64,000 nt of DNA from Styela clava (Eukaryota). The stretch spans positions 20,088,001 to 20,152,000 of the forward strand of contig NC_135259.1 in NCBI RefSeq assembly GCF_964204865.1, written 5' to 3'. Below are positions 1-64,000 of this stretch, one piece after another. Position 1 is the stretch's first letter; each line of letters begins with the position of its first letter. The translations under genes were made by a program, and so were the position numbers. The notes under the pieces were generated by a model, which saw only the letters and a list, made by a program, of their open reading frames with translations, was not told where the DNA came from and searched no databases.

Positions 1-280
1 ACGTACAGCCAGTCATGACACTGACTAAAATCCGTGTTCCCATGGATAAAAAATAATACAGCAAAATTTTAGACGAAATATCAAATTTCATAGAATTCAC
101 GCAAAATTTTGAAATAAATAAAAGTAATAGCCTTCTAGCGAAAAAATTAATCTTTAACCACTGAAAATTTCAAAGCAATTGGTCCAGTATTCGAAGAGAA
201 AAGCGACTTTTTAAAAACGTGTCAAAGAACAAGAACAACAACATAATATTGAAACCACTACGTGTCCAAAACGTGTTCAA
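1..280 (+). repeat. Interspersed repeat with ACA-rich tail
   Basis: Homologous to 34085-34380 (shared AACCACTGAAAATTTCAAAGCAA.TGGTCCAGTA). Confidence 0.75.
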
Positions 281-1447
281 AAAAAACGGAACGTGAATTG
301 GCGGTGGGGCAATAACATGAAAATACTAACCCAGTGGTTTCTCACCCTTCTGTTTCGTGGCCCATTTTTGTTGCTCAAAAATCCTGTGGCCCATTAAATT
401 TTTCATGCTAGGGAAACTTTATGCTTAATAATTTATTTACAAACAAGAAAAAAAATGTTAGTATATACGGACAAAACGGCAAAATGCCATATGGAAGTGT
501 TCCCGAATGTCACAAAAAATGTTCCAGTAAACTGAAATGAAACAGCGAAATTTTTGGATGCGCAGGTGTGAAGTTTCAACAAGAGCAGGCACTTCTTTAC
601 GCCATCTTTTTATTCATTACGAGGAAATTGCCTCGATATAAAGGGTTGATATCTTTTAAATAGGTATAAAAATAACGTCTTGATGCGGTAAAGAATGTCG
701 TCTTGTAATAAGGTGGTAATTTGAGATAATGGCCTTGTCCTCGCCCTCACAATTTATGAGAATAAATTTCCGTGCTTCCAAGGAATTTTAGTTTATTTAT
801 TTTTTGTTATGAAGCAACGGCCATCGGTAGTAACACTTGTGCTCTTTAGTTTGCTAAACTCATTAGCAAGTATAAACGAGTTTTTAACCATAGGGTACTG
901 AGATACTGTATTAAACTGCCAGTTTTAACTTTTAGTTTACCCCTTCTTGACTTGCGAGTTGAAAACAATTGCCCCATACTGCTATTACTGTCCCCCTTTC
1001 TAAACCCCACAACAAAAAACAAATTGAACAGAATCCTACATATGGGGTAACCCTTTTGTAGTCCAGTGCCAATATTTTGATCTGGTTAATATGATCAGGA
1101 ATTAGGGGGGCGATTCAATAAGAGAACAGCACAAATCATACAAATAACAGATGTCACGAAAAAGCCTTGGCCTGAATTTAAAATAACAGCAGAATTATGA
1201 ATAAAATATCGGGTCCCATAGAACAATGATCGTTAAAAAAGAAAAAAATTTGAAAAAATGACGTAATTGTCGTATAGCTACTTCTTCCATATACTGTATA
1301 AGGGCAGAGAATTTGAAATCGATTAGTTTATTGGTTGCGAGGAATGGAGACAACAAGAATACTTCACTTCGGTCGCTTTACCAAGTCCATTTTGTATTGG
1401 TCACTTTCAAAAGTTTTTTTTTACTCGTTATTCATTATGTCCTAAAA

Positions 1448-1769
1448 CAGGGGTGTGCGACCTGCGGCCCGCAGGCTAAATGCAGCCCGCGAAGAAACAT
1501 TGCGCGGCCCGCAAAACGGGTTTTCAATTTAGTTTAATCTGGTACGCGCGAGTATTTCCAAGCTTATACCTGAGTTAATTTTTTTTTTATCTATGCCCAT
1601 GACGTTACAATGCCCCAACAGCCAGCTTGGGATGCGAACAACGCATGTTATAAGATTAATGACAAAAGTTTTGTGCCTGCCACTATTAGAAGGACTATGT
1701 TAAATGACGGTGCGGCCCGCGGTTTCACCCAGTTATTTGTATCTGGCTCTCCTAGGTTGCACACCTCCG
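1448..1769. mobile_element. hAT MITE (CAGGGGTGTGC/GGCCCGC family)
   Basis: Homologous to 15666-15959 and 30732-31095. Confidence 0.8.
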
Positions 1770-2867
1770 TTTTAAAAAAATCATTTATACGCATGCTTGG
1801 GTTCTAATCCGCGAGATGACGCAGAAGAGCCATTTTTTAATCGATTTTACAATAGCCAACAACTGAAAATTTGTAAATTGGAATGTTGCACTGAACGTTT
1901 GTGTCTAGTAAAGCTTTAATAACTCCTTTTGTTTTCAGATTCAAATCGTCGACAGTGGTCAAGAAATTTCCTCATAATAAAGTTTCATTTTATTCGTATT
2001 GTTATTATTTTATTTGTTTCTATCGAGATAGAATGCATTGTATAGTCGCCATATTTAAATATAGTCAAATTAAAACTTGCTCTAAATAATCCGTAATTTT
2101 TGATTCATGAAATATCGAGACCAGATCTCATTTGTTTTTACCGAATTGGTGCGTAATCTTGTGAAAACATATTTAAAAAAAAAATCGCAATATTTATTTA
2201 CATATAACTAATTAAAACTGCAAAATATTTCGAAATCTGTGCCAAGTTTTTTTTCACAAATGTATTCTGATTTGCCAAGTCAGAGTGACCCTGAATGCCG
2301 CTATCAATATTTCTTGACCTTTGAACCCGGAACAGTTTGATGTGACTTCCCATTGCGAAGGTTTTGGTAATTGAACATACCTTTGAATCGTGTTTTTAAT
2401 CAAATTTTACCTTATTTATAACTCAAGGGCACACCATCATATGAAATCTGGCATAATTTTTTTCACAATTCATATGACATCCGATACATTTTTTTTAAAT
2501 TTACGCTGGAATTACAGGCCATATTAGCTATTCATTTGGCGTCCATTTCTCTCTAGCTGTTAATGCTAAACGATTATGAACTTTTTGTAACCGAATTAAT
2601 ATGGGTACCAACGTGCATTTGAGTGTAATTAAATGGGTGTATTATTGTTATATTTTGTAGTAATTGATAATTAGGGGCGCAATTGGGAAAACGGTTTGTT
2701 TTAATAGTATAAATGTTCCGATGGACTCCAAACTAACAAGTAAAGTACATATGCATGTGTTATTGAGCTATTTGGACAATGAATGGTTGAGTTATCATTG
2801 AAAATAAATTCAATTCGTCCGAAGTTGGGCACTTTGGTGGTAGTTCATACCTACTGCTACGTTGCTT

Positions 2868-3234
2868 GGGCTGGGCATTTTCGAATACCTGATGATTTCA
2901 GAATCGAATCGAATATTTTTTTCGAATTGAATCTCGAATACTTGGGAGATAAATAATTGTATGAACTTTCTTCTTGTATTTGTCCTCCAGACACATAAAT
3001 TACTATAAAAGTAAAATACAGCACTCAGACAGATTGCTGAGCGTTCACACACAATGAAAAATACGTTTTCATCAATAATTCACTACAAAAAAGAGTCATA
3101 TGTCAGAATTGCGTTGAAAAAATATGACTTTCATAAAAAAAAATTGATAAATTTACCTCGACAATCGGCGGAATAGAAAAAAAACAAGAAGGCGGCGATT
3201 CGAAATTTACTATTCGATTCGAAATGCCCAGCCC
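2868..3234. mobile_element. MITE with GGGCTGGGCATT TIR and TTCGAA subterminal repeats
   Basis: TIR GGGCTGGGCATTT/AAATGCCCAGCCC; further copies at ~8030-8250, 10242-10630, 39140-39500 and 40690-40982. Confidence 0.82.
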
Positions 3235-3389
3235 ATTTGTGGATGACTTGTGTTTGCGATACGTGTTCAACCACTAAATTTTCCAGCAGTATTTCTATTT
3301 CTGGGACGGTTTCTCTTATTTAAAACAGTGGCCGGTGACAACCGACCCATAAAAGATTGATAACGAGACCGTATATTTTCGCTCTAAAG

Positions 3390-3822
3390 CAGTGGCTCTT
3401 GAATTTTTAAGCCGCGCCCATTTTTTAGAATTTGTCAAGTCTCGCAACCCACCTAAAAAATAACTAAGGTGAAGGTAACTGAAGTGATGGTAAGGTAAAG
3501 GTATGTTCAATTCAGAAACCACTTCGAGTACTCCTGAAGTATGCGCGCCAATATGTCGCCTAACCTGAACCCTAACCAGGTACACAACCTTCAGTTTTGA
3601 ATTCAGGTTGTGCGCCATCTTGGTGTGCATACTTTATGAGGTCCCCACTTTGAAAATACGTGAATAAAATCGCAATCTCTAAACAATAATGAAATGTAAA
3701 TATCCGAAAAAAAAAGATCAAGTCTAACAAATATTTTTATTTTTGATTAGCTTCACGCACCCCCACCCCCCAAATGTCTACGCCCTTCTTGTGGGGCGCG
3801 CCCCGTTGTTTGAGCAACACTA
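3390..3822. mobile_element. hAT MITE (CAGTGGTTCTCAAAC family) with a nested 6-bp-TSD element at 3526-3645
   Basis: Homologous to 38701-39002, 46655-46899, 28526-28732 and 36580-36790. Confidence 0.8.
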
Positions 3823-4357
3823 GTCTAAAGGCTTTAAAACATTTTTCAACGTTAGATTTCAAAGTTTTCGGTCGGTTTTTAGTGTAAAAGGGGTAGCCGG
3901 CCCATAATTTAGAATAACCCTAAGTTATTGTCAGATCGAATTAATATTGGTTGAAAAAATCAAATCATGCTTTCATCTCGTCTAATAAAATATATAATTA
4001 TACTAATTCAAACAATAACTTTATTTCTATTCTCAAATAAATGAGATATTTGTTCTTGTTCCAGTATTACAGCTTAGTATGGTATGTGACAGTGTACAGT
4101 GAAGGTCATTCTTAGCATTAGAAATATCGGGGTCAGGATGTAGAGTCGATGAAAAGATGGCTCCAGACCATTCATTAGAAAGCTTACTCTCCCTATTCCA
4201 AAATTTAGATCTTTTCTCACGACTCCGAAAATTCGTCTGCTGAAACATATTTGCGGAAAATGTTGCAGTGAGGACTTTCAGTAGTGTTAAAAAAACAGAA
4301 GAGAATGTATGGTGAACCTGGGCTCAGCTTTGAAGTATTTCCCAGAAATGAAAGCAT

Positions 4358-4650
4358 AATTGGACACGCACTGACCCTATTTTGCAAGGCCAACTGAACA
4401 CGCTCTGGCCCTATTTCGCCAGCCCAATTAGACACACATGGAACTTATTTCTCGATCCTTTGATCAGACAGGCCCCGCTCATATTCCGCCAGCCCTAATT
4501 ATACACGCCCTGAACCTACTTCGCCAGCCTACTTAGACACGCCTTGACCCTATTTCACGGGCCCTAATGGGACACACAACGACTGAATTTCATCAGCTCA
4601 ACTAGAACCGCATTGATTCTGTTCCTAGAACCATAAGCTGGCCTTAATTA
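4358..4650. repeat. Degenerate 34-bp minisatellite, about 8 units
   Basis: Consensus approx. AATTAGACACGCCCTGACCCTATTTCGCCAGCCC. Confidence 0.8.
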
Positions 4651-6645
4651 GACATGAATATACCGTTTTTCGATGACCCTAACATCATTTTTTTGCTGCC
4701 GTCAGCGCAGGACTCCGAAGCGAGAATATACGCTTGCCATAGCGTCGCTGTTTACACCGTTCATGTAATGCTGGAATAAATATGATAAATCCAATTACCT
4801 TCTATTTCTGGGTGTATCCAGGAATTTTCAAGAGGGAAAGTTAGACCCGAACACTTAGTGAGTCTGGGTTTCTGGGTTTTCATGAGCTTGACCTGGCTAC
4901 GCCTCTGATCACCAACATCAGCATTGAAGAATAAGCAACACCGTAGATATTTCTAGGTGTTCACGGAAACCAATTCATATTTCCATGCAAAGATACATTT
5001 TAATCACAGATGAGCATCGATACTGGTAAAAGTGCCACGGCTCGATACCATCGTACCGTACTCTATTGAAAACCTAAATTTTGCATTGTTATGATGAAAT
5101 CGGTTTTTGCTGAACGAACTGCTAATGACGTTTTACTGGCATCAGTAACCTACAAAGATAGGATTGAGTGTGACGTCATAAATCAATTATTCCATGCGGT
5201 TCAGTTAAATAGAAAATGTTGATAAGAACTAGCGACCAAGACATCTGTGTAATATGGAGTTGTATAGAAGTATTCTTCATACAGGAAGATAATTTCGAAG
5301 GTGAGTGAAATTGCTTCAGTTATTATATATTCTTGCCTAGAATTTATCACAAGTCAATTAGTTATGCTTGTGATAAACCTAACCTATGGCCTGCATATTA
5401 GAAAATGAAAGGCAGTACCGGTACTGGGAATATGAATTTAGCGTTGGAACTAGAAACGGTGTGCTGGTATCTTTCATGCTAAAACCTTATCGTGACCGCA
5501 TTTACTGAAATATTCGAGTGGAAATAGAACTTGGCTAGAGTGTAGCTTTAACAAATAAAACTTTTGAGAAATGGTAGTACTGTTAAAACTCTGATTGATC
5601 TCTGAGAGATAATACTCGCAACCAGCTCGAAGTGATAAATTGATAAGACTGGAGATTTTGGAGAAAGTTTTTTTTGTTCTTTGGTACATTGACAGCAAAC
5701 GGATGAGAGCGCACAGTCGAATGGGAATATTCAATCCTCTCATTTGTATTTTTTTGGGAATGAATTTTACTTGGAAATCTTTTGTTCGATTCATCTAAAA
5801 AAAAATCTTTTAAGATTATCAACTAGCATTTTTTCATATATAGTTAGGCATAGATCATTGCGTGGTTTTAACATACGCTGTTTGATTAAGTTATAGCGTA
5901 ACGAAAACAGTGTGCCATAGCAATTGATGGTGGAAATGATAATCAATGTTCATCATTTTTACTCAGAGCTGGAACACACGCCATCTTTTTTAGGTTGCCA
6001 GAAAATTCTGAACATCGGTTCTGAATATTTCTCCCGGAGGCTGATCAGCTGAAGTTTTCTCTTTTTACTCGAACTTTCGGTCGTATGTTTCAGTAATGCG
6101 TCATCGTAAAACGAGTAGTTTTCGTCTTTTTTGTCGTTTACTAATTTTTGCCATTTGTTCGTAATTCTTCGAAGAGTCGAGAATTTTGCATTTTGGGTTT
6201 CTTTCTTTACAACTGCGGCTTTCATGAAACCCGAACTTACATCTGATGGAAATTTCCTCTTCTTGTGTCATTTTTTTCTTTAAATCTTAAAATTGAGCAT
6301 TCGGATGATCTTGGAAAGGATGTCGGTAGGATTTCGTTTGTAGATCTTGCTATTGTTCTGCATTCGCAATAAAATCTTGCAGAATAACTGAGTTATTTAT
6401 ATGAATTAGTTTCGGGATGAAGCCATTATTTTTACGTGATTGTTTTAACTTATCAATACCGTTTGCGCAATGAGAACAACAATAGATAAAAATATAATTG
6501 GAGTTTAGAATCTCTGTAGATTAGCAACTGAATTTTGATCTGATAAGATGATAACACACACCAATAACATAATTGCGTTTGATCAATTTACCAAATTACT
6601 GTTTATTACGTTATTACTGTTTCGAATGTAAATAACAAAAGTTAC

Positions 6646-6980
6646 AGCCTTGTCCGACATAACATGTCATCAGAGCACAAAAACATCTGAGTACAAGTTA
6701 ACTTGACTTTCTGGAATGGTATTTCAATAAATTTTAGCATTACTCGATTTCGTTTACTAACTACGACAACTCAAAACCAGTATGGCGCTACGGAGCTATA
6801 AAACTGTTGGATTCTAGCCTCGTCCGATATAGAATGTTATCAGAGCACAATAACGTCACAAGTACAAGTTAACTCGACTTTTTCGAACACTATCCAATAA
6901 ATTTAACTATTGCTGTACTTCGTTTACAAACTACGAAGACGTAAAGTCAATGTGGCGCTACAGAGCTATAAAACTGTTGG
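6646..6980. repeat. 170-bp tandem duplication
   Basis: AGCCT.GTCCGA.AT at 6646 and 6816. Confidence 0.85.
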
Positions 6981-7100
6981 GCTACAACACTTGTAGCTTA
7001 CCCCTAGCCTTTTTTTTTATATCTCATGCTATTTTAAAAAGCTACAAACCACAGTCGGGTAAACAACAATCCTGTGGTAGGACAGACATTCTTGACACAT

Positions 7101-7117
7101 AGGTTATTCGAAGGTCA
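7101..7117 (+). promoter_or_regulatory. Candidate DR5 nuclear-receptor element (distal, copy A)
   Basis: AGGTTA-ttcga-AGGTCA; kept in B (12550-12566, AGGTTA-tttga-AGGTCA) and C (25868-25884, minus, AGGTTA-tttga-AGGTCG). Confidence 0.5.
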
Positions 7118-7495
7118 CAGCATGCGGAAGCATTCATTGTGTAAACAGGAAACTAAAATGACACGACGTGACGATAATGTCAGATAAGACCTTTTTAATA
7201 AATTAGATTGAAAAACACAAATCCAAATTAGTTGGCTTTATTGCGACGCACGTGTAATTGTTTTTGACAAAAATTCTTTTACAATGTTTACTATCAACGC
7301 TATTGTTACCTCATACTTGCGTCACAATCTCACCACCGGATCTTGTAACCTGTGTTAATTGCGTGACATAGGTTTGAATGCTACTTCTGATAATGATCAG
7401 TACTGTTCACTAAATACGGCAATGGATATGGATATTTTCTTATGTGGCAGAGAATATAGAGACTTAGAAAATAACACAGAAGTGGTGGATACGAT

Positions 7496-7750
7496 CTATT
7501 TTTATTCTCCTGAAGAGAGAATATTTGATAGTTCGTCTAGTTTTCATATGATAGTATATAGCAGGGCTATGTATTGTCAGACCGTGGTCCGAATACGAAA
7601 ATTTCAAATATTCGGATTCGGAGCTATTTTTATTCTCCTGAGGAGAGAAAATTTGATAGTTCGTCAGGTTTTCATATGATAGTATATAGCAGGGCTATGT
7701 ATTGTCAGACCATGGTCCGAATACGGAAATTTCGAATGTTGGATTCGGAT
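7496..7750. repeat. 128-bp tandem duplication, high identity
   Basis: CTATTTTTATTCTCCTGA at 7496 and 7624. Confidence 0.9.
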
Positions 7751-9363
7751 CGTACCTAATTCTTTATTTTTGATCAATGGCCCCACTTTTTAAGTTTCTT
7801 TTTATAAAATGACTTTTATAGTTTCGAATTCAAATGAAAATAACTATAACACCATAATAAACAATCTTGATTTGCTAACAATCATTATCCGGCCGAAGAA
7901 GTTAGCGTTTAAGGATGCCGAAATATAATTTCTGGAAAGACCAGACCCAAAATAGTTTTGAAGTTTTGTATGCGGATCTTCGGTAAAACAGTTGAGTAGC
8001 CATGGTATTAGGGGTGGGTATTTCGAATCGAATAGTGAATTATTGAAATCGGTTCAGTAATAAATTTCGAATCGCCGCCATCTTTTTTTTACTGTCCGCC
8101 AAGGGTCGAGGTGAATTATACAATTTTCCTTATCAAGGCTTTTCGTAGTTAGTTATCGTTGAAACATGTTGCTCATTGTGTTTGAATGCTCAGCAAACTA
8201 AGAGAGTGATTAATTCTACGTTTTCGAAAACCGATGTGTCTGGTGGAACCATTACAGTGAATGAGTCACATTTATTGACCAGCCTTGATGAGTATGTACA
8301 TTCATCCTATGCAGTGGTCGGCAACTTTTTATCACTCGCGGGCCAAAATTAAGGGTTGCAACTTGCAAGTCATTGGCGGGCCGCACATATTTTTAGAAAT
8401 TTGAAAACCGAACGGATGATACTGTTCATAATAAAAATGGAGCAGTGATACATCTCTCGAATAGAATATAGATTCATTTCCTCATTACAATGCATCTCAA
8501 AAAAATCCCATTTGAATATTTTGGGCGCCATTGAACCCTTTGCACTTTGAACCCACAACACATCAACTTTTCTGCGTTTTGTTGCCATTTGTCTAATTAT
8601 TATTGAACTATAGGCTCATTAAACGCGTGTTATTGTGAACTTTATACTTTAGATTAGAATATCATTTAGTATACACGTGTCTCGCAATAAACTCTGCTAC
8701 GTAAAGATATAATCGTCAGAACAACTTTTTTTTTTTTTAATATAATTCAGTGAATATAGCGGGCCGGATTATATTACTCCGCCTATTCCATCTCTTATAT
8801 ATTTTCCTCGTTTTCATATCTCGGTTTGAGACCGAAACTCGTTTTCCAGATTACACACATTCCATTTATGAGACTCGTTCAAAAACATCCCACGTTTCTA
8901 CATTTCTTTACAATTACTTTTACGCCAATTATGAATAATAAAATAGTTTAGGAGTGAGGCTGTGCCTTATTATAGTACAGTTATGTAGGTAGACATTGTG
9001 ACTAACATGAAAACACTTCAATGACTTTAGACCTTATGACGTCCGGCGACTTTTTATGATCTAAACAACAGGCTTCGTTTTCAAAAAACAACAAAGTTTT
9101 TCAATATTATTTGAAACTTTCTCAAGTAATTTTTAAACATGTTTGACACTTGGAGGCGTTTTTTATTTATTTATTGCAAGTATTATTCGGGATCTTTATT
9201 TACACCTAGTTGCCAAACTCTGGCTTCCCATTTATTCTCAAATTTGCAGCGTTGTTCTTTAACGCCCTTGGATGATACTGTGAATTAATTCATAGAAAAG
9301 AAACGTTGTGATGTCCGTTTTTATTTCATTTGGGAATCGGGAACCATCTTTATATTCAGAACA

Positions 9364-9573
9364 CGGCACTCCAGAAGTGTGTACCAACACGGAGGTAACT
9401 AATTTTGTTCGCCTACTTTACATCAATTTTTATAAAGAGACTGAAACCTATGGGCAGGGAGTATATTCACTTTGTTAACACAGACAGTCCCCGAGCTCGT
9501 AATAGAACTAAAATAGGGAAACTCGGAAAGTATGGCCCAACCCTAACCTAGTACGAATACTACTGGAGTACCC
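9364..9573 (+). mobile_element. 6-bp-TSD element, asymmetric ~210-230 bp type
   Basis: TSD AGAACA. Further copies: 25963-26166 (TSD AAAATT), 35977-36206 (TSD ATATAT), ~41730-41918, ~45246-45440, ~51128-51338, ~60775-61004 (-), ~63200-63397 (-). Confidence 0.88.
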
Positions 9574-9999
9574 AGAACATTCCCACTATACTCATCATAT
9601 ACAGAGTTTGACAATCATTCTTCTAAGTGCGTGACTAACGGTACTGAATACTGCAGAGTGGTGAAAAATATATTATTTTAAGATGGGGACATGGAACGTA
9701 TGCTTCCGTAATGCGTAATGTTTTACTATTTATACAAAACTGGCAACACTAATGTCTAAATCCATACTTACATAATGCTCCTGTGTTCAAAATCTTATCT
9801 CGTTCTAATCTATTTACTGTTTTGTGACAAAAGGCGTTGCCACATTTTAACACAGAGTTATGTAAGTTATTGGAAGAGCGTGCGTGACTGGCGTGATCCC
9901 TGTTGAACTGTTATATCTCACTCCAGACAACATGTTACATTTTTCTAATTGTTTTCAAACAATGCCTTCCTCTTTACGTCACAATATTAAGGCTTAGTT

Positions 10000-10029
10000 T
10001 GACCTTCGAGTCACCTTGAAGGTATATAA
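10000..10029 (+). promoter_or_regulatory. Candidate proximal DR5 element plus TATA box (copy A)
   Basis: TGACCT-tcgag-TCACCT, then 6 bp, then TATATAA. The same DR5 is in C (24037-24053). B has a degenerate DR5 with an intact TATATAA (14878-14907). Confidence 0.45.
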
Positions 10030-10241
10030 TTAAGATACTAATTACACGTCGTAGTGATGTTTACCATATTGGTATTAGCGTACTTTGATTATAAAACAAG
10101 TGTATATTTATCATTTGGGAAATATACCGCTGAATGTCTGATACCCAATCAATGAATACCTGTTGAAACAATGTGTTAATAAGCAAGCATGAAGTGATTT
10201 AATCTATTGGGAGACTCATGATTTTTCTCCGATATTACAGT

Positions 10242-10630
10242 TAAGGCTGGTTATATTCGAATATCTGATGATTCCAGAATCAAATCGAATATTTTTTTGA
10301 ATCGAATCTCGGAAGATATTCGACTTGGAAGATTTGTAGTTGTATTGACTGTTTTATTGTAATGGGTCTTTCAGATACATAACTCAGTGAAAACACGTAA
10401 TCTATCACTTAGACAGTTTGCTCAGTGTTCATACAGTAAGTAACATGTTTCATCAATAACTTACAAGGAAGAAAACGTCCATATGTCAAAATTGTATTTG
10501 AAAAATTTGACACGAATTAAAAAAAAAAAGGGATTCATCTCGACCTGCGCGCATCCAAATACCAAGGATGGCTCCGAATCGAAATTCCGGCCTGAACCAA
10601 TTCGAATAAATTTCGAAATCCCCAGCCTTA
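10242..10630. mobile_element. MITE of the TTCGAA family; site empty in copy C
   Basis: TAAGGCTGG/CCAGCCTTA ends, TTACAG duplicated, absent from the paralogous site near 23560-23575. Confidence 0.85.
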
Positions 10631-22842: not shown

Positions 22843-25800
22843 CTATAAACAAATAATGTTTGAATAGAAAACAGAAAATGATAAATGAAACACTAATCCG
22901 AAATAATGTCTAATTAATAACAGCTATTCGCGATACCGTAAACATGTACCATCATCCATTCACAAACGAAACTTTAACTCGATTTATATATTTTTAACTT
23001 GAAAGATTAAAGAAGTTGAATTGTTACCGGTTGTCAATCAAGCTTATCCCAAGAAATCTGTGAAGTCATTCATTTTAAACTAATTAACAAATGTTACATC
23101 ATCTTCGGAAGAAAATACTAACGATCGCTTTTATGAGTTAAGCTTCAAAATAAAAGAGTGAAATTTGAATACGCAAAATGATGTCACAAAAATGTAACGT
23201 CATACAACTTTGTTTAGAAAAAAGGGAAAAATCATAAATTTTTCAATTTCCACCACATGGTTTCGTACCTGGCATTCATAGATTCTGTAGGAAATACCAG
23301 CAATTCGGTTGAAAACCACAAGCGGTCAAATAATTGGATCACATAATTATGACAATATTTTGAACGAATAGTGAAACGATCATGAACTATGATTCCGCTG
23401 CAATTAACACCGACAGTCCCCGAACTCGTAATAGAACTAGAATGAGAAAAATCGAAATTGAGTTATGGCCTAACTCTAACCTGGAACACACACTACCGAA
23501 TTAAAATGTATTCCTATTACAAGTACAATGCGAAACTAAACTTAATATTAAAATAGTGTGCTGTAATATTGGAGAAAAATCACGACTCGTCCAATAAATT
23601 TAAGCAAATTTATTCTCGCTTATTAACGCATTACAACACAATGTTTTGACAGGTATTCATGGATTAGCTATCGGACATTCAGCGGCATATAGATTGTTCA
23701 TGAGGTCTTGAAATGTTTTAAAATTGCAAGGCAATTTATCGATATATTGTTTTGGGCCTCACAGATGTATTAAATGAAGTAAAACTATCTAAACAATTAC
23801 TGATTAAAAAACATCAAACCTGGTTAAGATACAATGAGAACTGACTTCTTCACAAAATGGAAATTGTAAATAGATTTTATGGACTTCCTGTATTTCCCTA
23901 TTGAATTATATACCCTAGTTCCACAATTGATATATATACGCTAGTTTTCTAATTAAATTGGGCTAATAATACCAATAGCAATATGGTAAACATCACTATG
24001 ACGTGAAATAGTTATTATCTTAATTAAATACCTTCAAGGTGACTCGAAGGTCACACATAGCAGTGCCATTTTGGCGTAAACAGGAAAATATTGTTTGCAA
24101 ACAATTTAAAAAATGTAACATGCTGTCTGGTATGAGATACAATAGGTCAACGGGAATCGTAACAGTCACGCACGCTCTTCCAAGAACTTACATAACTATG
24201 TTGATATGTGGCAACGCCTTTTTTTTCACAAAGCAGTACATAGATTTAACCAAGATAAGGATTTGAAACACAGAAGCATCAAATAAGTCTGATTTCAGAC
24301 CTCACCGTTGCCAGTTTTGTATAAGTAGTGACGGAGGCGATGTGATATGTCGATTGTAAAACGTTGTACATGAAGGGTAAATCTTTATAAGCGAGATAGA
24401 CATGCTCAATCAAGTCCCAACCTTTAAATATTACTTTGCCATCATTCTGCAGTATTTAGAAATGGTTGGGAAATACCTTGAATTTTAAAAATGATTACAT
24501 TATAAGCCCCCATCTTAAAATAAGACCTAGTCGATGGCGCGAATTTTTTTAAAACAAGAACTTGTTGGACCTTCTGAAGTATGCGCACAACCTGAACATA
24601 GTATGTGTACCAGGTTAGGGTTCTTCAGGTTGTGCGTCATCTTGGTGCGCACTTCAGGAGCACCAACTTGTTATTTATAAGTAAATGAATATGGGTTTTC
24701 ATATTTTGTATAACTAAAAATCTTGTAATTTTCTACTTTGTTGTCAAAAACTCTAAGCTCTAGTGCTGTACTTTTTCATGGGTGCTGAAAAACAAAGCTG
24801 GTGCAAAAGATCTTTTAAGTCATACTTCAAAATTGAAAAAACGTCTTTGAGTGTTTAAAAATGTTCACAAAGGACTGAAAATAGCTTGAAAAGGTTCCTA
24901 ATAATATTGAAAAACTACCAAACTATTGTTGTTTTCTAAAAACGAAGCCTGTTGTTTATATTAGATCGTAAAATGTCGTCTGAAGGTTATTAGGTCTAGA
25001 AGTCATAGACGTGTTTTTGCGTTAGTCACGATACCTACCCGCATAACTGTACTAAAATAAGGCACCGCCTTATTCCTAAACTATTTTATTATTCATAATT
25101 GGCGTACAAGTGATTGTAAAGAAATGTAGAAAAGTGCGGATGTTATTGAATGACTCTTTTAAATGGCATGTGACCAATGTGGAAATCAAGTTTCGGTCGC
25201 CAATCGATATTAAAACAAAAATAAAAGATATAAAAAGGGGTGGTTTCGTGGTGTGTTTTATGATGCTATCTATTCAATGAAGCGTTTTCCACTTTAAGTG
25301 AGCTTTAAGAAACTCGTGATCTCGTTTTGAGCGTACTTGTATATATAGATGACGCTTTCAGTGCGTCAGTGCTTGCTTAAAACTGTCAATACTTTTTCTA
25401 CTTCCAGTTGAGGCTCGGCACCTCGATTTGAGCAAACCTGTATGGGAAAATCTAGTTATCTAAACAGCTCATTCACATGGACTTTCTTAGCAAATGTTCT
25501 ATCAATTGTTCCGATTTAATGATACGAATTTTGTCGGCTTAATCGATTTGCGAATTCAATATTTTACAATTTTTTATATTTTACAAAATAAAAATAAATG
25601 TTCCGCCGTATTCAAATTCATATCTGCCATTCAAACAGGCCACGAGATTTGGTAGAAATAGTGACGCAGGTATAAGGTAACAATAGGATTGGAAGTAAAC
25701 ATAGTAAAAGAATATTTCGACAAAAACAATGACACGCCTATCGCGAGAAAACCAGGTAAAGTTAACCTGTGACATTTTTTGAGAAAAACTCATTTTTCCA

Positions 25801-26399
25801 TCTATCATTATTGTGGCGCTCAGCTATTTTCATTTCCTGTTTGTGCAATAAAGGCTTCCGCATTCTGCGACCTTCAAATAACCTTGTATGTTAAATAAAT
25901 AATTCTGACTATACTCTGTTGTTTATGTGACTGTAGTTTAGAGCTTCGTTGTTTTGAAAATTGAGCGCTCCAGAGGTGTGTGTACAAATATGGAGATAAC
26001 TAATTTTTTCACCTGCTTCGCATCAAGTTGTGTAAAGGGACTGAAACCTATGTATTCACTTGGCTAACACAGACAGTCCCCGCACTCGTAATAGAACTAA
26101 AATAAGGAAAATCGGAATAAAATTATGGCCTAACCTCAACCTGGTACATATACTACACAAGTACAGAAAATTGAGATGAGATTCATTTAGCGTACAAACC
26201 GGAAGTACTACTAACATAGATGTACTTATTTATCCATTGCTAACAATGCTATTGGATTTTCCCTCTTTTTCCCGAAACTGAAAATTAAATCATACCTAAC
26301 TATCCTGTATCGCCCGAGGTAATAAAAACTTATAATTTTAATTTTGTTTTTATGTAAATTTGTTGAGTTAAATCGTTACTTATCTGTCATTATTTTCAC

Positions 26400-26840
26400 T
26401 CCATCCGTCCCTCACAGAGACACAAGTCCTGTCATTTCCATATTACTCAAGAACGTCGATGTTGAAACTTTTTATGATTGCTCAAATGTTAAATAAAACA
26501 ACTCTAACACTGAAACACACCTAGGCCAAATTCGTATAAGGAATTCGAGAATTTGGAGACGGATTTGTTCTTCAGATTAAAACAAACACAGCTAGATAAA
26601 ATTTGTGAAGGGAGTTCAGACATAAAGATTTTACAGTCCATTCCTTGCTTGTGATAACGTTAGAATGTGTTGGATTGAATAAAGAGTCATTCTCCCGCTT
26701 TTGTACAGTTCAAATAGATTATAATGTGTTCATGAATAAGTATTGTAGTAATAATAAACAACTAAAGAGTATTAGTAATACTGTAGCAAATATGAAGCCA
26801 AATAAAAATTTCTCCCTAAGAACGACAAAAATTTTTTCCC
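26400..26840 (-). pseudogene. Type II membrane protein relic, possibly GT31 (beta-1,3-glycosyltransferase)-like
   Basis: TM segment FLFGFIFATVLLILFSCLLLL, a stem, then CLNSLHKFYLAVFVL...IRIW...VRVVLF...E*YG across stops and frameshifts; second TM copy at 30290-30390. Confidence 0.28.
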
Positions 26841-29800
26841 TCGGGGGAATTCCCCTGCGGTTATGAGACTTTGCTTCAAAATTGTTTGCGTTAGTTTTGG
26901 TTTTGATTATATGAAGATTCAGTAAACAATAGATGGAACTAATCGTGACTGCTAACCGAATTTTCATTCTTAACATATCAGTGTCAGTTTAGTTTTCAAA
27001 ATGCTCTGCTTCGTATGAAATAACAAATTCACCGTATTTCATCAGAATTTTTGACTGCATTCTTGAAAATACGGTTGACTGGGATTTGAAGAACGAAACT
27101 AATCTCTCGTCATGTTAAAGTTCCAAACTAAGTTCTCGTAAAGTACCGATTTACACAGCGTGTTTGACAGTACGCCTTCCTTTCCCTCAGTACACGAATC
27201 CTCGATTTGGTAATGAGTTCCCATTTTCAAAGTAAATCAAATATTTGTGTCATATCGAAAATAGAATTTTGAAAGAAAATTTTGAGATTTTTCACTCAGA
27301 ACGAAGCCACACACAAGGAGCAACGGGAATGCATGGTGTCGTCATGTGTTGTCCGTGTTAGTGTTTTTATATATATGTATGAGTTCCAGAATAAATCTGT
27401 TTTGACACAGTGATTTCCTTGCACCCCAATAAGGGATTTACCACTAATCCTAAAAGAAATTTACCCCCCTCCTCCCTACTTTTGAGGTGTAATAACAGGC
27501 AGTGCTCGACACAATGCTTTCACACTTGCTTGTAGTTTCTTCCTACTTTTTGAACAAATGAGGTGTAACACCACACTTTAAATTCCTAACTTGAATATAT
27601 TTGCATTCGGATACCCAGAAAGTTGCGTTCATACCATTGCAGATGGTCAGTGAAACACATAACAATGCTTGAAAAATGCTTGTCTGAAGAAGTCTGATCT
27701 CAGTCAGACTCTTGAATCAAATACTATAGTCGTCTTAATGCTTGCCACAGCATCCTTGTGTTGCGCGTATACGGATCCAATTCCACCAAAGCATAAAGGA
27801 AAGGGGTCTTGCGTATCCCCAACTGATATTTACATTTTATAAGTTACTGATAATTTTATCGCTAGTGATGAAATATTTACCACCCCCTAAATTTGGACCC
27901 CATCCCCCCAAAAAAGTGAAAAGCTGTAGAACATACTGTTTCGGTACATACACTCACTCAGGGTGAAACTGGTGATGAACGATGAAAATGTAGTAAATAT
28001 TTATATGTATAATACACCGATTTGAATTTTTGAATCTTGCCAATCAAGTGCGCTTTTTATCCCGCAAACTCGGTTGATATTTCCGATCTTTATCGCCATT
28101 TTCGATTTTTATTCTAGTTAGAAAAGACGTTAAAAATATTTGTTGTTATAATATAGTTCCCCAGAATGTTGCATTCTACTCTGAAATAGAGTTTAAATTG
28201 ACAACAATTAGTTCAAATGATATAGAATGGAGTAGGAGAGTGAATTGTATGAAAAACATTTCGTCATGAAATGTAACGTCATGCACAAAGTATGACGTCA
28301 TGAAATAGGCCTTCAAATACACGGTACATGGCAAACAAGGGTATGTCGCGACAAAATAAATGATTGGGCACCTTGTTTTACTTGATTGATGTAATGAATG
28401 ACGTCATGAAAAGATTACATCATAATGTCGTATCAGGGTACTGAGCATCGTAACACGTCACTATATATGCGACTATACATTATTTATTATAAAATGGAAA
28501 CAGTTTTCAAAACAATAACTTAACGCAGTGTTTCCCAAGCGATGGGGCGCGTCCATAAGGGGGGCGTAGAAAACTTTTTGAGGGGGTGTGAAGCTAATAA
28601 AATAAAAATATTTGTTAGATTTGATTCTGTCCGCCTTATTTTGAATAATTATACTATTAGTTTTACTATTCGTTATTTGTAGCTTATTGTTAGCTAGATA
28701 TTTTTGAGGTTTAAAAAGTTTGAGAACCACTGAGTCCTAACGAGACGGAATCGTGATATAATTTTTATGCGACGTTTTTCAGTCATTTAAAAAAATGCAA
28801 TCCTCCCGTTTAGAATTGGTTGATTGGCATTTATCTACATTTCCAACATAGTTAAATTCTTTTCTTTGCGTGAGAACGATTCCATAATTAACGCAAGCCA
28901 TTGATCAGGCGAAAGGCCATATCTCAGTTGAATCTGTCATTTAGTAATTATCGTAACATACTTTGTTATTATGATAAACATCCATTAAATATTTGACATT
29001 TAACGCATCGACGATAGTTAAATTAATTGCAGCAGGTAATTGATGATTGCAGCAGTTTGAGAAATAAAAATCGTCTAAACGTGAAGCTGCCAATAAATCA
29101 AGAGAAAAGATTCATCTGGGTACCTTTACCCACAGCATGACCCTAGCCCAAGGGTGGTTTTTTAACCAAGCCATTGAGCCAAGGTTTTTATATCCAGGGG
29201 GCAAAATTTTTGATCCTCCAGTCTGGCGGGTCATGTGAGTGTTACGTAAAAAGTTACATTTTTTATGAACAATATTTACAGTATTACAAAGCAAAGGGGG
29301 AGAACAATATGCCTCGTGCGAAAACTAAATTTAACCGCAATTTCAACAAATTCCTTGAGTTATTTTAGCTGAAACATCAAAATTTGATTTCAGTTTGGTT
29401 GTAGCAGCATCAGGCGGGCCAGATTGAATTACCCAACGGGCCGGAATTGGCCCGCGGGCCTTACTTTGCCAATGTCTGTCCTAGCCTCACCCTTATTTCT
29501 GAGAAATAGAAATCAAATAAACGTAAAGCTGTTTATAAATCAAGAGAAAAGATTCATCGGGTGCCAGTTAGCTTGCCACCTTTACCCACAGCATGACTCC
29601 AGCCCCACCCTTATTTCTGAGAAATAAAAATCGACTAAACGTAAAGTTGTTTATAAATCAATAACTAATCGTGACATTTGACAATATTACGAAACTAATC
29701 TCTCGCTGTGCTTAATCCGGTGCTCACGAAGTATTCGTACCAAGATGGTGCACAGCCTGAACATAGAATGTGTACCAGGTCAGGGTTGTTCAGGCTGTGC

Positions 29801-30731
29801 GTCATCTTGATACGAATACTTCCGGATCGCCCTTAATCCATCGGTCAAAAGGTATCCCGCAATGGCAATATAATTTGCAAGTCCAGCGAAGGGAGGTTTT
29901 GGGAACCCGAGTAGAATGTATTTCAGGTCTACTTATAAAAACGTCAATATCATTTTGAACAAATGCCAGTTCGAGCTCTTCAATAAATTCATTTTATACG
30001 TCGGTAAACAGAGATCCACATATTTGCAAATCGCTAGGGCGTTGGCTATAACGAAATACCAACATTAAGAACTAATCATGACACTCGACAACGTTTACGT
30101 AACAATTTCATTGCTTTTTATGAGAAATGAAAATCGTGAAGCTGTTTATGAATCAAGAACTAATAAGGACACTTGACAGCATTTACGTAACAAAATCATT
30201 GTTTTACATCAGAATTTTCATTATAATCGACCCATACAAAGTCCGTTCTTTGCTTGTGATAACATTAGTGGTTAACATTATCGGGTTGAATACCAAGTAG
30301 TAATAATAAACAACTAAAGAATATTAGTAAAACATAAGCAGATACAAAGCTAAAGCAAAATCTTTCCCTAACAACGACAAAATTTGAGAAAAAGTTGCTC
30401 TAAGTTGACAATAGATAGAACTAATCATGACATTTGACAATTTTTACGTACCAAATCCATTGTTGAAACATAACTAATCTTTCGCTATGCTAAAATTCTA
30501 CTACCGTTCAACTACCGTTTTACATAGCGCGTTTGACTGTACGCTTCGCTGGGGTGCCGGTGAGCTTGTTCCCTTACCCACAGCCCATTCGACGATGCTC
30601 GACATTTATCCGAGATTTTTCAGCGTTAACACTCATGATGACGTTTTAACTCGTTATAACATTTAACTCGTTATATGTCTATGTACAGGATTAAAAGGGG
30701 AATACAGTTCATTTTATTGACTTGTGTATGC

Positions 30732-31095
30732 CAGGGGTGTGCAACCTTTAATACAAGAGAGCCATATACTAATAACTGGGTGAAACCGCGCACCGCACCC
30801 TCATTTAACATAGGCTTTTTAGTAGTCGCAGACACAGAAATTTTGATTAGTGATCTTATGACATGCGTTGTTCGCTTCGCACAAGCTAGCTGTTCGGACA
30901 TTGTAACGTCATACGCATAGATAATAAATTGGAATCAGGTATAACTTTTGCAACGCCAAGGGATTGGAATTACCCGAATGGATCAGATTAAACTAAATTG
31001 AAAACTCTCCGCGAGCCGCACAGTGCACATCATTGAAAATTGGTACTTCTCCGCGGGCCGCATTTAACCCGCGGGCCACAGGTTGCACCCCCTTG
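30732..31095. mobile_element. hAT MITE (CAGGGGTGTGC family)
   Basis: TIR plus perfect 8-bp TSD GTGTATGC. Confidence 0.9.
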
Positions 31096-34000
31096 GTGTA
31101 TGCAATTTCAATATTTTTTTTGGGCGCCGTGGATAAGTGTTTGGCAGGTTGATCCAGCCTTGCTGGCATCGCAAAGTGAAGATCACGGGCTCAAATCTCA
31201 TGACCCTACTTCACCCAAGGATTCATGAAGCTCAATAGGTAATCAACTGGTAATTAATTACCTTTAACTGAGTTTAAATATTAGACTGAAAGTTTAACAA
31301 AATACAAAACAAACAAAATAGCAGAAAGGCCCTTTCGGTGTAACTAAAGTTTTAGTCTTTCAATGGGATGTTTCAAATCGTCGCTCCAAGCCAAATTCGA
31401 CTATGGCCACTTTTCGGCCACGGGAACATATTTAGGTGGCCAAAAGACTACTAACGATGGCTAGAGTTGTTGATAAATTCAGTTAATTTTGATTGGTTGT
31501 AGTAATGAACGATGCTGATTTTTGTTACAAAGTGGTAATTTTCAAGTGTGTATTTTGGCAGAAAGAATTCTTTGTTTTTCTTGTAGTTTTTACCAAGCAT
31601 GAAAAAGTTGATAGACCACAAAATTTTGTGTAACGAATGAGAAAAAGGTTGAGAACCACTGTACTAGACAATCATACGCAAGGAGTAACTATTATTGTGA
31701 CGCGTCTTCTGTCATAGCGGTACGGACCTGTACGTTGTCACGAAATAATATTGCGCTAGAGGTTTTATGACATCATATTTTGTAACGATTTCACAAACTT
31801 GTAATTTTATTATAACACCGCCGCATAACTTATCAATCAGTAATATTCTATATATAATTATATAGGTTTTTGACTAATATGTATTCTCTAGTATTGTCTG
31901 GCAGCGATGAGTTTCTATTCTCATTTCGACTTTATTTTAAAAGTACCCGATCCAATACATGACCTTGTCATGCTGTTATCGGTTTCGACGCATCGTCGTA
32001 TTTTTCACGCTTTCGGCTTTGTACAAGAAATTATGGATACGTGAGGAAAATTCATTATTAAAAAGACTGCTAGCTTTTCGGCCCGTTAGGGAAATGGGAA
32101 ATGCCTAGCCTTATAACATGACGATCCACCTGAAAAGATTCAAAAGGACAGTAAGTGTTTGGGGGTTCGACCTAATCTTTATGGGCTTACAGAAGTGGCA
32201 TCTAAATGAGGGTCTATTGATTGCAGAGAAAATCGATTTTTCTACAATAACAACAACACCTAGCAAAACGATTTATAGGTCCGCTTTATGTGCCGAAAAC
32301 CTGTGATAAATTGTTTGGTTATGATCGTACTAAAATCTTCAGTCTACAACGCCGTCTTCTCAGTTGAGGGAGTACGCATTTGTATTTTCGATATGTACTG
32401 GCTCCTTGTTTGCTTCAAACAATACGTTGATATTTAGTTATAGACTAAACTAGACTATAGAATTGCTAGTTGTGGTGGTCGGGCTTGTTTTCAGTATTTG
32501 GCACACTTCGTTTTTTTTTTTATCTCTAAATCGGTTTGATCCGTTTTACAGGCGTTTCCACATCAAATTCTTTTTTTTGCGTGTCTGTGTCCTATATGAC
32601 ATATATTCACCAGCAACTAACAATATTAAAAGATAACGATTTTATCGTTACCCCCATATTTCAATTATTCGGTCATGCCGTCTATTTTAAATTACACCAA
32701 TGCAACTGCACTTGCACACACACACAAACGTTTTCTCCCTCCATTAACGTTTTGGGGATTATCAAAAAGCTCGTTGAGATAGTTAAATCGACAGAAATTC
32801 CTAAAAAATGCGTCAAATCATAGACTTTACGTCACAATATGAAATCTGACGTCAGGCGGTTATAATTTGAAATTGAAATTCACAGAAAGCCACATCATAC
32901 GTAGATCGTCATAATACAAATGTGACTAACACTCACTAGGGCGCACAATAACACGTACAAAACACTTTTATTCTTCACATATATTCGTGCATAGCTCTAT
33001 TTTTTAAACATAACACAAACCAGGATTATACATACATCTAGTGCTCTATGAAACGAAACTAGGCGCGTGCCTACAGTACAATTTATTCACGTATGCATCG
33101 TTGTTCAAAATTATTGTTCTTTCAGTTGAAGTTCGATTTGTATTGTGTGAAAATCTCTTTTTTCGACAACTTCCATAGACATCGATTTCAAAGTGTCATC
33201 ACTTATGGATGAAAGAAGTCGAAGTTATATGTCATATCCAATAGATCCCGTTTTTTTACTTCAATTTTAGTTTATATCTTGCGTATATTGTGCCAGGGGC
33301 GTACCAAAGTGGGCGGGTCGGACCCCTTCCCCTTCTGAAATGTAAAAGAAAGCATTTGTAATTTTTCGTAGCTTGAGACGTTTTTCAGGCTCTCAAGACT
33401 CTTTAAACTCTACGTTTTCCCGACTCCGGCCGAACCGGCTAACTGTTACGGTCTAACTTGGTGATTGGAAATTTCAGAACCCTTTTACTTTGATTTGAAA
33501 ATTCTTGATCTCTGTATTGCGCTACCACATGTCCTTCCGTGACGCTTCTTAACCGATACTCGGTCAAGACCTTACCGGTACCGATGCGCGTTTTTCGTGT
33601 CTACATATTTTGGCATTGCTACTTCTTTAAACATAACCGCAAATAATGATTACATACCTCCAGTGCTGTACAACGGAAATTAGGCGCGTGTCTCCTGTAC
33701 AATTCTGCTATTTAAAGACAAGGCGATATTTAGTGAAATCCCGCGCGAACAAAGCCATGTTGTTATTTTTAAGTTAGCACATTCCTTTGATCAGGCGACT
33801 CAAGTAATTGACTTGCTTTTGAAAGACTGTGGGAAGGTTTTACGACGTTTAGTTAAGCTGGCATTGATTAGTTACACTGAAATATATTTTCTGATCACCC
33901 GGACTGTGTTCGCTCGTTATTATATATTATTTCTCAGTTTAGTTTTTTGTTATTATCAACTTCCCTCTCGTTCACGACAAATTTACAAATCCATATCTTT

Positions 34001-35889
34001 TGAAATACCATGCCATCGTCTGCCTATTTTAAGAGAGAGATGCTTAAATATATGGACACGAAATCCAAAACAAATTTCGCGTAGCGTCGAGACAACAAAT
34101 CGAAAACAGTCGTTACGCTTGGCGGAATAAAAACCGTGTTCCTATGAAAAATACTAATAGAGCGAAATTTTGGAAGAAAAATCAGTTCTCATAGGATTTA
34201 AATGAAACTTGATACTAAACAAAAAATAACTTCTAGCGAAAAATACAATCTTCAACCACTGAAAATTTCAAAGCAAATGGTCCAGTAGTGAATTAGAAAA
34301 TCGATTTTTCCATTAGGTGACAACAACAAGAAGAAGAACAACATAACAACAAAACAATCCATAGGTCCATTTCGTGCTCAATAATTTAGCTCCCGCCTGT
34401 GATGTGGCAACATAAGTAATTAACTTGCTTTTAATAAAGCGTGGGGATGTATTGGAACATTTAGACAAATCAGTATTTATTCTTAATTGAAAAGGTTACA
34501 TTTAATTGCTAAATAAATGGCGTTGTTTTGATTAGGATAATATACAATTTTCTATATTTAGCACGAAGAGAGAAAGTCAGAAGATGTATAGTGTGTCGAT
34601 AAAGTTTTAAAATGTTTTAATTAAATTTGCAAAGGTAATTTATCGATACTATACATTATTTGAACCAGGGGTCAAAATTTTTGCCCAGCTAGACTAGCGG
34701 GCCATGTAAGTGTAAAAAGTTACATTTTATGAACAATATTTACAATTTTACAAAAGCAAAAATGAAAAACTATAAGCCTCCCAAAACTAAATTTGAATCA
34801 CAACCTCCACAATTTCTTTGGGCGTAACAAATTCTTTCGTACTTTGGCTGCATCTGGAGGGCCAGATTAAATGACCTAGCGGGCTGGATTTGGCCCGCGG
34901 GACGTAGTTTGTCCATGTCTGGTATAGGCGTTCACCGTAGCAGTTCAGTGTTCAGCGAAAGTTTTAGTAACCTAGGACGCTTTGCACAAAAGTGATGTTC
35001 TATCTAGAAAAGTCGTGTCCAACCATTTGTATCTCGTGGTCCCCTTACAGAGGCTTTTAACTCCCATGCCTTCGCCCCCCCTGTTTATTATTCCAGTGGT
35101 ATTCATAGTGTTACTTTGATTGGTAGGTTCCAAATTCCATTATAGTCAAACAATTACCAACAAAGGTACACCCTGTGAAATCACTTTTTCAAGCAATGAA
35201 ACTAAAAAGACCAGGGAGTTTTCTAGTAAAAGGCCTCCCCCCAACTGCTCCGTTGCCTCCTTGGTGGGCCATGGGTCCCCGTTTGAGAATCGCTGATCTA
35301 GAATATGTTCCAAATGACATGCGTTCTGTGTTTCAGGTCACTCTGTGTATTATCACACTAATTTATGCCGGGGATGTATGACTATTGCAAGTTGTTTTAA
35401 AATACTGTGGCTCCGTGTGTGTTTAATTTATGGCCACGAGTTTGAAATTTCCGAAGTTATATTTGAATAGTTATTCGTAAGTCTAGCACGAAAAAGCAAG
35501 TATAATTGTGAGCTTTCGTTAGCTCATAGTCTATGATATGGCTGCAAATAATAAAGGTCAATAGTCAGTTAAAACTGGCATCTGACACATACGGATCCTT
35601 AGTAGAAAGTAAACAAGGAGAAATGACTTGTAGTTCAGTAAACAATACCCTGGTACACTCCATATTGGCATATTTGAATGAGAGTTATTCGGAAGTCAAG
35701 CACGAATTAATATTTTGAAATGTTATTTATATTTTAAATATTAAACGATGGAATTCCGGTAACCGGTGATTAATAACATCCATTATCAGCATTTATGGAT
35801 GTTATTAAAGATATAACTCACGTCAAAGGTATAAGGGCATGAACATTGGAAGTGCGTCATTCCAAAAGCACAACCGGTATCCATTTGAA

Positions 35890-36490
35890 GAACACGATAG
35901 TATAATATAATGGATCGATCTTGTCTTAGATTTGATACCACGCCTTTATAATTTGCTTAACTTTACATAAATATATGGGCGCTCCAGACCAACTAATTAC
36001 CAACCAGTTACATCAATACGGAGGTAACTAATTTTGTTTGCCTACTTTACATCAAGTTGTATGAAGGGACTTAAACCTATGTGCAGGGGGTATATTCACT
36101 TGGCTAACACAGACAGTTTCCGAACTCGTAATCGAGTTTATATGAGGATGATCGGAATAAAAATATGGCCTAACCCCAACCTGGTACACACACTACGGGA
36201 GTACCAATATATGTTGATGTTGATGAAATTTTCGGTGTTGGCAAAATTATTGAAACAAAAACACGATAGTGTGATATAATCGATAAATCTTGTTTTAGAT
36301 TCGATATCACGCCAAGTGATTTGCTTTACTTTTCATGAATAAATATTGATGTTGGTGAAATTTTCGCTGTTGGCAAAATTATCGAATCAAAAATCAGGAT
36401 AGTGGTATATAATCGATCGATCGATCTTGTTTTCGATTCGCACGCCTTGATGATTTGCTTTACTTTACGTAAATATATGCTAATGTTGAC
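35890..36490. repeat. About 130-bp tandem repeat, 3 copies, first copy interrupted by a MITE
   Basis: GATAGT...ATATAAT.GAT...TCTTGT.TT.GATT at ~35895, ~36265 and ~36398. Confidence 0.8.
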
Positions 36491-37029
36491 AAAATATTTT
36501 CGAATAAAAGAAATTCAAACGTCGGGAAGTTACATCATTTGCTAACCCCGCTTTTGCTCTATGATAGCTATAGATAGTGAAGCTCATTAAAAATAAAACT
36601 ATATGTTAGATTTGATCTTGCCCGCTTTATTTGACAAATTTAAAATTTTTTTTAAAATACATACTTTCGCCTTACTATATGTTATTCGTAGCTTATTGTA
36701 GCTAGGTTTATTTTTTGAGGGGGGACGCGAGACTTGACAAATAGCGTAACTTGACAGGAAGCGCGGCTCAAAAAGTGTGAGAACCGCTGACTTAGAGAGT
36801 CTATATATCGTTAACAAGAAAAAGTCGTTTTGTGCTTGTATAATGTAATCAAGATAACCGGAAAAAATATCTGATATCAAATCTTTAACATTCATTGACA
36901 TTTCTCAATATTATTAAACATATAACAACTCGTACCGACGATAAGAAAATGCGTCATTTGAAACGTATTTCATGGAATTAAAACGTGTAGGAAATGTTTA
37001 ACATTTCGTTTAGGAAATACAAACAAATA

Positions 37030-37820
37030 AATGATGATTATCTGATAGATTTGATTCAGCGTATATCTCCGTTTGATGATTTACTTTTCCGTTTGACAAG
37101 ATACTTCTTAGAACACCTAAGTGTCCATTATTGTTTTACAATTTCACTTTACATAAGAAACAGCCATTCCTGCGTATGGGGATACGTTTTATAATGAACT
37201 GAAAATTGCGCTCATTTGTACGGTTATTTTCAATAGTTTTTTAATGGTATTTATAACTGGTGTAGTTTTGTGCACCAGGATTACGCGTTAGTGATCAAAT
37301 GTTTTTACACGTTATGAGGACATATTCTATAACAAAATATATAATTCTGGGATTTGTTTGTGCGGTTAAATTTATCGATTACCAACCTAATTCATTGTAG
37401 AAGAAATTATATTTTCTTCTATAGCGTGGGGCTATAAACACAAATAATATTTGATGAATCTCATAATAGCTTTGATTCATCACATTTGATGATTCAATTT
37501 TTTGTTTGACAAGCTACTTCTCAGAACGCTTAGGTGTGAAATATTGTTTACATAATTTTGGTACATAAGGCCTTAATTAAGATGCAGCCATTCCTGCGTA
37601 TGTGATCACGGTTTTTAAAAAACTGAAAACTGCGCTTATCAAAATCAAATTTGTCGATAGGCAACATAATCCATCATAGTAGAAAAGTCTCGTTTCTCTG
37701 AAAGTGTGGACTATAAACACAAATAATAATTGATGATTTTCATAATAGATTCAATTCATCGCACTTGATGATTCACTTTTCCATTTAACAAGCTACTTCT
37801 TAGAACACTTAGGTGTGATT
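37030..37820. repeat. Three diverged 300-400 bp tandem copies
   Basis: TTGATGATT...ACAAG.TACTTCT.AGAAC at ~37073, ~37487 and ~37764. Confidence 0.8.
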
Positions 37821-38700
37821 CTCCTACTCCTTATAGGACATTCCATGGACCAAAAGCCATTTTTGTTTTCATGTACTTTTATTTTAATTATCAAGTGTTA
37901 ACTTAATTGTGAATTTTGTTATTGGAAGTATTTTCACGCCTTCTTTTTAAATAACCACTTATTTATATGAAGATATAAACTCGTTTTGAAAGAGTCGAAA
38001 TGACAATCGAGAACTTACCCTACGATGAGAACATGTTGAATTTCAACGCCTTAACGCCAAGGATAGATAGTTACTACCTTTCAGAAAAAGCAAAATTGGT
38101 TAGGCAATGTCGATCATGAATGATTCAGGGCTTCTTGGAAATATTACCCACTCGTAGTCAATAGTGGCATTTAAGGAGCTTTGTACAGAATGAATAATTG
38201 TAAAAATGTTCCATGAAATGCCACTCATTTTAAATGCATCAAAACAATAAATTATTCTATGTTTTCCTTTCCAAAGCTATGAAAAAACAAACGACTGTTC
38301 TTTATTTTAAGAAGCACTTTCAATCAAAAATACCACAATGAGTATTTTAAACACATTAAATGAATAATTCTATGTTTCTCCGTTTGAAGCCATGATTACA
38401 GCTAACATCAAACAAACTTTCAATCAAAACGCCACACCCAGAATTTGTGACAAGTTTGTTCAGAATTAAAGTCATTTATAAGCAGATTATAATTTATATT
38501 TCAATGTTTTTTTCCTATCTTTGTCACGATTTTGTGTATTTTAACATATGTAAATGATATTTCTTCGTATTGTTTATACTAATGTATTCAATGTCATTCA
38601 TTCTAATGTTGGCCCGACATTTTGACCTCCGTTTTGTCACGTATAGGCGAAAACAAAAATTATTTAATTAGATACCTCGTGTCTGTTCGACTCCATAACT

Positions 38701-39002
38701 CAGTGGTTCTCAAACTTTTTAAGCCTCGCCCCTTTTGAGAATTTGTTAAGACCCGTGCCCACTTCAAAAATAACTAGCTAACAATAAGATACAAATAAAA
38801 ATAGTATCGCGAAAGAATGTTTTGTTCAAAAAAAAAAAAAAACGTTTAAAATACATGAATTGAATTGCAATCTCAAAACAATCAAAAAATGTAAATATCC
38901 AAAACAAGGCGGGGAAGATACATTTTTTAATTAGCTTCACACCCCCTCAAAAAATTGTCTACGCCCCCGTGTGGGGCTGGCCCCACCGTTTGAGAACCAC
39001 TG
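38701..39002. mobile_element. hAT MITE
   Basis: Perfect TIR CAGTGGTTCTCAAAC/GTTTGAGAACCACTG. Confidence 0.88.
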
Positions 39003-39524
39003 ACCAGCTTCATTCGAATGCTATGATATTTTCATAATAACATTTGACGCATCATGTTTTGGTGACGGGGACACGCTTGCCTGTGTGCAGCTTAAATATA
39101 ACGAATTAAATTTCACTATCAAACATAATATTCAAGTGAGGTTGGGTACTTTCGAATAACCGATGATTTCAGAATCGAATCGAATCTTGAATACTGAAGA
39201 TATTTAAATTTAATGTTCCAATGACATAATCGTATGCTACTTTTTATTATACTAGGTCCTTCAGGCACTTAAATTACTGAAGACATATAATCCATTACTT
39301 AGTCAGTTCGTTGTGTTTACACACAAGAAAACATGTTCCATCAATAACTCACTTGAAAAAAAAGAATCATATGTCAGAATGACATTTGAAAATGAAGCTC
39401 AAAAAACAAGGGATCTCAACTTTGGGCGGACAAAAAACAAGATGGCGGCGATTCGAATTTTTTTTGAATTGATTTACTATTCGATTCGAAATGCTCAGCT
39501 TTTGTTACGAGTTACGTGTTAAGC

Positions 39525-40020
39525 TTGACATGCTTTAGATACTACGGCTTGACAAGTCAGATTGACAGATTTCAAGATAACGGATCTGTTTATTGACGAT
39601 GCCAAGATTGATTGACGTTTCAGTGGGATAAGCGTCGGAGATACTGTATGCAATTTGTGACATCGAAAAAAATTAAAACGGAATCCTGAATTCGAAATTA
39701 TTTGACTGATCAACTGCGCTGGCATCTGATCCACTTATATAATTTTATTCAATTTGGAATTGAAGTGAGGTGTCACACCTTAACATCTGGGATTGAATAT
39801 TTATGAGGGGAAGGGGGGAAGGGTAACGATATCACTGGCTTAACATGCTATAGATACTACGGCTTGACAAGTAAAAGTGACAGATCTCAAGATAACTGAT
39901 CTGTTTATTGACGATGCCAAGATTGATTGACGTTTCAGTGGGATAAGAGTCGGAAATATTGTATGCAATTTTGCGTCATCGACAACAACAAAAACGGAAT
40001 CCTAAATTCCGATATTATAT
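39525..40020. repeat. About 170-bp direct duplication
   Basis: 39528-39700 vs 39843-40015. Confidence 0.85.
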
Positions 40021-41995
40021 TTTTACGCATTTTAGCTTCGAGAAATACTTTGCATAAGTACCCAATGATATGTAACATGCTATTATTTTTTAAAAGAAGT
40101 GGAACCTTTTCCGTTTGGCATTGCTTAATCAATTGATTTAGCCAAGTGTTGATTGTAATCATCACGTCAATGCATGAAACAGAAGTTATGTTTTTTGTGG
40201 GCAGTATATTGTGTAATTCAAGAGTCCTTGCTGCACACTAACACGAATTTATTTCTGCGTTTGGGTTAGTGTGCAGCAGGACATTTGAATTGAATAGTAT
40301 GGTTATGTTTATTCCTGCCACAGCATCCGTGCATAGCACACATACGGATTCTCTAACGGAAAGGAATTGAGGAAGAATCAGTAATCATTAATTTATACAT
40401 TATACAGAAAAATTTCAGGGTGAAAGGAGACGCCGAAAACCAAAACTGATTATCGAGCGGCGGCACCTTTTGGGAGTTCGCGTCGCGCAACCTCTACCTA
40501 TAAGTGTATTGTCTGTTTGTGTTTAAATTCATCAACATGGTTTTTTTTATCCTCTTATTAATGACCGTGATTATTACCTTAAATTAGTAATAATTGGTAT
40601 GGTCGTTTTTCTAGTTCATTCCAGTTCCTATCTACTTAGTCTGTCAAGTAGTTATTTGATTCTTGTGCGATGCACATTATTCAGATGAGAATTTTTGATC
40701 GCCGTCATCTTGTTTTTTTTTGTCCGCCCGTAGGTCGAGATAGATCCCACATTTTTTGTCCATGTCAAATTTAAAAAAATATTTCTAACATATGACTTTT
40801 TGTCTTCGAAATGAGTTATTGATGAAACATGTTTCTTGCCGTCTGCGAACACTCACTAATTTATGTGTCCGGAGGATGAAACATTCAATACAACTACATA
40901 TCTTACAAGTATTCCAGATTCGATTCGAAAAAAATATTCGATTCGATTCTGGAATCATCAAATATGTGATAATGCCCAGCTCTAGTGGTATTAGAAGTAA
41001 TTTACGAGTTCTGTTTTTGGTCACTCCATATTTAACAACATTATCGCAAAGTCACTGTTACAGTATCGGAGCAAGTTTATATTTAGAATTCGCAATAGCC
41101 ATTTATCATCACCATGGCATGCATATACCAGTGTATTGTGGGCTCATTTTTAAATTTATCAGACTGGTCCCGTGTCATTTTTCAGTAAAAGCCATGATTA
41201 TTACCTTAAATTAGTAATAATTGGCCTGGTTACTTTTCTAACCCGCCAAGTCTTGTCTGTTTACATCTATCATTTGTTTATTTGGTTTTTGCGCGCTGTT
41301 CAGGCTCATACTTTGTGTTTAGCTGTAAATGACTAGATTAAGCCTCGTTGTCAAATAGGATCGCGTCGATGCCAGATGCAGATTTTTTTTGGGGGTAGTA
41401 TATTGTGTGTTTTGTTTAAATTCGCGATTATCCTTCCTTCAATGTCTATTGTCATAGATTACTAATAATTGGTCTGGGCATATTTCTGATTTATTCCAAT
41501 TATATATATTTGTTTACAACTGTCTTTTAGTTGTTGGTGCGATGTACAATTTCATACTTTGTGTTTAGCTCCAAATGAGGCGATTAAAGACTAGTTGTAA
41601 CGAGAGTGGTCAGGTGATCTGTAGGATAATCACAACTAGCTTTGAAATAGAATTTAGCGGGCAACAAAATCGCTATCGAGCAAAATACAAACGTAGACGA
41701 TATCTAATGGAAGAATAACTTCAGTGGTACGCAAAATTTTTGGCTATTTTTGACCTATTTTATCAAGTTGTGTAAAGGTATTGAAGTCTATGGGCAAGGG
41801 GTTTATTAACCTGGCTAACACAAACAGTCTGCGACCTCGTAATAGAACTGAAAAAGGGAAAATTGGAATAAAATTATGCTCTATTTCTAACCTGGTACAC
41901 ACACTCCGGGAGTACCCCGTTTTTTCTGAAAACTACCAAAATGACTTGTCGGGGACGTACCAATTTGCGCGCAGGGCCAGGTAATGTGCTAGTTG

Positions 41996-42449
41996 CAGTG
42001 GTTCACAAACTTCTTGGTATTGTGAGGCCCTCCGAAAAATATAATCAAGTTGCGACTTCCTGTAAAAAATGTCTTGGTAGCTTTCAATAGCAGACCCCTT
42101 TTCCAATAAATTTTATTTAATTTATGCTTGAAGAGAACTGCCGTGGTGTCAATATTGAATCTTTCAAATCAAGGCGTGTGAATCAGAAATGAATGACATG
42201 CATAGCACGAGCTGACCCAGTGTGTGTGATGTCATAATTAGAACAGCATTAAATGACCCATGACGTTAGCGAGGCCACGTGTAAATAAGGTTGATAGTTA
42301 CAATAATTAATATATTGTCATCTTCAATTCTGGAGTGGAGATTCCAACAAGAATAACAAGAAATCCGCAGAAGAAGAAAAGTTTTGCGACGCTCTAGCAA
42401 AATTGAAACGACGCACTTGGCGTCGCGACGCCCACTTTTAGAACCACGG
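41996..42449. mobile_element. hAT MITE
   Basis: Imperfect CAGTGGTTC TIRs; TGCTAG on both flanks. Confidence 0.65.
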
Positions 42450-43311
42450 TGCTAGGGAATCATAATGAGCTATTATATCAGTTTGAAGTGGTAGAGCTTA
42501 CAATAAACTAACTAACGACTCAAAGTCATGATATTCAACACTACATGCCGTTGGCTTGATAGCTTAGTGCAACAATTCCCAAGCAGGGAAGAACTTCCCC
42601 CTGGGGAGAATTTTTTTTATGGTTTTAGGGCGGGGGGGATTTTGTACTTGCGTATAGTATTGCTAACATCTCGATTTATCTTGTATCATTATTTCATATA
42701 TTTATTCGCACATTGCAAACTAAAAAATAACGCACATAAGCCACGGTTCAGGTCGATGTATATGGAAGCCTTAATTGAATCGCACAATGTGACGTCATTA
42801 CTAATAAAATTAATGTTGCGGAAAATTTAAAATTCATTTCTAAATTGAATCGAAAACAGTCCTATTGTACCTAGTTACAAGCAACTTTGCTTGACTCGCG
42901 AGCGAAGGCCGCGGATTCCCCACGACTTGAGTCCATGTATCAGGAAGGCTTAATTAACTCATTGGTTTATTCTTCACCGAACGCGAGGCCGAGGTTTGCA
43001 AAACCAAGCCATTTTATCCCCTTCACCCGCCTTCCAGAAACAAATGAAAAACCCAAATTCTAAATTCTCCAATATATTCAATGAATTCAACTTGTACTGG
43101 ACTGTATTTTATTACAAATAAATTAAAAGAAAAAATAATATTAAAAAACAAAATAATTAAAAAAAGTAAAATTCTTTTAAAATAAAGATAAATAAATAAT
43201 ATATAAATATAGAGCAGTGTGATATTTAATATTTCAAATTTCAAAATAAAATTAGACAATCGTAAAAGCAATAATTTCAGACGAAGCTCATCGTACCCTT
43301 AGACTTTACTA

Positions 43312-43614
43312 CAGCGGTTCCCAACTGGAATCTCCCGATCAAAATAACAATATTCGCTCTGCGAATTCTAATGTTTGTCGCTGGTTGCAGGTTGCTATCT
43401 GCAGATAACGACCGAACCTAGTTCACTTATTAAGTACAGTTTCACTTGACTGCGAGATAGCAGTCGTAAACGTATTGTAGTCGCAGAAAAATAAACTTTA
43501 ATTCTAATCTTCAGAAACAAAAAAATTGTATTTTTGGAATGTGGAACAGAGGGGCAATGAGTTTTAAACTCATTTGAAAGGGGGTCACGACCCGTAAGGA
43601 ATTGGAAACCACTG
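43312..43614. mobile_element. hAT MITE
   Basis: TIR CAGCGGTTCCCAA/TTGGAAACCACTG; perfect TSD CTTTACTA. Confidence 0.88.
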
Positions 43615-43669
43615 CTTTACTAAACTACTACACATCCAAGTGCTGTCAATGTGTGCGCTTGAAAAAACT

Positions 43670-44000
43670 TTCTCCGTGAACTCGCGTTCGCGATTCTTTC
43701 TTTCCCACATTTTTATTTATTGTAGCATAGGATAAGTTTTTCTCTTGCGAACTCGCGTTTGCGATTTTTCTTTTTCACTTTATTTTCATTTGATGTAGCG
43801 TAGGATGAGCTTTTCTTTGTAAACTCGCGTTCGCGATTCTTCTTTCCCACTTTATTTTCATTTAATGTAGCGCAGGATAAGGTTTTCTCTGAACTCGCGT
43901 AGCGTAGGACGAGCTTTTCGCTGGATTTTTTCTGTGAACTCGTGTTCGCGATTCCTTTTCCTCACTTTATTTTCAATTTACTGTGGCGTAGGTTGAGCCT
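43670..44000. repeat. About 72-bp tandem repeat just downstream of the nvd stop
   Basis: AACTCGCGTTCGCG units near 43678, 43749, 43821, 43891 (partial) and 43936. Confidence 0.88.
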
Positions 44001-44051
44001 GCAACCTTCCACAATAATATGTATTAAACTAGCGTTCGACCTTCAGTCCAA

Positions 44052-44219
44052 TTACCAGTCTAAATCGCCTTCCTTCTTAGTATCCCCTAATCTTGGACTG
44101 TTATCCGTATAGAACTGTTTGTACCATCGCCTGAATGTCTTTTGTACTTTTTCTTCTTTCAAAAATAATGGCTTCGCAAGTATTCGTCTGTTATTCCAAA
44201 CCATGAGATCACGATCGAC
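44052..44219 (-). CDS. nvd: nvd exon 8 (last coding exon, TAA stop)
   Basis: [55 protein letters not shown]. Confidence 0.95.
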   Translation of the reverse strand, partial: VDRDLMVWNNRRILAKPLFLKEEKVQKTFRRWYKQFYTDNSPRLGDTKKEGDLDW

Positions 44220-47200
44220 CTATAAAATTGAAAAAGGAAATGTAAAGACGGTAGCTAAGACTTTGGACTTGACTATATCAATATCAGAAGTTGGAAGAGG
44301 TTCAACCATAGTGTCCCAAAATAAATGAAACCCAATAATTTGTTTACCAATTTTTTGGGCTTTATTTATTTTGGGACACCCTATATATAGTTACTGCAAC
44401 TATTGTCGGTCAGTGGCCGTTCTCAACTTTCAGCTCAGAAACCTGTTTTTTCGTAACCTTACTTTGAGCGAATTTTTTCAAGAAACAACCTTCTCGCAAA
44501 TGTCCGTTCTCGCAAAATTACATGCTCACTAAATGTACTTTCTCGCAAAAGCCAATTCTCACAAAAGTACATTCTGGGAAAAAGTCATTCCCGCAAACGC
44601 CTTTTTGCTTCAAAAGTTTTTTTCCACAATGCAACCTTTTCTAAAAAAATATTTCTCGTGAAACAACATTCTCGCAGAGCTATATTCCCTCAAAATGTCT
44701 TTTATCGCAAAAAAACTCTAACAAAAGGTTATTCGCGCAAACGTCTTTTTTCACAATATTTTTCTCGCAAAACCACATTTTATCAGAAGTCAGTTCTCGC
44801 AAAACAACATTCTCACAATAGTCTGTTTTTGCAAATGTACTTTCTCGCGAAAGATACATTCTCACAAAAAATCATTCTCGAAAATGGTACACTAACGCAA
44901 AAGGTTCATTCTCGCAAAAAATCATTCTCGCAAGTGTATAATAGACTAAAAAATAGTGTACCAACCTGCACAGTCAATCCCCATAAAACAGCCTTCGCGA
45001 TAATGTTCGGTATGTACCAAGGCTTAAACAGCGCATGGGTTAATATTTGATCCATAGGTTCCACTGGTGTAATGTTCTGTATTATTACAATCTTGCCAAC
45101 TGGAGTTGTTACGTGTAGATGAACAACCCCTGGTCCAATCTGCATAAAGAGAATAAAGTGTTATTTGGTGACAACATACACGTTTTCTAACTGGGACAAG
45201 TTTCTCCAAGGATGAGAAATTTCGTTGTTCTTGGAGAAGAATTCTGGGCGCTTCGGAAGTATGTTTACCAATATGGAGGTAACTAATTTTGTTCGCCTTC
45301 TGTACATCAAGTTGTGTAAAGGACCGGAAGCCTATGGACAGGGGGTATATTCTCTTGGCTAACAGAGACAGTACCCGAACTCGTAATAAAACTAAGATAA
45401 GAAAAATCTGAACAAAATTATGACCCAATCCTAACCCGGGGCATCAAACACATAACACCAGCTAAGAATCCAAAAAATATTTAATTAATAAAGTAGTTTT
45501 TATGCATAATGAGGAAGGAATAAAAAGTTCTAAAATAATCGAAAAGGGAATAATTGGTTGCAAAAAAAGTTGGGAGCCACTGCATTGCAAGCTGAAGAAT
45601 TGACAATACTTTTGGGATTTGCAATAGTATGTCATGTAATGGTTCCCCTGGCAGTGGGGATATGAAAATCACGTACTGTATGTCAATATATAGACTTGGA
45701 CTGATTTGAATTAAATAAGCTTACCTGATATATTTGAAAGTTGACGTAGACCATTCTCCACCGACTGAAAACTTCGAAAACATGAAGAAGACTAATTTTT
45801 GCAACGTGTTTTTCGCCCGTTTGAAGCATTGTGCTGTAGTCCGTCTGTTGTAATTGAATAAAAAATGTTTTTAAAAAATTATCTCAAAGCAAGATAACGC
45901 GCACACAGAAGTTATGACTACACCTCTGATTAATTTTATATTTACCTCCATAATATTCCCAGCAAGGTTGAACTTCGAATCAAAATGGGTTGCCAGATTT
46001 ACCCCAGCAAGAACAAGAGGTTGATGAAGATAATTTAGATGCGGTTCATCGTATCCGTTTTCTGGAATATCCTGTGAGAAAAATTGAAGTTGCTGTGAAC
46101 ATTGTACTTGATTTTTTTAGGGGAATACTGGTCTTATTCGCCTGTACTCCTGGCCTTACCCGCGTAGGGTGGTGGTGGGTTGGGGGAGGGGCAGTGTTTA
46201 TAAAAAAAGAAATACAAATAGGATTTCAACTTAAAATTAAGAATTGAATGTTTTAAAGCGTAAAGTGCCAAGTGCCCATCTTGGCGTGTTTACGTACTCT
46301 TGGGCGCTCACTTTCTGAAGTGCACCACAGGGATCAAAACGTTTCGCACAAGAAGCGCTGAGTCTAATCAAATATTTTAAAAGGGATAGAAATTTACTAT
46401 GTACTTGTTAAAGTTTATTTGCCCTGATGACCAGATGTCTAAATGACAGCCCAAATAGCCCTCTACTGAAGAGACCATCTAATAATCAGCAATTGGAAAA
46501 GTATATCCAAACCTATTCACATCTCCGTTGTCACGCCACGGAAAATAATATTTAAATGACAATTGGGGTCTTATATTCATTCTCCTAACCTTATAACGGC
46601 AAGAAGAACTTTCCGAAAGAAGGTCTTCTTTGTCCGATAAATTGTCTAAAATTTTAGTGGTTCTCAAACTTTTTAAACCGCGCCCCCTTTTTAGAATTTG
46701 TCAAGTCTCGCGCCCCGCATCAAAAATTACTAGCTAACAATAAGCTACAAACAACAGGTAAAAGTATGTTTTATTCAGAAAACACTTTACAATGTAAATA
46801 TCCAAAATAAGGCGGACAAAATCAAATCTAACAAATAAGCTTCACGCCCCCTCGAACAAATTGCCTACAAGGGCGCGCCCCACCGTTTGAGAAGCACTGA
46901 ATTCTAAAACGCGTATTCAACTCTATTTACCTGTATATGTGTGTTGATATGATGCTCTATTCGGCCTGCATAAGCATACTGTTGCTTGTCGACTTGCGGT
47001 ACAGAGGGCATTTCCCACTCCGGGTCTGTCCCGTCACAGTGATACCAGACATATATATTACCGTTCATTTCTCGTGAGTGCCAGGTCTTCATATCTCCAT
47101 TCTTTGGCACTGTAAAGTAGAAAAAAAATCAAAATGGACGTTTTAGTGAACTTATTGCCTAGAGCTGATAATTTTATGTATAATTCCTAGGGCATAACTG

Positions 47201-50200
47201 TACCACTACATCATCACTTTGTACAGCTCTAGGCACGCCAATGGCCGCTTGCAATTATTCCATCAAAATTATTTTTACTCTCTATTTAGAGATTACGACG
47301 TTCAGAAAGTTCAATATAAAATAAATTCCGCTCTTAAAGCGTAAGCGTAGGCTTTCAATATTTCAGTTAATATTATTTATGATTTTAGCCGAAGGGTCAG
47401 GACCTTTCCCATGGGAACTAATACAAAATGTAGAACGACCAATTATACTAAAAAATTCCGGGATTGCTTACATTTATCTGAGTAGGGCACTTCGACGCAT
47501 TTCCCTTCCATGTTGAACTTCCAGCCATGGAACGGGCACTGGATACAATCTCCTGACACGCGGCCCCCAACTCCAAGATTTGCTCCCATATGGGTACAAT
47601 AGGCGTCCATCACTGATACGTTGCCAGATTTGCCACGGAAAGCAATTAAGTTTTCCCCTGAAAAAAAAATAATAATAATGAAGTTAAAATTATTCCGTTT
47701 GTTTACTTTTTAATCTAACTTGAGATAAACAGAAGTTAAACATGTCGATGGTGGGGCAATAACAGTATAGTACTGCCCGATTTATATCACTGATTTGCAA
47801 AAGATAATAGGCCACCCCAGAGATTTTCCTATACCCCTTCCTATAAAGGGTGAACACCTTCCTAAAATTTTAATTGATTTACTACTACTTTCGAAAAACA
47901 CAACCGAAAACTGGCATATAACATGCAAGGCAACGAAAGTGAGGCAATATTTACAGCCATGCTTAAATATCTGTCTGAGCGAAATAAGTGTATAAGCCGC
48001 GTAAATTTCAATTGTTACGTCATTGTTGATTAATTGGTGATTGGCCATTGTTCCGGAAAGAAAATTGGTGCTCGGGGAAACATCCATAAAGAGTTCCAAA
48101 ATTGGCATAGAAGGAATTTAACGAAAACGGCTGGGAACCACAGCAATAACGAGTGACATACCATTAGAACCGGGCGTGTAAAGTCGTTTAGTCTTGACTC
48201 TCACAAATATGAAATAAATAAAATATCGTTTATAAACTTTGATGTCGGATTACAAGTAGTAAATACTGAAACGTGACTCAATTATCACATTTTAACCAGT
48301 GTTGCCATTTTTTAGTCACGACATGAAGGGTTAGCAGTTTTTAAAAGGTTTTAAAAGGCGTAGGTGTGGTTAAAAGCCTGGTAAAGCTGGCAACACTCAT
48401 TTCTCCTGAAATTTGAATATTAATTTGAGACAAAGAGTCAGCAGTTACGTCATGTCCGGATTAATTGTATTTAAACTTGTTTCGGAACTCGGTGATCAAT
48501 CAATCTTCTAAATTTAGGTAGAAGTGTAATCACTACTGTTATTCTGAAACTTTTTTTTTGATGATTTCGTTTTTCAAGCCAACAAATTCAGCAAAATAAA
48601 GTCATTAATTTCCTATTAATCAGGCTCGAAGTTTCTCTCCTTCTAATTTTATATGAAAGTATGATCACTCTTTTTTTTCTTAAAAGAAACGTCTGGATGT
48701 TTAGTTGTAGTCGGCCAATAAATATGGAAACATGAGAACGTTTAATTACATTTGCATACAAGTTTGAATTCATGTTACTGTAGATATCAGCCTAGTTATA
48801 GCATTCGCAAAAACAACATTTATTTAAAGTATATTGCCTGCGATTTGATTAAATGTTTGACTGTAATGCATTTATTTTTCTGCTATCGTCTTTTGTCTTT
48901 TTCATTACGCACAAAATAACTGGTATGGAATTTTTATAGAAGAACATTAATTAAGAGTCTTTGGCAGCGGGTGCAACGGATCGTGCAAACTGCAAAACAA
49001 TTTGTTGAAACATTGGCGTCCGTATCATAATGTAATAATAATACTATATATATATATATGTCTTCTGCTAGGAATTTTGCGTGATAAATTAGGCGTGATT
49101 TTTTGTTGTTATTCCTCCAAGGCAAGAGCTGGCATTCGGTACCACCCGTGTCGTTTGTAGTGAAGACCCAAACTTTGAGGATTGTAGATTTGACTATGTT
49201 AGGGTCGCATGTTAAAAGCCTCTGGTTCAACCTTCGTGCTTAAACCTAACTCAAAGTGTAATCAATTAGGTAGAATAAACCGCAACGAAAGATTCCTTTT
49301 ATTCCAACACATACTTTCACTTTACGTATTAATTGCGTTCATAAGGGGCCTAATGTATAGTGAGCGCACTTCCAGCAAACGTAAAAAAAACATGCGTATT
49401 AAATTGTATACAAATAAAAACGTATAATCTGCATTAACGAGAGACATCTATTCTGCGCGATTGAAGAATCGAGACAACGCCTACATTATGATCCAATCAG
49501 ACGCCGTTTCATGTCGCGTCACGAGAAAATATTGTTGTGTAAATTGGGACTTTCAGTGTTCACCGTGGCTTTGCTCAGAAGTGAGTCTTTACCATGTGAC
49601 ATAGATTTGACTGAATTCCCATAAAAAAATGTGCGACAACGCACACATCACTCTAATCAGGCGCCGTTTTATGCCACGTTGCGAGAAAATATTGTTATTA
49701 GAGTCAATGTGCATTTGAAACAAATAATTGGCTAACTAATCCCATGTCCGACATTCACTGGTAACGGGACGAGAGGCCGTGGTTCGCCATATGATTGAGC
49801 CGTCTTAGCGGCTTTCCTATTCCCCGAGATAAATATGTAAGTCATATCCTATTACAGCGTCCTTGATTTTGCTCATAGACGGTCTTCCTTTACTTCTGAA
49901 TGAGTGTACGTGACTACTTTGAAGTAATCTTCGAAAAATGTGCGCCAACGCATACATTACAACTCAAACCAGGCGCTGTTTCATGTCGCGTTGCACGAAA
50001 ATACCATTTTATGTTTCTGATTGGTTTTAGTCGTTGCCCGTGATTTTGCTCAAGGTGGTCTTACTTCTGAGTGAGTGCACGTTACATTACTTTTAGGAAA
50101 TTCCCACAAAAAATGCGAGACATCTCGCACAGAACACTCCAATCAGGCGTTGTTTCACGTTGCGTTGCAAGTGTTACTGGATTATTCAAGCGATCACTCA

Positions 50201-52304
50201 CAATTTAGCCCACAGATGAGTTTCCTTTAATTAGCTCTAATTGAATTGGCTGTGAGAAAATGCTAAAAAGATATTAAAGTAAATGGCGGACTTTTGATTT
50301 GACCTATCGCCACCAGACCCAGGACATGTAAAATTAGTAGGGCTGGGAATTTCAGGGAAAACACTTTGACCGTTACCCGGGTAAAATTAACCGGTTAACC
50401 GCCGCGTGACGTTTGACGTATTAATTTATATTTCAGCGTGTTACATCACAATGCTTATAAAGTAATTTCGCGTGTTATTATCTCGGTATCGCTCAAATTT
50501 ATTCACGAATCGAGATAGTTACATGATTGTTCTGCTGCAAGAATAGGCAGCGTGGTTTGGGCATGTGGAAGTATTTTAGAAAAACCCGATTCCGTTGTTA
50601 AACGTCATTATGTAATAAATTTTCAGTGTTCGATGTGCAAGTTCTACTTTGGGATATAATATATTATAAATATATGAACAATATATTTCGAAATCGACCT
50701 GAAACTGATTCTGAATTCATCATTGTCAAATTTCACTTGTTGTATGACTTGTATGACATTAAATATTCGATTTTGCAATGTCATCGTGAACAATATATTT
50801 CGAAATCGACCTGAAACTGATTCTGAATTCATCATTGTCAAATTTCCATGATCAACAATCTTGTACTTCCATTATTTTTCACATTTATTGAGTCCTTACT
50901 CACACAGTTAGTAATATTCTTTTGAATTAAACGCCACAAGAGATAAATTTGAGAAGATGTAATTATATTTGAAGAAATTGTACGGTATAAAGATGGTTTG
51001 TACCTGAGATGTCAGTTAACGGTTAAAATAAATCGTAACCGTTAACCATCTGAAATCGGTTGATCGGTTAACCATTCCCAGCCCTGAAAATTAGCCTACA
51101 TATTAGCCACAGACATATTAAGATTTCAGTGCTCCAAAAGTGTGTACTGATAGGAAGGTAACTAATTTTGTTCGCCTATTTTACATCGAGTTGTGTAAAG
51201 GGGCTGAAACCTATGGGCAGGGGGTGTATTCACTTGGTTAACACAGATAGTCCCCGACTCGTAATATAACTAAAATAAGGAAAATCGGAATAAAAATAGA
51301 GCCTAACCCTAACCTGGTACACATACTACGGGGGTACAAAATATAAATGTAAGCAATTACTCACCCATTGCAGTGACTTGCTTCACTTCGCCCTTCTTTA
51401 AGAATCTTGAATCCATGATACGAAACCATCCGTTCGGATAGACTGGTGGAATTTCAAGACCCTGTTTCCGCCTCCTTCGTACGAGGTTCACGATTTGTCG
51501 TTGAGTCATTTCGTAAGATTCAGGATTGGTATACCTGTGAATAAAGATAGAATTGTTAACATTTTCCTTGAATATGGGCGTATTGAGGGTGTGGATTGGG
51601 CGTATCAAAGGTGAATTTGGTTTATATGAGTTCCATTGAAGTCCAGTAAATATCATCCAAGCGTGACTGGCCAGAATATTGTCATTGCAATAAGAAATTG
51701 ACTCGTGCTGTTATGTTTTGCGATACTGAATTTTTTTAATTATAGTTTATTTTATAGCCACTTTTTGAAAAAAAGTAATATTTGCAGATGCACATTAGCG
51801 ATAACAGTAATTTTTCTAGTTAACAATTAGATTTTCATCATAAAGAAGAAACATGCAACCACTCAATTGTTAAGAGCTATTATCTATTAAAGCGATGTTC
51901 GGCATCACCTGACCACTTAAATACAACCTTCATGAGGTGGTCGAAACGAGGAACAATCTTTAACCCACGATCGACGCTCTTACCACTATGTATCGGACTC
52001 AGACAACAATCCAGATATAACTAGGCGCTAAGGTATCTATTATATCAACTTACCCAACGGACCCCAATGGTCTTATTAACTCGTATGGAAGAAATATTAA
52101 ATCATAGAGGTAGTATACTATTCTCCATATTCTTTTGATGACGTAATAGGTGACGTAACTCGAAAATACTACAGCAAAAATAGTTATGCTCGTAGCAACG
52201 AATTCTGGTGATATGATGTCATTATTGGATGATGTCATCTCCGATTTATGAGATGCCATTGATAATGTTGCTCTATAAAAGTTTCTCACTAAACAGTTCT
52301 CCAT
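44052..52304 (-). CDS. nvd: Neverland/DAF-36-like Rieske-domain cholesterol 7-desaturase, 8 coding exons, 457 aa
   Basis: Exons 52304-52054, 51534-51365, 47657-47472, 47109-46931, 46071-45946, 45844-45725, 45139-44966 and 44219-44052 join through GT-AG introns with matching phases (2,1,1,0,0,0,0) into 1374 nt with no internal stop. Family motifs: N-terminal TM helix, PPVYPNGWF, Rieske CTH-x17-CPFH, iron motif [13 protein letters not shown] (E-x3-D-x2-H-x4-H), [23 protein letters not shown], terminal LDW*. Confidence 0.95.
44440..44935. repeat. Degenerate TTCTCGCAAAA minisatellite in nvd intron 7
   Basis: Many 15-20 bp units with a TTCTCGCAAA core. Confidence 0.8.
44966..45139 (-). CDS. nvd: nvd exon 7
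   Basis: [58 protein letters not shown]; 174 nt; donor GTTGGT. Confidence 0.93.
45725..45844 (-). CDS. nvd: nvd exon 6
   Basis: [40 protein letters not shown]; caacag acceptor, GTAAGC donor, 120 nt. Confidence 0.88.
45946..46071 (-). CDS. nvd: nvd exon 5 (mononuclear iron motif)
   Basis: [42 protein letters not shown]; 126 nt, phase 0-0. Confidence 0.95.
46655..46899. mobile_element. hAT MITE in nvd intron 4
   Basis: Same family as 38701-39002. Confidence 0.82.
46931..47109 (-). CDS. nvd: nvd exon 4
   Basis: [35 protein letters not shown]...[12 protein letters not shown]; ttacag acceptor, GTAAAT donor. Confidence 0.95.
47472..47657 (-). CDS. nvd: nvd exon 3 (Rieske 2Fe-2S cluster ligands)
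   Basis: [61 protein letters not shown]; tttcag acceptor, GTAAGC donor; not in the ORF track. Confidence 0.97.
49420..50170. repeat. About 165-bp tandem repeat, 4 copies, in nvd intron 2
   Basis: AATCAGGCGCCGTTTCATGTCGCGT-like cores near 49495, 49656, 49967 and 50141; SINE fragment inserted. Confidence 0.8.
49716..49852 (+). mobile_element. 5'-truncated SINE (3' half) in nvd intron 2
   Basis: Homologous to the reverse complement of 20217-20355. Confidence 0.7.
50338..51086. mobile_element. Non-autonomous hAT (Ac-like) element in nvd intron 2
   Basis: TIR TAGGGCTGGGAAT/ATTCCCAGCCCTG; perfect TSD AAAATTAG; subterminal GGTTAACC motifs; internal ~60-bp direct repeat (50677 and 50788). Confidence 0.92.
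51365..51534 (-). CDS. nvd: nvd exon 2
   Basis: tcacag|G; [57 protein letters not shown]; donor G|GTGAGT. Confidence 0.95.
52054..52304 (-). CDS. nvd: nvd exon 1 (membrane anchor); alternative in-frame ATG at 52259
   Basis: MENCLVRN...[21 protein letters not shown]...LIRPLGSVG; donor GG|GTAAGT, phase 2. Confidence 0.85.
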
Positions 52305-54020
52305 TTTGTAATTTTATTTATGTTTCTGAGAAAACAATGATTAAAGTTTTTAATATTTTTTCACTTTATAATCGTTATGCAAAGGAACAATTCTTTTCTA
52401 AATAATCGGCGTTTATTAATTTGCAACTCCTACCATCTCTATTAGGTGGGGTTTACATTCTGTATGTACTCGCATTTCAAACATGATGAAAAAATGAAGT
52501 ACTGGCTTATTTTTTGAATTTGAAATGATGCTTATGGAGTCGTCATTGTCTATCCAATCTATTCCACCTTGGATGAGGTGTTATGTCAAATTGATTTCTA
52601 CGATTCACTAAACAACTCAAAATGTCGGTACATAATAGTTCAGGTTACAAACAACTGTGATGAAATATCATTAATGCTCTGATACATGGGGAGTTATTGA
52701 TTTTGTAATAATGCTCTGCATTGTCTCACCAATTTCTCCCACCTTGGATGAGATAATATGTCAAATTGATTTCTGCAACTGACTAAACAACACAAAATGT
52801 CAATACACAATAGTTTAGGTAACAAAATATATCATCAATATATAATAAGACAGTATCAAACAAAGTCCGTTGCGCCCGGGAAAAAAGTTTTGTTGCCAGC
52901 TGTAATAGGACTGTTTTCTCACAATAGAATTACAATGAAGATTACGATAAAGCGATCTTATCTTTCGCTGCCAGCCCAAGAATGAACACTGAACTTTGCT
53001 ACTCGATCTCCCTTGCTTGATGTGATTTCAATCGCGTTTAATCTCATAAAGACATTCTCATAGAATTCGTTTCCCAACACTAACTAGAATCACTTAAATT
53101 ACACAATCCCTGATATCGCATCGTAATTGACACTACTGAACTACCTGATTAGACTGAGCTATCTTCATACGCGGTCTCTATATATATATACATTCGTAAC
53201 TAGGCAAAAGTGCAAAGTCCTGTTTTTCTTGTACTTCAGGAAATATCTCGTTTTATTTAGCGACACCGGTGTTGTCTCTATGACGTCAATTTTCGTCATA
53301 ATAATGCCGGGGAATTTAAAATTTTCAGCCGCAAATTTTGAATCCTAATACGGCGAGACACTTTTGTTTTTGTGTGCTTGATATTGCGTCAAAAATGTAA
53401 ATTAGGTGTTTGATGACATCACTAAAGTTTCAGTAGAAAATAATTAAGTAGGAAGTAAATACAATTTAATTTTTGGGAAAATATTCAACATTTTTATGAT
53501 ACTCTTGACTGCAGAATAAATGTACCGTAAGTAAGAGTAAGAGTTACGAATCTTTGGCATTATTTAATGAATTTTTGTAAATTAAACAATGGAGCTATCG
53601 CTACTGAACATCTGTAACGAATTGTATTACACGGTTTATTTACAACTTTTAGAGACAGATGGATGCCACGAAAACTTCATGGAGTGAACGAGTCACCTAT
53701 ATACCGTACACAGCTTAAGTTTTTGTATGCCGAAAGAACGGTATACTGTATGTATCATACCGTATATACCTATGTACCGAGCTGATCTTCCTAACTGTAA
53801 AAAAACCCAGATATTGGTCGATTTACTAACGCTAACCATTCTGAATCGATTGGAATACAAATTGTTAGGCTGAGATCAAAACAACTAATTTCTTCAAACT
53901 TTAGACACCACTTTTGGGGTGTTGCACATCTCCGTCTCGCGTTTTCGGTATTGACCTCAAAGGGTTCTAGAGAAGAATTTGAAAATAAGCGTTCATGAAT
54001 CTTTTGTACAAATCCTCCGC

Positions 54021-55150
54021 CAGGGTTGCCAGATCCCAGTGATGACAAAAAGCCAAATTAAGACAGAAAAAAGACATAAAAAGCCAACAATTTTAACAAG
54101 TACAAAACCTCATGATTTGAGACTCCTAGCACAATTGTGGATTTGCACAGTTCGCAATATGCTGATTTAGAGTCATCAGGTGATTTAGTGAGCCACATCA
54201 AATGCTAAATCCTACTAAAATTTGTAGTTTTGGTTGCTATCATGACGATTTCCACTTCAGCACAATCGAGGGTATACAACTAAGAAGGATCATTGAATGA
54301 CAGAATTAGAAAGTATATCCGACATAATACAGTCAAACTGACATATACATAAAAAATTTAAAAAACATCGAAAGCCAAAAAAGGAAATATTAAGCGGACA
54401 GCACTATTTTTTCAATTCAGGTATATACAATACACCATGTATACCGCTTTAGGACGGATAAATGTACATGTTTCTAATTTAACTTGCGATATATATATAT
54501 AACTCAGAAAATTCTCGTGATTTTTACCTATTGAATTTTTTTTTATGATTGGTTTGAAGTGTTGGCGGTTATAAACTGGTTAACATGTTTGAAGGGTTCG
54601 TTTTTACTAATATTATTTAACCGCGTGCCGCTTGTAGATAATCACGTCATTTGCGAAAATTTTGATTACCGCAGTCCGCAACCAAATTAAAGCTCTTCGG
54701 AAAGCAAAATGACAATTACTGAATTAAGGCATACAACTATTTTTTGGAAACCTAACTGAAAACCGACAAATAACTCTGTAACACGCAAAACTATGAAAAC
54801 GAAGCCTGCTTGAACATGTGTCTGAGCGGCTACAAAAACTGCAATTGTTATGTCATTCTAGGAGATTCAATACTCTTGCGGCACACAAATATATTTCTGT
54901 AACATTTTGTTTGACCAAGGTCAGACTTCTTTATAGTTCAACCTAATCGCTAACACATGTTATGTCATTGTTGGTTTCTTTTGATTGATTGTGGTTAAGG
55001 GAAAATGTTGAGTAGTCGCCTTGCTATTGTTGCACAATAAATACTATTATAGTGCATATTTTAAATGATTTTAATAATAGACAGTAGAATGGACATAAAA
55101 AAGCCAAGATCGTGAAATTTGGCGTTAAATAAGCCAACATGGCAACCCTG
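54021..55150. mobile_element. Non-autonomous hAT (Blackjack/Tip100-like) element
   Basis: TIR CAGGGTTGCCA/TGGCAACCCTG; approximate TSD TCCTCCGC/GCCTTCGC; AAAAGCC subterminal repeats. Confidence 0.8.
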
Positions 55151-56568
55151 GCCTTCGCCACTAATGCAAAAATGTGAGATTTTAGAAAAACACCCCCTCC
55201 GCGTTTTAAAATAACAAACTAGTGATTATCTAGTTGGGATTCGGGTAAGAAATGATTTAAAAGTTTTCAGCGCAATCTGCATTCCTAGCCTTGACCTTAC
55301 TGAATAATTACTACTTTTTTTTATTTTAGTATTTTTATTTATGGCGACGGCGCTTTTTTGGCGGGTCCTTGTACAAAAGATCCGACTTGGTAATAATACA
55401 CTTGTTTCGTTAGCACTTGCCATTTTTGTGTCCGAGGTGGAATTGTCTCCCTTACTTTCGAGTCAGTGCGCGTTTTGAGGAGTAAATTCTCTCAAATATA
55501 TAAATAGCTATGTATCATAAATTCTTTCTGCGATAAGCACCAATTTTTTCAAGAATCCCAGTTACTAATCCTTACGTTAATATTCCGATTACATGACCTA
55601 TATAAAAAATGTCTTACTCATTTAAAAACTTCTCATAACTGAAAAACCTTTTCTTCCGGATTTAATATTTCTAGAAAATCTTTAACTATTTCTATTTTGT
55701 CATGTCATTAGATCATTTATATGAAAAGAAGTCAATTCTCGTAATTATTGTTGTGACGAACAACCTGGGAATTCCACAAATGAGAAATTTCTCGCGAGGT
55801 TTAATTATCACGTGATAAACAGCTCTCAATCCTTTTTCTGATTCCAATTAGGTTTTCAATAATTTTGCTTTGAAATATGCTTTTGACCAGAATTTTTGAT
55901 TGAATAAGCTGCTAAAGACCAAAACACTCTGGTTCGGTGACGTACGTAGAATTTCGTTGAAAAATTTTGCGACGTCATAATGTAAGATCATATTTAAGTA
56001 CGTGATAAGGAGCTCTCGATACTTTTTTTAATTGTATATGAAGGAATGGATACTTTCGCTCGGAACACAGCATTAGACCAGTTTCGTTAATATTTAAGAC
56101 GTCATAATGCAATATCATATTTTGTATTCTACACGACGGTGAAACTCTCTGTGGCGTCATAGCGAATTTTAAAAAATCATTATGGCTTCCGAAAAATGAT
56201 TGTAAAATTATAATATCGTCATAAATATATTTTTAAATTTGAGTGGACTATGAAATTGAAGTCATGAATACATTTGTAAATGAATTCAAAGCAAGTTTAA
56301 AAGTTAAAAGTTGTAATAAGACGTCATGACACGTGACGGCATACCACCCGTTTCAAATCACGATAGTGGGATGGGGTGGGGGCGTGACCAATGCTCGCGT
56401 TGAATTAATTTTTTCTCACATACTTTTCTTGCTGAGTTGACGTTCACCTGTTTCCTTGACAGTGTAACTTGAATTGATTTGTTTTAAGCCGCAAGCGCTA
56501 TTTTATGACAATTCTCTCGCAACGATAAACCTATCATTTGCTATTATATCTTTAGTGATCTCTGACAA

Positions 56569-56708
56569 CCCTTCTCCCAGCACTTTTCCTACTTTCAAAA
56601 TGGAATCTCGTTGCCTTGCTTTAATAAAAATTGCAACTCTTCTATCAATACTCTTTCCACTTTTAGTTGAAGATCCGCGACTTTGCTTTGAGCAAACTCG
56701 CAACTATT
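56569..56708 (-). pseudogene. Receptor tyrosine kinase (TAM/MET-like) juxtamembrane/P-loop exon relic
   Basis: After tgatag: ...VADLQLKVERVLIEELQFLL, frameshift, LKVGKVLGEG. Confidence 0.38.
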
Positions 56709-58552
56709 CTATCAAAACACGCAGTCAGAATTATTTTTACAAACAAGTCAGAATTATTTTACTTGTCACTCAAGTAAAAAACATTTAACAGCAAAGTTTC
56801 TGTAATAAGTATCGAAATGAAAAATGCTATAAAAGACAGGCGACTCCGTCATCGGATCCACAACACCTCGCAATACCACGTTGAGGGCTCGAAAACTTGC
56901 TTTAGAAAATTTTGCAACTATTCTATCTGTATTTATTTTTACATTCCAATGGAGGGTTCGTAATCTCTTTTTAAAAAAACTATTTCATCAATAGAGTCTA
57001 CATGCATTTGAAACGAACAACAATGTAAACATTCCCAAATGTTTGATTCGTTGCGCTGCCTATAAAATCTTACTTGGAACGATATCAAAAGTGTATTTCA
57101 AAACTTGAGTATTGTTAGAATCACTTTGAAAACATAAAATGGGGTGGACTAATGGGTGGATTTTTTTCTTCGCTAAAATCGACAATGTCGATTTTTCTAT
57201 TTTTAGCTTCGAAACTATGGTTCGAGCAAATCTGCCAAAAATCACCATAAAATTCCGACTTTTAGACTACAACACCCAGACTGAAATTCGTGTTTTTGCT
57301 CAACCAGGCATACTTCCTTTACGTGTTATGATTCAAATCCTCTCGTAAACAAAAGGATCAAATTTACAATATACAATCACCAAATTGTCGTTGTCAATGT
57401 TATTTACAGCATTTACAGTTTCATATTTATTCTTCACGTTTGAAAATTTGCTCTTTAGCTACTGAAATGATTACTCACGGTGTTATGAAGTTTCGGTAAA
57501 TTCTACCGAGCTGACGCATTTCACGTACGCAAATGCGTCGCTAAAAGTTTCCGTCGAAAGATAAAAATAGCTTCAACCTTTACTTGACTTCTCTCGATTT
57601 TAACTTGCTTTTAAAAGCTTCCATTACTTTTTGACAAAAAATTTTTGGTCTCCTGATTTTTATACCCGTGTGAACTAGGAGAAAAAGTTTTTAATTCTCT
57701 CATATTTTCGGTGATTAGAACGTTTCAATTTCGGTAGAATTGGAACAAGAGAGCAAAGTCTATTCATACATGGTGTCCATAAAGTCCCTTCACAATTTCA
57801 ATTTTGGTATGAAGTTAGTTCTTAATATATTTATATCCCATACCAGAACTATATACCAGAACTTCCCAAACTTTTAGGCTCGCGACCTCTTCCTATATAT
57901 TGAAATTTTCCGCCACCCCTGGTAAGTCGGTATTGTTATACACGCGCGATCTGATCCTATGAAATCTCTCAAATCGTGAGATTTATATTTCGCACCAGTT
58001 TTAATAATCGCGTTTCGTATCAACAGTCTAAAAAAGTACAGTAGATATATCACTTTAGGTAAAACTGCTGCACTTATTGCAAACCCTAAAATTTATTGTG
58101 CGCCTTCTACGCGGTCGCGAAATGTGTGATTTGAGAAAAATACACGTTTTAAATAACAAACTAGTATTTGTCAAGTTGGGGTTAGAGTTGTGGTTAGGAA
58201 TAATTTCAAAATTTGAATTTCCATTCCCATCTGCATTCCGGAAATTTCTAATTACCAAGTTAGACCGTAACAGCTAGCGGGTTCGGGTAGCTTTTCCACA
58301 TTTTACGAAGGGGGAAGGGGGTGGTCCCACTCTCACTACCCCCTGGCTACGTTCCTGATGACATCCTTCGTAAAGGGTTTATTTGCTATGAACTACAGAA
58401 TATATATATATATAACTAGGGTACTCCCGAAGTATGTAAACCAATATGACGGACACCGGGGCGTAGGATGTGTACCAGGTTAGGGTTGGGCCATAATTTT
58501 ATATATATATATAAACAGACACTGATATGCAGCAACGAAATAACAACTAGAA

Positions 58553-58824
58553 CAGTCGTTCTCAACTTTTTTTTCGTTGCCCACTTTTGTTGTGGCCATT
58601 AACTTTCCCATGCAAGGGAAAACCTACAAGAAAAACAAAAAATTCTTTTCGCAAAGATAGGTAATTCAAATAATTAAATTGAGAATTACCACCCAGAACC
58701 AAAAAGCAATAAAACTTTAAATAAATTATCAATAACACTGGCAATTTTGAATAGGTTTGTGGCACACCAAAAAAATAATCCTGTAGTCCAAAAGTGAGCC
58801 ATGGCCCACTGGTTGAGAACCGGT
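58553..58824. mobile_element. hAT MITE whose right TSD is split by a 6-bp-TSD element
   Basis: CAGTCGTTCTCAAC/GTTGAGAACCGG; left flank AACTAGAA, right flank AACTA-[58830-59054]-AACTAGAA. Confidence 0.7.
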
Positions 58825-61034
58825 AACTAGGGTACTCCCGAAGTATGCAAACCAAGATGGCGGACACCGGGGCGTAGTTTGTGTACCAGGTTAGGGTTGG
58901 GCCCTAATTTTATTGCAATTTTCCCTATTTTAGTTTTATTACGAGATCAGGGACTAGCCAAGTGACTCCCGTATTATTTGTATCTAACCCTAACCTGGTA
59001 CACACACTACGTTTCGGTGTCCGCCCTCTTGGTTTACATAATTCGGAAAAGCCGCAACTAGAACCTCCTACCCGCAAATATATATCTCTTCGCGTGACAG
59101 GACTTCCACATATTTCGCCTCCCATCAATCATGCGATGTTGTGTATATACCACAACTGTCACTCGCAACCTATCACTAACAAAGCGCCACGTTAGCATTA
59201 GTGATTACATCTTTGACATTTTCGTGATCCCGTTATATTTGTATTATTCATAACGCACTAAAAGAGTGATACCGCTTTGAGCGCTAATTTTGTGGCAATT
59301 CTAATTTGAGGTTTAATTCTAATAGTGTGATAATTTGAAGCCGTATGTCAAACCAAATGAATGATTTCTTCGCATCTTTACGTCTGAAAAATGTGAATAA
59401 TTTGGCTCTGTTGTTAGGAAAATGAAACAAATTTTTGCAACAACAAACCAACGCCTTCCTGCAAAGATAACAACAATGATCAAATGGAGTTTTAAGTATT
59501 TTGTGGCGTCCGAAGCTGCCGCAAAACCATGGCGGGATATTCAAACCACCGCCGCTATGGTCAAACCATGGCGACTGACTTTTTAGCTGCCACGAACCAA
59601 ATTGACCTCGGCAGCAAATTAAAAACCCAATGAAGGATAAAATTTTTCTGCCACAAACCAAGGCATGTTGGCTGTAATGACAGGGCTGCCCCTGATAATG
59701 ACAAACTTTGGGTAAGTTGGAATATTTTCCTTGTGAATACAGTTTTGATAGATTTTGGTTTAGGTTTCAGGTCTAAGTAGATATAATTTTGCATGATAAC
59801 TGTAATCTGGTACAAGACTTTGTGAATATGCAAATAATAGCCCATAAGATCATGACAAGAGACGCCGCGGTTCGTTTGTGGTAGGAGCTACCAGAAAGTG
59901 GTGAAAACAATGATGACCAATATATAGATTAACAATGTTATATTAATATTGTTAAATTTTAATGCTTTTAACTCGCGTAGTTTTGTCCACAACGTCTATT
60001 AGATTTTTAAATGTTCAAATGCTTCCACTCTTTATGGGTGCGCATTCTGTGACAATACTTATGTGGATTTACCAAATTTATAATCTTTACGGCGAATAAA
60101 TTCATTTATTCTCGATGATGAATTAAAAATGATCTTGGGCAAAGCCCATTGGCAATGCCCATTGTCGAGACATCCAATTTTAGGAAGATGATAGTTTAAA
60201 TGTTGGTTTTTTCAAATCCGCATAGTTAAAATTTTTTGAGTTTTAAGCTCGGGCAAAAGGGTGTATAATTTCGGGGTTGAAATGTAAACTTACAAAACAT
60301 GTATCATAAATTCTATAAACTCTAATAAGTAGGGCTGGGCAAAGTCCATCGTCAGGTTCGATCATAGAAATTCGTGTTTTCGCGTGTTTCACAGCACCCG
60401 CGTCAATCTAACTCATCGAAAAGACGACGTCGTCGCTATGACAGTTTTCACATATTTTGTGACAACGATGTGCGATATGATCTATTCAAATTTCGTTCTA
60501 TGGAATGTAAGACATGCGTGCTTTGCTAAATTTGAATTCAACCACTGAATGATAACAATGTACTATCACGCCATTTCGGTTATGTGGTTGCCGCGTTGTC
60601 ACCAAGAAATTTAACTGTATAGTATGTTGTTGAAGGCGGTGTCGATGAAAATGTTGCGTCCCACTTGTTCATCATATATCCCACGATGTGTATTCAATAT
60701 TATTCGTCTGAACCTTGCATGTTAATTTCTTTTACCGGATGGAATAAATAAACCTGACTCTGACTACTTCCTTAGTATATGTACCAGAGCAAATACGGAT
60801 TAGGGTTGGTCACAATATTATCCCAATTTTCCGTTGAGTTTTCCGGTTGATCTGAGAATATTTTAATTTTATTGTTGTGTTAGCCAAGTGAATATACCCC
60901 CTGCCACCATACCACCATAGATTTCAGTCCCTTTCCACAACTTGATGAAAAAAAGGCGACAAAATCAGTTACCTCCATACTGGTACGCATACTTCTGGAG
61001 CGTCGTAAATTTAATCTTTTATTATGTTGCTAAA

Positions 61035-61910
61035 GGCCGTGTCCAACTTGTTCATCATTTGTCTCACTATGCTATGGTCGTCCCATTTATTTCACATTTG
61101 CCACTCTTGCCGAACACTTGTGCCACAATTGTTCACTTGTCCTAGGATTGTGACATTTAAAAAAAATTGACCATTTGGATGCCCAGTATCTTAAAAATAT
61201 CGTGACTTATACCCTCATCCTACTTTGCCACACTTGTTCCAGATTTGCCCCACTTGTCCGCGAGGTCATAAACGTCCATTTTAGTCCTGCTTGTCGCACA
61301 CTTGTGCCGTTAACCAGTTGGATGCCCGGTGTCTTGAAACTTTCGTGAACTGTACTTGTCCACCACCATCCCACTTTGTCCCACTTGTTCTACACTTGTC
61401 TGCGAGGTCACAAATTTGTACCACATGGCCCACTTCAACGCGGTCCATCGTGGTCCTACATGTCCCACAATTGACTCGCACTTGTCCACCTACATCACAA
61501 CTATTCCACATTTTTCCACGAGATGTAAACTTGTCTCACGTAACCCACTCCAACGCGTCCATCTTAGTCCTACATGTCCAACACCTGTGCCGTTAGGAAA
61601 ATTAACCATTTGGATTTCTGGTGTCCTAATAATTCTGTGACACCCACTTACTCCACTTCTTCCATACTTGTCGGCGAGATTCTAAAGTTGTCCAACCTGA
61701 CACACTCCAACGCGTTTGGATTTATCCCACTTGTCCCACGTAACCCACTTTGTTATACATAATACATTGGTAGAAAGATAAAATAGTCATATGGAACGGG
61801 ATTCATGCAATCAGACCAAGTTTGAGAGAGGGGGTTAGGCGTGGTACAAGTGTGGCAAGTGCAGTGAAATGTGGGAAAAGTGGTGCACGACATTGTGACA
61901 CATCCTGACA
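61035..61910. repeat. Degenerate CCACTTGTC-rich array with a short inverted portion
   Basis: Many CCACTTGT motifs over 61035-61755; complementary ACAAGTG motifs at 61840-61890. Confidence 0.7.
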
Positions 61911-63460
61911 GAATAGCCTACATACATGGTCTATCTATAGTACTATAGTAAACACATTTTCATGATTTGTTCAACACCGTAACCACTTGAACATCGCGGC
62001 CACTGAAATTGCAACCATCTCTTCAGTTCATTAATTAATTCTGTAAAAAAAAATGGGTGCGACTTTCGTATGCGATCTCAGCAGTTGTATGATACTAGTT
62101 AGGGTTAGAAACTGAATCCTCCACTTTGTTATTCGATTGAGATCACATCCCAAAGTCGTACCAAAAATTGTGATTCCTTCATTTGTAAATTAATCCAATT
62201 TTTAGTGAATACAAATCAACTGGAAGCCATCAAAGTATAAAGCAGTGGCTCTCAACCTTTTATAACCCCCTGCCGGAGCCTTTAAGCACTCATACATACA
62301 TACATACATACATACACTCACCCTCCTGTTTGGTGGATCGCAAACGCTATTATGTTCAAACTATCATGCTCAACAAAAAACATACCTTTGTCAAGCAATG
62401 AAACTAGGAGGAACAGGGAGTTTTTTTCTAAAAGGAAATATAACATCAGTTTCGTGTCTAGCATGGTGGCCCCAGCAGAGACCCCTTTGGTTGGAAACTG
62501 CTGGTATAAATCAAAGCTACTAGTACAAACAACGTGAAAGGTGATTAAAAAATTGCTAAATCGATGCATTGAGAAGTGTGTTTATTATCTTTCGACACAA
62601 ATAAAATATTAAAAACGGCTTAAGAACCATTAAAAGATATAATTAAAGTATATTTATGAATAACCTTCAACAAACAGGTTGAATGGTAAAAAGTGGAAAG
62701 ATATTTTTTATGATAAGCATTGCCGCATGATACACCGCAACAGTTACAGTTTTAGAACAAGACAATGATTTAGCAAAACGTAGGAAGCGGGATCACGCAA
62801 AAAAATTGCTGAATTGTTTTTCTGTAACAAGAATTAATAATGTAATAAAGACTCTAACTGTTCCAAAAATGCAATTTTATTACCACAATACGACGAGCAA
62901 TAAAAAAATGTCTCCTATTGTCACGAAAATCTAATTTACCGTGGAAATCAGACGATAAGTATTTGTTGTCAAAATAATTAAAACGTCACATAAAGTAAAT
63001 TTTGGTAACGACATTACCGGTGTTATCGGAAAAACGATCATTTTGTGGGCGTTAAATTAAAATTAGAACGACTTCAAATTGTTGTGATTCTCGGTAATTG
63101 CGTCAGACGCGATATTTTGGTCTTTCTTGAGCGTCAAGGTACGGACGGAATGTAGAAATTAAAGTTGATAAAAACAGATAATATAAATTTAACCATACTC
63201 TTGTAGTGTGTGTTCCAGGTAAGGGTTAAGGCACAATATTATTCCTATTTTTCTCATTTTAGTTCTATTACGAGTTCGGGGACTGTCCGTGTTAGCCAAG
63301 TGAATACACCCCCTGCTCATATGTTCCAGTCCCTTTATACAAGTAGGGGAACAAAATTATTTACCTTTATATCGGTACACACATTTCTGGAGCGTCCTTG
63401 TTTGCAAGTGCTGTTATGACCACTTTGTGGCGTCTGAAGCTGCCGCAAAACCATGGCGGG

Positions 63461-63757
63461 GAGGCCAAACCATGGCCGCTATGGCCAAACCAAGACTGCT
63501 ATGGCCAAACTATGTCCGCTATGGCCAAACCATAGCCGCTATGGCCAAACCATGGCCGCTATGGCCAAATCAAGACCGCTATGGCCAAACCATAGCCGCT
63601 ATGGCCAAACCATAGCCTCTATGGCCAAACCATGGCCGCTATGGCCAAACCAAGACCGCTATGGCCAAACCATGGCCGCTATGGCCAAACCAAGACCGCT
63701 ATGGCCAAACTATGTCCGCTATGGCCAAACCATAGCCGCTATGGCCAAACCATGGCG
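63461..63757. repeat. 20-bp minisatellite, about 15 units, inside an interspersed element
   Basis: Unit ATGGCCAAACCATGGCCGCT and variants; flanks 63425-63460 and 63758-63864 match 59501-59667. Confidence 0.95.
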
Positions 63758-64000
63758 GATGACTTTTGCGCTGACACAAACAATTGCGTGTGACGGGGTA
63801 CCACGGCAGCAAAATAGAAACTATGGCGGGTAATAAAGTATGCTGCCACAAACCATGGCATGTAGTAATTCAGTAAAGTATAAAAAATTTATTTACTTAG
63901 TGGCTATTTATAGAAGAGTGTATATGTTATTTCTTATACTATTTTCTTGTTGTTTTGGTCTAGTGCCTATGCTCTGTAATTTGGAACGATAAGTTAAAAA

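What the first reader, a model, noticed from the sequence alone, without database searches (positions are those of the whole stretch)
7040..10060. Nuclear-receptor (RARE-like) cassette kept in all three copies: distal DR5, middle DR1/DR2, proximal DR5 beside TATA
Seen: distal AGGTTA-n5-AGGTCA (7101; 12550; 25884 minus). Middle TGACTT/TGACCT-like half-sites spaced 1-2 bp (~9022, ~13822, ~24985-25006 minus). A DR4-like pair at 9894-9909. Proximal AGGTGA-n5-AGGTCA (10000-10016; 24037-24053), 6 bp from TATATAA in A. These fall in the modules that align best, next to GTAAACA (Fox-type) motifs. Established: DR5 and DR2 are RAR/RXR elements; vertebrate RARB2 has a TATA-adjacent DR5 and CYP26A1 has proximal plus distal RAREs. 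Inference: a multiplied retinoid- or sterol-receptor-responsive promoter/enhancer unit, driving a decayed local gene or acting as an enhancer array about 26-45 kb from the start of the sterol desaturase gene. This is the best candidate for an undescribed system in the window.
Basis: partly seen in the sequence, partly recalled or inferred. Interest (0 to 1): 0.7.

Follow-up and report, generated by a model that had tools for sequence, protein, structure and literature searches.

The report
Triplicated promoter-like block with DR5 sites
A non-coding stretch of DNA that was copied three times on the spot and then broken up by small transposons carries hormone-receptor-type sites and a TATA box, so it is likely a retinoid-type promoter whose copies are partly decaying, but no gene that it controls was identified.

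Summary
The motifs are at the stated places, but they are not kept in all three copies. Only copy A has both DR5s within one mismatch of RGKTCA. B has lost the proximal 5' half-site and C's distal DR5 has two mismatches. The middle and DR4 pairs hold in one copy each. The named half-sites are not better conserved than their modules overall (38/54 against 584/891, P=0.28); the distal DR5 alone is (11/12, P=0.035). The 'modules' are a unique, locally triplicated non-coding block cut up by dispersed repeats. That tail follows 6 of 7 such sites and 0 of 29 AAGGTC sites outside the units. The proximal and middle modules diverged less than co-duplicated flanks (83% against 68%). The best reading is a nuclear-receptor-bound TATA promoter, likely read by RAR/RXR (the genome encodes RAR), with an unknown target. 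The link to the sterol desaturase rests on proximity alone.

The parts
6991..12309 (+). Copy A of the locally triplicated unit (distal, middle, proximal and downstream modules plus inserted repeats)
   Evidence: self-BLAST; only local matches in the genome
12452..16608 (+). Copy B, head-to-tail behind A; proximal DR5 broken, first downstream module most diverged
21536..25946 (-). Copy C, inverted; forms the arms of an inverted duplication with B and its flank
7101..7152 (+). A distal composite block: DR5 AGGTTA-n5-AGGTCA, 24 nt, TAAACAGGAAA (Fox/Ets-like; label recalled)
12550..12566 (+). B distal DR5 (one mismatch); a 19-nt deletion removes the Fox part of the tail
13378..13429 (+).
   Evidence: (nhmmer E 1.7e-13)
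25833..25884 (-). C distal block, DR5 with two mismatches (ends AGGTCG), 24 nt, CAAACAGGAAA
9022..9042 (-). A middle: three degenerate half-sites; no pair within one mismatch
13823..13836 (-). B middle DR2-like AGGTCA-ta-ATGTCA (one mismatch); one repeat unit deleted relative to A and C
24983..25006 (+). C middle: three degenerate half-sites AGGTTA-tt-AGGTCT-ag-AAGTCA
9894..9909 (-). DR4-like pair in A only; the RGKTCA half (9904-9909) is kept in all three copies (AGTTCA in A, AGGTCA in B and C), its partner is not
9966..10016 (-). A proximal composite block: DR5 AGGTGA-n5-AGGTCA, 23 nt, TAAAGAGGAAG; inverted relative of the distal block
14844..14894 (-). B proximal block: 5' half-site lost (GGGATA), GAAGGTCA and TAAACAGGAAA kept
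24037..24087 (+). C proximal block: DR5 identical to A, 23 nt, TAAACAGGAAA
10023..10059 (+). TATATAA and a predicted initiator at about 10052-10053 (+29/+30; spacing rule recalled), then GTGATG; TATATAA at 14901 in B, TATTTAA in C
   Evidence: sequence; inference for the start site
10718..12309 (+). Downstream non-coding modules of A, internally repeated (M1 once, M2 and M3 three times each; 6 copies each of M2 and M3 over the three units); no coding signature; no consensus RNA fold for M2
7690..8673 (.). Dispersed repeats between the distal and middle modules of A (one has 1121 first-look candidates genome-wide)
9347..9581 (.). Abundant MITE-like repeat between the middle and proximal modules of A
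10244..10610 (.). MITE-like repeat present in A only, so inserted after the duplication; best of 39 other copies scored is 80% identical (1302 candidates, 40 scored including itself)
44052..52313 (-). Rieske sterol-desaturase-like gene (Neverland/DAF-36 type; family name recalled); the units lie beyond its 3' end
   Evidence: Pfam Rieske E 9.7e-18 and KshA_C E 3.8e-08

Best explanation
This is a non-coding block of about 1.3 kb that was copied three times on the spot and cut into modules by later transposon insertions, and it likely works, or worked, as a TATA promoter switched by a nuclear-receptor dimer, most likely RAR/RXR on the DR5 elements. Shown: the triplication, the insertions, the motifs, and that the distal and proximal DR5s are the same DR5 + 23/24 nt + TAAACAGGAAA block in opposite orientations. 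Inferred: a Fox factor (with or without an Ets factor) bound at the tail would open the site, the receptor dimer would bind the DR5, and the proximal block 6 bp from the TATA box would start a transcript at about 10053 that runs into the repeated downstream modules. That product would be non-coding or very short, or is now lost. The copies appear to be decaying unevenly: B has lost the proximal DR5 and its first downstream module has drifted, C's distal DR5 has an extra mismatch, and A keeps both.
For: Two DR5s in A's 1265-bp core, shuffle P=0.0015 (0.014 for any spacing). The pattern covering both has 5 hits in 377 Mb, 4 of them in these units, and 0 for the reversed control (the pattern was derived from these sites). 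Between the A distal and the A or C proximal blocks the DR5 is 15/17 identical and the tail 9-11/11, while the linker is 8-14/23 over all nine pairs: a footprint-like pattern. The tail follows 6 of 7 distal/proximal sites, 0 of the 9 other AAGGTC sites in 6900-26000 and 0 of 29 outside. A distal-module profile finds C's proximal block at E=1.9e-4 in 164 kb. Distal DR5 11/12 invariant against 176/279, P=0.035. B-C identity is 493/592 in the proximal + middle modules against 342/502 in co-duplicated flanks, P=6e-9. A repeat inserted after the duplication is already at least 20% from the copies scored, more than the 16-17% between proximal modules. TATA and initiator spacing is kept in three copies. 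RAR DNA-binding exon: best PDB hits are RAR at E 3e-23, next family at 2e-15.
Against: The nine named half-sites are not more conserved than the rest of their modules (38/54 against 584/891, P=0.28). Proximal DR5 9/12, P=0.67; both DR5s pooled 20/24, P=0.11. No DR5 here is a perfect RGKTCA-n5-RGKTCA. The 5' half-site is lost in 2 of 7 blocks, while AAGGTC is invariant in all 7, which fits a monomer site as well. The shuffle P counts two related sites as independent. Module and flank limits were picked by BLAST, and gene conversion could raise identity (A-C 88% in M1 but 69% in the distal module). No target gene: no Pfam hit above its curated cut-off in 144 frames scanned outside the desaturase and no frame with a coding signature (pN/pS 0.65-0.96 in all 36 frame tests). 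One-mismatch DR5s are common: 15 in 164 kb, and AGGTKA-n5-AGGTCA has 716 genome hits. Mouse RAREs did not drive reporters in Ciona embryos (PMC3227721, discussion passage).
Confidence: 0.42

Rival explanations
1. The block is a real promoter, but the working site is the extended single half-site (GAAGGTCA / TCAAGGTCA) read by a monomeric orphan receptor such as ERR, NR5A or NR4A together with a Fox/Ets factor; the DR5 look is incidental and there is no ligand response.
For: AAGGTC is the only receptor-like stretch invariant in all 7 blocks. B keeps GAAGGTCA and the tail after losing the 5' half-site; the extra partial copy has TCAAGGTCA. GAAGGTCA occurs 7 times in the window, 6 of them in the units. 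The genome has ERR-, NR5A- and NR4A-like DNA-binding exons (assigned from recalled signatures).
Against: The 11 bases upstream of the 3' half-site are 9/11 identical between the A distal and the A/C proximal blocks while the linker is near random, and AGGT.A is kept at DR5 spacing in 5 of 7 blocks. CGAAGGTCA does not fit the recalled ERR (TNAAGGTCA) or NR5A (YCAAGGYCR) sites exactly.
Confidence: 0.22
2. The three copies are now functionless. They descend from one old promoter or intergenic stretch, inherited their motifs, and drift neutrally; higher identity in some modules comes from gene conversion or from how the blocks were picked.
For: Half-sites not more conserved than module DNA. Runs of invariant columns in the proximal module are no more clustered than under uniform change (P=0.32). 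Many repeat insertions, including 200 bp downstream of the TATA box. No coding signature, no Rfam match in the units. Motifs broken in B and C.
Against: Proximal and middle modules are 79-84% identical in all three pairings with few indels, against 66-74% for co-duplicated flanks. Invariant runs are clustered in the distal (P=0.008) and middle (P=0.038) modules. The distal/proximal block keeps DR5 and tail but not the linker.
Confidence: 0.22
3. The units are a long-range enhancer array for the sterol 7-desaturase gene, putting it under retinoid- or sterol-receptor control.
For: The desaturase is the only protein gene recognised in the window, and no Pfam-recognised frame of 62 aa or more lies between C and it. 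Receptor feedback on sterol enzymes is a common design (own knowledge).
Against: The units lie 18-37 kb past its 3' end and 26-45 kb from its start. They have their own TATA boxes, facing each other in B and C. A small secreted-protein gene starts 14.5 kb from copy A. The module profiles find no match near the desaturase start. The DR4 (the LXR-type spacing) holds in one copy only.
Confidence: 0.09
4. The inverted distal and proximal blocks are worn terminal inverted repeats of an old non-autonomous DNA transposon, and the DR5 look is a feature of its ends.
For: Two 51-52-bp blocks face each other around about 1.2 kb of unique DNA. A different, abundant repeat in this genome does carry a DR5-like core.
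Against: No copies elsewhere in the genome by DNA search or by pattern (the 1 and 2 outside hits are of chance order, controls 0 and 1). No target-site duplication seen by eye. Homology among A, B and C runs on past both blocks.
Confidence: 0.05

Closest known systems
Vertebrate RARB2 and CYP26A1 promoters; amphioxus CYP26 cluster RAREs
   Same: DR5-spaced RGKTCA-like half-sites, one next to a TATA box and one further upstream. In amphioxus, tandemly duplicated CYP26 genes each carry several DR5s bound by RAR/RXR in vitro (PMC5247814, passages read). The Rarb DR5 is listed in PMC7259794 Table 2; its TATA-adjacent position is recalled.
   Different: Those elements are perfect or near-perfect, conserved across species, shown to bind, and sit before a known gene. 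Here each DR5 has one or more mismatches, one copy has lost it, no binding is shown and no gene was found. The A and C spacers (TTCGA, CTCGA, TTTGA) fit the amphioxus NNN(A/G)(A/C/G) spacer, and AGGTGA fits its 5' half (A/G)G(G/T)T(C/G)A; AGGTTA does not.
Ciona Hox1 epidermal RARE
   Same: A RARE acting in an ascidian (PMC3227721, passage citing Kanda et al. 2009).
   Different: A single tested element of a developmental gene. The same paper reports that mouse RARE fragments were inactive in Ciona embryos. I did not see the element's sequence.
FOX:ETS composite enhancer motif (vertebrate endothelium; recalled, two searches found no paper)
   Same: The tail TAAACAGGAAA joins a Fox-type TAAACA to an Ets-type GGAA.
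   Different: Here it sits at a fixed 23-24 nt behind a DR5-like element. No binding was tested and the label rests on memory.
Alu-borne DR2 retinoic acid response elements in primates
   Same: Parallels the side finding that an abundant repeat of this genome carries a DR5-like core. PMC1785376: search listing and start of abstract only.
   Different: That is spread by transposition to hundreds of places; the unit studied here has three local copies and its DR5s do not come from that repeat.

Membership tests
DR5 retinoic acid response element (RAR/RXR) | Two RGKTCA half-sites 5 bp apart, perfect or within one mismatch | tested here: met
   Met with one mismatch in 4 of 7 blocks (A distal, B distal, A and C proximal); not met in C distal, B proximal and the extra partial copy; none is perfect.
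DR5 retinoic acid response element (RAR/RXR) | Half-sites more conserved than spacer and flanks | tested here: inconclusive
   Distal 11/12, P=0.035; proximal 9/12, P=0.67; pooled P=0.11. Paralogues only; no other species available.
DR5 retinoic acid response element (RAR/RXR) | RAR and RXR encoded in the genome | tested here: met
   RAR exon L035 best matches RAR structures; RXR-like exons L032 and L055 by recalled signature.
DR5 retinoic acid response element (RAR/RXR) | Binding by RAR/RXR and a ligand-dependent effect on transcription | not testable with these tools
   Needs EMSA, ChIP or reporter assays.
DR1/DR2 element (middle module) | A half-site pair within one mismatch, kept across copies | tested here: not met
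   Only B passes; 9 of 18 half-site columns invariant against 193/276 around them.
DR4 element (LXR/TR type) | Both half-sites kept at 4-bp spacing | tested here: not met
   Passes in A only; partner half-site is GCATCA in B and GAATCG in C.
TATA/initiator core promoter | TATA box about 30 bp before a pyrimidine-purine start | tested here: met
   TATATAA 10023 and 14901, TATTTAA in C, with TA or CA at about +29 to +33. Sequence only; spacing rule recalled.
TATA/initiator core promoter | A mapped start site and transcript | not testable with these tools
   Only assembled contigs were offered; they cannot show a start.
Protein-coding gene or pseudogene downstream | A frame with fewer amino-acid-changing than silent differences, or a family match | tested here: not met
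   pN/pS 0.65-0.96 in all 36 frame tests, no frame standing out; no Pfam match in the units. Very short exons could be missed.
Structured non-coding RNA (miRNA, snoRNA) | Rfam match or a fold shared by the copies | tested here: not met
   No Rfam hit in the units at E<=1; no consensus pairs for M2; no 90-nt hairpin of -21 kcal/mol or better shared by A, B and C. M1 and M3 were not folded as alignments.
DNA transposon (terminal inverted repeats) | Dispersed copies and a target-site duplication | tested here: not met
   Only local copies (the tool warns that counts are lower bounds); no duplication seen at the block ends.

The most novel reading that the evidence does not exclude
A fixed-spacing DR5 + Fox/Ets composite switch, multiplied to seven copies by nested inverted and tandem duplication, forms a retinoic-acid-driven array that makes a non-coding RNA and also controls the neighbouring Neverland-type sterol 7-desaturase, tying retinoid signalling to sterol conversion in an invertebrate chordate.
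Probability: 0.06. Interest if true: 0.65.

Novelty: new member of a known kind. Interest (0 to 1): 0.27.

Why it matters
Few retinoic acid response elements have been tested in ascidian-like chordates (PMC3227721 names one, in Ciona Hox1, as of 2011). A DR5 + Fox/Ets block present in seven related copies with natural losses (no 5' half-site, no Fox part, extra mismatch) is a ready-made set for asking what this lineage's RAR/RXR binds and whether a Fox partner is needed. Without a target gene or binding data it stays an ordinary duplicated promoter-like stretch.

Tried and rejected
Expression: the run search for 9600-16700 listed no RNA holder. Four runs guessed to be RNA (3 studies, contigs only) were laid on 6900-17900 at 80% likeness; the bins holding the unique modules had zero or near-zero depth. 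Neither result is evidence for or against transcription. The four DNA holders are one sample and may be the window's source, so they were not used.

Decayed exons: by eye the downstream modules offered splice-like sites and short open frames, and all three copies have ATG TTY ACC ATM TTG a few bases after the predicted start; the codon test showed no frame under constraint, so this was dropped. In-frame TGA in 3 of 6 M2 copies (selenocysteine or another code) was dropped because the same column holds TGG and TCA and the frames shift.

miRNA/snoRNA cluster: negative. Transposon ends: see rivals. Two sequence profiles were built but were not run over the genome, so distant relatives below BLAST range remain untested.

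The middle half-site positions were one base off; one search gives the corrected counts and replaces one search's pooled figures. (repeat divergence from a local majority, 7-11%) used only 267 kb and columns with at least 60% agreement, so it underestimates age and was not relied on. Of 153 frames of 62 aa or more outside the desaturase, 144 were scanned, 4 and 5 not at all.

Papers: no hit for neverland + cholesterol 7 + ascidian or for the FOX ETS motif; searches gave nothing on this locus. 'Styela' was my guess, not a result. No supplements were read; RARE lists in the supplements of PMC5247814 and PMC7259794 may bear on which one-mismatch variants bind.
Full report
Setting. The window lies on contig C13 of a 377-Mb animal genome. 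It is 36% G+C with little CpG depletion. The set of nuclear-receptor exons looks ascidian-like; that is my inference and no call names the organism. The only protein gene recognised in the window is a Rieske sterol-desaturase-like gene on the minus strand, about 52300 to 44050 (Pfam Rieske E 9.7e-18, KshA_C E 3.8e-08). The name Neverland/DAF-36 is recalled.

The three copies. Self-comparison shows copy A at about 6991-12309 (+), copy B head-to-tail behind it at 12452-16608 (+), and copy C inverted at 25946-21536. B with its flank and C with its flank are the arms of an inverted duplication (17425-17813 against 21457-21059; 18570-18692 against 20215-20094). Genome searches with the proximal, downstream, distal and middle modules return only these local copies. 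The tool gives lower bounds, and the distal search missed C itself. The gaps between the 'modules' are dispersed repeats: they match elsewhere in the surrounding 164 kb, two of them have over 1100 first-look candidates genome-wide, and many divergent contigs from other loci pile up on them. So the modular look comes mostly from later insertions into one unique block of about 1.3 kb plus about 1 kb downstream.

The motifs. A scan for RGKTCA pairs with at most one mismatch finds DR5s at 7101, 12550, 10000 and 24037, a DR2 at 13823 and a DR4 at 9894. C's distal DR5 ends in AGGTCG and B's proximal 5' half-site is GGGATA. The middle pair passes only in B and the DR4 only in A. TATATAA starts at 10023, 6 bp after A's proximal DR5; B has it at 14901 and C has TATTTAA. 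Only A carries the whole set. Two DR5s in A's 1265-bp core are unusual (P=0.0015; 0.014 for any spacing 0-5), but one-mismatch DR5s are not rare in general (15 in 164 kb).

With corrected positions, the nine named half-sites are invariant in 38 of 54 columns against 584 of 891 elsewhere in the modules (P=0.28; on ungapped columns 38/48 against 584/828, P=0.13). Split up: distal DR5 11/12 (P=0.035), proximal DR5 9/12 (P=0.67), both together 20/24 (P=0.11). The longest invariant runs in the modules are other sequences, such as TTTCTACATTTCTTTACAAT, GATCTAAACAACAGGCT and AAAAGGCGTTGCCACAT. The test fails for the cassette as a whole.

The distal and proximal DR5s are 15 of 17 identical and point in opposite directions. 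Each is followed after 23-24 nt by (T/C)AAACAGGAAA or a close variant. B holds a further partial distal copy at 13378-13429, giving seven blocks. Across the nine distal-proximal pairs compared, the DR5 is 10-15/17 identical, the tail 7-11/11 and the linker 8-14/23. The tail follows 6 of the 7 sites (B distal has a 19-nt deletion there), none of the 9 other AAGGTC sites in 6900-26000 and none of 29 outside. The tail pattern was defined from these blocks, so the contrast is post hoc. A profile of the distal module finds C's proximal block at E=1.9e-4 and A's at E=0.58. The simplest reading is an older inverted copy of one composite element in which the DR5 and the tail were kept while the linker drifted; convergence is also possible. 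It follows that the two DR5s are not independent, which weakens the shuffle P, but the pattern of what was kept points to function. In the seven-way alignment AAGGTC is invariant, whereas the 5' half-site is lost twice, which keeps a monomer reading open.

Constraint on the modules. Pairwise identity is 83-84% in the proximal module, 79-83% in the middle, 69-81% in the distal, and 65-88% in M1. For B against C, proximal + middle give 493/592 and the co-duplicated flanks 342/502 (P=6e-9). A repeat found only in A, and so younger than the duplication, is at most 80% identical to the 39 other copies scored. Both points suggest the proximal and middle modules changed more slowly than neutral DNA, very roughly at half to three quarters of the rate (my estimate). 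Block limits came from BLAST, and the mosaic of closest pairs allows gene conversion. B's branch in M1 is long (0.28 against 0.05-0.07), in line with B being the copy that is decaying. Invariant runs are clustered in the distal (P=0.008) and middle (P=0.038) modules, not in the proximal one (P=0.32).

No product found. Downstream of the TATA box lie M1 and the internally repeated M2 and M3 modules. No frame on either strand shows a coding signature (pN/pS 0.65-0.96 in 36 tests). There is no Pfam match, no Rfam match in the units and no shared fold for M2. The RNA look-ups are under Tried and rejected and decide nothing.

Mechanism, with each step marked. Shown: triplication, insertions, motifs, the composite block, an RAR gene in the genome. 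Established: DR5 is an RAR/RXR spacing, amphioxus RAR/RXR binds DR5s whose 5' half may be (A/G)G(G/T)T(C/G)A (PMC5247814, passages), and one-mismatch DR5s occur among conserved mouse RAREs (PMC7259794, Table 2 passages). Inferred: binding of RAR/RXR here, a Fox/Ets partner (label recalled), a start at about 10053, and any response to ligand. I put 0.42 on this reading, 0.22 on a monomeric orphan receptor, 0.22 on a functionless relic, 0.09 on an enhancer array for the desaturase and 0.05 on transposon ends. A caution from the same group of animals: mouse RARE fragments gave no reporter expression in Ciona embryos (PMC3227721, passage).

The desaturase link.

Verdict. A real, unique, locally triplicated promoter-like block with a repeated DR5 + Fox/Ets-like element, partly decayed, target unknown. 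It works like, at best, a known kind of promoter. Membership in the RARE class is met by sequence in 4 of 7 blocks and untested by binding. Interest 0.27.

Noticed in passing
window 15171-15187 and genome-wide: An abundant MITE-like repeat with a telomere-like core carries AGGTTA-gggtt-AGGTCA, a DR5-like element. The pattern AGGTKA-n5-AGGTCA has 716 genome hits against 131 for the reversed control, and nearly all of the first 100 listed are this core or close variants. A repeat may be spreading DR5-like sites, as Alu does for DR2.
   Followed up: partly
L012:2577-4960 (about 7.4-5.0 kb left of the window), + strand: A small secreted-protein gene of at least three exons with two short four-cysteine, Sushi-like modules and a proline-rich tail (labels by eye, no Pfam hit above cut-off).
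   Followed up: partly
window 18878-18949 (-) and 19950-20006 (+): A tRNA gene and a decayed partner (Rfam 49.5 and 25.4 bits) face each other near the centre of the B/C inverted duplication.
   Followed up: no
window 11004-12309, 16053-16608, 21536-23121: The repeated M2 module keeps GATAATCTTGATTGACAACCGGTAAC (GATA-, Pbx/Meis- and Grainyhead-like words; labels recalled) and M3 keeps an inverted pair of Fox-like sites. They may be enhancer modules in their own right.
   Followed up: partly
window 9858-9890: Invariant TTATGTAAGTT (PAR-bZIP-like) and AGCGTGCGTGACTG (AhR/ARNT-like) in all three proximal modules (labels recalled), better kept than the DR4 beside them.
   Followed up: no
L022:1501-1517: The one outside hit of the DR5 pattern lies in an intron of what looks like an alpha-carbonic-anhydrase gene (recalled motifs), 23 bp before TTATAAAT; one hit is of chance order.
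   Followed up: partly
L042, L043, L046, L047 (G000:C1, 21.09-21.33 Mb): At least four near-identical nuclear-receptor DNA-binding exons are clustered on C1, a local receptor expansion.
   Followed up: no
window 44468-45050: An array of 16-17-bp TTCTCGCAAA units near the desaturase's last exon, which gives a 197-codon open frame on the + strand.
   Followed up: no
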